A stretch of 64,000 nucleotides of DNA from Phoenicibacter sp. (GTDB lineage: Bacteria > Actinomycetota > Coriobacteriia > Coriobacteriales > Eggerthellaceae): the NCBI GenBank assembly GCA_045641605.1, contig JAZUHG010000017.1:13711-77710 (forward strand). Direction: 5' to 3'. Below are positions 1 through 64,000 of this stretch, one piece after another (the stretch's first letter is position 1; each line of letters starts with the position of its first letter). Under the pieces are notes generated by a model, which had not been told where the DNA came from, ran no database searches, and worked only from the letters and a program-made list of their open reading frames with translations. The translations under genes and the position numbers were made by a program.

Positions 1-1
1 G

Positions 2-2069
<2,068 letters not shown>

Positions 2070-2099
<30 letters not shown>

Positions 2100-3929
2100 T
2101 AAACTTAATTTATATTTTTGAATGTTTTCTTCTAAGCCTTTTTCATCAAGATCATGAATTGTAAATAGAAAATTATTAAAAGTTATTATGTATTCGTGTT
2201 CGATGTTATAAGACAAGTTATATATCAACTTTAATGATAATGTCCTTCGAAAGTTGTCTTCTATATCGTTAAGATTTACGCCAACAGTTGTTTTAAACAC
2301 ACTTTGAGTCATCATTTTTGGGAAGTTGTCTCTAAATCGAATCAATACTTCGTCTTTGTTAATAATTATTTTTGCGTCAATTTTATTTTTAGCTATATCA
2401 TCGTCTTGGTATTTAGATATTAAATAAATACATTCTTCTACTATTAGATATATTCTTTTAGCTGTTAACTCATGTAGATTATTATCTTTGCAAAAGTTAG
2501 AAATTTGTTCGAAGACTTCATCTGCATTTTCCTTATTCTTGTGTTCTATCTTTAATATTGGATTGTGTTTAGTTACTAAGCATGTAGAAAAGTATAAGTC
2601 ATCATCACTTTTATGAAATGCTTTATCAAGCACAAGTGCAATAAGTGAAAATATGCATTGTATAACTTGTGCAACAGGTAAAGCCATAAGCACACCTACG
2701 ATACCAAACATATTCGAAAGTATATATCCCAGCAATACAGGGAAAATTAGATATCCCAAAATATTTAGAATTATTGGTGAAACATTGTGTTTTAAACTCT
2801 GAAGAATTTTTACACAAATCCTGAATATCGAAAAGAAAGGAAGATATATAGCAATTCAGAAGATTGCAGTTTTTGTAAACTCATATGTATCTGGATTTTG
2901 AGTATACATATAAGCAATGTTGTCAGAAAAGAATCCAATGAATAGTGAGATAGGCAATATAGCTACAGCAAGCATTTTAATAGCGCAGTTTAAAACTTTC
3001 CGACATTCCTTAAAGTCGCATTGTGAGCTATACATTCCAAACAAGACTAATACGCTTGTGCAAATTCCCGTAGATAATGTAGTAATAAAATTTCTAAAGT
3101 TCATTTGCATTGAAAAAGACGCCAATCCATGTACTGATTGATCGAAATTTAATATTAAACCGTTCATTAAAATAGGAAATATTAATAAACAAATTCCTAG
3201 AGTCATGTCCGGCATAGCTTGTTGAATTACTGGTCGAAGAAGTTCGAACTTAAGCTTTTTTGGCTTCAGATTAAATGTGTTATTTTTATTTAAGAAATGT
3301 ATTATTAATATTCCTACAGAAATATAATAGTTTAAACTATATATAATTCCAAGTCCCTCCAGGCCACCTTCTATAATTTCAAAATTTATAAAACATCCTG
3401 CAAAAGTCAGTAGAAGCATCGTTATGTACGACGTATAAACAAATTTGTGACCTCCTTGTAAAAGGGCAACTTGAGGTAGAACAAATGAAAGACAATATGC
3501 TGGGGTTCCAAGAACAATTAGTTTTAAATAACTCGATGTTTGCGGAAGTAAATGGGCAGCATTTCCTCTAGCTCCAAAGAAAACACAAATATCATCAGCA
3601 AATATATTTACAAGAATAATAATACTTATAGAAATAATTATTACTGTAACTAATGATATAAAGAATGAACCTTGAGCCTCTTTCTTTTTTCCCTTGCTTA
3701 AGAATGTTGCAACGGTAATTTGTGTTCCAGCCGAAAACATTGAGCCAATTATGTATTGAAAGTTAACATAATTTGTAGCTAGACCATATGCAGAAAATTC
3801 TTCAGTATCTAAATATTGTCCAATAAATATGCCTTGGATAAATGAAGTAGCTTGAATCGTAATCTCTACCAAGAAAACGGTAAGCATAAGAGATAGGAAT
3901 GCGCGTTTTGTAATATCTTTATTTTTCAT
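2070..3929 (-). CDS. MATE family efflux transporter with an extra ~170-aa cytoplasmic C-terminal domain
   Basis: ORFs 2856..3929 and 2070..2759 share a frame and are joined across one TGA (2854-2856). The bridging translation '...IAIYLPFFSIFRICVKILQSLKHNVSPIILNILGYLIFPVLLGY' is hydrophobic TM sequence. The N-terminal ~450 aa is a typical polytopic MATE. TAA stop at 2070-2072. Confidence 0.75.
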
Positions 3930-4006
3930 TGCTTATATTATATCTTTTCTCCTGAAAAATAATACAATTCATTGTCACGAATTATGTAAATATTAAAATT
4001 ATTACG

Positions 4007-4516
4007 TCAAATTTCAGCTTCTACTTCAGCTTTCATAAGTTTGCGACTTACTTCCATTGCGTGCGAAGTGTGATGCGAATTAATTGTTTCTTTACTTGAA
4101 CCATGAGCGACAATAAATACGCCACTAGTTTTTAGAAGTGAATAAACCTTATCTACAAGTTTTTGTTTATCTGTCAAGTGAGGGTAGACGTTATACATAA
4201 TTATTGTATCGAACTTCCTGTCAGTTTCTCACTGAAGTAAGTCATCACAAATGAAATTTTCGGACTTATGATTTTCTTTGGCAATTTTTATCATTTCTTC
4301 GGAGACATCTATGCCTGTGTAGCTTTTTAGCCCAGCTTTGTTTAGGGGTTCGTACAGAACTCCTGTGCCACAACCTACATCAAGTAGGTCTTTATCTTTA
4401 ATTTGAGATTTAAATTGCTTAACAATTTTTTTTGCGCCTTGCGCATCAGCATTTTTATCATCCCAAGTTGATGCAAGTGAATCAAAAAAGTCTTTTATTT
4501 TATTAATATTATCCAT
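4007..4516 (-). CDS. Class I SAM-dependent methyltransferase
   Basis: 'LLDVGCGTGVL' SAM-binding motif. ORFs 4229..4516 and 4007..4198 are in frame across TGA 4229-4231 ('DDLLQ W ETDRKFDTIIMYNVYPHL'). Confidence 0.7.
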
Positions 4517-5257
4517 TTATATTAGTTTGGCTGGCACTTCAAATATATCTTCAATTAGATCATTTTTAATAATTGATTTGTTTCCAGTCTTGATTACGTG
4601 TCCATTTTTCATAAAAATGAACTCATCAGCATAGATTTTAGCAAGTTTTAAGTCATGAATAACACAAATTATGCATTTATCTTTATCCTTAGTTATTTTT
4701 TTGAGAATAGAAAATAGCTCATGCTGCTTTTTCACATCAAGATTATTAGTTGGTTCATCCATTAACATTATTGGTGTGTTTTGAGCGAAGGCACGCGCAA
4801 TACTTACGCTTTGAAGTTCGCCTCCAGACAAATCACTTGTCATTTTTAGACTTAAATGATTTAAGTTAAACATATCAACAGCATGTGATGTGGCTTCGTA
4901 GTCTACCATTGATGGTGCGATGTTGATATATGGCTTTCTTCCTAGCAAAACAGAATCATAAACGCTTAGCGAATTTCCAATGTTTAACTGGGGGATATGA
5001 GAAATGATTTTTGCACGTTCTTTGTCTTTAAGGTCACGGATCGATGTATTTTTATAGATAATTTCGCCATGGTATGTCTTGTTAATATTGCTTATGCAAT
5101 TAAGAAGGGTAGATTTTCCACTTCCATTTTGACCTAGAATTGCATAAATTTTACCTTTATCAAAAGACAAGTTTGCATTGTTCAAATTAAACTTTGAATC
5201 TTTTTCGTATTTGAAATTTAGATTCTTAATTTGCAATATGTTTGCGGGTTTTGCCAT
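4517..5257 (-). CDS. ABC transporter ATP-binding protein (iron-siderophore/cobalamin FecE/FepC type)
   Basis: Walker A 'GQNGSGKST', signature 'LSGGELQ', Walker B 'IMLMDEPTNNLD'. Start is taken at 'MAKPANILQIKNL', with the ATG overlapping the permease stop by 1 nt (TAATG). Confidence 0.85.
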   Translation of the reverse strand: MAKPANILQIKNLNFKYEKDSKFNLNNANLSFDKGKIYAILGQNGSGKSTLLNCISNINKTYHGEIIYKNTSIRDLKDKERAKIISHIPQLNIGNSLSVYDSVLLGRKPYINIAPSMVDYEATSHAVDMFNLNHLSLKMTSDLSGGELQSVSIARAFAQNTPIMLMDEPTNNLDVKKQHELFSILKKITKDKDKCIICVIHDLKLAKIYADEFIFMKNGHVIKTGNKSIIKNDLIEDIFEVPAKLI

Positions 5258-6309
5258 TAATTTGCTTTCTTTATTAATATCCAAATAAATATTGGTGATC
5301 CTATAAAGCTTGTTATGGCTCCGATGGGAAGGACGGCACCAGGTAGAATAATTTGCGAAATTACATCGCTTAGTAGCAGTAAGCCAGCTCCGCAAAACGC
5401 ACTTGACGGGATTAAGTATTTGTAGTTTGAACCAACAAACCTTCTCATTATGTGTGGGGCAATCAATCCAATGAAGTTTATTGTCCCACAAAAAGCAGTT
5501 ACACATGATGCACCAAGTGCTGCAATTACCAAGTGGCGTAGCCTCGTCTTCGATACGTTGATTCCAACGCTGTGGGCTGTTATATCGCCGCACTCCAAAG
5601 CGTTTAGATTCATAGAACTAAAAAGTGAGTATAGCAAAACGCAGAGTAACATAATTGCCATGAATATCAAGTTGGGGTATGAGACTCCTTGTACGCTACC
5701 GAAAGTTCAAAATACAACTTCTGCTACTTGGGAACTATCAGCGAAGTATTCAATTAAGGCAACCAAGCCGCCAAAGAAAATTGACATGGCAATTCCGCAA
5801 AGAATGATGCTTGTTGCGTTAAACTTTCTCAATTTTGAAATTAAGAAAATTATTAATGTTGGAATAAGAGCAAATATGAATGCAAAAAGCACAACAGAAA
5901 TTGAAGTTCCAAATAAGCTTGCGCCAAAAACAATTGCTATACAAGCTCCACATGAGGCACCTTGTGAAACGCCAATTGTCGAAGGGGCAGCCAATGGATT
6001 GCCTAATGAACTTTGCAAAACACAACCACATACTCCCAGTATGCTTCCTGCCAACAGTGAACATAAAACATGAGGAATTCGAAGGTTGAATAAAACTACA
6101 TCTGCATTGGAGTTTGGATTTCCGGCAAGATTGTTAACTAATTCGAAAATATTTTGATTACTTGATCCAACTGATAAATCAACCAAAATCAAGATTATAG
6201 TTATGATTCCAACCGTAAAAAGAGCCCACCATTTTTTCTTTGTGAGCTTGTTGTAAACATGACTTATATCTGCATTAACAGAGATTGTTTTAGATGTTTG
6301 CTTTGCCAA
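5257..6309 (-). CDS. FecCD-family ABC permease (iron chelate/B12 uptake)
   Basis: ORFs 5707..6309 and 5257..5670 are in frame across TGA 5707-5709. The junction 'VVF W TFGSVQGVSYPQL' matches the conserved W-x-x-G-S motif of FecCD permeases. Polytopic throughout. Confidence 0.85.
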
Positions 6310-7378
6310 ATGTAATACCTCTTGCTTTTAGTTCTGGATATATGTCCTTACCTAAAAGAGTTTTAATAATTTCGCTATATTTTTGTTCCAGGTCAAGGTA
6401 TGCAAATTTGTCTGGGTAAAGCATTTTTGCTGTCATAAACATTTCACAAAGGCCATATTCTGAATTTGTTCCATTATTGTTAAATGTTCCCGCAACATAA
6501 ACATTCTTGTTTTTAAATGCTTTGAGATTAGCAAACACGTCAGGATTATTGTTCATGTCGTCTTTAACCTTATTAATGTTTGTGCAGTCAAGAACAATAT
6601 AGTCTGGGTTTCAGCTAAGAATTTGTTCCAGGCTTGTGTCGTAGGCGCCTTCGAAATCTGGAATATCAGAAACGCTATTTGCCTTTATAGCTTGATATAC
6701 AGAAAAATTCGATATAGTTCCTGTTATGCCTTTTGAGCCTTTATAATTAATGGCGCCACGATAAATACTAGCTGTATCACCAAGGCATACATTTGAGACT
6801 TCGCTATAAATTTTATTTAGCCTGCCAAGTAAAATATTGGCAGTTTCATCGGTATCAGTTGCCCTAGCTACTATTTGTATCGATTCTCATAGACTCGTTT
6901 GCAATATTTCATTAAGAGTGGACACTCCAACTACAGGAATTTTAGTCTTTTCTTCTAAGTCATCACATTCTTCTGCACTTCTGGAAGAAATAATGATATC
7001 TGGTTGAATTTCTATAAGTTTTTCAGTGTCTACATCAATTTCGTTTATATGATTTCCGTTGTTTGTAGTAGGCAGTGATGAGAATAGCTCAGGATTTACC
7101 AAGGTATAAGGACGAAGTTCAGTAGGTCTGTCCATTTCAGTTATGGCGCATAGTTTATCGATAGCACCTGCATAAACAACCAACCTGGTTGCGCTTCCCA
7201 CAGTTGCAACTCTTTCAACATTTTTAGGGATTGGTACGTCTCTTCCGTATGAATCTATAATGTAATTTTTATATTTCTCTCTGTCTCTAATACCGCAAGA
7301 ATACATAGGGAAACACATCGCACAAATTAGCAGTCCAGAAAGTGCGAAAAACATTAATCTTTTTGAAATTTTTAGCAT
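6290..7378 (-). CDS. ABC substrate-binding lipoprotein (periplasmic binding protein, FhuD/BtuF-like)
   Basis: Signal peptide plus lipobox '...CFPMYSCG'. I translated 6557-6886 by hand: the frame is open with 2 TGA (6887-6889, 6611-6613), e.g. 'ILS W NPDYIVLD'. It overlaps the permease start by 20 nt. Confidence 0.8.
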
Positions 7379-7456
7379 GAGCTTATTTTAGCATTTTTAT
7401 ATCTTTCTTTTTCTAATAACTGGACTTATCTAAATAATGTTAAATTGCTTGATTGG

Positions 7457-7464
7457 TGTATAAT
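7457..7464 (+). promoter_or_regulatory. Possible extended -10 element (TGTATAAT) for ispG
   Basis: TGTATAAT ends 7 nt before the ispG ATG (7472), and there is no purine-rich SD in between. No convincing -35 was seen. Confidence 0.25.
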
Positions 7465-7471
7465 TTTGCGC

Positions 7472-8533
7472 ATGGACAAAATTAGAAATACTTATACGGT
7501 AAACGTTGGTGATATAAAGATTGGCAGTACGAATCCAGTTGTTGTTCAAAGCATGTGTAGTGCTCCTGCTGAGGATTTTAATAAAAATCTCGATCAAATC
7601 AAACAATTGAATGAGGCAGGCTGCGAGCTTGTACGTGTCAGTGTGCCTTCGCAGACTGCTTTAAAGTGTTTCGAAAAACTATGCAAGATAAGTTCAGTTC
7701 CGCTAATTGCTGATATTCATTTTCGTCCTGACCTTGCCATAAGGGCTATCGAAGCAGGGGCTTCGAAGATCAGGATTAATCCTGGTAACCTTGGTGGTCT
7801 GGATAAAACCGATGAGATTATTAAAGTTGCCTCGAGCCACAAGGTTCCAATTAGGATTGGTGTGAATGCCGGCTCTTTAGAGGACGATCTTAAAGCCAGG
7901 GAAGATATGTCGTTGGCAGAAAAACTTGCGGTATCTGCCAAAAGATATGTTGATTATTTTAATGAGCATAATTTTAGGGATATTGTTGTTTCCTTGAAGG
8001 CTCATGATGTCAATACATGCGTTGAAGCTAATAGAGAATTTGCAAATCTTATGCCTCAAGTTCCTCTTCATCTTGGTATTACAGAGGCTGGAACTAAAGA
8101 TCAAGGCATTATCAAATCTGCTGCTGGTCTTGGTATTTTACTTAGCGAGGGAATTGGTGATACCATTCGCATTTCCCTAACCGATAACCCAGTCGAAGAA
8201 GTAAAGGCGTGTTATTCATTGCTTAGTGCGCTAGATTTGCGTAGGGTTCATCCTGAGATTATTTCATGTCCTACTTGTGGCCGTACTAAGGTTGATTTAA
8301 TCAAAATTGCAAATGAAGTAGAGTCAAAAATTTCTAACATTAAAGCTCCAATTAAGGTCGCTGTAATGGGATGCGTTGTTAATGGTCCAGGAGAGGCCGA
8401 AGGCGCAGACATCGGCGTTGCATGTGAGCTTGGTGGTGGGTCTATTTTCAAGCAAGGTAAAGTTATTCGAAAAGTAAAGGAAAATGAAATAGTTCCTGCA
8501 TTGCTAGAAGAAATTAGTAAAATAGTCGACTAA
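7472..8533 (+). CDS. ispG: 4-hydroxy-3-methylbut-2-en-1-yl diphosphate synthase (MEP pathway)
   Basis: 'IGSTNPVVVQSM', 'IRINPGN', and the C-terminal Cys cluster 'SCPTCGRT...VMGCVVNGPGEA' are typical GcpE/IspG. Start is placed at the first ATG (MDKIRNTY). Confidence 0.9.
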   Translation: MDKIRNTYTVNVGDIKIGSTNPVVVQSMCSAPAEDFNKNLDQIKQLNEAGCELVRVSVPSQTALKCFEKLCKISSVPLIADIHFRPDLAIRAIEAGASKIRINPGNLGGLDKTDEIIKVASSHKVPIRIGVNAGSLEDDLKAREDMSLAEKLAVSAKRYVDYFNEHNFRDIVVSLKAHDVNTCVEANREFANLMPQVPLHLGITEAGTKDQGIIKSAAGLGILLSEGIGDTIRISLTDNPVEEVKACYSLLSALDLRRVHPEIISCPTCGRTKVDLIKIANEVESKISNIKAPIKVAVMGCVVNGPGEAEGADIGVACELGGGSIFKQGKVIRKVKENEIVPALLEEISKIVD

Positions 8534-8548
8534 CGATGAAAGGTTGCT

Positions 8549-9820
8549 ATGAATAAGATTATCAAAATGAGTGAAATGTATGTTCCAACATGCAAGGAAA
8601 TTCCTTCCGAGGCTGAAATTGCTAGTCATAAATTAATGCTTAAAGCTGGTTTTATTCGTAAAACTGCAAGTGGTGTTTATACTTTTTTGCCTTTGGCAAA
8701 GCGTGTTTTGGAAAAAATCGAAGATATTATTCGCGATGAAATGGACGCTACTGGTGCTCAAGAAATTTTGATGCCCGCATTGCAGCCTGCCGAACTTTGG
8801 CATGAGAGTGGCCGTTGGAATGACTATGGCCCAGAACTTATGCGCTTAAAAGATAGGCATGAGCATGATTTTTGCCTTGGACCTACACATGAGGAAGTTA
8901 TAACTTCGCTTGTTCGCAATGAGCTAAAGTCGTACAAACAGCTTCCTACAACTTTATACCAAATTCAAGTTAAGTTTAGGGATGAGATTCGTCCTCGCTT
9001 CGGACTTTTGCGAGGTCGTGAATTTTTAATGAAAGACGCATACAGTTTTCATAGCAGCCAAGAAGATCTGGACAAGATGTATGCTCGCATGATGAAGGCT
9101 TATGAGAACATTTGTGAGCGATGCGGTTTGGAATACCGTGCTGTTGAGGCTGACAGTGGCCAAATTGGTGGAAGTGTTACTTGCGAATATATGGCTTTGG
9201 CTGAAAATGGCGAATCTGACATTGCCTTTTGTGATTGTGGTTTCGCAACTGATACCGAAGTTCTTCTAAACGGCGAAGAACCTGCCGAAGACCAGGAATA
9301 CATCTGTCCTAAGTGTGGCAAAAAATGCAAAACTGCTAGGGGTATTGAGGTTTCTCAAGTCTTTCAGTTGGGTACTAAATATTCGGAAGCCATGAATGTT
9401 AATTATGTTGGTGAAGATGGCAAAGAGCATCCTTTTATTATGGGTTGCTATGGTGTTGGAATTACTCGACTCATGGCTGCTGCAATTGAACAATGGAATG
9501 ATGAAAATGGAATGATCTGGCATCATAACATTGCACCTGCAGAAGTTTGCTTGATTCAATTAACTGACAATACCGAAGTCCAGGATAAAATTGTAAAAGG
9601 CCTTACAGATAAAGGTTTGCAAGTTTGCATTGATGATAGGGATGAGCGTGCTGGATTTAAGTTTGCAGATGCCGATTTAATTGGATGGCCATTCCAAATT
9701 GTTCTTGGAAACAAGAGCCTTGATAAGGGCAATGTTGAGCTTAAGATTCGAAAAACTGGTGAGCGTAGCGAAGTCGCTGTTGATAAAATTGTCGATGAGA
9801 TTGAAAAACTCTGCAAATAA
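8549..9820 (+). CDS. proS: Proline--tRNA ligase, short bacterial type lacking the INS editing domain
   Basis: Class II motifs ('FRDEIRPRFGLLRGREFLMKDAYSFH', 'GCYGVGITRL') and a C-terminal anticodon-binding domain. Only 423 aa, with a Cys-x-Cys...Cys-x-x-Cys mini-insert where INS normally sits. Confidence 0.9.
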   Translation: MNKIIKMSEMYVPTCKEIPSEAEIASHKLMLKAGFIRKTASGVYTFLPLAKRVLEKIEDIIRDEMDATGAQEILMPALQPAELWHESGRWNDYGPELMRLKDRHEHDFCLGPTHEEVITSLVRNELKSYKQLPTTLYQIQVKFRDEIRPRFGLLRGREFLMKDAYSFHSSQEDLDKMYARMMKAYENICERCGLEYRAVEADSGQIGGSVTCEYMALAENGESDIAFCDCGFATDTEVLLNGEEPAEDQEYICPKCGKKCKTARGIEVSQVFQLGTKYSEAMNVNYVGEDGKEHPFIMGCYGVGITRLMAAAIEQWNDENGMIWHHNIAPAEVCLIQLTDNTEVQDKIVKGLTDKGLQVCIDDRDERAGFKFADADLIGWPFQIVLGNKSLDKGNVELKIRKTGERSEVAVDKIVDEIEKLCK

Positions 9821-10467
9821 TGTCTGAGATTAAAGCAATATTATTTGATAATGATGGCACTGTGGCAGACACAGAAGAAGCCATATTGATATCTTTTCGA
9901 TATATGCTTGAAAAAGTTTTGGGCAAATGCTCGGATGCAGATGTTGAGAAGTTTAAAACTTTAATTGGCCTTCCTTCCTACGATCAATTTAAGGAATTTT
10001 CTAGTGACGAAGATAAGATCCAAGAAATGCTTAATACTTATAGAGCTCATAACAATAACATTCTGGACGACTATCAAAAGAATTTCGAAGGTCTTCCAGA
10101 AGTTTTAGAAGAACTTTATAACCAGGGTTATTATCTTGGTATTGTCACTTCGAAAAAGCACGACACTTGCGTTCATGGCTTACAAACTTTAGGGATAGAT
10201 AAATTCTTTAAATATGTTCAAGGTCCCGATGATTGGGATGTTCATAAGCCTAATCCAGGTGCACTTACACATGCTTGTGAAGTTATAGGCTTTACTCCTG
10301 CTGAGACTTTATATGTTGGTGATAGCACATATGACTTAAAAGCAGGCAATGGAGCAGGTTGTAAGACTTGTGCTGTTCTTTGGGGTGTCTTTCCTCGAGA
10401 GCCTTTGGCTGCCGAAAACCCAGATTACATTATCTCTAAGCCTTCTGAGTTATTAGAAATTCTCTAG
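9820..10467 (+). CDS. HAD-superfamily phosphatase (PpaX/phosphoglycolate phosphatase-like)
   Basis: 'ILFDNDGTVADT' motif I, 'VTSK' motif II, 'YVGDSTYDLKAGNGAG' motif III. The ATG overlaps the proS TAA (TAATG). Confidence 0.75.
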   Translation: MSEIKAILFDNDGTVADTEEAILISFRYMLEKVLGKCSDADVEKFKTLIGLPSYDQFKEFSSDEDKIQEMLNTYRAHNNNILDDYQKNFEGLPEVLEELYNQGYYLGIVTSKKHDTCVHGLQTLGIDKFFKYVQGPDDWDVHKPNPGALTHACEVIGFTPAETLYVGDSTYDLKAGNGAGCKTCAVLWGVFPREPLAAENPDYIISKPSELLEIL

Positions 10468-10858
10468 AATTCTCATCAATTTTTTTGATTTCAATTCAAA
10501 TCGCGTCTTCTGGCATTTGATTTTTGAATTTTTCTGCCCATTCGATGAAGGTTATAGCCTCGTCTTCGATAGCTTCATAAAAGCCAATATCTTCAAGATC
10601 TTCAGCCTTTTCAAGTCGATATAGGTCGAAGTGGTTTAGGGTAGCGTTGTCACTTTTATATTGAAGCTGAATATTAAATGTGGGACTTTGAACTTGGTCT
10701 TTAATCCCAAGAGCTTCACCTATATATTTAACGAAAGTAGTCTTGCCAGCACCCAGATCGCCAGTGAGGCAAACAATAGTTCCAGGATTTAATTGCCTAC
10801 AAAACTCATTTGTAAATCCTTTAAGTTCTTCTAGATTGTTTATTCTAATTATGTCCAT
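10436..10858 (-). CDS. tsaE: tRNA threonylcarbamoyladenosine biosynthesis ATPase TsaE
   Basis: 'LTGDLGAGKTTFVK' P-loop and 'HFDLYRL'. The apparent stop at 10496-10498 is TGA. Reading it as Trp adds 'WIEIKKIDENSREFLITQKA', which restores a normal TsaE C-terminus and ends at TAG 10436-10438. Confidence 0.8.
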
Positions 10859-10860
10859 AG

Positions 10861-10887
10861 AAAGGAAGAGCCCCTTTCGGGGCTCTT
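10861..10887 (-). terminator. Stem-loop after the permease gene (possible intrinsic terminator)
   Basis: 9-bp GC-rich stem aagagcccc/ggggctctt with a 4-nt loop, 4 nt after the permease TAA. On the minus strand it is followed by cttccttt, a modest U-tract. Confidence 0.45.
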
Positions 10888-10890
10888 AAA

Positions 10891-12219
10891 TTAAAATCCG
10901 ATTGTGTAGAAACGAACTACCATGTATACGGCAGCAATTGCTACTGTGACCAACATCATCGGGAAGCCAACCTTCGTAAATTGCATAAACGTGATTGGAT
11001 AACCATTCTTCTTTGCAATATCGGAAAGTACAACATTAGCACTTGCACCAATGAGAGTTCCATTACCACCAAGACAAGCACCAAGCGATACTGCCCATCA
11101 CAGAGGCATGATATTATCGATAGTTCCTTGCATTGCAGCAATAATTGGAAGCATAGTTGCACAGTATGGAATGTTGTCAAGGAATGCCGAAATAACGGCT
11201 GAACCAAAGAGCAAAACTAACATTAGAACAAATACATCGCCACCTGTTACATCAATTAAAGCTTGAGCTAGCATTGCAATAACGCCGGTTTCTTTTAGAG
11301 CACCAACGATTACAAATAGACCTGCAAAGAATGTAAGAGTTGTCCATTCTACGTCAAGCAATGCTTTTTCTACGCTGCAACGTGAAAGAAGCAGCATTAC
11401 ACCAGCAGCACTCATTGCGATGATGCTTGATTTTAGACCTAATGTGTCATGGATCATAAAGAAAACAATTACCAAGAAAATCATAATAACGCTTAGTGTC
11501 ATTAGGTATTTGCTCTTGATTTCTTTATTGGCATCCATTGTACGAATTTTTGCTCTGTCGTCTTCATGTACTTCCATTTTACGGCCATACATAAAGTAGA
11601 ACATTACAATTACAACAATTAGGATTATTACAACGCATGGTGCATCAACCATGATGAAGTCTGCAAATGATAAGTTAGCTGCAGAACCAATCATAATGTT
11701 AGGTGGGTCACCAATTAACGTAGCTGTACCACCAATATTAGATGCCAATATTTGTGTTAGAAAGAATGGCACTGGGTTTTGCTTCATTAATTTGCAAATT
11801 GTAAGTGTCATTGGTCCAATTAATAATACTGTTGTTACATTGTCTAAAAATGCTGAAAGAACAGCTGTTAGAATAACGAAAAGCATCATAACTCTTCACG
11901 CTCTACCTTGAGCAATTCTTGCGCATTTAATAGCTAGGTATTCGAAAATACCAGATTGCTTTACAACAGCAACAAATAGCATCATTCCGAACAAAACACC
12001 CAGCGTATTGAGGTCGATGATTGAATCAATTGGTACTGATTCAGCTACGGCTTCGGCGCCTTCGGGGTCTGTAAAGGTTACAAGACCAAAGATAATGACC
12101 AGCATAGCACCAACAATCGCAACAACAGAGCGGTGAATTTTTTCGCTCATGATGATAACCATTGCAATTACGAAGATAGCAATAGCTGCTCATTGCACAA
12201 CAGTTAAACCTAAAAACAT
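10891..12219 (-). CDS. ArsB/NhaD-superfamily anion permease (YbiR/citrate-transporter-like)
   Basis: Three TGA (near 12190, 11896-11898, 11098-11100) join the fragments. 'LSAFLDNVTTVLL' and the repeated 'ISAFLDNIP' are typical of this duplicated fold. GAGGAG SD sits upstream of ATG 12219. TAA at 10891-10893. Confidence 0.75.
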
Positions 12220-12384
12220 AATTTCTCCTCTGATTAGCTCAACGCGTGAGATTATAACAAAAGATTACAGAAATTTTATGATTATATTTTTGGGTCATTT
12301 GCTGGTGATTTATGCGATAATATGCGGTTGCGCTCAAAATGAAAAAGCGCATATTGGTTATTGTGAATATAGGAAGTGAATTAG

Positions 12385-13740
12385 ATGAAAGTTAAGGTTG
12401 AAGAATTAAAAGACAATAAGGTAAAGGTTGCCGTAAGCTTTACAAAAGACGAGGTAGATACTGCTATTTCGAAGAAGTATGCTGAGCTTGCTAGCAAGTA
12501 TAAGTTTCCAGGCTTTAGGGCTGGTAAAGCTCCACGTCCAGTTGTGGACAATATGTTTACAAAAGCTGGTGTATTAGGCCAGGTAACTGAGGACTTAATT
12601 AATGATAATTACCCTTTGTCTGTTGACGATGCTAATATTTTCCCAGTTGGACAGCCAGATTTCGGAAAAGATGAGTCCAATATGGTTGAAGAGGGCAAAG
12701 TATTTAGTTTTGAATACACAATTCAAGTTGCTCCTAAATTTAGCTTGTCTAGCTACGAAAAGGTAAAAATTACAATGCCTTCGGCTGATCCTACAGAAAA
12801 AGAGATTGATGCACAGTTAGACCAGTTTAGAGAGCATTATTTTACTTACGAGGACGCTGGAGCTTCGGAGAAAGCAAAGGCCGATAGCACTTTATCGCTT
12901 AAGATGTCTGCAAAAGACGACGAAGACAAGGAAATCGAAACTTTGACAAACGACAAGCTTAGCTATCATTTGGGATCTAAGTTTTTACCTGATGAGTTTG
13001 AGAAAAAGCTTGTAGGTTCTAAGAAAGGCGATAAATTTAACTTTACTATTAAAATGCCTGATAGTCCTACTGTTTATACTCAGGCATTGCAAGGCAAAAC
13101 CAAGAATATTAAGTTTAATGTTGAAGTAAATGGCATTCAAGTTAAAAAGCTTCCTAAGATTGATGATGAATTTGCTAAGAAGAATATGGGTTTTGATACA
13201 GTTAAGGAACTTCGTGACCAAATTTCTCAGCAAATCAGTCAAGAAAAAGCAAGGATGTTGCCGCTTCTTCGTGAGAATAAGTGTTTGGATGAATTGTCTA
13301 AGCGCTTGAAGGGTGATGTGCCTAAACAGGTTTGCGAACAGAAGGAAGCCCAGCTACTTCAAGACTTTTTCGGTCAATTACAACAAGCTGGTATGACTTT
13401 CGATCAGTATTTAGCTCAGCAGAATTTGGATGCTGATAAATTTAAGGCTGATCTTAAAAAGCAGGCTGCCGATGTTGCCAAACAAGATGCTGCTTTGGAT
13501 GCATATGCCGAGAAAAAAGGACTTCTTGCAACTGATAAAGAGGTTGAGGCAGAATTTAAAAATGGCGACCCAAAGAATTGGGAAAAATTATATGAAGATT
13601 GGCGTAAACGTGGTGAGCTTCACATCGTTCGACAGGCAATTTCTAGAATGAAAGCTGCAAAAGACCTTGTAGATAATGCTGATGTTAAGATTGAGGCCGA
13701 TAAGAAGCCTGTAGCGAAGAAGGCCCCGGCAAAGAAGTAA
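12385..13740 (+). CDS. tig: Trigger factor
   Basis: N-terminal 'KFPGFRAGKAPRPVV' ribosome-binding signature (GFRxGxxP). Length 451 aa. Located upstream of clpP-clpX. Confidence 0.9.
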   Translation: MKVKVEELKDNKVKVAVSFTKDEVDTAISKKYAELASKYKFPGFRAGKAPRPVVDNMFTKAGVLGQVTEDLINDNYPLSVDDANIFPVGQPDFGKDESNMVEEGKVFSFEYTIQVAPKFSLSSYEKVKITMPSADPTEKEIDAQLDQFREHYFTYEDAGASEKAKADSTLSLKMSAKDDEDKEIETLTNDKLSYHLGSKFLPDEFEKKLVGSKKGDKFNFTIKMPDSPTVYTQALQGKTKNIKFNVEVNGIQVKKLPKIDDEFAKKNMGFDTVKELRDQISQQISQEKARMLPLLRENKCLDELSKRLKGDVPKQVCEQKEAQLLQDFFGQLQQAGMTFDQYLAQQNLDADKFKADLKKQAADVAKQDAALDAYAEKKGLLATDKEVEAEFKNGDPKNWEKLYEDWRKRGELHIVRQAISRMKAAKDLVDNADVKIEADKKPVAKKAPAKK

Positions 13741-13812
13741 ACCAATGAATACCGTTTTATTAATAATAATTATTTTGTTGTTATTGAGGAGAAGAAAGAA
13801 ATAGGAGGGACA

Positions 13813-14421
13813 ATGAAGTTAGAAAGTGTTTCAAAAAATACATTAGTACCTTATGTTGTTGAGCAAAGTGACAGAGGTGAGCGCAGCTATGATATTTATT
13901 CTCGTTTATTAAATGACAGGATTATTTTCTTAGGCGAGCAAATTGACGATGCTGTTGCAAATACTGTTGTTGCTCAGCTTTTGCACTTAGAAAATTCTGA
14001 CCCCGAAAAAGATATCTCGTTGTATATAAATAGCCCAGGTGGATCTGTTACTGCTGGTCTTGCTATTATGGATACAATGAATTTTATCAAGCCAGATGTA
14101 TCAACAGTTTGTGTTGGTCTTTGCGCCAGTATGGCTGCCGTTCTTTTGGCAGCTGGCAAAAAAGGTAAGAGATTTGCTCTTCCTAATTCTACAATTTTGA
14201 TTCACCAGCCAATGGGACAAGCTCAAGGTCAAGAAACTGAGATTTCTATTGTTGCAGAACAAATCAAAAAGACTCGCGCACAGTTAAATAAAATTTTGGC
14301 TGATGCAACTGGTCAAGACTTAAAAACTATTCAAAAGGATACAGATAGGGATAACTATATGAATGCTGAAGAAGCTAAAAAATATGGCCTTATCGATAAG
14401 ATTCCTAGTGTTCACAAATAG
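13813..14421 (+). CDS. clpP: ATP-dependent Clp protease proteolytic subunit
   Basis: '[19 protein letters not shown]', catalytic '[11 protein letters not shown]', 'ILIHQPMG'. GGAGGG SD. Confidence 0.95.
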
Positions 14422-14428
14422 AGGATAA

Positions 14429-15910
14429 ATGGCGAAGAAAAGTCAAAATACCGATAACAAAGTTTCTGAATTGACCGATGACATGGTTTGTTCTTTTTGT
14501 GGCAAAACTGGCACTATGGTTGCTGGCATGATTGAAAACGGCAACGGCTCATATATTTGCGACGAGTGTGTTGCGACTTGTATAGACACTTTTAAAAAAG
14601 AACTTAACCTAAATTTGTCAGATAAGGGTAGCGGTACTGGTTCGCTTACAGAGGCTGAACTTCGCAATATAGCCATGATGGATGCCATGCGTAATATCTC
14701 TAATGATTATCGCGGTACTTATGTGGCTGATGAGGTGGTTTACACCACTGAAGATAAAAAGAAAGAGCCGATCGTACTAAAGAATCTTCCAACTCCAAGC
14801 GAGATGTTTGATATTTTGTCTGAATATGTTATTGGGCAAGATGATGCAAAAAAGGCTTTGAGTGTAGCTGTCTATAATCACTATAAGCGCTTGCAAATTT
14901 CAGGTGTTGCTAAAGGCGATGATAAAGCTAATTCTAAAGCTGAGATTCTATCTAAAGAAGATACTGAAATTTCGAAGAGTAACATTTTGCTTTTGGGACC
15001 TACAGGTTCTGGTAAAACTTTGCTTGCTCAAACTCTTGCTAACATTTTGCAAGTTCCTTTTGCAATTGCCGATGCTACTGCGCTTACCGAAGCAGGCTAT
15101 GTTGGCGAAGACGTGGAAAGTATCTTGCTTAAGCTAATTATTGATGCAGATTTTGATGTAGAGACTGCTGAACTTGGCATTATCTACATTGATGAGATAG
15201 ATAAAATTGCTCGCAAAGGCGAAAATGTAAGCATTACAAGAGATGTTTCTGGGGAAGGCGTCCAGCAAGCATTACTCAAGATTGTCGAAGGCTGTCAAGC
15301 AAACGTACCTCCAAAAGGTGGTCGTAAGCACCCAGAACAAGAGCTAATCCCAATTAAGACTGACAATATTTTGTTCATCATTGGTGGTGCTTTTGTAGGA
15401 CTTACAGACATAATTGCTAAACGTGTTGGCGATAGCGAAATTGGCTTTAGTGCAAAAAGCACAAAGAAGAAGAATGACAAAGAGGCTGAGCTATTAAAGC
15501 AAGTTTTGCCTCAAGACCTAACGAAGTATGGAATGATTCCAGAATTTGTTGGAAGAATTCCAGTTGTAACTTCGCTAAAGGCTCTGGAGAAAGAAGATTT
15601 AATAAAAATTTTGACTGAGCCAAAGAATTCGTTATTAAAACAATATACAAAGATGTTTGCTTATGAAAATGCAGACTTAATTTTCGATAAAAAAGCATTG
15701 AGTGCAATTGCAGAAGAAGCCATTAAGCAAAAAACAGGTGCGCGTGGACTTCGAAGCATTTGCGAGAGGGTTTTGATGGATGTCATGTATCAATTACCTG
15801 ATATTCCAGGTCCAAAAGTTGTCAATGTAACCGAAGACGACATCTTAGGCAAAACAAAACCTGAAATTAAAAAGAAAAAACAAGGATCTAGTAAAAGTTC
15901 TAAAAAATAA
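14429..15910 (+). CDS. clpX: ATP-dependent Clp protease ATP-binding subunit ClpX (with extended linker after the zinc-binding domain)
   Basis: Zn-binding 'CSFCGK...CDECV', '[15 protein letters not shown]', '[10 protein letters not shown]', 'GARGLRSI'. 493 aa, about 60 aa longer than typical between the ZBD and the AAA+ module. Confidence 0.95.
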
Positions 15911-15912
15911 TT

Positions 15913-18567
15913 ATGGCAGATACTAATCAAAATGAGAAAGATCAAAAAATCTTTAATGACTGGAAGGATGCTGGTTATTTTTCCAGGACGGCTGGATTTG
16001 GTCCTCATAAGGGTGAGAGCTACACAGTTGTAATTCCGCCACCAAACATTACTGGAAAGCTTCATATGGGTCATGCCTTAAATGATGCTATTCAAGATTC
16101 GATTATTAGGCGTGCCAGAATGCAAGGCTACCAAACCAGGTGGGTTTTAGGGACCGATCATGCTGGTATTGCAACTCAAACTAAGGTTGATAAGCATTTA
16201 GCTGACCAGGGCATTAACCGTCGCGAGATTGGTCGCGAGAAGTTCATTGAGGCTTGTCAAGATTGGCGTAAGGAATATGGTAACACCATCGTAAATCAAA
16301 TTAAGATGATGGGCTGTTCTGTCGATTACGACGACGAAAAGTTCACAATGAGCGAGGAATTTTCGCGAGCGGTTCGCCAGCTCTTCGTCGATTGGTATCA
16401 CAACTATTTGATTTATCGTGGTAAGCGAATTGTTAACTGGTGTCCGCATTGTACAACGGCAATTGCCGATGACGAGGCCGAATACGAGGACGAACATGGC
16501 CACTTGTGGTATTTGAAATACCCATTGGAAGAGCCAGTTGATGGAATTGACTATGTATTAATTGCAACAACACGTCCAGAAACAATGCTGGGCGATACTG
16601 GTGTTGCTGTTAATCCAAAAGATGATCGCTACAAAAAACTTATTGGTAAGAATTTGATATTGCCAATAGTGGACCGAAAAATTCCAATCTTTGATGACTT
16701 TTATGTTGATAAAGAATTTGGTACTGGTGCGGTTAAGGTTACTCCGGCACACGACCCTAACGATTACGCAATGGGTAACAGACATGACCTTGAGCGTATT
16801 AATGTCTTTGATGAGACTGCGCATGTGGTTGAGGGTTACGGCAAGTTTTCTGGCATGAGTGCCTTGGAAGCTCGCGAAGCTATTGTTGAAGAGTTCGAAA
16901 AGCTTGGCCTTTTGGATCATATCGAAGATCATGATCACAGTGTTATGCATTGTTATAGATGCCATACAACTTTGGAGCCATGGCTTTCGGAGCAATGGTT
17001 TGTAAACGTTGAAGAGCTTAAAAAGCCTGCTCTAAAGGTTGTTCAGGATAAAGAAATTAAGTTTTTCCCAGACCGCTGAAGCCAGGTTTATCTTGATTGG
17101 TTAGAAAATTTAAAGGATTGGTGTATTTCTCGCCAACTTTGGTGGGGCCATCAAATTCCTATGTATTATTGTGATGAATGTGGTTGGCAAGATGCCAGCG
17201 TTGATAAAATTGACAAGTGTCCAAAGTGTGGTGCGGAAGTTCGTCAAGACGAAGACGTTTTGGATACTTGGTTTTCTTCTCAACTTTGGCCTTTTGCTAC
17301 ACAAGGTTGGGTAGATGGTGACCCAGATGGAGATCTAAAGAACTATTATCCAACCCAAGTTCTATCTACCGCACGTGACATCATGGGACTTTGGGTTGCT
17401 CGTATGGTTATGGCTTCGGAGTATTGCATGAAGGATATTCCATTTGAGCATGTTTTGATCCATCCAACAGTAATGGGTGCCGATGGCAAGCCTATGAGCA
17501 AGAGCCGGGGCAATGGTGTTGATCCAATTGACTTAATTAATGACTTCGGCGCGGATGCTATGCGTTTTGGTTTGCTAACTCAAGTTACCGGAACCCAAGC
17601 AATGCGCTTCGACAAGCAAAAGATTGAAACTTCCCGAAACTTCGCTAATAAGATTAGAAATGCTTCGCGTTTTGTTTTAATGAATATGGAAGATTTCTCC
17701 GAAGACGAGGCAAAACCTGTTGCAAAAACTGCTGTTGACAAGTGGATTTTATCACGCTTGGCAAAACTTGTCCAAGGTGTTGACAAAGCTTATGAAACTT
17801 ATGACTTTGGTGAGATTACCAAAGACTTATATACATTTTTCTGGAATGAATTTTGCGATTGGTACATTGAATTTAGCAAGAGTAGGCTTAACGGAAGTGA
17901 TGCCGAAGATAAAAAAGCATGCCAAAATAATTTGTTGTTCATTTTGGACACATCGCTTCGTCTTTTGCATCCAATTATGCCTTTTGTTACAGAAGAGATC
18001 TATCAAGAGCTTCCAATTAAGAAAGAGCAGAAGCATTTAATGATGAGCGCTTGGCCAAACTTCGATGATTTGAAATCTTTTATCGATGATGATGCTGAAG
18101 CCGAGGTCGTAAATGTTTGTGTTTGTGTTGGAAGTGTTCGTTCGATCCGTGCGCGTTATGGAATTTCTCCAAAACAAGCATTGGATGTTGTTGTTAAACC
18201 AAAAGATGATAAGCTTACTAAGCTAATTTCTGCTCAGGAAAACTTGATTGCCAAGTTAGCCAATACTTCGGAGTTTAGTGTCGATAAAGCCGCTAAAAAG
18301 CCTGACCAATCAAGCGTTGTGGTTGCTAACAATCTTGAAATTTACATCATCTTGAAGGGCCTTGTAGATTTTGAGGCAGAAAAAGCCCGCCTTACTAAAG
18401 AGATGGATGCTTTGAGCAAAGATGAGGCTATGTTTAGCAAGAAATTGAGCAACCCTGGATTTTTGAAGAACGCAAAGCCAGAGGTTGTTGAGAAAGACAA
18501 AGCTAAGCTTGCAAAAATTCAAGAAAATCTAGAGCGCTTAAAATCTCAAATCAAAGAACTGGGGTAG
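15913..18567 (+). CDS. valS: Valine--tRNA ligase
   Basis: '[13 protein letters not shown]' HIGH motif, '[15 protein letters not shown]', 'KMSKS' variant 'PMSKSRGN', and a C-terminal coiled coil. One TGA at 17077-17079 ('FPDR W SQVYLDW') joins the two track ORFs. Confidence 0.95.
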
Positions 18568-18570
18568 GCC

Positions 18571-19875
18571 ATGAGTTTACCTTTAGTAGCAATAGTCGGC
18601 AGACCTAATGTCGGCAAATCAACCTTCGTTAATAGGATCAGTGGACGCGATGAAGCCATCGTTCATGAGATGCGTGGTGTTACTCGTGATCGCTCCTACC
18701 ATGATGCAGATTGGAATGGCGTTAAGTTTCGCATGATTGACACTGGTGGTATTGAAGTTTCTAGCAGTGATCAATTCCAAAATTCCATCAAGGCTCAAGC
18801 TCTTGCAAGTACCGAAGAAAGCGATTTGATTGTTTTTATCGTGGATGGTCAAACTGGTATCCAGCACGAGGATCAAGAGGTTGCTAACATTTTGAAGCGT
18901 TCAAAAAAACCTATCATGTTGGTAGTTAACAAGATTGATGACCCTTCAAAAAATGATGATATTTATGAGTTCTATAAGCTTGGTGTGGGGGACCCTTATG
19001 CGATTTCTGCATTACATGGTCATGGTACAGGTGATTTTTTGGATGATATGGTTACAAAATTTGAGGTAACCGAAGACGAGGATGACGACTCCATCAAGAT
19101 TGCCATCATTGGACGCCCTAACGCTGGCAAGAGCTCTCTCACAAATTGCTTAACGGGAGAAAATCGCGCAATTGTATCTGACGTTGCGGGAACCACACGT
19201 GATAGCATTGATACTATCGTTGAGCGAAACGACCAAAAATATACAATTATTGATACTGCTGGTCTTCGTAAGAAAAGTGCAATTGACGAGGATGTTGAGT
19301 ATTATTCATTTGTTCGTGCACTTCGAGCAATTGATAAAGCTGACGTAGCTGTCCTGGTTATTGATTCCACTCTTGGTCTTACTGACCAAGATCAACGTGT
19401 TGCTGGGATGGCTAAAGAGCGCGGATGTGCCCTCGTCATCGTTTTAAATAAATGAGATGTTGTTGGCGATGCCAGACGTAAGGCAGAAGTCCGCGAACGT
19501 TTAAATGACCGAATGGAATTTGTTGGATATGCAAAGGTTGTTTCTGCAGTTGCTCTAACGGGTAAGAAAGTTGCTCACATTTGGGATGCAATTGATGCTG
19601 CATATGCTAATTTCTCTAAAAAACTTCCAACCAACAAGCTTAACAATTGGCTTATGGGAATTAAAGAGACAGGCTTTACAGTTACGAAGGGCAAAAAAGT
19701 ACTTCGTTTGAAATATATATCTCAAACTGGGTCAATGCCACCACATTTCACTGTTTTTGTAAACCATGCAAGTGTTGTAAATGATAACTTTGAGCGTTTT
19801 TTCGAGAATAAAATGAGAGATAGTTTTGATTTAGAAGGTACTCCAGTAACATTCAGGTATAAAACAAGGGGATAG
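18571..19875 (+). CDS. der: Ribosome-associated GTPase Der/EngA
   Basis: Two G domains ('GRPNVGKST', 'GRPNAGKSS'). TGA 19453-19455 falls in the G4 motif 'VLNK W D'. KH-like C-terminus. Confidence 0.95.
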
Positions 19876-19877
19876 TT

Positions 19878-20624
19878 ATGGCTGAAACACAAAATAAGCA
19901 AGTTAAAAAGAAAGCAAAGATTGTAGCTATTGTTGCAAATAGCGAATTTAACGAAGCAAACTTTATGAAGAGTTTGCAAGGCGGCATGTTTGCAAGCATT
20001 ATTGCAGTAGATGGCGGTTACAGACATCTTGAGTCGCGCGGAATTGTTCCAAACATTGTTATTGGTGACTTCGATAGCCTTGGTTATGTTCCCAAAGAAG
20101 ATAAACAAGCAAGTGTTCAACTTAAAGAGGATGTTGATGCTGGTACACCAAAAAATATTCGCGTAATGCAATACCCCGAAGATAAGGATAAAACTGATCT
20201 TGAACTTGCCATTGACGAAGCAATTAATATGAAAGCACAAATTTTAATGGTCTATGGCGCTTTGGGTGGAAAGCTAGACATGACCATGTCTTCGATACAA
20301 ATGTTAAGTCATATTGCAGACCATCGTATCGGAGTATTTTGTGTTGGAACAAAAGAAGCATGCGCTGTTGTCAACGGGCCTTCGGAATTTGGACTTGGAA
20401 TTCCAAACGTCGATAGTTTAGATAAAAGGATTTCAATTTTATCTTTGACCGATGTATCTTTGATTGAGGCTTCATCTGGACTTAAGTGACCATATACAAA
20501 CACAGCACTTACCAATAGCATGTCTCTTGGAATCTCAAATGAAATTGTTGGAAACCCAATGAAACTCAAAGTTAAAATGGGTAAAGTCCTACTCGTTTTT
20601 TCTTCAGGATTATTAGGTAAATAA
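19878..20624 (+). CDS. thiN: Thiamine pyrophosphokinase
   Basis: 'VIGDFDS', 'DKDKTDLELAI'. The C-terminal thiamine-binding part is recovered after TGA 20487-20489 ('GLK W PYTNTALTNSMSLGISNE'). TAA at 20622-20624. Confidence 0.75.
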
Positions 20625-20658
20625 ATTTGATTTGAGTTATAATGTGCGCTTGCAACGT

Positions 20659-20733
<75 letters not shown>

Positions 20734-20838
20734 TTTTTTTCTACTGTATATAATTATCTTTCGATATCTTTACCAATAACCTAAGTTATGTATTTACATC
20801 TTCGCTGTGATTTAGTATTAGAATTTTGATATTAATTT

Positions 20839-20869
20839 AGAAAAAAGGCCACTAAAAATAAGTGGCCTT
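20839..20869 (-). terminator. Rho-independent terminator closing the ycaO / small-ORF unit
   Basis: Minus-strand aaggccact-tattttt-agtggcctt followed by tttttc. 9-bp stem, located 21 nt after the small-ORF stop. Confidence 0.6.
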
Positions 20870-20889
20870 ATAGCGAAATTGAAAAACAA

Positions 20890-20955
20890 TTAGCGGCAAA
20901 TTAATACTACGCCACCATCTTCTGGTTCAATTTCGATGCCGATTCCGTATTTCAT
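20890..20955 (-). CDS. Unannotated 21-codon ORF (MKYGIGIEIEPEDGGVVLICR) immediately downstream of ycaO
   Basis: AAGGGAGG Shine-Dalgarno 4 nt upstream of the ATG, the same spacing as xylB here. It starts 40 nt after the ycaO TAA and is followed by an intrinsic terminator. No homology is known to me, and coding status is unproven. Confidence 0.4.
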   Translation of the reverse strand: MKYGIGIEIEPEDGGVVLICR

Positions 20956-20995
20956 AATACCTCCCTTCGACATGCATTTTATTATAACATAATAA

Positions 20996-22780
20996 TTAAT
21001 TGTTATATTCTGACATAGCCTTAAGAATAAGTTTGGCTTTTCTAAAGGGGAAGAAAAATATTGAGCTTTCCAGCATTTTTCGATAATCTGGATACTCAAG
21101 CTTTAAAATTTTAGATGTATCACTAAACAAAGAATTAATATAAGAAAATGCTTTTTGATTAAATATAAATCTAATATATTCTGAAGCTTCTTTATGGCTT
21201 AAACCATTACTACGAAATTCTAAATATGCCTTCATAGAATCTACTTGCAAACGTGCTTCTTCGGAAACATTATTTAATTTTTGGATAACACAATAAATAT
21301 TTAAAAATTCTCTATATGCTTTTTCAAAATCTTCAAGCATTACATAAAGCATTACGCCAAAGTATTTAGCACCGTATATCGAACCACCCATTGAAACTTT
21401 TAGGTTTTTACATGGCGGCAAGTAAGAAAACAGTGAATTCATAAATAACTGGTCAGAATAATAATTAAAAAGTTCTAGAATAATTTTTGCCGAATTTTTA
21501 CTAATATTTGAAATATCCAAAAATAAATTTTTTACATAGTCTCTCTTGATCAAATTTAACAGATCTGTTTCGTTGTTGTTACAAATTTCTGACATTCCTG
21601 GGATAATTACATGGAATGCTGGAAATCCAAAACATGTTGCGTCTCTAACTAAAATCTGGTAATTAAATTTTTCAATCTTTTTAACCAAAACATTTAGCAT
21701 ATCTGAATTGCTTGAATATTTTGATTCTAGTTTGTTTAAGGAAAACTTACCAGATGATTTTAAAATTTCTAATGGATAAATTCCGCTTCCATCTACAAAT
21801 GCATTGTTTATTGATTCTTTTGAAATTTTTGCATCCATAGTTTCAAATTTTGCTGTTTTTGAAAAAGTTTCTATTTGCCTTCCTTGTGTAGATTCTGTGA
21901 AAACTCTTTCGATAGCAATCTCGCAACATGGGTGACACCCAAAATTTACGCCCAAAGTTCCAGTTTTAGAATTTACAATTATCAATGCTGCAACAGGTCA
22001 AACACCACCTAACGAAGCATCTTTTAAATATACATTTATGCCCTCTACGGTTTTTAACTTCTTTCAGGTGCTATATAAATTTGGATATTTTTTAATATAT
22101 GATTCGGGAATGTCTGGTAAAGACAGTCTTTTTTGAATAACCAATCGGTGTACATATCTTTCAATAATCTCTGAAATTCCTTCAACAAGAGCCTCGTCTT
22201 TAGAATTCCCGGCAGCCATTCCATTACTTCAATATGTTATATCTGTTAAATATCTTGGTAAGTAATCTACCTTATTATTCGAAATATTATAATAGGGAAG
22301 ACATAAGTATTTATTTCTTTTGTTTAGGGCAGAATATTTGTTGTAACAATATTTATCAAATCACTCGCTCTTTTCTTTAATACTTAAGGACGATTTTTTA
22401 TTATACTTAAAGAGCAAATTTATAACGTCAGATCTTTGAGATATAATTTCTTTAGATGTTAAAAATTTTTCATCCTTTGAAATTAGAGGCCGTAAATCAT
22501 GTCCGTAATAATTAAAAATGTTGAAAAGTTTATGGTTTTGTAAACGTTCAAAAAATTCCCCGTACGCACTTGCCAACGCTAAATCTTTTGTAGCACCTTT
22601 ACCATTAGTCCCTATATTTGTATCTTTTATGAAAAGTCTTAACGAATAAGTTGAAATTTCACTAGCAGAATTCCATTGCTCTTCAACTTCTATATGTAGT
22701 TTTTTTAAAATAGACTTTAAATACGTAACAGTATCTTTTGGATTTCTATCTTTATATCTATTTTCTAAAAACGAATCCAT
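20996..22780 (-). CDS. ycaO: YcaO-family protein, E. coli YcaO type (YcaO domain plus C-terminal TPR-like domain)
   Basis: ORFs 22361..22780 and 20996..21985 are in frame. I translated the gap by hand and it is open with 4 TGA. 'TNGKGATKDLALASAYGEFFERLQN', 'YWSNGMAAGNSKDEALVEGISEIIERY' and 'SLGGVWPVAALI...FGCHP...IERVFTESTQGR' align closely with E. coli YcaO as I recall it. Confidence 0.85.
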
Positions 22781-22842
22781 GGATCCTCCAGACTTTTAAT
22801 TAAAAAAATTAATATATGAGTTATATTTTACTGCGACTTTAC

Positions 22843-22851
22843 ATTGTAGCA
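22843..22851 (-). promoter_or_regulatory. Possible extended -10 (TGcTACAAT) upstream of ycaO
   Basis: The minus strand reads ...gaaaaTGcTACAATgtaaag..., about 60 nt upstream of the ycaO ATG. The ATG itself has a GGAGG SD. Confidence 0.35.
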
Positions 22852-22938
22852 TTTTCTCATCACCTTAATTAAAGCTTTGATTATTTATTATTAAATAAAC
22901 TAGTCTTATGTTAAAATTTTAAATAGATTAAAGGACGT

Positions 22939-23808
22939 ATGATGGCAGATAAAAAAGTTGTTTTAAGTGCAGATAGCACTTGTGATTTAAACGAAGAATT
23001 AAAAAAGCAATATGATGTAAATTACTATCCTTTCTATATCAATTTCCGTGATAAGGATTATAAAGATGGTGTTGATATCTTCCCAAATGACCTATTTAAG
23101 GGTTATTATGAAGATAAATCTCTTCCAAAAACTGCGGCTAGCAGTATTGGTGAGTTTACTGAGCACTTCAAGCAATTTACGGACAAGGGGATGGATGTTG
23201 TTCACATAAGCCTTGGTCATGCCTTGTCTTCGGCGTACGCGAATGCTTCTATGGCGGCCGAGCAAATGGATGGGGTTTATGTTGTTGATTCCAGAAACCT
23301 CTCCAGTGGATCTGGTCAGCTTGTAATTCGTGCTGGAAAAATGATTGAAGAAGGCAAGTCCGCCAAGGAAATTGCCGAAGAGCTTGAGAAAATTGCAGAT
23401 CATGTTCATTCGTCATTTGTTTTGGACACGCTTGACTTTATGGCAGCTGGAGGAAGGTGCCCTGCTGTTGCTGCAAAAGCTGCTGGAATGCTTAAGTGCA
23501 AGCCATATTTGAGTGTTGATAATAACGATGGGTCGCTTCATATTGGAAAGATGTATAGAGGAAAGCAAGACGTTGTTTTAAAGAAGTATATTGAAGATGA
23601 GCTTGGTAAATATGATGACATTGTTACAGATGAGATTTTCTTAACCAATTCAACTGGTTTCGAAGACAGCTACATTGACGAGCTAGAGAAATTGATCAAA
23701 AAATTAGTACCGTTCAAGCATGTTCGTAAGACTATTGCTAATTGCACTATTTCTAGTCATTGTGGACCTAAATGCTTGGGTATTTTGTTTGTAACTAAAT
23801 GGGATTAA
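22939..23808 (+). CDS. DegV-family fatty-acid-binding protein
   Basis: 'VVLSADSTCDL', 'PKTAASSIGEF', 'HISLGHALSSAY'; length and architecture typical of DegV. Confidence 0.85.
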   Translation: MMADKKVVLSADSTCDLNEELKKQYDVNYYPFYINFRDKDYKDGVDIFPNDLFKGYYEDKSLPKTAASSIGEFTEHFKQFTDKGMDVVHISLGHALSSAYANASMAAEQMDGVYVVDSRNLSSGSGQLVIRAGKMIEEGKSAKEIAEELEKIADHVHSSFVLDTLDFMAAGGRCPAVAAKAAGMLKCKPYLSVDNNDGSLHIGKMYRGKQDVVLKKYIEDELGKYDDIVTDEIFLTNSTGFEDSYIDELEKLIKKLVPFKHVRKTIANCTISSHCGPKCLGILFVTKWD

Positions 23809-23823
23809 TATTGGAGGTATATT

Positions 23824-24399
23824 ATGGATCTTAAAGTTACTGGAAGAAAATTTGCAATTACAGATTGGATGAAGGATTATTGCGATGAGAAAATTGGTTC
23901 TGCCGCACGTGTTTTTGATATTGATCCTTTAGAGATTGAAGTTGTATTAACTCAGGAGAAAAATCCTGCTAACCCTAAGCCTGCAAAGTGCGAGGTTACT
24001 CTTCGTGCTGCTGGTCATGTTATTCATGTTGAAGAAAACGAAGAAGAAATTCATGCTGCTATTGACGTTGCTTCTGCAAAGGTAACCCGTCAGCTTCGCA
24101 AATTTAAGACACGCGTTGTTGATAAGAGAAATCGCAGTAATGAAAAACAAGCTACCAGAGCTGCCGAAGGCGCGGTTGGTGATGAGCTTGACCTCGACGA
24201 GTTAATGGCTGACTTATCCAAGGATGACATTGTTAGAACCAAGGAGTTTGACCTTCGTCCTATGAAGTTGGAAGAGGCTATGGTTGACTTCGATTTGTTG
24301 GGCCATGATTTTTATATGTTCTTGGATGAAGAAACTGAAAAGGTTTGTGTTTTATATAATCGTAAAGATGGTGGATACGGCTTATTAAAACAGGCTTAA
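23824..24399 (+). CDS. hpf: Ribosome hibernation promoting factor (long HPF)
   Basis: N-terminal S30AE/RaiA domain ('LKVTGRKFAITDWMKDY') plus a C-terminal dimerisation domain ('VRTKEFDLRPMKLEEA...HDFYMFLD'). GGAGG SD. Confidence 0.9.
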   Translation: MDLKVTGRKFAITDWMKDYCDEKIGSAARVFDIDPLEIEVVLTQEKNPANPKPAKCEVTLRAAGHVIHVEENEEEIHAAIDVASAKVTRQLRKFKTRVVDKRNRSNEKQATRAAEGAVGDELDLDELMADLSKDDIVRTKEFDLRPMKLEEAMVDFDLLGHDFYMFLDEETEKVCVLYNRKDGGYGLLKQA

Positions 24400-24402
24400 T
24401 TC

Positions 24403-26061
24403 ATGCATGATCAACAAAATTTAAAAGACTTATTTTCCCAGGCGATTAAAAGGTCTGGGCTTGATGTGGATCCCAATATTGATCCTGCCTTAGAGCGTCC
24501 GAAGGATGATGCCAATGGTGATTTTGCAAGCACAATTGCTCTTCGGCTCTCGAAAGAGCTAGGGTCAAACCCTCGGGACATAGCGCAAAAGATTGTTGAT
24601 AATTTCCCTCAAAGCAGCGATGTAAAAAAGGTCGAAATTGCAGGTCCTGGCTTTATAAACTTGTATTTGCAAAATGAGAGTATTAGCGGAATTGTTAAGA
24701 CCATTAGGGAGCAAAAGCTTGATTTTGGTCGCGATTGTGCCAAAGGCTTTGCCAAAGACATTGATAAAAATGTAAATCTTGAATATATTTCGGCTAACCC
24801 AACCGGGCCTATGCATGTTGGTCATGGACGATGGGCTGCTTTGGGTGATAGTATTGCAAAAATCATGAGGCATTGTGGTTATGAGGTCTATGAAGAGTTT
24901 TATCTTAATGATCATGGTGTACAAATGAACTTGTTTGCTAACTCAATTGCCGTTAGGTATATGCAAGCTCTAGGTCAAGATGTTGAGCTTCCCGATGAAT
25001 CTTATGGTGGGGAATATGTCAAAGACATTGCTCAAGATATTATTGACGCCGATGGAGATAAATGGCTTAAAGTTGACGAAGATGCTCGTATTGAGGCATT
25101 TAAGAAGATTGGCCAAGACAAAATGGTTGCTCAATTGCAACAAACCTTAAAACAATTTGGTACTAGGTTTGACCTATATTTTTCAGAGAGCTCTTTATAC
25201 GATGGCAAGACCACTAAGGTTGATAAAGCCATCGAAGAATTCAAGAAAAAAGATTTGCTTTATGAAAAAGACGGTGCAACATGGTTTAAAACTACAAATT
25301 TCGGCGATGACAAAGACCGTGTTGTTATTAAGGAAAACGGCGAAGTAACTTACTTCTTAAGTGATTGTGCCTACCATTTTGATAAGTTGCAGCGTGGCTT
25401 CGATCATTTAATAGATATTTGAGGAGCCGACCATCATGGTTATATCCCCAGGATGAAGGCTATGATGCAAGCATGAGATATGCCTGCTGACAGCCTGGAA
25501 ATTGTCCTTGGGCAACTTGTTAATCTTTTCCGCGACGGTGCGCCTGTAAGAATGAGCAAGCGTACTGGCGAGATGGTTACCTTCCAAGAGCTAATCGACG
25601 AAGTTGGAGTGGATGCAACACGTTATTTGATGCTTTCGCGAAGCAGCGACCAACCGATTGACTTCGATATTGAGCTTGCTAAGAAGCAAGATTCTTCAAA
25701 CCCTGTATATTATGTTCAATATGCTCATGCAAGGATCTGTTCGATAATTAAGAAGGCGGGAGACGTTCCACAAAGTGCTGACCTAAGTCTTTTGAAGGAT
25801 AAATTTGAGCTTGATTTGTGCAGGTTGATGGATACATTGCCAGAGGTTTTGAGAAAAGCAGCAATTAATCGCGCGCCACATACTTTGGTCCATTACTCAC
25901 AAGAGCTTGCAAGCACATTTCATCAATTCTATACAAATTGTAGAGTTGTTAACGAAGACACAGCCCTCCAAGATGCAAGGCTTGCCCTTTGCGATGCGGC
26001 TAGAATTTGTTTGGAGCTCACACTTAGCTTGCTTGGTGTTTCTGCACCAGAAAGTATGTAG
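24403..26061 (+). CDS. argS: Arginine--tRNA ligase
   Basis: 'SANPTGPMHVGHGR' and 'IDI W GADHHGYIPRMKA' (TGA 25420-25422). A second TGA lies near 25465. C-terminal DALR domain 'YVQYAHARICS'. Confidence 0.95.
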
Positions 26062-26598
26062 ATGAATATTTCAGCATCAATTCTAATTGAATATATACTT
26101 CAAATTTTATTAATTACATTTTGTTCTATTGCTGCTGTTAAGGATGCAAAAACACGCAAAATTCCAAATTGAATCCCCTTGACCTTGTTTTGCATTTGAG
26201 TTTTAAGTGTTGTTGTTAAATGAATTTTAAGCAATCTACTTATTATTGATGTGTCTGTATTTGAAATCTTGATTGAAGTAGCAAAACAAGTTTTGGCTTC
26301 GGCATTAATTTGTTGCATCATTGCTTTGGCCATCATATTAAATAACAGGTGGCGCAAAAAGAACGGCAAGCCCGAGTCTTCGTCATTTGGAATGGGTGAT
26401 ATTAAACTTTTGATGGTTGTCTGCCTATTTTTAGGGATTAGCGGATCGTTAATATGTCTGGTTGCTGCATGCTTTACTTTTATCTTATACATTTTAATTG
26501 TACGACTGGCTACCAAAAAGACCATTAAGGTGGCATCTTTTGCGCCATTTATCCTTGCTGGTATATTGATTGTCACAGCCCTTCCATTTATCGTATAA
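26062..26598 (+). CDS. A24-family prepilin/preflagellin-type aspartic peptidase (short form)
   Basis: With 3 TGA read as Trp, translation gives a polytopic protein with both catalytic Asp motifs ('AAVKDAKTRKIPNW', 'FGMGDIKLLM'). The ATG directly follows the argS TAG. Antisense ORF 26100..26606 is rejected. Confidence 0.65.
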
Positions 26599-26612
26599 TT
26601 AAACAAGTTGTT

Positions 26613-27449
26613 ATGTCTAATATTGGAAAAATATTCATTTGTTCAACTCCAATTGGGAATTTAAGTGATATTAGTGCGCACTTAAGTGATGCTCTTAGCT
26701 CTGCCGATACAATTTTCGCCGAAGACACACGTGTGACTTCCAAACTTTTAGCTCATCTTGAACTTGAAAAGTCTCTTAAGCGTTTGGATGAAAATGTAAT
26801 GGACAAACATGTTACGGATGTGATTGATGCTGCCAAGGCAGGTGAAATTGTTGCATATTGCAGTGATGCTGGGACTCCAGGTGTAAGTGACCCTGGACTT
26901 AAGATTGTGGAAGCTGCAAGGCAGGCTAATATTGATGTAGAGGTTGTCCCTGGGCCTTCGGCGGTTTTGGCTGCTTATGTTGCCAGTGGCTTTACCAACC
27001 AAAACTTTTACTTCGGCGGATTTTTGCCAAGGAAAGACAATGCAAGGAAAAATGAACTCGACAATTTGTCCAAGCTGGATGCTGTTTTAATATTTTATGA
27101 GAGCCCAAACCGTTTGGTAAAAACTCTTGAAACTATCGCTGAGGTTTTTGGTGACACACGTGTTTCAGTTTGCAGGGAGCTTACGAAGATGCATGAAGAA
27201 GTTGCTATTGGTCCTGCTAGCGATGTTTATGAAGAATTCAAGCAACGCGAGTCCATTAAGGGCGAAATTGTAATTTGCGTTGATTCTAAACCAGTTGAGG
27301 CTCAACCAGAAATGGATCCAACCAACAAATTGGCTAATTATCTTTCAAATTCCGGATTCAAATCATCAGAAATATCTTCAGTCTTGCAAGATGTTTTTGG
27401 GGTTTCAAAAAACGACGCCTATCAAATTGCTCTAAATGCCAAAGAATAA
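26613..27449 (+). CDS. rsmI: 16S rRNA (cytidine1402-2'-O)-methyltransferase
   Basis: Tetrapyrrole-methylase fold: 'IFICSTPIGNLSDIS', 'IFAEDTRVTSKLL', 'SDAGTPGVSDPG', 'VCRELTKMHEE'. Confidence 0.85.
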   Translation: MSNIGKIFICSTPIGNLSDISAHLSDALSSADTIFAEDTRVTSKLLAHLELEKSLKRLDENVMDKHVTDVIDAAKAGEIVAYCSDAGTPGVSDPGLKIVEAARQANIDVEVVPGPSAVLAAYVASGFTNQNFYFGGFLPRKDNARKNELDNLSKLDAVLIFYESPNRLVKTLETIAEVFGDTRVSVCRELTKMHEEVAIGPASDVYEEFKQRESIKGEIVICVDSKPVEAQPEMDPTNKLANYLSNSGFKSSEISSVLQDVFGVSKNDAYQIALNAKE

Positions 27450-28191
27450 GAAAAGATTAGACGAATATCTTGTCGAAGGTGGCTATTTCGATAACACCGA
27501 AGACGTGAAGCGCGCTGTAATAGCTCATGAAGTTCGGCTTGATACCTCTTATGTTAGCAGTGCTGCCGTTATGATAGAGCTAGACGACCAAGGTATTTGC
27601 AAGCAAGAGCTTTTTATTAAAGGTGTTAAACAATTTGTGTCCCGCGGTGGCCTAAAACTTAGTGCTGCATTACAAGAATTTGATATTAAGGTTAAGGATA
27701 AGCATTGCTTGGATATTGGCTCTTCAACTGGCGGTTTTACTGATTGTTTGCTACAGGCAGGAGCTGCGGACGTAGCTTGTGTGGATGTAAATTATGGCCA
27801 ACTTGCTTGAAGCTTGCGTGAAAATCCAAAAGTTAAAGTATTTGAGCGCTTAAATATCAAGGACGCTGTGCCTTCGGAGTTAGGCGCGCCATTTGATATT
27901 GTTGTGACTGACGTAAGCTTTATCAGTTTGGCTTCAATCGCCGAAGTCGTAGCCTCTATGTGCGTTAAGGGCTCAACTTTTGTAGGTTTGATAAAGCCTC
28001 AATTTGAATGCAAAAAGGGCGAGACCGAAGGCGGGGTTGTGGTTGATGATTCAATTCGCCAAAGAACAATTGACGAAGTTGTCGAAGCTTACAAGGCTCA
28101 AGGCTTCGGTGAGCCTAAAATAAAACAGAGCCCCGTGAAGGGCCCTGCTGGTAACATCGAGTATTTAATCTATACAATTAAACAATCTTAA
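27436..28191 (+). CDS. tlyA: TlyA-family rRNA 2'-O-methyltransferase
   Basis: S4 domain followed by 'SRGGLKL', 'LDIGSSTGGFTDCLLQ', 'VDVNYGQLA W SLREN' (TGA 27808-27810), 'TDVSFISL'. Confidence 0.85.
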
Positions 28192-28825
28192 TTGAAACAA
28201 TTTTTGGCTGTTGTGCCGAAGGAATTGTTCCATTGTTGTCGCTTGGCTTGGCATCTGCAATAATTTTGTCCACTACATCCATGCCTTCTAAGACATATCC
28301 AAAGCAGCAATATTTACCGTCTAATGACTTTGAATTGTTTGAGCTTGTTTGGTGAACGATGAAGAATTGGGAGCTAGCGCTATCGTTATCCGAAGACCTA
28401 GCCATCGAAATCGCACCTCTTGTGTGAGCTAGATAATTTTCAACTCCATTTTCCTTGAACTCGCCTTTAATGGTTTTCTCAGATCCGCCAGTGCCATCGC
28501 CTTTAGGGTCACCACCTTGCATCATAAATCCACTAATAATTCTGTGGAAGGTTAGACCATTGTAAAAGCCATCTTCAACAAGCTTTTTGAAGTTAGCAAC
28601 TGTGATTGGTGCAGCTTTAGAATCCAAGCCAACCTTAATTTTTCCATAGTTAGCAACTTCGATCTCGACAGTATCTGTTTGTTGGAAGTTGTCTTGGCTA
28701 AAAGATTTGCCCTTACTGCTTGAACCGGTGCTTTTCTGACCGCATGCACAAAGGCTCAATGCCAATAGTACAGTGGCAAGCAAAGCTCCTGCAATAGCTA
28801 ATTTTGATTTAATAGATTTTTCCAT
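28178..28825 (-). CDS. Cyclophilin-type peptidyl-prolyl isomerase, lipoprotein
   Basis: Signal peptide plus lipobox 'LALSLCACG'. 'FHRIISGFMMQGGDP' and 'SMARS...SASSQFFI' are the cyclophilin signature. Confidence 0.85.
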   Translation of the reverse strand: MEKSIKSKLAIAGALLATVLLALSLCACGQKSTGSSSKGKSFSQDNFQQTDTVEIEVANYGKIKVGLDSKAAPITVANFKKLVEDGFYNGLTFHRIISGFMMQGGDPKGDGTGGSEKTIKGEFKENGVENYLAHTRGAISMARSSDNDSASSQFFIVHQTSSNNSKSLDGKYCCFGYVLEGMDVVDKIIADAKPSDNNGTIPSAQQPKIVSIKIV

Positions 28826-28844
28826 GATTTACTCCTTTAACGGC

Positions 28845-28873
28845 TTGCAATTATAACAAATTTGATATAAAAT
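28845..28873 (+). promoter_or_regulatory. Candidate sigma-70-type promoter for ssrA
   Basis: TTGCAA (28845-28850), 17-nt spacer, TAAAAT (28868-28873), about 24 nt upstream of the mature tmRNA 5' end. Confidence 0.35.
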
Positions 28874-28896
28874 GCCCACTTGCACTTTGAAAAGAT

Positions 28897-29259
28897 GGGG
28901 GCGACCGGTTTCGACATATTACGTGACTGTTGCTCTGCAGGTTGTGGTCTCCTGATCCACGTTAAATAACAGGTAAGTCAAATTAATTGACAAAACTACT
29001 AACGGCCGTTTGGCCATGGCAGCATAGTATAAGTCTGCCTGCCTCTCTACCTGACTCCTTCTAGGGTAGACTAGGTATCGTTTTTTAGATGGATGCTGCG
29101 TCTGGTGTAGCTGGTATACAGACGCCTAAGATTAAACCCGCACTTGTGCAATTTGTGTGTCAACCACGTTTTTGCACTCGTATTAATTGTTGACTAAGCT
29201 TGTAGAGGGGTTTCAGGTATGTAGTATGGACCGGAGTTCGATTCTCCGCGCCTCCACCA
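28897..29259 (+). ncRNA. ssrA: tmRNA (SsrA)
   Basis: 5' gggggcg pairs with the 3' cgcctcc-a-cca (G3-U wobble). tRNA-like T-arm 'ggagttcgattctcc'. The internal tag frame ends ...GGC CGT TTG GCC ATG GCA GCA TAG (29004-29027), giving the likely tag (A)DKTTNGRLAMAA. Confidence 0.9.
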
Positions 29260-29427
29260 CTTAGAATGCTCGGCTTAACAGCCTTCGCATAGAGCTTTCG
29301 CTCCGAAATAAATCTATCCATCATCTTTACCCTTGTTTTTTAACTCGCGTACACAGTACGCGTCGTTAAAAAGGCGGGCAAATCTGAAGGATATCTTTAT
29401 TTCTCGCTGTCTTTACCAATACTATTG

Positions 29428-31332
29428 TTAAATAATAAATAAAAGAAAATACTCTGAGATGTTTTCGAGATTCCAAGAGCTGATGAGGTCTTGGGCGCGG
29501 AGGACCGAAGTTCTTATGACGCGGATGGCGGTGATGCGGAATTTGTCGGTGGTTTCGGTGTATTCGGAAAGACCGATGTTGAGGTCGATTGCGTCTATCT
29601 TTTTGCCTTGGCTGTTTTTGAAATAAACCTTGTTACGAAGGCTGTTGCCAATGTAGCCGATGATAATTCCTGTAACAATTCCTATAACAATTGTAATTGC
29701 TTCGAAGAAAAGGATTCCAAGAATGATAGCTAATAGAGGAAGTGCTATCGCGATTCCGAAGAGCCAGTGACGAGTACGATCATAGATCGAATTAAAGTTG
29801 GCGAATTCGTTTACTTCGTCAGTTAGAAGTGAGTGCCAAGATAAATAACTTGACATAAATTCATATGGTCTGGCGTTTGCGTAATTTTCGATATCTGATA
29901 GGCGAAGTAATGGGTTACCACAAGCTATTTCTGTGAACAAGAACTTAATTGTTCGTTTATCAATGATATTAATATTTCTTGCCTTGTATGGGTCTTTAGC
30001 AAGTTGTGCTTTCTTTAGACGAATTTCAAAATCTCCAGATGCCATTCTTTTAATGCGGATGTGTTTGTGCTCGTTAAGTGAGAGCAGACTTACAACTACA
30101 TCGTGGGCGAATTCGTGGTTTCAATTTTTTAGTCGTACCAACATGCAAGGGTGCATTTCTTTTAACTTTTTGTTGGAAAGTGCACCAACCAAGAATCTTC
30201 TTCTGTATATAATTAAAATTATTAAGCAAGCGCCAAGTGCCAAGAAGCAAAATACAGAGAAAATTATTGGGAGTAACAATTTGTTAACTGCATCTGTTCT
30301 GTAATCGCGTCAAACGGATTCTTCTTTTAATATTGTTGTAAGTTTTGTTTGGTTACGTTGGCTAATATCGCTTCCCATATCTAGGTTTGTAAGCCAAGAA
30401 GTGGGGAATACTATACGAAGTTCTGCATCCGAATTGCCAGGTACAACTTCGTTATTTAGAGAAACGATGCCTGCAGGGTCTAGGTCAACTATTCCAGAAG
30501 TCGAGCCGTGACCTCAAGCATAAATATTTCTTTCGGTAATGCTTTCGGGGTTTGAGCCTTCGTTGGCGCCTTTTGCAAGTGGGTTTACTATGCCTTCGCT
30601 GCCTACTGGAATTGTGACTCTAACGTTCACATCGTAGGAGTCCATCATCCATGTATCTTGGCAATATGCCCATTGGAAATCTGCAACGTCTTTAAATATT
30701 GTTGCAGCGCGCTCGATTGTATAGTTCATGCTAATTATTGCTTTGGTGCTTGCCCATGCATTTACATCATTTGTGCCGGTCATGGCTACCATTATTTCAT
30801 AACATTGTTGAGATGTTAGCTGGTCTTGGTTAATAAGTTCGGAATAAAGACACATCTTTTTGTCTTCGGCGTTGTATGTAAATGTTGGAGCAGTGGGACT
30901 GTCTTCGCCTTTCCACTTTGATAAATAGGTAGCGTTTTCAAAACCTCTTCAAGTCCCAATTACTGTATCAGCGTTTGAAAGAATTGCGATCTGTGCATTG
31001 CCTAGACTTATGTCGCTTTCTTTTGGAAGATATTTATAGCCTCAAACCAGGGGAGAAAGCTTAGGTGCAATGTTTGGGCTTTGAGTTGTGCCTGTTTTAT
31101 ATGTTTTGGCTTTTTCTATGAATGGAGTTACATCGATGATCTTTTGCTCTGTGATATTGATTGAGCCATCGGTGCTAATTGCTGCGTTGATTGTCGATTT
31201 TCAAGAAAGAGTTTCGGCTGTTTTTAGAGCAAAGGCTTTTTTTGGAGCAATTAAGCACATACTAAATGCTAAAACTATGCACATAAATGCTTTTGTAAGT
31301 TTGATAGCTATGTTAATCTTCGTATTTTTCAT
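29428..31332 (-). CDS. DUF2207-like membrane protein (signal peptide, extracellular domain, TM segments)
   Basis: Hand translation gives one 634-aa frame with 6 TGA. N-terminal signal 'MKNTKINIAIKLTKAFMCIVLAFSMCLIAP', the block 'YAWGHGSTSGIVDL...AELRIVFPTSW' typical of DUF2207, a TM 'LLLPIIFSVFCFLALGACLIILIIY', and C-terminal TMs. Confidence 0.55.
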
Positions 31333-33907
31333 AAAATACAGGAACTGTCATGTCAAAGTCCGAAGCATCTCATTCGCTCCTTCTTTGACGTAAATAAATC
31401 CCTCCAAAGTGAGAATTATAGCAGTATAGACCCTCCATATTGCAGCATTGTTGTATACCTTTATCTACGCTGCCTTTTTTGTCATTAATGTCTATGACCA
31501 CATTAGGGCTATTATGCATTGTTGCAAACTTTTGAATGATGTATGTTTCTTCTTTCGCGCATTTTTCAATCGTGCTTTCTCATTCTTTTTGATTCATTTC
31601 ATAACCAACAAAAACATTTTGTGCGTCTCTTGAGCTAATCGGTTTAACTAAATAGCTGTCTTTATTATCTATGTAAATTTTTAGATCAGCTAAGTCTTTT
31701 GATAGGAATTTTGTTTCTGGAATGTGCAAGCGAATAAATTCTTTTTCAGACTCATTAAGTAATTTTTGAGTTTGTGGCATGTGAAGAACTGCAAATAACT
31801 GTTTATCGTGAACTATTTGACTGTTAAACCAATCAATAGGACAAACTTTATCGTTTAAACTTGCATCAATCAATGCCACCACGCCTTCGGAGTCTTTAAA
31901 CGGGAGCAAATCATCCAGGGTAATGCGCTTGTAGACTGCATCAATCTTTTTGCCTTCTTTTGTTGTTAGATTATTTTCATCGAAGCGAAGGTCGCGGATG
32001 TCGCAAATTTCACAATCTAATCCGTTATTGATAAAGCTCTCTTTAAAAGGGCCGAAGTCGGGGAGCTGGCAGTTATCCAAGAGGTCAACGATGGCTACCG
32101 TGAATTTGTCAGCATCATTATTAGTATTGTTTGCCCATTGTTTATAGATCTTTTCGAATTCTTTAACTCATGGCGTATAAACATCCATGGGGCTGAAGTT
32201 AATATTTGAATCTTTTAATTTTTTGTATGGAAGGGTTTTGGAAATTTCTTCGTTGGCGTATGTGACCTTGCTCATAGCTGCACTGCCACCTGTATTGAAC
32301 TCGCAAAACTCAAATTCCCCAGTTGCATCATCGAAGAATATATCAAACCTTGCAACAGGGAAGTCTTGGCTATATTTAGGTTTGAAGTGAATTAATTTTT
32401 TACAGAATTCATCTCAAGTGAACAGTTTTTGATAATCCTTATTATTCCAATATTCTTTGTAGACTTTTTCAAGAATTCCGCACGTTTTTTCAACCAATAA
32501 CTTAAATTGAATTTGATTATTAACGTCAAATACTTTTGAAAAATAGCCAGTCTTAGAAATTTTACCCATATATGCAACTTTTGAATTCTTTCTTCTTTCT
32601 GCGTGTTGGTTAATGTCTTCTTTGCTATTTTTAAAAGCTTGTTCTTGGATTTTTGTGAATTTATTAGTGTCACTAATTGGTTTGAATTCTCCAGGAACTT
32701 CTTTAAAGTCTCACGCAAGTTCGTCTTTTAAGCATTTTTTATTATTTACCAGATCAATAATGGGTTGCATGTATTTATATTGAGTCTTTGTTGCCAATTC
32801 TATTAAGCTTAAAAGTTGTTCATGGGTGTTTTGTCCGTATACGTTTGCATCCCAGCCATTATTTTGAAGATTTTGCCCTGCCTCTTTATAGTCTGCAAAA
32901 CTAATGCTTCCATATTTTTCCCACAGTTCGTCCAAAACTTCTTTGTTGTAAAACAAGTTTTGAATTAGCTCGAAATATGCAAGTGTGTATTCTTTCGGCA
33001 TGCTGTCTGCCGGCCTAATTTCAATCTTATTTTTAAGGCGCACATCGTAAAAGCACATCGAAAGTTCATGCTTGATTTTGTCTTCGTCGCTTTTTAGATC
33101 ATGAGGTGTATAGATTTTTGGTAAGTTGTTAATTACTTCAGCATAACTTTTATAAGAGAAGTCATTTTCAAAAACTTCAGGCACCGAAGTACATCTATCC
33201 GGGTCTGCGTTATTTCAAATTTGTCAACGTGCCATACGCTTTGCGACAGGGATTCCACTTGGACTAGTTTTGTTAACACCAATTTTGAATCTCTCAAAAA
33301 TAGGGGAGTTGTCTAGCAAGAAATAGATTAACGGACTAATAGCCGTTGCAACTTTCATAATTCTCTTGCAGTTATCTTCGTTTGAGAAGTCCAAAGTAAG
33401 TTGTGTTGCAGCACTGCACCTCATCATACAAAAACCTTGTGTTCCAACGTTTTTGAAGTTTGAATCCATGCATCTGTATCTCATTTTTGGAATAATTGGC
33501 ACTTCCAAAGCACACAAGTCAGGCCTGTATCCTATATTGGCAAGGTGATAGCTGTGTTTGGCCAAAACTTCGTTGACTTCGTCTAGAAATTTGTTGTAAA
33601 TAGCTTCAATTTCTTCTATGTTTTTACATTTTTTGATGGAAATTTCAAATTGAGCACCAGGCTCAATGCTTATGTCTGCATCTTTTCTTTGAAGCCCAAC
33701 TAAATAGCTTTTGCCATTATAATTTTCATAGATCTTCTCATCATAATGGGGCGAAAGTTCTTCGATTATTTCTTGAACACCGGCTTTTGAGTCTTCGTAA
33801 GAATAGAATACAGATTTACCGCTTTCATCCAGGATGAAGTGTTCAATTTCTGCCCCTAAAAATTGATCAGAGGTTTCACCATTTTTTATGAATTCCTCTA
33901 TTTCCAT
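31307..33907 (-). CDS. Fusion protein: glutamate--cysteine ligase (plant/proteobacterial GCS type) plus a glutathionylspermidine-synthetase-like ATP-grasp domain
   Basis: I translated 31307-33907 codon by codon: one open frame of 866 aa with 7 TGA. N-terminal half: 'ISIEPGAQFEIS', 'IPKMRYRCM', 'GFCMMRCSAATQLTLDF', 'FYDVRLKNKIEIRPAD'. C-terminal half: 'ARFDIFFDDATGEFEFCEFNTGGSAAMS', 'LVKPISSRDAQNVFVG', 'YIIQKF', 'MEGLYCYNSHFGGIYLR'. The stop overlaps the DUF2207 start by 26 nt. Confidence 0.7.
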
Positions 33908-33990
33908 AGTCCCTATTATATGGTAAAATTAACGCATACGAATCTTAAATGCAGTAACTAAATTTCCAAAAATTGAATAAAGGATTAATT

Positions 33991-35145
33991 ATGAAGATTA
34001 GGAATTTTTTTATTTCATTATTTTTGGGGGCGTTAGTTTTATTTTGTTTTTCTGCATGTGCAAATGGAAGTATTTTTGATCCCCAAAAAGATAATCCAGA
34101 TGCTAAAACTGTTGGTGTTTCTATGCCAACAAAAAGTCTTGAGCGATGGAATCATGACGGCAACAACATTCGTAAGTATCTTGAAGATAAGGGATACAAT
34201 GTTCGCTTGACTTTTGCAGATAACAAGATTGACCAGCAAGTTAAAGATATTGAATCGCTAATTCCCGATGTTGACTTATTGATTATATCTCCCGTGGATG
34301 GTTTTTCATTAAGTCAAGTTTTAAAGGATGCTAAGCGACTAGACGTTCCTGTTGTTTCTTATGATAAGTTGATTCAAGGATCTGATGCGGTTAGTTATTA
34401 TGTCTCTTTTGATAATTGAAAAGTTGGTTACTTCCAAGGTAATGCAGTATTAAAAGCTCTGGACTTAACGGATCCAAATGATAAATCTAAAACATATAAC
34501 ATGGAGGTTGTTGCAGGCGAGCCTACAGATAATAATGCCATTCAATTCTTTAATGGTTCGTTATCTGCTTTGCAGCCTTATATCGATTCTGGAGTAATTA
34601 AAATTCCTTCGGGGCAAAATACTTTTGAACAATGTAGCACTAAAAATTGAGATGCTGCCACAGCTATGAATCGTATGCAAAATATTTTGGCTACCCATTA
34701 TTCTAGTGGCCAGCAATTAGATATTTGTTTGTGCAACAACGATGCTGTTGCGCTTGGTTCTAGACAGGCTATTGATTCCGATTATTCTGGCAAAAACAAA
34801 ATCATCATTACTGGCCAGGATGGAGATGAATCAAACTTAGCTAATATTGTTGACGGTAAACAGACTATGACAATTTATAAACCTATTGTTTACGAAGCAA
34901 CTGTTGCAGTCGAGCTTGTTGATAGAATCCTTCATGGTCTTTGGCCAAAGCAAGAGATAATTTCAGAATTTGGCTTAAGCAATGATTTGACTTTTAATGA
35001 TAGTGACTATGATGGCGGTTTTGGTCCTATAGATTCGTTCTTATTAACTCCTCTAGAAGTTGATAAATCAAATATCCAGCAAGAGTTAATTGATACTGGT
35101 TTTTATTATTGGGACGAAAACGGATACCCTAAGGTTGTAAAGTAA
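33991..35145 (+). CDS. Sugar ABC transporter substrate-binding lipoprotein (xylose / multiple-monosaccharide ChvE-XylF type)
   Basis: Lipobox 'LFCFSACA'. PBP1 fold motifs '[13 protein letters not shown]', 'FDN W KVGYFQG' (TGA 34417-34419), '[17 protein letters not shown]'. Start is taken at ATG 33991. Confidence 0.8.
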
Positions 35146-35164
35146 TTCGAAGGGAGGTTTTGCT

Positions 35165-36706
35165 TTGTCAGATAATATTTTAGAGATGAAAAATATTGTT
35201 AAGCTTTACGGCGGAGTTAAAGCTCTAAGCAATGTTAATCTTGAAATTAAACGAGGCGAGATTCACGCTCTCGTTGGCGAAAACGGAGCTGGTAAATCTA
35301 CCTTAATGAATGTTTTATCTGGTGTTATTCCTTATGGACAATATTCAGGAGACATTAAATATAATGGCAAGATTTGTAAGTTTAGCAATATTCATGACAG
35401 CGAGGATTTAGGAATTGTAATTGTTCATCAAGAACTTGCATTAATTCCAGAGCTTTCGGTTGCCGAAAACATGTTTATCGGTAATGAAAGAAAAAATAAA
35501 GCTGGCAAGATAAGTTGAGATAAGACCTTTAATGATGCCAAGGAGAGCATGAAAAGGATTGGGCTAGACGAAGATCCAAAATCATTAATCAAAGATATTG
35601 GTGTTGGAAAGCAGCAACTTGTTGAAATAGCGAAAGCCCTTTCAAAAGATGTAAAACTTTTGATTTTGGATGAGCCTACTTCGTCGCTTAATGAACAAGA
35701 TTCGATGATGCTGCTTGATATTATGAAAGATCTTAAAAAGGACGGCATTACTTCTATCATTATTACTCATAAGCTTCCTGAGGTGTCATATGTTGCTGAT
35801 AGAATCACGGTTTTGCGTGATGGAAGCACTATAGAGACAATGTCTAACCCTAAGCATAATATTAGCAAAGACAAGATTATTCCTAAGATGGTTGGTAGAA
35901 AACTTGTTGATTTATACCCGAAGCGAAAGTTTAAACCAACTAAAGAGGTAATTTTCGAATGCAAGAACTGATGTGCCAATCACCCTGTTTATACAGATAA
36001 AGAAATGGTTAAGGACGCTGCTTTTAATATTCGCAAAAAAGAGATTGTTGGTTTTTACGGTTTGCAAGGTGCAGGTTGTACTGAGCTTGCGATGTCGCTT
36101 TTTGGAAATAGCTATGGTTCTAATGTTCACGGCGAAGAAGTTATCGATGGGGCTAAAGTTAATCTTAAAAATGAAAAAAGCGCTATTGAAGCAGGACTTG
36201 CTTATGTTACAGAAGATCGAAAGACCAATGGCTTATTATTGGATGATTCGATTAGTATCAACACAAGTTTAGCTGCCCTTAATAAACTAAGCAAAAAATT
36301 TGGTGTTATAGATAAGCAGGAAGAGCAAAAAGTTGCTAGAGATTATGTTAAGGCCATGAGGACGAAAGCATCCAGTATTAATCAACCAGTTGGTTCTTTG
36401 TCTGGTGGTAATCAGCAAAAAGTTTTGCTATCGAAATGAATGTTTACCGAGCCTAAGGTTTTGTTTTTAGATGAACCTACACGTGGAATTGATGTAGGTG
36501 CTAAATATGAAATTTATCAAATCATGAATGATATGGTTGAAGAAGGCAAGGGGATTGCGATGTTTTCTTCGGAGTTACCAGAGCTAATAGGCATGTGTGA
36601 CAGAATTTATGTTATGCATGAGGGAAAAATTGTTGGCGAGTTTAAAGCCAGTGAAGTAACCCAAGAAAAGGTTATGAAGGCTATCTATAAATCAGAAGAG
36701 AGGTAG
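35165..36706 (+). CDS. Sugar ABC transporter ATP-binding protein (two-cassette, XylG/GguA/MglA type)
   Basis: Four track ORFs in one frame, joined by 3 TGA. Walker A 'GENGAGKST', '[10 protein letters not shown]', second cassette '[36 protein letters not shown]'. TTG start 7 nt after GGGAGG. Confidence 0.9.
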
Positions 36707-36711
36707 GAATT

Positions 36712-37884
36712 ATGGGAAAATCGAAAAAGAAAGCCATTAAGTTTAACAAACAATTTACTATGCCACTTATGTTGGTAATTGTTTTTGTTGGCGCTTCTAT
36801 TCTTACATCTGGAAGTTTAGTAAGGCCGCAAAACATTTCTAACTTGGTATTGCAAAATGCGTATGTAATTGTAATGGCGTGTGGAATGTTATTGTGTATT
36901 CTTACTGGTGGTAACGTTGATCTGTCTGTTGGATCTACACTATGTTTGTCAGCTGCCTGCGTGTCTCAATTGCTGTTAGGCGGCGTGTCTGTTCCCGTTG
37001 CTATTTTAATATCGATTGGTGTTGGCATAGCAATTGGAGCAATCCAGGGATATTTAGTTGGTTTTACAAGAGTTCCGCCATTTATTTGTACTTTGGCGGG
37101 AATGTTTGTCATTAGAGGTGTTGCTCGCGTCGTATTAGATTCTAAAACAGTAAATATTACAAACGAGGATTTCTTTAATGTATTTGGTTCATATATTCAA
37201 ATACCCGGATTAGACCATGATGGTTTCTATCTTTCTGCTTTGTTGTTTGGCATTATTCTTGCTGCTGCAATTTGCTTGTTTATGATTGCCTCAAGAATAA
37301 GTAAGAAGAAAAGAGGAAGCGATGCTGGTGGATTAACTTCGTTTATAATTAAAATTGTTATTACATTAGTTCTCATCATTTCTTACAGCCATATGCTTGC
37401 TCAATATAAGGGTATTCCGGTAATGCTTCTTTGGATTTTGGGTGTGGTTGTATTGTTTATGTTTGTTTGTTCTCAAACAGTATTTGGACGTCATTTTTAT
37501 GCTGTTGGAGGAAATGCATTGGCTGCTAAGCTTAGCGGTATTGATTCGCGAAAAGTTCTATTTTGGGCTTACTTAATTATGAGCACATTAGCTGCTTTCA
37601 GTGGCCTGTTGGTTGCAACAAGAATTGGTTCTGTTGACGGAAACATGGGTAATGCTTACGAAATGGATGCTATTGCTGCATGTTTTATTGGTGGAGCAAG
37701 TGCCTATGGTGGTTCGGGAACTATTCAAGGTGTAGTTGTTGGAGCTTTGTTCTTAGGCGTTATTAACCAAGCAATGAGTATTTTAGGTTTGCCTGACCAA
37801 TGGCAATATGTTGTTAAAGGTGCGGTCCTTTTGGCTGCAGTTATATTTGATGTTGTTTCAAGTAAAAAAGCCGCAAAGGCATAG
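36712..37884 (+). CDS. Sugar ABC transporter permease (XylH/GguB type)
   Basis: 390-aa polytopic protein of the branched-chain/monosaccharide permease family ('FGRHFYAVGGNALAAKLSGI', 'IAACFIGGAS'). Confidence 0.85.
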   Translation: MGKSKKKAIKFNKQFTMPLMLVIVFVGASILTSGSLVRPQNISNLVLQNAYVIVMACGMLLCILTGGNVDLSVGSTLCLSAACVSQLLLGGVSVPVAILISIGVGIAIGAIQGYLVGFTRVPPFICTLAGMFVIRGVARVVLDSKTVNITNEDFFNVFGSYIQIPGLDHDGFYLSALLFGIILAAAICLFMIASRISKKKRGSDAGGLTSFIIKIVITLVLIISYSHMLAQYKGIPVMLLWILGVVVLFMFVCSQTVFGRHFYAVGGNALAAKLSGIDSRKVLFWAYLIMSTLAAFSGLLVATRIGSVDGNMGNAYEMDAIAACFIGGASAYGGSGTIQGVVVGALFLGVINQAMSILGLPDQWQYVVKGAVLLAAVIFDVVSSKKAAKA

Positions 37885-37899
37885 GAGAAAGGAAAAATT

Positions 37900-39216
37900 A
37901 TGGCTTATTTTGATATTGAAAAAGTAAATTACGAAGGCAAGGACTCAAAAAATCCTTTTGCATTTAAGTATTACAATCCAGACGAAGTAATTGCTGGAAA
38001 ACCAATGCGCGAACATCTTAAGTTTGCACTTTCATGGTGACATACTATGGACGCAGATGGCACTGATATGTTTGGCGTTGGTACAATGGATAAAAGCTGG
38101 GGAGGAAAGGATGCATGAAGCACTTCTGTTGCTAGAGTTGAAGCAGCTTTCGAGTTTATGCAAAAACTCTCCATTGATTATTTCTGTTTCCATGATAGAG
38201 ATATTGCTCCAGAGGGTTCTTCGCTAGCTGAATCCAATAAGATGCTAGATCAAATTGCCGATGTTATTGAGGAAAAGCAAAAAGAAACTGGTCTTAAGTG
38301 TTTATGGGGTACAGCAAATTGTTTTTCTAATCCAAGATATATGCATGGTGCTGGTACTTCGCCAGTTGCAGATGTATTTGCTTTTGCCGCAGCTCAAATT
38401 AAGAAGGCTATTGAACTAACTGTTCGTTTTGGTGGTAATGGCTATGTATTTTGGGGTGGCCGCGAAGGCTATGAAACTCTTTTGAATACAAACTTAGGTC
38501 TCGAGCAAGATAACATGGCTCGTCTTATGCATATGGCTGTTGATTATGCTCGTTCAATTGGTTTTAAGGGTGATTTTTATATTGAGCCAAAGCCTAAAGA
38601 GCCAACTAAGCATCAATATGATTTTGATACAGCAACAGTTATTGGATTTTTGAAGAAATATGATCTAGAAAAAGACTTTAAAATGAATATTGAAGCTAAC
38701 CATGCTACATTGGCTCAGCATACATTCCAACATGAACTTCGTGTTGCACGTGAGAACGGTGTCTTCGGTTCTATTGATGCCAACCAGGGCGACACCTTGC
38801 TTGGCTGGGATACGGATCAATTCCCAACTAATATTTATGATACTGCTTTATGTATGTATGAGGTCCTAAAGGCTGGTGGATTTACAAACGGAGGCCTTAA
38901 CTTCGATAGTAAATCTCGTCGTGGTTCATTTACTCGCGAAGACATTCTTCATAGCTACATTGCTGGTATGGATACATTTGCTCTTGGACTTCGTGTAGCG
39001 CTTGCTCTAATTGAAGATGGTCGCGTTGATAAGTTTGTTGATGAGCGTTATGCTTCATGGACAAAGGGCATTGGTAAGAGCATTATTGATGGCAAAGAAG
39101 ATATGAAATCTTTGGAGAAGTATGCTCTTGAAAAAGGCGATGTTGTTGATACTCTAAGTAGTGGCCGTCAAGAGATGCTTGAGTCAATTTTAAATAACGT
39201 TATTTTTAATCTTTAA
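37900..39216 (+). CDS. xylA: Xylose isomerase
   Basis: 'KFALSW(TGA)HTM' equals the conserved WHT motif (TGA 38038-38040). '[12 protein letters not shown]', '[18 protein letters not shown]', '[18 protein letters not shown]'. 438 aa. Confidence 0.95.
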
Positions 39217-39225
39217 GGAGGAGAC

Positions 39226-40725
39226 ATGCCATATGTAATTGGCGTTGATTGCGGTACAAGTGGTACAAAAACTGTTTTGTTCGATGAAAAATGTAATGTT
39301 ATTTCTTCGAAGACAATTGAGTACCAGATGATTCAGCCTCAAAATGGTTATGCCGAGCAAGATCCTGCTGATTGACGAAATGCCATGCTTGAAACCATTA
39401 AAGCTGTTGTTACTGACAGTGGTGTTAATAAAGATGAGATTGTTGGTATTGGTATTTCTGGACAGATGCATGGTCTTGTAATTTTGGATGAGAATTGCGA
39501 TGTTATTCGTAATTCCATCATTTGGTGTGACCAGCGTACTGGTGAGCAAGTAAAATGGATGAATGAAAATGTTGGAAATGACAAGCTTGTAGAAATTACA
39601 GCAAACCCTGCTCTTACAGGCTGAACTGCTGCAAAAATTTTGTGGGTCAAAGATAACGAACCTCAAAATTACGAAAAGATAAAACATATTTTACTTCCAA
39701 AAGATTATTTGCGTTTCGTTTTAACAGGCGAATTTGCTACCGAAGTCTCAGATGCATCTGGTATGCAAATTTTGGATGTACCGAAGCGCGACTGGTCTTC
39801 GGAATTGCTTAGTGCTTTTGAAATTGATAGAACTTGGCTTGGAAAAGTTTATGAATCTTGTGAAGTAACAGGAAAACTTACAAAAGCTATGGCTGATGAG
39901 CTAGGTCTTAATGAAGGAACCATTGTAGTTGGTGGTGCTGGAGACAATGCAGCAGCTGCTGTAGGTACTGGCGTCGTTGAAGATGGTAAGGCATTCACTA
40001 CAATTGGAACTTCTGGTGTTGTTTTTGCTCACACTTCTAATATTTCAATTGATAAAAAGGGAAGAGTGCACACTTGCTGCGCTGCTGTTCCTAATTGCTG
40101 GCACGTAATGGGTGTAACTCAGGCTGCTGGACTTTCATTGCAATGGTTTAGAAACAACTTTTGCCAAGACATTATGGCCGAAGCTGAAAAGAAGGGTGTT
40201 GACCCTTACGATATTCTGAATGAAAAGGCTGCCGAAATTCCAATTGGAGCTGACAACCTAATTTATCTTCCATACTTGATGGGCGAGAGAACGCCTCATC
40301 TTGATCCTGATTGTCGAGGCGCTTTTATTGGTCTTTCGGCAATTCATGGAAGATGAAATTTGCTTCGTGCTGTTATGGAAGGTGTTACTTATTCACTTCG
40401 TGATTGTGTTGAAGTATTTCGCGAGATGGGTATTAGCGTTTCAGATATGATGGCTTGCGGAGGCGGTGGAAAATCTAAGCTATGGCGCAGCATGCTGGCA
40501 GATACTTACAACTGCGAAGTAAAAACAGTTGAGAGTGAAGAAGGCCCTGCACTTGGAGTTGCTATTCTAGCTCTTGTTGGGGCTGGAGTTTATTCTTCGG
40601 TACCTGAAGCTTGCAACGAAGTTGTTCGTCTTGGTTCTACCCAAAAGCCGACAGAAGAAAACATCGTAAAGTATGAAGATGTTTATAAGAAATATATTGG
40701 TTTATATCCTAAATTGTACAAATAG
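39226..40725 (+). CDS. xylB: Xylulokinase
   Basis: 'IGVDCGTSGTKTVLFD', 'GISGQMHGLV', 'TG W TAAKILWVKDNEP', 'GGAGDNAAAAVGTG', 'ACGGGGKSKLW'. Three TGA join four track ORFs. AAGGAGG SD. Confidence 0.9.
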
Positions 40726-40740
40726 TTCGAAAGGAGAATA

Positions 40741-42150
40741 ATGGCTACAAAAGAAGAAAAAGGATTTTATAAGTTAAGTTGACTTGCAAGAATTGGTTTT
40801 GGTTCTGGTGATTTAGCTCAAAACCTAATTTATCAAACAATTAGTATTTGGTTGTTGTTTTTTTATACAAACATTTTTGGTCTTGATCCTGCTGCAGCGG
40901 CAACAATGTTTTTGGTTGTTCGTATTGTAGATGTAATTTGAGATCCAATTGTTGGTACATTTGTCGATAAGCACAATCCAAAACTTGGTAAGTATCGTGC
41001 TTACTTAATTTTAGGTGGTATTCCTTTAACAGGTTTTGCAATTTTGTGTTTCTGGAATGGCTTTAGTGGTTCGCTTCTATATGCTTATTTTACATATGTT
41101 GCAATGAGCATGTGCTACACACTAGTAAACGTTCCTTATGGTGCTCTAAATTCTTCGCTTACTCGCGATACGAATGAGATCACAATTCTTACAAGCACAA
41201 GAATGTTTATGGCTAATTTAGGTGGTCTTGCTGTAAGCAGTGGTATTCCAATTTTAATAGCTCTATATGCACCAAAAGATGAAACTGGCGCTGCTATTAT
41301 CAACACTACCGAAGCTGCTGGTGCTTGGTTTATTACTATGACCATTTATGCTTTGGTTGGTCTTGCATTGCTCTTCTTCTGTTTTTCCCAAACAAAAGAG
41401 CGTGTTGTTATGGCTCAAAGCGAAGCTGCCAATGTAAAGGTTAGTGATTTGTGGATGGAATTTGTTCGTAACCGTCCATTGCGTGTTTTGGCTTTCTTTT
41501 TCATCACTGCTTTTGCAATGATGAGTATTGGAAATGCTGCTGGTTCATATTACATGACATATAACATGAGTGCCACACCAGAAGAAATTTCAATCTTTAT
41601 GGGTCTTGGTACAATTCCTTCGTTTATTTTCTTGCCACTTGTTCCTTTCATTAAAAGCAAAATTGGCAAAAAACCAATGTTTTATGTTTTCTTGATTGTA
41701 GCTATTGTTGGTCTTGCAATGCTTTATGCTGCAAGCACTGTTGATGCGCTACACAGTCAGATGTGGTTTGTCTATGTTGCTCAGTTTGTCCGAAGTGCCG
41801 GTGTTTCTGTTGCTACTGGTTATATGTGGGCATTGGTCCCCGAAGTAGTTGCATATGGCGAATATAAAACAGGACGTAGGATTGCTGGTATTGTTAATGC
41901 TTTAACTGGTATTTTCTTTAAAGCTGGCATGGCTTTAGGTGGTGCAGTTCCTGGCTTCGTTCTTGCTTATGTTGGATTTAATGCTGATCTAGCAACACAA
42001 ACTCCAATGGCTGAGCAAGGCATTTTATGATTAATTTCTGTTATTCCAGCTGTTTTATTGGTTCTTGCAATATTTATCATTTCTCGTTATGAGCTTACAG
42101 ATGAGAAAATGGATGAGATTAACAAAAAGATTGAAGAAAAAAATAAATAG
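40741..42150 (+). CDS. Glycoside-pentoside-hexuronide (GPH) family cation symporter, probable xyloside transporter
   Basis: 'GFGSGDLAQNLIYQTISIWLLFFYTNIFGL', 'RIVDVI W DPIVGTFVDK...GKYRAYLILG'. 3 TGA. TAG at 42148-42150. Confidence 0.8.
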
Positions 42151-42159
42151 GAGATTCTA

Positions 42160-43146
42160 ATGGCTAAAGATGTAGAAAAAAGATATTTGTTTCCTGACGA
42201 TTATATGGCTGACCCAAGCGTTCATGTTTGGGATGGCAAATTATATATTTATCCTTCACACGATTGGGATAGTCCAGCCGAGGAAGATGACTTCGGTAGT
42301 CACTTCGACATGAAGGACTATCATGTTTTGTCTTTAGAAGGCGACGACCCAATGACTTCTCCTGTTAAAGATCATGGTGTCGCACTAGACATAAAAGATG
42401 TTCCATGGGCTCGACGTCAGATGTGAGATTGCGAAGTTGCGCGTGGCAAAGATGGTAAGTATTATATGTATTTCCCAGTAAAGGACAAGACTGATATTTT
42501 TCGATGTGGGGTTGCTGTAAGTGACACTCCAACTGGCCCTTTTAAGGCTATGCCAGACCCAATTCGTGGTAGCTATTCAATTGATATGGCTATTTTGGAA
42601 GAAAATGGTTCTCATTACATGTATTTTGGGGGAATTTGGGGTGGCCAACTTCAGCGTTATAGAAATAATTGCGCGTTGGATACTGGTACAACTTATCCTG
42701 CCGATGATGAGCCTGCAATTTGTCCTAAGGTTGTTAAGCTAAGCGATGATATGCTTCAATTTGCTGAAGATCCAAAAGATCTTCAAATCTTAGATGAGAA
42801 TGGCGAGCCTTTAAAAACAGGGGACACTCAGCGTAGATTTTTTGAAGCAAGCTGGATTCATAAATACAATGATAAGTATTATTTTACCTATTCAACAGGG
42901 GATACACATAATATTTGTTATGCAATAGGAGATAATCCTTATGGTCCATTTACATATGGTGGTGTTGTACTTTCCGAAGTTGAGGGTTGGACAACTCATC
43001 ATAGTATTGTTGAATTTAATGGTAAGTGGTATTTATTCCATCATGATTGTGTTCCATCTAATGGTGATACACGTCTTCGTTCATTAAAGGTTTGCGAATT
43101 GACCTATGATGAAAATGGTGGGATAGAGACTATTAATGGCAAATAA
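42160..43146 (+). CDS. Glycoside hydrolase family 43 (beta-xylosidase/alpha-L-arabinofuranosidase)
   Basis: 'ADPSVHVWDGKLYIYPSHD', 'Q M W DCEVARGKDGKYYMYF' (TGA 42424-42426), 'EASWIHKYNDKYYFTYS'. Located in the xylose cluster. Confidence 0.8.
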
Positions 43147-43195
43147 TTAAGGTATTGCATGTAAGCCTTGTGCTATTATACGGGCTTACGATTGT

Positions 43196-43286
43196 GGAGA
43201 GCTGACCGAGAGGCCGATGGTGCTCGCCTGCTAAGCGAGTGTACCCCACAAGGGTATCCGGGGTTCGAATCCCCGGCTCTCCGCCA
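43196..43286 (+). tRNA. tRNA-Ser (anticodon GCT), CCA encoded
   Basis: Acceptor ggagagc/gctctcc, anticodon loop ct-GCT-aa, long variable arm, T-arm ccggg-gttcgaat-ccccgg, discriminator g, then cca. Confidence 0.9.
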
Positions 43287-43320
43287 GGAAAGACAGCATG
43301 TCGAGGAGGATGTCCTGTAA

Positions 43321-44016
43321 ATGAGTTTACCAGCTTTCAATTTCGAATATATAATTTATATCATATGTAGTGTCTTATGTTTTATTCCTGCGCTTGTTTT
43401 GCACGAAGTAGCTCATGGTTTTGCGGCTTATAAGTTGGGGGACCCCACTGCAAAGGCAGCCGGCAGGCTATCGCTAAACCCACTTAAACATTTGGATTGG
43501 TTTGGTACTGTAATTTTGCCATTATTCTTAATGTTTTTCAGGTTGCCTGTTATTGGCTATGCAAAACCTGTTCCATACAACCCTTCGTATTTTAAGGATC
43601 CGCGTAAGGGCGACTTTATTGTAGGAATTTGCGGACCTATGGCTAATTTAGTTATGGCCGGAATCGGCGCTGGAATTAGTTGATTATGTGTTACTTTTGT
43701 TCCACAGGCTGTTTTTAATTCTTATGCTTTTGCAATGTTTTATGTATATTTCTTAAATCAATTTGTAATGATTAATTTATGCTTAATGTTCTTTAATTTG
43801 TTACCAATTCCACCTTTAGATGGTTCGAGCATCATTGCAATTTTAATTCCAATTAGATGATTGCCTAAGTATTACATGATTGAGCGTTATGCAATGCCAA
43901 TATTTTTGATATTAATTATGGTTGTTCCTTATGTTTTGCATTTCAATCCAATTTCTTTGTATTTGAATGTAACAGCAGGCAACCTCTTAAATTTGATTAT
44001 GCCATCGGTGTTTTAA
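43321..44016 (+). CDS. Site-2 protease family (M50) membrane metalloprotease
   Basis: 'LHEVAHGFAAYKLGDPTA' HExxH motif and 'FNLLPIPPLDGS'. 2 TGA. TAA at 44014-44016. Confidence 0.7.
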
Positions 44017-44799
44017 TTGGCGTATAAGGTTAAAATAGAAAACTTCGAAGGTCCTTTTGATCTTCTACTTCAGCTTGTTAGCGATAAAAAGTTGGACATT
44101 GGTTCAATTTCTATTACAAGTATTATCGATCAATATTTAGAGCAAGTTGCTCATCTTCAACAAGTAGATTTGGATGTTGCAAGTGACTTCATGTTGGTTG
44201 CCGCGTCTCTTTTGAAGATTAAGACTGACATGTTGCTAAAGCTTGAACCCGACGAGTTGGACGAAGAATTCGAGGAGATGACGCCTTCGGAGGCCAGGGA
44301 CACATTGGTTGCAAGGCTTCTTGCGTATAAGCAATTTAAGGATGCTTCGGATGCTTTGCAAAAACTTGAAGACGAGCAAGGGAAGTTGTACCCTCGTTTG
44401 GCAGGTTGGGACCCTCAATATTTGAATCTTATGCCAAATTATCTTGAGAATGTTGAGCTTCCTCAAATTGCTCAATTAGCTGCAGCTTTGTTTGCAAGAC
44501 GCGATGAATTTTTGCTTGATGCTGCGCATATTGCCGCAAAGCCAATTCCAGTTGTCACATACGTAAAGACAATTTATACGCGCATTGTTAATAAGAAACA
44601 AATGAAGTTTTCGGACTTGATTGATGCTTCGGCAACACCGCAAATTATTGTTGTTAATTTTTTGGCAATGCTTGAACTTTACAAACACAATTATGTAGAC
44701 ATTAAACAAGTTGACCATAAGCAAGATATCGAGATTAAATACATCGAAGACTCAGGTCCTCTTGATTTAGAAAACATCGAGACCGATGAAATGGACTAA
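44017..44799 (+). CDS. scpA: Segregation and condensation protein A
   Basis: 'KIENFEGPFDLLLQLV' is a typical ScpA N-terminus. TTG start directly after the preceding stop. Followed by scpB. Confidence 0.85.
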   Translation: MAYKVKIENFEGPFDLLLQLVSDKKLDIGSISITSIIDQYLEQVAHLQQVDLDVASDFMLVAASLLKIKTDMLLKLEPDELDEEFEEMTPSEARDTLVARLLAYKQFKDASDALQKLEDEQGKLYPRLAGWDPQYLNLMPNYLENVELPQIAQLAAALFARRDEFLLDAAHIAAKPIPVVTYVKTIYTRIVNKKQMKFSDLIDASATPQIIVVNFLAMLELYKHNYVDIKQVDHKQDIEIKYIEDSGPLDLENIETDEMD

Positions 44800-44814
44800 T
44801 TGGTAGGTGAGAAA

Positions 44815-45558
44815 ATGGCAGAGCTAGATAATTTAGAAAATGCGATAGAAGCTGTATTGTTTGTTTGTACAGACCCTGTAACTGTTAAGCATTTATCTGA
44901 GATTTTTGAAAAAGACGAAAAAGAAATCGAAGATGCACTAGCTAAACTTCAAGAACGATATGAGCAAGAAGATAGGGGAATTACAATTAAGCAAATTGCT
45001 GGCGGATGAAGACTATTTTCAAATCCTAAATACCATGAGGTTATTGAAAAGTACGTTTTATCTTTAGATCCAAGAAAACTTTCTGCGGCTGCTTTGGAAA
45101 CTTTGTCCATTATTGCTTACAGTCAGCCTGTCACACGTGCTGGTGTTTCTGCTGTTAGAGGTGTTAATAGCGATAGTTCTATCAACTCTTTGATGGAAAA
45201 AGGTCTAGTTAAAGAAGCCGGCGTTGCAGACACGGCTGGAAGTCCTATCCTTTATGCGACAACCAATAAGTTTCTTGAGAATTTCGGCCTAAATTCAATC
45301 GAGGATTTGCCTAATATCGAAGACTTCGCTCCTGACGAAGAGACTAAGAAGTTCATCTTCGATAGATTGAGTGCTACAAGAACAGATCAACTTGATCAAA
45401 TGGAAGCATTTGATAACGAAGTTGGCGAGGCAGAATCTGATGTCGAGAAACCTGAAGTCGATTCGAAGGAAATGTTCGAAAGCGCATTGGCAGGTGCCTT
45501 CGGAATTACAGAAAAAGTCAACTTGGACGACGTTCAACTAAACACCGATGATGAATAA
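44815..45558 (+). CDS. scpB: Segregation and condensation protein B
   Basis: 'IEAVLFV...PVTVKHL', 'IAGG W RLFSNPKY' (TGA 45007-45009), 'LETLSIIAYSQPVTRAGVSAVRGV'. Acidic tail. Confidence 0.85.
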
Positions 45559-46378
45559 CGAAGATTTGAGGCTTCAAAAATATCTTGCTAGGTGCGGCAT
45601 TGCATCTAGACGCACTTGTGAGGAATATATATCTGAAGGTCGAATTACCGTAAACGATAAAGTGGTTACCAAACAAGGCACTAAGGTAAACCCGCAAATT
45701 GATGTTGTGAAATTTGATGGCGAAGTTATTTTGCCAAGCTCCGAAGACATCACAATTATGCTAAACAAGCCTGCTGGTTATGTTTCTACAATGAATGATC
45801 CTCAAGGAAGGCCTTGCGTGGCTGACATTATTCCAGTGCAAGAATATCCTTCAATCTTCCCTGTTGGAAGGCTTGATAGACTAACTTGCGGAATGTTAAT
45901 TTTTACTACCGATGGCGATTTAGGCCAAACTTTGCTTCATCCCAGCCATGAAGTTACAAAGAAATATGAAGTTGTAATTGATGGCAAGCTTGAAGAGAAT
46001 AGTTCACAGTTCAAAAAGCTTACTAGTGGTGTTGAGATCAAAAGTGGTATGACTTCGCCTTCGGAGATTGAAATAAAAGATTACTTTGGTTTTGATAAAT
46101 ATATGGAACTTGAAAATGAGTTCTTTACAAATTGCGCTAAAGATGACGACAGTAAAGCTTTGCCGGGGGACAAGGAGCTTCTTGACAAGACATTCACGCT
46201 TCTTACTATTGAGATTCACGAAGGTAAGAACCGCCAGGTAAGAAGAATGTTTGAAGCCGTTGGATTTGAGGTGCTTTTGCTCAAAAGGCTTAGTATTGGG
46301 AATTTGAAATTAGGAAGCCTAGAATGTGGAAAATGGGCTAAACTAAACGATAAAGAAATTGAAATGATGAAGAATTAG
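45548..46378 (+). CDS. rluB: Pseudouridine synthase (RluB/RsuA family)
   Basis: S4 domain 'RLQKYLARCGIASRR', catalytic 'VGRLDRLTCGMLIFTTDG', 'IHEGKNRQVRRMF'. Confidence 0.85.
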   Translation: MMNNEDLRLQKYLARCGIASRRTCEEYISEGRITVNDKVVTKQGTKVNPQIDVVKFDGEVILPSSEDITIMLNKPAGYVSTMNDPQGRPCVADIIPVQEYPSIFPVGRLDRLTCGMLIFTTDGDLGQTLLHPSHEVTKKYEVVIDGKLEENSSQFKKLTSGVEIKSGMTSPSEIEIKDYFGFDKYMELENEFFTNCAKDDDSKALPGDKELLDKTFTLLTIEIHEGKNRQVRRMFEAVGFEVLLLKRLSIGNLKLGSLECGKWAKLNDKEIEMMKN

Positions 46379-46386
46379 GGGAGTTT

Positions 46387-47823
46387 ATGTCAAGCGATTA
46401 CGAAATTTTTAATCCAATTAATATGCCACTTCGTGGTTCGCTTACTATGCCTGGCGATAAATCTATTGCAAGCAGGGCAATTTATCTTGCTGCGATGGCC
46501 GAAGGCACATCTCATATTTTCGATTTACCTAGGTCTAAAGATGTCATGTCTGTTGTGTCGGTTGTAAAAGACTTAGGTGCGAAGGTTAAAATTTTAGAAT
46601 CCAACCACAGAAATGCTGTAAATTTTGATATAGAAATTACTGGTTGAGGTCAAGCTGGACCAAAACCTCTTAAGAGTTCAATTTATTGTGGCAATTCTGC
46701 AACTTGCGCAAGAATTGGCATGGGTGTATTGGCACCATTCGATGGTGCGATGATTGTTGATGGCGATGAGTCATTGCATAGACGTCCATTTATGAGGATT
46801 GTTGACCCGTTAATGCAAATGGGCGCAAATTTTAAGGTTGTTGCTCAAAAAAATGGTAAGCCACAACGCTCAAGTTTGCCAATGGAGATTATAGGCAACT
46901 CCGAAGCTAACCCAATATATTATGAAATGCCAGTTGCATCTTCCCAGGTAAAGTCTTCAATTTTGTTTGCAGGCGCAAATATAAAAGGCGAGACAACTGT
47001 TGTTGAGCCATTTCAATCAAGGAATCATGATGAAATTTTGCTTAAAGCCTTTGGTGCAAATGTAAAAGTTAATAAAGACATTTTTAGCGTTTCTATCAAA
47101 GGTCCTACAAAGTTAAAAGCATGTGATTTTTGAGTCCCTGGCGATGTGTCTTCGGCAGCTTACTATTTGACTGCTGCTGCGATGGTTCCTGGAAGCAAAA
47201 TTACAATCGAGAATGTTGGCATCAACCCTACAAGACTTGGTTTTATTGATGCTTTGCGCGAGATGGGCTCCAGAATCACAATTGATGAAATTTCTGAAGA
47301 AGAGCTAGCAAAGAAAAATATGAGCTACGCTGGTGAGCCTATTGGAAATATCACTGTTCAATATGCTGGGCGACTAAATAATATTGTTGTTAGCCCAGAT
47401 AAAATTCCTTCGATGATTGATGAGATTCCAATTTTGGCCATGGCTGCCGCATGCGCCGAAGGCGAGAGTGTCTTCTATGGTGTGAAGGAACTCAAGCTTA
47501 AAGAAAGCAACAGAATTCATGCTATTTCTGAAGGTCTTCGTCAACTTGGCACAAGGGCAACTGATAAAGCCGATACTTTATATGTCGAAGGTGGCATTGA
47601 TATTGAGGCAAAAACTAGCCACAAGCCTGTTGATATGGATAAGGATGGTTGTGTTTTGCTTAAGCATCACTATGATCACCGTCTAGCAATTTGTTGGGCG
47701 TTAATGGGACTTTGCTCTTATGTTCCTGTTAAGATGCGCCATTTTGAAGTTTCGCATGTTAGTTACCCCCAATTTATGGATGACTTTAATGCGCTAGTTT
47801 TGGAAAGCAAGAAGGAGAAATAA
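46387..47823 (+). CDS. aroA: 3-phosphoshikimate 1-carboxyvinyltransferase
   Basis: 'PGDKSIASRA', 'CGNSATCARIGMGVL', 'W VPGDVSSAAYYL', 'LKLKESNRI'. 2 TGA (46645-46647, 47131-47133) join three track ORFs. Confidence 0.9.
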
Positions 47824-48494
47824 TGATAATTGCTATTGATGGCCCAAGTGGTTCTGGTAAAAGTTCAGTTAGCGACGAAGTTGCAAAAGTTCTTGGCTTT
47901 TCGCATTTAGACACTGGTGCAATGTTTAGGGCTGTGGCCTACCTTGCACTAAAACAAGGTATTGCATTAGATGACGAAGATAGTCTTGGTAAAGTTGCCA
48001 ACGATGAAAAAATTGTCTTCGAAACCGAAGAAGGAAATCCTGCATATAAAAGCATCACTATGGCAGGCGAGGACATCACAGATAAAATTCGAACCGATGA
48101 AGTAACAAAAGCCGTTACTCCAGTTTGCAAGCACCCTAGAGTGCGATCAGCACTCCTAAATCAACAAAGAGAAATCGGCAAAGCCGGAAATTATATTCTA
48201 GACGGAAGAGATATAGGCACTGTCGTTTTTCCAGATGCAGAGCTTAAAATCTTTTTAACTGCAAGCGCCGAAGAAAGGGCTCAAAGGCGTGTATTGCAAA
48301 ACGAAGAGACAGGCGTTGGCTCAACAGATTACGACGAAGTTTTGGCTGACCTAAATAGAAGAGACGAAGAAGATAGCAACCGAGACGTTGCTCCTTTGAT
48401 GGCTGCCAAAGATGCTATTGTTATTAACTCTACAGCTATGGATAAACAAGAAGTAATTGATGAGATTATCGCATTAGCGAAAGAAAGAATGTAG
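47823..48494 (+). CDS. cmk: Cytidylate kinase
   Basis: 'IIAIDGPSGSGKSSVS', 'LDTGAMFRA', 'DGRDIGTVVFPDAELKIFLTAS'. The ATG overlaps the aroA TAA. Confidence 0.9.
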   Translation: MIIAIDGPSGSGKSSVSDEVAKVLGFSHLDTGAMFRAVAYLALKQGIALDDEDSLGKVANDEKIVFETEEGNPAYKSITMAGEDITDKIRTDEVTKAVTPVCKHPRVRSALLNQQREIGKAGNYILDGRDIGTVVFPDAELKIFLTASAEERAQRRVLQNEETGVGSTDYDEVLADLNRRDEEDSNRDVAPLMAAKDAIVINSTAMDKQEVIDEIIALAKERM

Positions 48495-49282
48495 TGAAAA
48501 CGCCAAAGTTTTGAGATAGAAAATCGCAAGACTTTCCTCATTTATGAGGAAATTTAGTATATTTTATACTTAGACCTATCATGTTAATCTTTAGATTGGG
48601 CCATAAGAACAGAGAAAACTTACGAGCATTTCAAGGAAAAACAGGCGTTGTTGTAATTTCGAATCATACAAGTTTCTTGGATGTTTTTTGTCAATATTTA
48701 TGCATTAGACTAAAGCAATGGCCACGCTTTCTGGCAAGAGGTACTTTGTATAATCATAAAGCTTTAGGTTTTATATTAACAAGATGTGGTGCTATTCCAA
48801 TCAAGCGTGATAGCGCTGATCGGCGAGCGATTAAGCGACCCGCTTCTCTTTTAAAAGAGAAAGAAATAGTTGGAATCATGCCCGAAGGCACTCGACGTGG
48901 CAAGAGTGGACGCAAACCTACTCTGCATGCTGGCGCAGCTTTCGTCGCTCGTATGGGTGGCAATGTTCCAATTTTACCTGCAACTACAATTAATGCAGAG
49001 AAAGTAAAGCAAAAGGGTAAGTTTGTACGCTTCCCAAAGATTACAGTTGCATTCGGAGATCCAATCTTATTAGAAGATTTTGACTTCCTCCCGAAGGAAG
49101 ATCGTCTAGAAGCATGCACTTGATTTGCTATGCGCGAGAGCTTCGCAATGTTCTACGGGCGAAGCCCGGAGGACATTGATATGAAGGAGCTCTTCCCAGA
49201 GACGAAGGATTATTCTGGCGTGTTCGAAGAACACGCCATTCCTCACCATACATCTGAAGAGATTGTAAAAGGTCTTAAATAA
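48494..49282 (+). CDS. plsC: 1-acyl-sn-glycerol-3-phosphate acyltransferase
   Basis: 'VISNHTSFLDV' (HX4D) and 'GIMPEGTRR'. The C-terminus extends past TGA 49121-49123 to TAA 49280-49282. The GTG start at 48494 (overlapping the cmk stop, with 2 further TGA) is tentative; the alternative start is ATG 48581. Confidence 0.7.
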
Positions 49283-50130
49283 TGGAAATTTGCGTAGCAA
49301 AAAATGCAGGTTCGTGCTACGGAGTAACAAGGTCGCTAGACCTTGCTTCTAAAGCTTCTGGAAAATGCGCTACCCTTGGAGAACTTATCCATAACCCTTT
49401 GGTAGTTAAAGATTTAGCGGATAATAATGGATTAGTTAAAGTTGAATCGGTTAAAGAAGCTTTGGATAAAGGAATAGAAAAATTAATTATCCGAAGCCAT
49501 GGGATTTCGTTAGAAATCCTTGATGAACTTAAGAAAACTGATATAGAAATAATTGACGCCACTTGTCCTTATGTTAAGAATGTTGCGAGCTCTGCGAGCT
49601 TACTTGCTGGCTTATATCCAGCAGTGGTTATTATTGGGAAAAAAGGGCATCCTGAGGTCGAGGCTGTTGCTTCGTATGTTCGTGCTGCTGGTTCGAAATG
49701 TTTTGTGGGCGAAGACCACGAAGAAATCGATAAGTTTCTACCAGAAATAATTAAGTTGAACGATTTAATTGGAGTTGTATCCCAAACAACCCAAAGTGTA
49801 GAAGTCTTTCAAGATATCGTAAGATATCTTGAAGAAAAGAAAGTTAAAGTTGAAGTAGAGAATACAATCTGCGTGGCAACCAAAAAACGCCAAGAATCTG
49901 CTGCTGAGCTTGCAAAAGAAGTAGATGCCATGCTGGTTATTGGTGGTCACAATTCTTCAAATACTAATCATCTGGCCGCTTTATGTCGCCAAAATTGCGA
50001 CAAAGTATTTCATATAGAGTCCGAAGAAGAGTTAAACGAAATTGACCTTTCAGGCATCATTAAATTAGGCGTCACAGCTGGCGCTTCAACCCCAAAGTCC
50101 CAGATAGATTCAATCTTAGATCTTTTATAG
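49282..50130 (+). CDS. ispH: 4-hydroxy-3-methylbut-2-enyl diphosphate reductase
   Basis: 'NAGSCYGVTRS', 'ELIHNP', 'DATCPYV', 'ENTICVATKKRQ', 'VIGGHNSSNTNHL'. Confidence 0.9.
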   Translation: MEICVAKNAGSCYGVTRSLDLASKASGKCATLGELIHNPLVVKDLADNNGLVKVESVKEALDKGIEKLIIRSHGISLEILDELKKTDIEIIDATCPYVKNVASSASLLAGLYPAVVIIGKKGHPEVEAVASYVRAAGSKCFVGEDHEEIDKFLPEIIKLNDLIGVVSQTTQSVEVFQDIVRYLEEKKVKVEVENTICVATKKRQESAAELAKEVDAMLVIGGHNSSNTNHLAALCRQNCDKVFHIESEEELNEIDLSGIIKLGVTAGASTPKSQIDSILDLL

Positions 50131-50166
50131 TATTGTAAAAATATGAGGTGTCGACTCATAAGGGAG

Positions 50167-50275
50167 AGATTTCGAATGGGGTATTTTGAAACCCCTGCAG
50201 CGTCATGCGCTTGCTGGCAGCTTGCCTGCACTTTGGCATTCCGCGAAGCCGTTGAAAAATACCCATTCGAAATCT
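50167..50275 (+). other. GC-rich structured element (candidate ncRNA or regulatory RNA), strand uncertain
   Basis: agatttcgaatggggtatttt (50167-50187) pairs with aaaatacccattcgaaatct (50256-50275), about 20 bp with one bulge. The helix encloses a roughly 65% GC core (39 G/C in the 60 nt I counted by hand) in an otherwise AT-rich intergenic region. Confidence 0.3.
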
Positions 50276-50348
50276 AGGTGCTTGCGCCCACATTTGTAGT
50301 ATAATTCCCAGCTTACCACACGATTTGAACTAAATTGGAGGGGTAAAT

Positions 50349-51812
50349 ATGAAGCATTTGAATGCATGGACAACTTACTCTAATAAAGACGTAGACAATG
50401 TAATGAAGTTTGCGGAAGAGTACAGGCAGTTTATTAGTGATTACAAGACTGCTCGTGAGTTTAGCTATGGCACTGTACAAATAGCTGAAAAGCAGGGCTT
50501 TAAACGCTTGGAGAAGCTCGTAGAGAAGGGTACTAAGTTAAAGCCAGGCGATAAAGTGTATTCGCAAATCCAAGATAGATACACCATTATGGCTGTTATT
50601 GGTAAGAAGCCTATGGATAAGTATGGTTTGAATATTTTGGGTGCTCATATTGATAGCCCAAGGATTGATATTAAGCAAAATCCAATTTATCAAAGCGATG
50701 GAATGGTAATGTTTGATACTCACTATTATGGTGGTATTAGCCTTTATTTGTGGGTTGATGTGCCTATGTCGCTTCATGGTATTGTTTGCAAAAAAGATGG
50801 TAGCAAGGTAACTATTAATATTGGCGAAAAGCCTGGCGAGCCAGTATTTTTTATAAATGATTTGTTAATCCATTTGAATCATAAAGAGCAAGATAAGCCA
50901 GTTAAGGATTTTATTGATCCAGAGAAGATGGATCTTTTGGTTGGTAGTAGACCATTGGTTAATGGTGATTATAAACATTCGAAGAAATACGATGGCATTG
51001 TTGATAAGGATGCTGTTGTTGACCCAAGGTCAAGTGTGAGTGAGCCAGGCAACCAGGCTATTACTCAATATATCTTGAAATTATTGTATGACGAATACGG
51101 AATTCAAGAGTTGGATTTAGAGTCTGCTGAGTTGGAAGCTGTACCTATTGGTCCAGCTAGAGATTGTGGCTTCGATAAAAGCATGTTAATGGGCTATGGG
51201 CATGATGATAGCGCTTGTGCGTATCCTTCGGCGCGTGCATTGTTTGATATTGAAAAGCCAGATAAGACTTGCTTGTGCGTATTGGTCGACAAAGAAGAAG
51301 TGGGAAGCCTTGGCGCTACAAGTATGGAAAGTAGATTTTTTGAGAATACCATTGCTGAAATCATGGAGCTTTGTGGCTTGCATGGAATGTTGAAGTTGAG
51401 GAGAGCCATGAGCGCGTCTTGGATGATTTCTAGTGATGTATCTGCTGCAGTTGACCCTAATTTCCATGATAAATTTGAGATGAAGAACTCGTGTTTTTTG
51501 GGCGATGGCTTCGTATTTAATAAATATGGCGGAAGTCAGGGCAAGAAGAGTAGCAACGATGCGCCTCCAGAGTTTATGGCTAAGTTGCGCAAGATTTGTG
51601 ATGACAATGATGTTATTTTCCAATCTGCCGAGCTAGGTAAAGTTGGTGTTGGTGGCGGCGGAACAATTGCTGCAATTCCTGCTAATTATGGAATGAATGT
51701 TATTGATGCTGGTGTGGCTGTTCTTAGCATGCATGGGCCATGGGAAGTTGTAAGCAAAGCTGATCTTTATGAAGCATATAAGGGTTATGTTGCTTTCTAT
51801 AAAGATTGTTAG
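50349..51812 (+). CDS. M18-family aminopeptidase
   Basis: 'LGAHIDSPRIDIKQNP', 'GYGHDDSACAY', 'VDKEEVGSLGATS', 'SMHGPWEV' match the M18 (aspartyl aminopeptidase/ApeA-like) pattern. GGAGGGG SD. Confidence 0.85.
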   Translation: MKHLNAWTTYSNKDVDNVMKFAEEYRQFISDYKTAREFSYGTVQIAEKQGFKRLEKLVEKGTKLKPGDKVYSQIQDRYTIMAVIGKKPMDKYGLNILGAHIDSPRIDIKQNPIYQSDGMVMFDTHYYGGISLYLWVDVPMSLHGIVCKKDGSKVTINIGEKPGEPVFFINDLLIHLNHKEQDKPVKDFIDPEKMDLLVGSRPLVNGDYKHSKKYDGIVDKDAVVDPRSSVSEPGNQAITQYILKLLYDEYGIQELDLESAELEAVPIGPARDCGFDKSMLMGYGHDDSACAYPSARALFDIEKPDKTCLCVLVDKEEVGSLGATSMESRFFENTIAEIMELCGLHGMLKLRRAMSASWMISSDVSAAVDPNFHDKFEMKNSCFLGDGFVFNKYGGSQGKKSSNDAPPEFMAKLRKICDDNDVIFQSAELGKVGVGGGGTIAAIPANYGMNVIDAGVAVLSMHGPWEVVSKADLYEAYKGYVAFYKDC

Positions 51813-51824
51813 TTTGAGGGGATA

Positions 51825-53105
51825 ATGGATAAAGTAATAATCGTTGAATGTATTTCTACAAGTATGCACTACGTTCACGATTTGCGTGAGCGAGGGCTTG
51901 AGCCTGTTATTCTTGAGACTTACAATGATGATGGTGGTAAGGAAGAAGCCAGGCGTCAGGCTAATTATGTCCATATGGAAAAGCCTTTGCCTCGTCGTAT
52001 TCAAGCGTTTCCAAACTACGAAGACACCTTAAAGCTTGTCAAAGCTGAAAATCCTATTCTTGTTTTACCTGGATCTGAAATGTCTGTCGAGTTGGCAACA
52101 AGTCTTGCTTATGATCTTGGTTTAAAGAGTAATGACAAAAAGAATTTACCTCAAATGACTCGTAAGTCAGAGATGCATGAAGCTTGCAAGCGTGCGGGTC
52201 TTCGATACATTCGTGGACAGATGGTTGCAAATGCCGAAGAAGCACTGACATTTTGGGAGAGCATCGGTAAAAAGGATGTTGTTATTAAGCCAACTCATAG
52301 TGCTGGTGCTGTTAGCGTCCATATTTGCGATAACGAAGAGCAAATCAAAAATGGGGTCAATAACATTGTGGGCAAGCTTGATATGTTTGGCGAGCCAAAT
52401 GATAAAGCTCTTATTCAAGAGAGAATCAACGGGACTGAATATATTGTAAATACGATTAGCCGCGAAGGCGAAAGCTATGTTAGTGCTGTTTACAAATATA
52501 AGAAGCGTCCAATTCCTGGTGGTTCGATGCTTTATGACATTAATGAAAACTTAATGGATAATGAAATTACTCTTGAGGTTCAAGAGATAATGGAATATGC
52601 TCAAAATGTTGTAAAAGCTATTGGAATTGACTATGGGCCTGTTCATGGTGAGTATATGCTTGATGAAGAAGGTCCAGTTTTAATGGAAGTCAATTGTCGA
52701 ATTTGCGGTGGCGATATGACTAAGGAATTTTTAGACATAATGTTTGGCCATCATGAAACAGACAGAAGTCTTGAGGCCTATTTTGACGCAGATAAATTTA
52801 AGCAACGTGTAAAAGAAGGCTATAAAACCACAGGTAAGGGCTACTTTAAGCTTCTTCGTATTTTGGAAGATATTGATATTGTCGATGCTCCAATTTGCAG
52901 AATTGCCGAAAGCCTACCTTCCTTTATTTCATATGTTGGAATTGAGCCAAATAAAAAAATGCATTTGCCAAAGACTATTAATTTATATACAAATGGTGGT
53001 AAATTTTCTTTTGCGAGTCACGATGCAGCTCAAGCAAAGCATGATTGTGATGAGATTGATCGCATCGAGCGTGAAGATTATGATTCAATGTGGACTCTTG
53101 CATAA
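51825..53105 (+). CDS. ATP-grasp domain protein (L-amino-acid-ligase-like), unknown substrate
   Basis: 'VVIKPTHSAGAVSVHIC', 'ALIQERINGTEYIVNT', 'GPVHGEYMLDEEGPVLMEVNCRICGG' give the ATP-grasp ATP-binding and catalytic loops. No closer assignment is possible by eye. Confidence 0.7.
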   Translation: MDKVIIVECISTSMHYVHDLRERGLEPVILETYNDDGGKEEARRQANYVHMEKPLPRRIQAFPNYEDTLKLVKAENPILVLPGSEMSVELATSLAYDLGLKSNDKKNLPQMTRKSEMHEACKRAGLRYIRGQMVANAEEALTFWESIGKKDVVIKPTHSAGAVSVHICDNEEQIKNGVNNIVGKLDMFGEPNDKALIQERINGTEYIVNTISREGESYVSAVYKYKKRPIPGGSMLYDINENLMDNEITLEVQEIMEYAQNVVKAIGIDYGPVHGEYMLDEEGPVLMEVNCRICGGDMTKEFLDIMFGHHETDRSLEAYFDADKFKQRVKEGYKTTGKGYFKLLRILEDIDIVDAPICRIAESLPSFISYVGIEPNKKMHLPKTINLYTNGGKFSFASHDAAQAKHDCDEIDRIEREDYDSMWTLA

Positions 53106-53485
53106 TGGATATAATCTGTGAAATAAAATCCATTGTAGTTATGGGAAACCAGATGGGCCGCACTGTTGGCATGCCAACTGCTAATTTCGATTCAACTAAT
53201 ATCCAAGTTGAACTCCCCGAAGACGGGGTCTATGGTTCTTTAGTTACTTTGTCAGATGGGCAAGAAAAGTATGGTGTGACTAACATTGGGACCAAGCCTT
53301 CGGTAGATGATTCTGGTAAACATAATGTTGAAACTCATATCCTCGATTTTGACGGGGATTTATATGGTCAAGAATTGTCCGTTCGTATTGTCAAGCGAAT
53401 TAGAGATATTCAAAAATTTAATTCCCTCGAAGAGGTCAAAAAGCAGGTCGATTTAGATAAAACCTGAATTGATCAATTAAATTAA
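53105..53485 (+). CDS. Monofunctional riboflavin kinase domain protein
   Basis: 'GNQMGRTVGMPTANF', 'YGVTNIGTKPS', 'ETHILDFDGDLYGQ...RIRDIQKFNSLEE'. No FAD-synthetase domain. The ATG overlaps the ATP-grasp TAA. The apparent TGA stop (53465-53467) is read through to TAA 53483-53485. Confidence 0.75.
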
Positions 53486-53561
53486 ATTCAGTCTTAAATT
53501 TTTGTGCTAAAATCAAATTAGTTTTAAGAAACGAAGTAGAGTATTAAGTAAGGTGATATGT

Positions 53562-56500
53562 ATGGATGGCTCGCCATTGCTGGCGAAGATGCTTGAAGCT
53601 AGAGGCATCACACAACCAGATCAAATAGAAAAATATCTGCATCCTGACCTGGAGAGGGACTGGACAAATCCTCTTGAGCTAAAAGGTATGGAAAAGCTTC
53701 TTAATGTTGTTGAGGCCGCCATGAAAGATGGCAAGAGAATTTTGATTTATGGCGACTACGACATTGATGGTATTAGTGCAACTTGCGTTATGATGCGTGG
53801 GCTTCGCGCGATTGATAAACATATCAACTCTGGGATGCAAGTTGATTATTTCTTGCCAAGCCGCTTTGAGGAGGGTTATGGCATTACTGAAAAAAGCCTT
53901 GAGAGGTTACTCAAACTTGAGTCTTTGCCTGAGCTTATCATTACTGTTGATTGTGGTGTGACTGCTGCCAAAGAAATAAAGACCTTGCAGGATCATGGCA
54001 TTGATGTTGTTGTTACTGACCACCATGAAAAAAGTGAGAACATGCCTACCGAAGTCCCATTGGTTGACCCGAAGGCCGAAGACAAGGAAAATCCAAATTC
54101 AATTTTGGCTGGTGTAAGTGTGGCATTGAAATTTATTCAAGCGCTTGGTGGGCGCTTGGGCTTGCCCCATGTTTGAATGGATTATATTGATTTGGCTACC
54201 TTGGGCACTTTGGGTGACATTATGCCCTTGGTTGATCAAAACAGGTCATTGGTTCACGAAGGCTTGGCGTTAATAAATAAAAACCCTCGTCCTGCATTAA
54301 GAGCAATTTTAGATGTTGCAGGAAGGAAGGCCGGGGAGCTTCGGAGCACTGATATCAGTTATGTAATTACCCCAAGGCTAAATGCTGCTGGCAGGATGGA
54401 TAAGGCAAGCTTGGCTGTGAACCTTTTAATGTGTGATGATTATGCCCAAGCTTATAACTTGGCAATTGAACTTGAGTCCTTCAACAATCAAAGGCGTGAG
54501 ATAACTGCTCAAATTATAGAAGAGGCAAATTATAGAGCTAAAAAGATAATGGAAAACAGCCCTGAGGCAAGGTCTTTGGTTCTTTGCGACAAGTCTTGGC
54601 ACCCTGGCGTTTTGGGTATTGTAGCTGCTAAAATTGCTGAGATTTACAAAGTGCCCAGCATTGTCATGACCATTAAAGATGGACTTGCTCATGGAAGTGG
54701 CCGAAGTGTTGGCGATGTTGACTTGCATAATGCATGCATGAGTAGTTTTGATAAATTTGAAAAGTTTGGTGGACATAAAGGTGCTTGCGGTTTAACTATA
54801 AAAGAAAGTGACATCCAGGACTTCGGTGAAAAGCTCGATAAGTTTTTACAAACTCTAAATAAAAGTGAGTTCCAAGAGTCTGTTTCCGCGGATCTTGAGG
54901 TGGGGCTTCATGAATTAATTGTCGAAGACGTGGAGGCTCTTGATGCGATGGAACCTTTTGGTAATAAGAACGAAGAACCTTGTTTTGTCACTAAGAATGT
55001 TTTTATTAAGAGAGCTAGGGCTGTTGGTCAAAATCATAATCACCTTTCTTGCAATATTACAGATGGTGCTTACGGTGGCCAGGGGATAATGTTTAATGTA
55101 GAGGATGTTAATAAATATCTTACTTGCGATGGCACGGTTTTTGTTGCCTATGTTCCAAAGGTTGAGGAATTTCAAGGGCATAAAAATGTAAAAATGCATA
55201 TTAAAACAATTTTACCAAGTGATGTATTTTCTGCTTCCGGCAGTCAGAATTCCGAATATATAAATCAGCTCTTCGAAAATGTCAAATTTAGAAATGTTAA
55301 GCATAAAAGTGTTGGAGACTTTATTAAGAATTCTGTTTTTGAGCTAAATGCTGACATAATCGATAAGAATATTGAACGTGATGGGCTTGCTGAAGTCATA
55401 AATAACAAGGATAGTTTTGCTAATCTTGACGACGAAAAAATTTATGACGAAATTATTAAGGCTATGATCGGCGAAGACGGCAAACTTCATGAATCGCAAA
55501 ATGAAAGCTTGAAGCTTTTAGAAAAAGGTAAGTCTGTTTTGTCTGTCATGCCAACAGGTAGAGGTAAAAGTTTAATTTTCCAAACCTTCGCTTCAAAACT
55601 CGCTCTTAAAGATAAGAAGATGAGTATTTTTATTTACCCGCTTCGTGCTTTGATTAGCGACCAAGCCTTTCATCTTCAAAAGAATCTCGAAAAATTTGGG
55701 CTTAATATTCAAGTTCTTAATGGCGAGACTCCCAACGAAGATCGCGAAAAGATTTATGAGAGTATGAAAAATAAACAAGTTGATATTATGCTCACCACAC
55801 CGGAGTTTCTTGCTATTCATATGGACAAAATTGCACAATGTGGTGATGTTTCCTTCGTCGTTGTGGATGAGGCACACCATTTGGGTCAAGTTAAGATAGG
55901 CGAACGAAGTGCTTATGGCCATATGCATAAGATTTTAGAAAAGCTGGGAAATCCGCAAGTTTTGGCTCTTAGTGCTACTGTTAGCGACGATGTTTGCAAT
56001 GAAATCCAAAAGTTTTTGCCAATCGATGAGATTGTAAAAGATAATTTTGAGCGTGAAAACTTATATGTTGATGACAGAAGAAACATTAAGTGCCGTGATG
56101 ATTATTTGGTATCGCTTTGCGCCAGTGGAGAAAAGATTGTTATTTATGTTAACTCCCGCCAGCAAACAGTGGATCTTGCAAGGGTGATTAAAAGCAGGGC
56201 CCCGCATATTGCTATGCAAGTTGCTTTTTACAATGCAGGAATGAGCAAGGATGACAGAAAGAAGATTGAGACTTTATTTAGAGATAATGAACTAAGTGTG
56301 CTGGTTGCGACTTCGGCTTTCGGCGAAGGTGTGAACATTCCTGACATTCGGCATGTTTGTTTGTACCATCTACCTTTTAGTAATATTGAATTTAATCAAA
56401 TGGCCGGTAGGTGCGGGCGCGACAACAAACCTGCGATCATTCACTTGCTTTACAACAGAGCTGACGCAACAATTAATACTCAAATTTTGGAATCCTCTAA

Positions 56501-56897
56501 CCCAGGGCGTGATAGTTTGGCCAAGATTTATATGTGAATTAAGACAACTTGTGAAAACTTCAACGGTTCTTTTGAAATATGTCATGACCAATTGATGGAA
56601 ATGTATGAACATTCTACAATTCCTGCTGCTCCGGGTGCTGTTTTATGCGCTTTAGATATCTTTGGTGAATTAGGGATAATAAATGTTGAAACTCTTGTAC
56701 GTGAAGCTAAAACTTATAGTAAAATTGCGCTTGTTGATATGTCAAGCAAAGTTGAATTAGATAATAGCTCGCGTTTTTGTGAAGGGCAAAACGAAGTCAA
56801 TAACTTCGAAGCTTACCGTCACACAGCAATGCGAAGAACTGCACAAGATTTAACTAAATTGTTAAGACATCCAATTTTACCAAGTGAATTAGGTTAA
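53562..56897 (+). CDS. recJ: Fusion of RecJ single-stranded-DNA exonuclease with a RecQ-like SF2 helicase module
   Basis: One frame across 2 TGA (54174-54176, 56535-56537). DHH '[13 protein letters not shown]', 'VVTDHH', 'GTLGDIMPL', and DHHA1 'GGHKGACG'. Then helicase motifs '[12 protein letters not shown]', 'VVDEAHHL', 'LALSATV', '[15 protein letters not shown]', 'QMAGRCGRD'. Start (ATG 53562 versus GTG 53553) is uncertain. Confidence 0.8.
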
Positions 56898-56907
56898 GGA
56901 AGGTATT

Positions 56908-58608
56908 ATGAAATCTGATATTGAAATCGCCCAAGAAACCCCGATGAATGACATTCGTGATGTTGCTAAAGAAGCTGGCATTCCTGAGGAATCGCTTGAG
57001 CTTTATGGTAATTACAAAGCGAAGATTAACATTCATGACATTAAAACCGACAAAAAAGGCAAGTTAATTCTTGTTACTGCCCTTACTCCAACTCCTGCTG
57101 GGGAAGGAAAGACAACTATTTCTGTTGGTTTGGCCGATGCCATGAGAGCTTATCTTGATGGGTCGGATAAAAATGTAATTTTGGCACTTCGTGAACCTTC
57201 GCTTGGCCCTGTCTTCGGTATTAAAGGTGGTGCTGCTGGTGGCGGCCATAGCCAGGTAGTTCCTATGGAGGATATTAACCTTCACTTTACTGGCGATTTT
57301 CATGCTATTGGTGCTGCTAACAACCTACTTGCTGCAATGCTGGACAATCACATCCAGCAAGGTAATGACCTGGGCATCGATCCAAAAAGCATTACTTGGA
57401 GACGTGCTGTGGATATGAATGACAGACAGCTTCGAAATATTGTTGATGGTCTGGGTGGAAAGATGCAAGGGGTTCCTCGCGAAGATGGCTTTGACATCAC
57501 AGTTGCTAGCGAGATTATGGCAGTATTTTGCTTGGCAACAGACCTCGTTGACCTAAAGAAACGTCTTGGTAACATTGTTGTTGGTTACACTTACGATGGC
57601 AAGCCTGTTAGTGCCTCGGACTTAAAAGCTCAAGGTGCTATGACCGCGCTTTTGAAGGATGCCATTAAACCTAACTTGGTACAAACACTTGAGCATACTC
57701 CTGCTTTGGTTCATGGTGGTCCTTTTGCAAATATTGCTCATGGATGCAACAGTGTTATTGCCACAAAAACTGCTACTAAGCTTGCCGATTATGTTGTTAC
57801 AGAGGCTGGCTTTGGTGCTGATCTTGGTGCGGAGAAATTCTTGGATATTAAATGCAGGATGAGTGGCTTGAAGCCTTCGGCGGTTGTTATGGTTGCAACT
57901 GTTCGTGCGCTAAAGCTTCATGGTGGCGCTGCAGCAGGCATGAAAGCTGCCGAGATGAAAGAAGAGCTTAAGAAAGAAGATCTCAAAGCCCTTGAGGCTG
58001 GCTTTCCAAACCTTCTTCAACACGTTAAAAACATCGAAGAGGTTTATAAGCTTCCATGCTTGTCTGTTATTAATGTTTTCCCAACAGATACAGACAAAGA
58101 AATTGATTTACTTTACAAATTATGTGCTGATGCAGGCATTAATGTTCAAGTATCTCACACTTGCATGAACGGCTCAAAAGGTTCCGAAGACCTAGCAAAA
58201 GCTGCTATTGATATGTGCGAGCAAGACAGTTCTAAATTTAGCTTTTCTTATGACCTTGATAAAGGAATTGCCGAGAAATTAAATGATCTTGCTACAAAGA
58301 TTTATCATGCTGATGGTGTTGAGTTTGTTGGAAACGCTGTTAAACAGCTTCCTGTTTTGGAAAAGCAAGGTTTTGGTAAGCTTCCAATTTGTGTAGCGAA
58401 GACACAATACAGTTTTTCCGACGACCCAAACAAGCGTGGGGTTCCAAAAGATTTCAAAATTACAGTTAGAAACCTTAAACTTGCTGCTGGTTCTGGCTTT
58501 ATTGTTGCATTGACGGGTGAGATTATGACAATGCCTGGTCTTCCTAAAGTTCCTGCAGCTGAGAAAATAGATGTTGATGAAAAGGGTGTAATTTCGGGAT
58601 TGTTCTAA
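56908..58608 (+). CDS. fhs: Formate--tetrahydrofolate ligase
   Basis: '[11 protein letters not shown]', '[18 protein letters not shown]', '[14 protein letters not shown]', '[15 protein letters not shown]'. Confidence 0.95.
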
Positions 58609-59450
58609 TGGCTAAGATTCTTGACGGAAAAGAAGTTGCAAACGCAATAAGCCAAAAAAATGCTGATCGAGTCAGCGAGATTATTTCTTCTGGCTCATTG
58701 GTTCCAAAATTAGCTGTAGTTTGTGTGGGGGATAGTGCTTCTAATGCTTCTTACTTAAAAGGCATTGAAAAGCGCGCTTCCGAAGCTGGTGTTTTGTATG
58801 ACCTCAAAGAGTTCCCTGAAGATATTTCTATTGAAAAATTATGCGAGCAAATTGAAAGACTAAATGAAGATGAAAAGGTCAATGGGATTCTTTTGCTTCG
58901 TCCTTTGGCTGGTGGGTTAAAACAGTTTGAGGCTGATATTTGCGAAAAGATATCTCCTGAAAAAGATGTTGATGCCGCAACAAAACTTTCCGTTGCAGGT
59001 GCGTATTTAGGAAGTAATGCTTATGCACCTTGTACTGCTGAAAGTTGTGTTGCCATTTTGGACCACTTCGGTATTGATATTGAGGGTAAGCATGTAGTTG
59101 TTATTGGAAGAAGCTTGGTTGTTGGTAAACCTGTAGCAAATATGTTGCTAAACAGGAACGCTACAGTTACAGTTTGCCATTCAAAGACCGAAAATATTCC
59201 TTCTATCAGTAAAAAAGCAGATATTGTTGTAGTTGCAACAGGAACTGCAAATAAATTTGGGGCTAAATACTTTTCTAAGGGGCAAGTTGTTATTGATGCT
59301 GGTATCAATTGGGATCCAGAAGCTAAAAAGTTATGCGGAGATGTTGACTTCGAAGCTGTGGAGCCAATTGTTGATGCAATCACACCTGTTCCTGGTGGAG
59401 TTGGATCTGTGACTTCGGCGATCTTAATCCAACATACCACGCAACCATAA
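58608..59450 (+). CDS. folD: Bifunctional methylenetetrahydrofolate dehydrogenase/cyclohydrolase
   Basis: 'ILDGKEVA', 'ASNASYLKG', 'GRSLVVGKPVANMLL', 'PVPGGVGSVT'. The ATG overlaps the fhs TAA. Confidence 0.95.
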   Translation: MAKILDGKEVANAISQKNADRVSEIISSGSLVPKLAVVCVGDSASNASYLKGIEKRASEAGVLYDLKEFPEDISIEKLCEQIERLNEDEKVNGILLLRPLAGGLKQFEADICEKISPEKDVDAATKLSVAGAYLGSNAYAPCTAESCVAILDHFGIDIEGKHVVVIGRSLVVGKPVANMLLNRNATVTVCHSKTENIPSISKKADIVVVATGTANKFGAKYFSKGQVVIDAGINWDPEAKKLCGDVDFEAVEPIVDAITPVPGGVGSVTSAILIQHTTQP

Positions 59451-59566
59451 TAATTGCTATATTTAAGTTCGTGTTTATAATAAGAATTTTTGCATTTAGT
59501 ATGCTTACTTTTATGTGTTTATTTGATATAATAAAAAAGATTATTATTTAATATAAAGGAGTAATT

Positions 59567-62500
59567 ATGCATATCAATACTAAATTTTCTAATAAGTGTC
59601 TATTGTTTGCGATTGTTACTGTGTTTTCTATTATAGTATTCGAATTATTCTTTGTTCTGTTTACTAATAATTTCGCTATTGCTAATTCAAATGAAACCCT
59701 GGTTTATTCTCAAAATAATGACCCAGACCCTTATTATGGCACAAAGGAATATTGAAACGAGCATTTTGGTCCTCATGAAGATAAATACATAGATAAAAAT
59801 ATACCTGCAGGAACGACTATAGGTAATGCTTCGGGTGGTGAAGTTGCCACTTATTTTATAGGTGACGATATTACGATTTCGTCAACAAATCCCAGCCAGC
59901 CTTGTCTTATTATTGCCGGTAATGTGGATTTATGTTTTGAAGATGGTCATAGTTTAACATTAAAAGTTGCTGATAGCGTAAATGGTGTTGGTAGTGCGCC
60001 AGATATCCTTCTTACAAAAGGCAATTCGCTTCATATTGTAGGCAAAGGGGATTTAAAAATTCAAGGTAGTTCTGTCAATGTCGATAAATCTTATGTAAAA
60101 GGACAGGATGGAACTCAAGGATCTTGATATACACAGTATTATAAGTATGTTGTTTTGGGTTTCCCAGGTCGCGGCGGAAATGGTTCAGGTGGTGTTGGAG
60201 CATTAATAGGAACTTATGGTGGCGCCGGTGGTGCTGGTGGTTATATAACTAATCCTAAAGATGATCGTGAAGAGATGGTTGAACAAGGCCATTATGGAAG
60301 TGGTACTGCGGTTCAACCTGGTGGCACTGGTGAAGCATCTGCAGTTTCTGGGGATTTGTCTATATCTGGCAATGTAGCGCTATCTTTAACTCCCGGGACA
60401 GTAAGATATACAAACTCACTAAATAATGAAGCCCTAAATGGTGTTTATGGGCCCAGAAACAGACAATATACTGGTAAAACATTTGGGATTTGAGATTGCT
60501 ATAATTTTATTGGATCAAATGGCGGAGGAGGGCAAGGCGGTTTAGGCTTTGCTGGCGCAATTTTTGGCTCTGGAGGTTCTGGCGGAGCAGGAGGTGGCTG
60601 CGGCGGAGAAAATGGTTTTGATTATACTAATTATCAAAATTATTGTTATCCAGATGGTGGTGGTGGTGGAGCTGGTGTTGGTTCCGCTAGCACTTATGGT
60701 GGAACCGCCTTTCCACGCAAGTCAGATTCTGACCAATTCCCTGATGGCGCAAAAGATGGAGAAAATTATGTTGCTGGGACCAGTACTGCTCCAGGTAACG
60801 GAGGGAGGCCTTCTGGTGGTGGAGGCAGATATCAAAATGGTTACGGCGTAGAAGGTGGGAAAGGCGGATTTGCTGCTGTTGCTGGTTTAGCAGGAAATTG
60901 TTTTGCTATTCCTGGTTTATTGCCAAAAGTAGATAAGGTTTCCAGTTTTATTTCTGATAGAAATGGTCAAGAGAGTGACCGCTATTTGGTTTATCCGCAA
61001 GATGAGTGTAAAATTGTTCTTGATGGTAGCTTACAAGATGATGAATATATTTATAGCTATTCTGGTCAACCTATTTTTCCTGATTATAAGGTTATACATG
61101 TGCCAACAGGTAATATTATAGATGATGATTGTTTTTTTGAGGTTAAATGAGAGAATAATGACAAACCCGGCATGGCAAAACTAATTATCAAAGGCAATTC
61201 TTCTTTTAGCACCACACAGGCAACTATTGGCCAGTCGATGTTTACTGCTTCTGGGGTAATAGAAGTTCAATTCAGAATCGCTAATATTTTTGATGTAAAA
61301 AATTTAACTGTCGCATCTAAAGTTTATAATGGTGAGCCAATTTCGTATCAGGGTGAACCATACATTGTCGATGAAAAGCAAAGACCAATAACAGACTTAA
61401 CAATTGATGATGTTGTTTTTGAATATAGTAAATTTAATTCTGAATTAAATATATACGAAAAAATTAATTACGTCCCAAAAGATGTAGGTGATTATTCTTT
61501 GATCTTTTCTATTAATAAAAAAGGCTATGAATTTTATGTGTCATTAACCTCAATTAAGTTTTCTATTACTATTGCTGACATAACTATTAATAAAGATGCC
61601 TCCGAAGGACTTAAGATTGAAAAAGTTTTTGATGGGACAATTGATGCTGGAAATGAAAATTTGTCCGGTTCATTAACCTTTGACAATATCGCAGAGGCGG
61701 ATAAAAATAAACTTGAAATTTTTCCAATAATTTCTAAGTTTACATCTGAAGACGTTCATGATGAAAAAATTGTTTGTAATCTAAGAATTAAATGTACCGA
61801 CGATAAGGACTTACTGAAGAATTATAATTTAGTAGATGATACTACGGAGATTCAGTATCGTATTTCGCAAAGAACTATTAATGTAGATTCTGTCAGCGCA
61901 AAAAATCGTACATATATAGCAGATAACTTTAATGTAGAGGTGGATGATGTTAAATTTTCAAATTTAGTTGAAGGTGTAAGTTTTGATCGAGATTCTGAGT
62001 GGATTATCGAAGAAGGAAAAATTACTGATGAAAATGTTGATCCTGGCCGTCACAATTGTTCCTGCAAAATTACTAATAAGTATGAAAATTATACTTTTTC
62101 AGACGGTCAAACAATTACGTATAACTTTATCGTTAATATTTATGGTGAGCAAGTTGCACACCCAGTGGCTTCAGAAACAGAATTTTATTACAATGGAAAA
62201 AATCAAGTTTATGATGTAAAAGCATATCCAGGATTGTATACAGTTGAAGGAAATACAGGCACGGAACCTGGCACTTATACGGCTATATATAAGCTGGCAG
62301 AAGGAAAGAATTGAGCTGATGTTGAAGAAAGTAAAAAATTTGATCCTTATGAAATTACATGGGAGATTAAAAAGCATAAGCCTATTGTATTTGATAATAA
62401 TTTTATTACACAAGCTGTTGCCGATAAAGATCAAGTTGAATTTGAATATAAAATTAATGACAAACCTGAGGATATGAGTATCTCTAATGTAAATTTGGGT

Positions 62501-64000
62501 ATTGAAGAAGGTGAAGAATATATTGATAGTTATCAATTGAGTGAGGATGGTACTAAGTTACTATATTCTTTGTCAAGCGAGGCCAAGCCTAATAGTTCTA
62601 TAAAGTTTAAAATTTCTCTCCAGTCTGACTTTTATGATGATTCAATTATCGAGGTTCAAGTTAATTTAGTAGATAAATATAATGTTAGTTTAACTGGTAT
62701 TTATTTTTCCGACAAGTGTTATGATAAACAACCAATTTCTTTTGAGGGCAATGTATGTGCACTTGTTACAGATATGTATGCTATAAATAAGGATATATCT
62801 GATAAAGTTAAAAATGACCTCATTTTTGATTACTATCGTCTTGTAGGCGCTGAATATATCCATATTGGTGACGAGGCTCCAAAGGATTGTGGGTCTTATA
62901 AAGCTATTGCTAAAATTAAAGAAAGCAATAGTTTTGGGGCTGGTATGTCTAGTGAGTTAAAATTTGAAATCAAGTTCAATAGTCAAGATATAATTGTTTT
63001 TGATGATGTAACTGAATCTCGTTGTTATGCAATAGAAGATTTAGACTATGTTGGAAATTTGAATATTATAGATAGTATTCCAGAAGGTGAAAATTATCAA
63101 GTTGTTATTAAAGAGATTGATGATAAACAAGCTTTTATTGACACAATTAGCATTGATCATGATGGTGAAGTGCATATTAAATTTAATCAAGGCTCATTAA
63201 AGCCGGATAAATCAATATCTGTTATTGTCAGTGTTTTGTTTGATAATTATTTATCACAGCCGTTAACATATACTTTAAATTTGGAACCGAAAAAAACTTT
63301 AAGTATTGGTGGCATTACAATATATGACAAGGGCGAGTATGACGGAGATTATGTGCCCTGAGATGGAAAATTTTATATCAAGGATGGAGATACGGACTTG
63401 ACTGATGAGTTGCTTGAACAAAAACATGTAAAATTAATTTACAGAGATCATGATTCTGACCGAACATACGATGAGCCACAAGTTAATGCAGGAATTTATG
63501 ATATAGAAATTCGCATTGTTGACTGAGATCAACTTTATACAGGAAGTGCGATTTATACTGCATCAATTGGCAGAAAAACTATTAATGTTGAATCAGAAGA
63601 GCCGTATGTTGGCGAAATTACGAAAGTGTATGATGCAACAACTTCACTGCCAACTGGTTTTACTGATTCACTGGAAATTGATGAAAGAGATATTCTTGAT
63701 AAAGATAAAGGTAAGGTGTTTGCAAAGTTTAATGCGTCTCAGTTTAGTTCCCCAGATGTTTACGAAGACAATGTTGATTGCGATACAGAACTCTATGGTG
63801 AAGCTTCAAATAACTATAAGCTTAACTTTGAAAAGGTTATTGCAAAATATAGTATCACTCCAAAATCATTAAATGTAAAAGAAGCAACTGCTGAAGCTAT
63901 TAATAGAGACTATGATGCCGATAATTATAAAATAGATATTAAAGTTGACATTGACGGTGTGATAGAAGGCCATGAGCCTAGGTATAGCTCGATTGCTCTC
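59567..64000 (+). CDS. Giant cell-surface protein (3' partial): N-terminal anchor/signal, glycine-rich module, then repeated YDG/MBG-like beta-rich domains
   Basis: A single frame is open from ATG 59567 (AAAGGAG SD) to the window end, with 7 TGA. Hydrophobic N-terminus 'CLLFAIVTVFSIIVFELFFVLF'. Gly-rich 60150-60900. Recurrent '...K(V/C)Y(D/N)G.P...' units such as 'SKVYNGEPISY', 'EKVFDGTIDAG', 'DKCYDKQPISF', 'TKVYDATTSLP'. Confidence 0.7.

Follow-up and report, generated by a model that had tools for sequence, protein, structure and literature searches.

The window, the 64,000-nucleotide stretch of DNA from the gut actinobacterium Phoenicibacter sp. analysed here, carries on its minus strand a ycaO gene (20996..22780, with its TAA stop at 20998-20996) and, after a spacer of 40 nt, a micro-ORF encoding the 21-residue peptide MKYGIGIEIEPEDGGVVLICR (20955..20890, minus strand). 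Both genes lie on a low-GC islet (~20740-22938; GC 25-30%, compared with ~39% for the host) that is bounded by a tRNA-Asn(GTT) gene (20659..20733, plus strand), and in a related MAG the same tRNA is followed by other genes, with no YcaO. An Rfam search of the islet matched the tRNA alone, returning no family for the micro-ORF region. The genes found within ~8 kb encode TPK, DegV, HPF, ArgRS, an A24 peptidase, RsmI, TlyA and a cyclophilin; no E1-like/Ocin-ThiF partner, TfuA, dehydrogenase or exporter occurs in this interval, as the original prediction had stated. Genes for a protease, an exporter, immunity, sulfur delivery or an RRE/E1 partner are all missing from the islet, and no ThiS-like gene lies nearby; a product destined for secretion would have to rely on functions of the host.

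The ycaO gene encodes 594 amino acids and contains four TGA codons read as Trp, along with one TGG. A pseudogene interrupted by in-frame TGAs is ruled out by the use of TGA as a sense codon, never as a stop, across the entire window and by a dN/dS of 0.12-0.20 against relatives; the YcaO is intact and under purifying selection. Its start is preceded, 4 nt before the ATG, by the Shine-Dalgarno sequence GGAGG (22785..22789, minus strand), and farther 5' by an extended -10-like element, TGCTACAAT (22843..22851, minus strand), recognised as a motif in the sequence. For comparison, we used a close clade consisting of the window and the loci L005, L001 and L002, whose YcaO proteins are 98, 81 and 60% identical to that of the window, respectively. 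The putative promoter element before ycaO, which had been proposed earlier, is found unchanged in L005 and as TGATACAAT in L001.

The protein consists of a YcaO ATP-binding domain followed by a C-terminal all-helical, TPR-like domain. It belongs to the YcaO superfamily by its Pfam score (PF02624, 164.4 bits against a cut-off of 25.7, residues 59-397) and exceeds the cut-off of TIGR00702 (140.8 against 75.65 bits), while a search of the PDB returned E. coli YcaO as the top match (4q84, E = 2.7e-45). Residues S71, E75, E78, R79, E204, E207, R208, R292 and E296 are invariant among 99 YcaO homologues and align with the nucleotide-binding motifs of 4q84; we take them to be the ATP/Mg2+ ligands of Dunbar et al. 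2014. The structure was approached through an AF2 model of P0001, a stand-in 81% identical to the window YcaO, which has a pLDDT of 93.9 and consists entirely of helices beyond residue ~404. In Foldseek, this model aligned with 4q84-86 at TM 0.75-0.79 across ~605 columns, compared with only 0.35-0.46 for YcaOs other than the E. coli type, such that the enzyme has an E. coli-type, TPR-tailed architecture with a full-length structural match, the class originally assigned to it. A PADLOC search with the YcaO gave no match, and the protein therefore belongs to no known defence system.

Membership of the TOMM cyclodehydratases (SagD, McbD, PatD/LynD/TruD), with which the window protein shares the YcaO domain and ATP-dependent amide activation, had been denied in the original prediction, and the present data agree. 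The SagD-family model TIGR03604 gave 57.7 bits against a cut-off of 219.25, the E1-like/Ocin-ThiF partner and dehydrogenase of such systems are absent within ~8 kb, and the C-terminus reads ...KAMSEYNN, lacking the PxPxP-type motif that is a trait of the TOMM enzymes. The methanogen-type model TIGR03266 (methan_mark_1) likewise scored below its cut-off (58.6 against 365 bits), and no TfuA lies nearby.

The substrate of E. coli-type YcaO, described in the original prediction as unresolved, has since been established, the E. coli enzyme being a thioamidase of the Met82 backbone of uL16 (Rice et al. 2026, PMC13063428), and that statement is consequently outdated. The same authors reported that the acidic E. 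coli YcaO (pI 4.4) complements the basic uL16, that acidity marks uL16-type enzymes, that EcYcaO-group members which are not acidic occur in RiPP-like contexts (Fig. S33), and that E. coli ycaO has no downstream small ORF (PMC13063428). The window YcaO and E. coli YcaO each combine an ATP-binding domain with a C-terminal helical TPR-like domain of ~150-190 residues, and each is a stand-alone enzyme, lacking E1/RRE, TfuA and dehydrogenase neighbours. However, they share just 22-23% identity in the structural alignment (4Q84-4Q86), and the window gene, unlike that of E. coli, sits on an accessory low-GC islet and has a conserved small ORF downstream. Moreover, the uL16/S12-type equivalog NF040716 gave 260.3 bits against a cut-off of 700 (residues 10-564 aligned), and the window YcaO is basic (pI 9.02, net charge +15), as are its relatives P0001 (pI 9.25) and P0002 (pI 9.26), rather than acidic at pI ~4.4. 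Because of this score and this charge, the window YcaO is, on sequence grounds, not an orthologue of the E. coli uL16 thioamidase.

These comparisons bear on an explanation that we regard as unlikely, in which the target of the YcaO is a folded protein of the cell, uL16 or another, and the micro-ORF, rather than specifying a substrate, encodes a separate small protein or one that regulates the enzyme or acts as its adaptor. The full-length fold is that of E. coli YcaO, which acts on the folded uL16 and needs no partner genes, and an islet devoid of processing and export genes would suit such a role. Against it stand the low NF040716 score and the basic pI of 9.0, compared with 4.4 for uL16-type enzymes, and an accessory low-GC islet that is missing from a related MAG would be an odd location for a housekeeping ribosome-modifying enzyme. 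It would also leave unexplained the strict synteny of ycaO with the micro-ORF and the selection pattern within the peptide, to which we now turn.

Expression signals surround the micro-ORF on both sides. Its Shine-Dalgarno sequence, AAGGGAGG (20960..20967, minus strand), places GGAGG 4 nt before the ATG, the same spacing as in ycaO, clpP and a xylulokinase-like gene. In the whole 64 kb, both strands included, GGAGG, 3-8 nt and ATG occur in this order just 10 times; five of these sites start long genes, and the micro-ORF is the sole intergenic orphan. Its TAA stop (20890..20892, minus strand), which occupies an identical aligned position in all five copies known, is followed by an intrinsic terminator (20836..20869, minus strand) with a 9-bp GC-rich stem, a 7-nt loop and a U-run, the stem-loop (20869..20845) starting 20 nt past the stop with a dG of -14.3 kcal/mol and z = -4.9. 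The ORF 40 nt past the ycaO stop, its strong ribosome-binding site and the clean terminator were thus all read correctly from the outset. The proposal that promoter, ycaO, micro-ORF and terminator form one co-transcribed unit fared less well: the individual signals are in place, but the 40-nt spacer contains a conserved extended -10 promoter, TGTTATAAT (20981..20989, minus strand), ~26 nt 5' of the micro-ORF ATG. This element is identical in the window, L005 and L001 and ahead of a stand-alone copy, L002b, and aligns with TGATATAGT in the other copy of that locus, L002a. The peptide gene therefore appears to have its own promoter, and the unit is consequently not simply one of promoter, ycaO, ORF and terminator.

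A 21-codon open frame has a chance probability of P ~0.23 in DNA of this composition, which is not significant alone, and the reality of the micro-ORF therefore rests on its Shine-Dalgarno sequence and above all on its conservation. We compared five copies, which represent only three independent lineages. The micro-ORF is found in 4 of the 4 close-clade loci, directly 3' of ycaO, in frame and on the same strand; L002 holds two copies with different tails, L002b being located 360 nt from ycaO, and the linkage of the two genes persists to dS ~1.6. The start codon, Shine-Dalgarno sequence, frame, length and stop are kept in all five copies, with the Shine-Dalgarno sequence of the relatives reading AAGGAGG or AAGGAGA, and L001, L002b and L005 have equivalent terminator hairpins in which stem changes are compensatory. 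Over codons 2-10, pN is 0.00-0.09 and pS reaches 1.0, with 6 synonymous and 2 non-synonymous events (P = 8e-4). Conservation with this YcaO clade and purifying selection, two of the checks that the original prediction had put forward, both came out in favour of a coding gene.

It is accordingly very improbable that the ORF is a chance frame within conserved sequence that does not code for protein, for instance a 3' UTR or a small RNA ending in the terminator. The frame length expected by composition and the sRNA-like size of the promoter-to-terminator unit, ~110 nt, would be compatible with such an element, which is opposed by the mostly synonymous changes in codons 2-10 (pN 0.05 at pS up to 1.0), by the coding signals kept in five copies and by the lack of any Rfam match. 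An attenuator-type leader peptide was also rejected, the ORF lying at the 3' end with the terminator next and nothing downstream on the strand.

Within the peptide, two regions differ in their evolution. Codons 1-15, MKYGIGIEIEPEDGG (20911..20955, minus strand), form a conserved acidic part that ends in [D/N]GG, invariant across the copies, and may serve as a leader or recognition segment. They are followed by exactly six variable residues and the stop, the tail being VVLICR in the window (codons 16-21, 20893..20910, minus strand), and VVLICR, VILICR, VVCVTA, VILITK and PTYIQI across the five copies. In these putative core codons pN is 0.37-0.79 and equals or exceeds pS for every diverged pair, and the length of six is kept in 5/5. 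Strong purifying selection on the N-terminal part combined with a hypervariable tail is the pattern of a candidate leader and core, a layout that the original prediction had suspected from the window peptide. With a net charge of -2 to -3 the peptides are acidic, and Pfam and NCBIfam scans of four of them gave no match. A back-translated peptide pattern had 0 matches in GTDB genomes, and a loosened one had 0 matches in IMG/VR, where a YcaO search found none either, and one chance match in JGI metagenomes, antisense to an ABC-transporter gene and not a true copy; the lack of any further true copy in these scans indicates a rare family. Two further readings of the Gly-Gly motif were rejected: a classical double-glycine leader for a C39/PCAT exporter, there being no such transporter nearby and position -4 being acidic rather than hydrophobic, and a ThiS/MoaD-like sulfur carrier, 14 or 15 residues being too few for a beta-grasp fold.

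The variable C-terminal hexapeptide also resembles pherotype diversification, and the peptide might be a pheromone-like or bacteriocin-like product with strain-specific tails that remains unmodified, its linkage to ycaO arising because both genes travel on the islet and not from a common function. The micro-ORF's own promoter and terminator and the position of L002b, 360 nt off ycaO, would be in keeping with such independence, and yet the linkage has held across dS ~1.6, no receptor, regulator or exporter lies near, the acidic N-terminus is unlike a signal peptide, and related YcaOs regularly precede ORFs that look like precursors. We consider this explanation improbable, somewhat more so than modification of a folded protein.

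The related YcaOs just mentioned are 32-37% identical to the window protein over their full length and come from Streptococcus salivarius, Eubacterium multiforme, a Rep3 plasmid and other sources, with ORFs of 43-62 aa downstream that have acidic leaders and hydrophobic tails; genes for an ABC transporter and an M50 peptidase often lie alongside. Judging from this gene order, more distant Bacillota homologues commonly precede ORFs that appear precursor-like. In such EcYcaO-like clusters (for example S. salivarius LR822051, E. multiforme DSM 20694, the Rep3 plasmid contig, L030), 1-2 small ORFs lie directly 3' on the same strand, and these clusters are the non-acidic members with RiPP context of Rice et al. 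(Fig. S33); no description of their product was found in the literature searched. Their peptides carry LLTDEEL- or ELEVVEEM-type leaders and Gly/Ala-rich tails, in comparison with a window peptide of only 20-21 aa, and further genes of the clusters encode an M50-like peptidase, DUF3267 and an ABC transporter, in some cases also ThiF and a radical SAM enzyme, whereas the window islet contains nothing else.

The reading that we favour, at slightly better than even confidence, is that ycaO and the micro-ORF constitute a minimal, horizontally acquired, RiPP-like enzyme-precursor cassette of two genes on the low-GC islet beside tRNA-Asn. Two attributes of a RiPP pair are present, namely an adjacent conserved small ORF and, within it, a conserved leader part joined to a variable core, and from these we infer that the peptide is the substrate of the YcaO. 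The precursor would have 20-21 residues and, its gene being equipped with its own extended -10 promoter, a strong Shine-Dalgarno sequence and a terminator, should be made in excess over the enzyme. The basic stand-alone YcaO with its TPR-like domain would bind the acidic segment MKYGI(D/G)(I/V)EIE-x-(D/N)GG, so that a basic YcaO and an acidic peptide would repeat, with the sign inverted, the pairing of acidic EcYcaO with basic uL16. The enzyme would then use ATP to O-phosphorylate a backbone amide at or beside Gly-Gly or within the six-residue tail, leading either to a thioamide, as formed on uL16 by E. coli YcaO, the closest characterised structural relative, or to an azoline at the Cys or Thr of tail position 5. 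The bond activated, the nucleophile used and the role of the product are inferred in this scheme, and it counts against the scheme that the substrate of E. coli YcaO, the closest relative to have been characterised, is a folded protein and not a peptide. Cys or Thr in most tails of the family would be a possible TOMM-like azoline residue; position 5 is Cys or Thr in 4/5 copies, and the azoline outcome is weakened by the Gln of L002a.

YcaO enzymes are among the main contributors of backbone chemistry to ribosomal natural products, and a function for their E. coli-type branch, uL16 thioamidation, has become known only recently. The cassette would be a two-gene case in which the E. coli-type scaffold appears to have a peptide substrate encoded by a gene of its own; how TPR-tailed enzymes recognise a substrate when they have no recognition domain, and which reactions they carry out on a peptide, could be learnt from it, with natural six-residue tail variants at hand for structure-activity work. 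It would also exemplify gene transfer limited to organisms with the same recoded stop codon. More tentatively, and with somewhat less than even confidence, we suggest that the pair represents a new minimal class of RiPP, with a precursor shorter than that of any YcaO seen so far, in which a 14-15-residue acidic leader with Gly-Gly at its end precedes a hypervariable core of six residues, and a TPR-tailed YcaO that has no RRE, E1, TfuA, protease or exporter, on an islet that moves among UGA=Trp gut bacteria. Were this so, the islet would be shared by Eggerthellaceae and low-GC, Mollicutes-like organisms, the scaffold of a uL16-type protein thioamidase would also make small modified peptides, and the strain-specific tails would suggest signalling or antagonism.

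Precedents for individual parts of this scheme exist among other YcaO systems. The amidine-forming YcaOs of bottromycin, streptamidine and klebsazolicin are single enzymes that act on a short peptide substrate with no E1/RRE partner, and ItfB, a stand-alone RiPP YcaO that makes a C-terminal backbone amidine, illustrates that the modification can be near the peptide terminus. All of these enzymes differ from the window YcaO in having no E. coli-type C-terminal domain, and their clusters hold further tailoring, protease and export genes, which the window islet does not. For the thioamide outcome, the methanogen enzymes (McrA thioglycine) and the TfuA-YcaO systems of thioamitides and thiovarsolin offer a parallel in which thioamidation proceeds without a side-chain nucleophile, often at or beside Gly, and some thioamide-forming YcaOs act without TfuA.

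The ycaO gene (22780..20996, minus strand; 594 codons, with four in-frame TGA and one TGG) is followed, 40 nt past its TAA, by a 21-codon micro-ORF (ATG to TAA, 20955..20890, minus strand) encoding MKYGIGIEIEPEDGGVVLICR. A Shine-Dalgarno (SD) sequence, AAGGGAGG (20967..20960, minus strand), precedes the micro-ORF, and 20 nt after its stop lies a terminator (20869..20836, minus strand) in which a U-run follows a GC-rich hairpin of 9 bp, with a dG of -14.3 kcal/mol and a z of -4.9 relative to shuffles. An extended -10-like element, TGCTACAAT (22851..22843, minus strand), is located upstream of ycaO. This confirmed the sequence-level observation of a YcaO with a downstream 21-aa ORF, SD and terminator. 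A 21-codon open frame alone is unremarkable (P ~0.23). Counting both strands, the 64 kb contain just ten instances of GGAGG followed by 3-8 nt and ATG; half of these sites are long-gene starts, and the sole intergenic orphan is the micro-ORF, whose 4-nt SD-ATG spacing is the same for ycaO, clpP and a xylulokinase-like gene.

Of the 47 large ORFs listed for the window, about 29 contain TGA in frame and none has it as the terminal stop; as a sense codon across the window, it leaves ycaO intact under table 4. The window Der GTPase shares 76% identity with its counterpart in a Coriobacteriia MAG and 66% with that of Ellagibacter, which, together with the use of TGA, identifies the host as an Eggerthellaceae-like actinobacterium decoding UGA as Trp. 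Such Eggerthellaceae (Equivita/Gorillivita) have already been published (Parks et al. 2026, PMC13462651), and the host is a member of that lineage.

Only three close relatives of the window YcaO emerged when 5.8 billion protein clusters were searched, and the contigs of all three (L005, L001 and L002, with 98, 81 and 60% YcaO identity) carry the micro-ORF intact, downstream of ycaO and on the same strand. The peptides are MKYGIGIEIEPEDGGVILICR in L005, MKYGIDIEIETGDGGVVCVTA in L001 and, in L002, MKYGIDIEIEENGGPTYIQI (copy L002a) and MKYGIDVEIEEDGGVILITK (L002b), the latter encoded 360 nt further along and equipped with a separate promoter, SD and terminator. Over codons 2-10, pN is 0.00-0.09 and pS reaches up to 1.0, a minimal history comprising six synonymous and two conservative non-synonymous changes (binomial P = 8e-4); the purifying selection expected on the small ORF is therefore seen here and not in the final six codons, where pN (0.37-0.79) equals or exceeds pS and lies several-fold over that of ycaO. 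[D/N]-G-G is invariant, the six-residue tail length and the TAA position are the same in all five copies, and tail residues remain beta-branched or hydrophobic; all copies but one have Cys or Thr at tail position 5. The codon-level selection contrast along the micro-ORF rules out both a chance ORF and a purely RNA-level element. On this comparative evidence, the micro-ORF is a genuine gene under selection and in linkage with ycaO, and its pattern matches that of RiPP precursors, namely a conserved recognition segment and a hypervariable core. The enzyme-peptide pair of the original prediction withstands its own refutation tests, subject to three corrections, which concern the substrate of the E. 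coli enzyme, the orthology of the window YcaO and the promoter of the peptide gene.

An extended -10 is conserved ~26 nt upstream of the micro-ORF ATG in all copies, reading TGTTATAAT in four and, in L002a, TGATATAGT; the window element (20989..20981, minus strand) is inside the 40-nt spacer. Evidently, the peptide gene has a promoter of its own. Between ycaO and the micro-ORF no terminator was found, so read-through from ycaO is possible; the co-transcribed promoter-ycaO-ORF-terminator unit first proposed is tenable to that extent, but not as the sole arrangement given the element before the micro-ORF. Conservation extends to the micro-ORF terminators, whose stems show compensatory changes; together with the internal promoter they indicate a unit of P-ycaO followed by P-SD-ORF-terminator, a layout that would yield peptide in excess over enzyme.

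The window YcaO scores 164 bits against Pfam YcaO, and among solved structures its best match is E. coli YcaO (E = 2.7e-45). Of the NCBIfam models, the E. coli-type equivalog NF040716 ranks first, at only 260 bits against a cut-off of 700 bits, and the window YcaO falls far under the cut-offs of the TOMM and methanogen models. As a stand-in, we modelled P0001, a YcaO 81% identical to that of the window, using a 98-sequence alignment (pLDDT 93.9). The model, whose C-terminal 190 residues are all-helical, matches E. coli YcaO (4q84-86) over its full length in Foldseek (TM 0.75-0.79, ~605 columns), the remaining YcaO structures giving core-only matches (TM 0.35-0.46). Nine residues (S71, E75, E78, R79, E204, E207, R208, R292 and E296) are invariant among 99 homologues and align with nucleotide-binding motifs of E. 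coli YcaO, and ycaO is under purifying selection (dN/dS 0.12-0.20). Fold match, invariant motif residues and selection together argue for an E. coli-type architecture and a very probably active enzyme.

The substrate of E. coli YcaO, originally called unresolved, is now known: the enzyme thioamidates ribosomal protein uL16 at Met82; uL16-type YcaOs are strongly acidic (pI 4.4), and the few non-acidic members of the E. coli YcaO similarity group have RiPP-like gene contexts (Rice et al. 2026, PMC13063428). Whereas the E. coli enzyme is acidic and acts on uL16, the window YcaO is basic (pI 9.0, net +15; close relatives pI 9.25 and 9.26) and paired with an acidic peptide (net charge -2 to -3 among the micro-ORF peptides). 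Its charge is thus opposite in sign to the uL16 enzyme requirement and complementary to the peptide; low-GC composition may account in part for the basicity. Assignment to the E. coli class accordingly holds for the full-length fold but not for orthology, the NF040716 score and the pI indicating that the window YcaO is no orthologue of E. coli YcaO.

In the best-supported mechanism, the gene pair, its selection pattern, and the integrity and fold of the enzyme are observed, and substrate identity, modified site, nucleophile and biological role are inferred. The basic, TPR-tailed YcaO would bind the acidic MKYGI(D/G)(I/V)EIE..(D/N)GG segment and use ATP to phosphorylate a backbone amide of the peptide, giving a thioamide or azoline. 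Homology with E. coli YcaO, an enzyme that has a preference for X-Gly sites and requires no partner, makes the thioamide the favoured product. The site of an azoline would be the tail Cys/Thr, and less favoured alternatives would be amidine formation and ATP-dependent cleavage following Gly-Gly. The main weakness of the enzyme-precursor reading is that no protease, exporter, immunity or sulfur-delivery genes lie within ~8 kb. The cassette, a putative YcaO-dependent RiPP-like pair, is compact and rare, being known from three lineages, and lends itself to direct testing.

The GC content of ycaO and the micro-ORF is 25-30%, compared with ~39% for neighbouring genes and the host genome, and this low-GC islet (window 20740-22938) lies directly 3' of tRNA-Asn(GTT). 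A related MAG (L031 9567-9641) retains tig-clpP-clpX-valS-der-TPK-tRNA-Asn, with unrelated genes past the tRNA and YcaO absent. In L005 (2290-2360), all that lies downstream of the cassette is a ~14-nt stretch from the 3' end of the tRNA, plus a DegV pseudogene. The contigs of the more distant relatives L002 and L003 have 25-29% GC and likewise read TGA as Trp. Low GC, the tRNA-Asn site, absence from the related MAG and the relatives' contigs point to an accessory islet, probably acquired by transfer; no integrase was seen with it. The donor probably also decoded TGA as Trp, the relatives' contigs suggesting transfer between organisms with a common recoded stop.

We inspected 20 further loci with distant full-length YcaO homologues (32-42% identity). 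At several, a small ORF or a pair of them comes after YcaO, the encoded peptides having an acidic leader and a hydrophobic tail: 54 and 59 aa in S. salivarius, 51 and 62 aa in E. multiforme, 54 and 62 aa in L004, 56 aa on a Rep3 plasmid contig, 43 and 45 aa in L030 (where the leaders are of the ELEVVEEM type), and 46 aa in a Tissierellia MAG. Such loci often also encode an M50-like peptidase, a DUF3267 protein, an ABC transporter, ThiF or a radical SAM enzyme, and on the twin-YcaO contig L003, from a TGA=Trp organism, each enzyme is paired with a 72-78-aa ORF. A YcaO-then-peptide grammar is thus general in the non-acidic branch, and the window cassette is its most reduced form. The literature searched held no description of the product of any of these clusters.

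Some of these loci deserve separate mention. L021 4001-9845 (Streptococcus salivarius LR822051.1), L004 and L007 (Eubacterium multiforme) share a conserved, apparently uncharacterised cluster of an E. coli-like YcaO, 338-aa and 127-aa proteins, DUF3267, an ABC transporter and two precursor-like ORFs with an LLTDEE-type leader, a D-x-T-S junction and an Ala/Gly-rich hydrophobic tail. In L003 1535-8024 (Logan SRR9866653), the ORFs adjoining the two basic YcaO paralogues (P0012, P0004) lie on the opposite strand and start MS(E/D)KW(E/N)V(V/I)FKEL, and ATP-grasp TupA-like and glycosyltransferase genes are also present. In L026/L027 1-7800, YcaO, a precursor-like ORF (56 aa, MGLLTNDEL leader) and an M50-like peptidase adjoin a replication gene of the Rep3 type and an integrase of the phage type, so that clusters of the non-acidic branch can be plasmid-borne. 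L030 1-7839, where YcaO lies between a 44-aa membrane ORF and the two precursors, also carries ThiF, an ABC transporter, an M50-like peptidase and a B12-binding radical SAM enzyme, making it a fuller RiPP cluster around an E. coli-type YcaO.

Elsewhere in the window, an 864-aa fusion of GCS2 glutamate-cysteine-ligase-like and circularly permuted ATP-grasp domains (31313-33907, minus strand; 35% GC, under the host average) adjoins a 659-aa DUF2207 membrane protein (29428-31407, minus strand), each with seven TGA=Trp codons. An ORF of >1476 aa (59567-64000, plus strand; 34.7% GC, seven TGA=Trp codons) with a hydrophobic N-terminus continues past the window edge, and a tmRNA gene (28897-29259, plus strand) has the predicted tag peptide DKTTNGRLAMAA.
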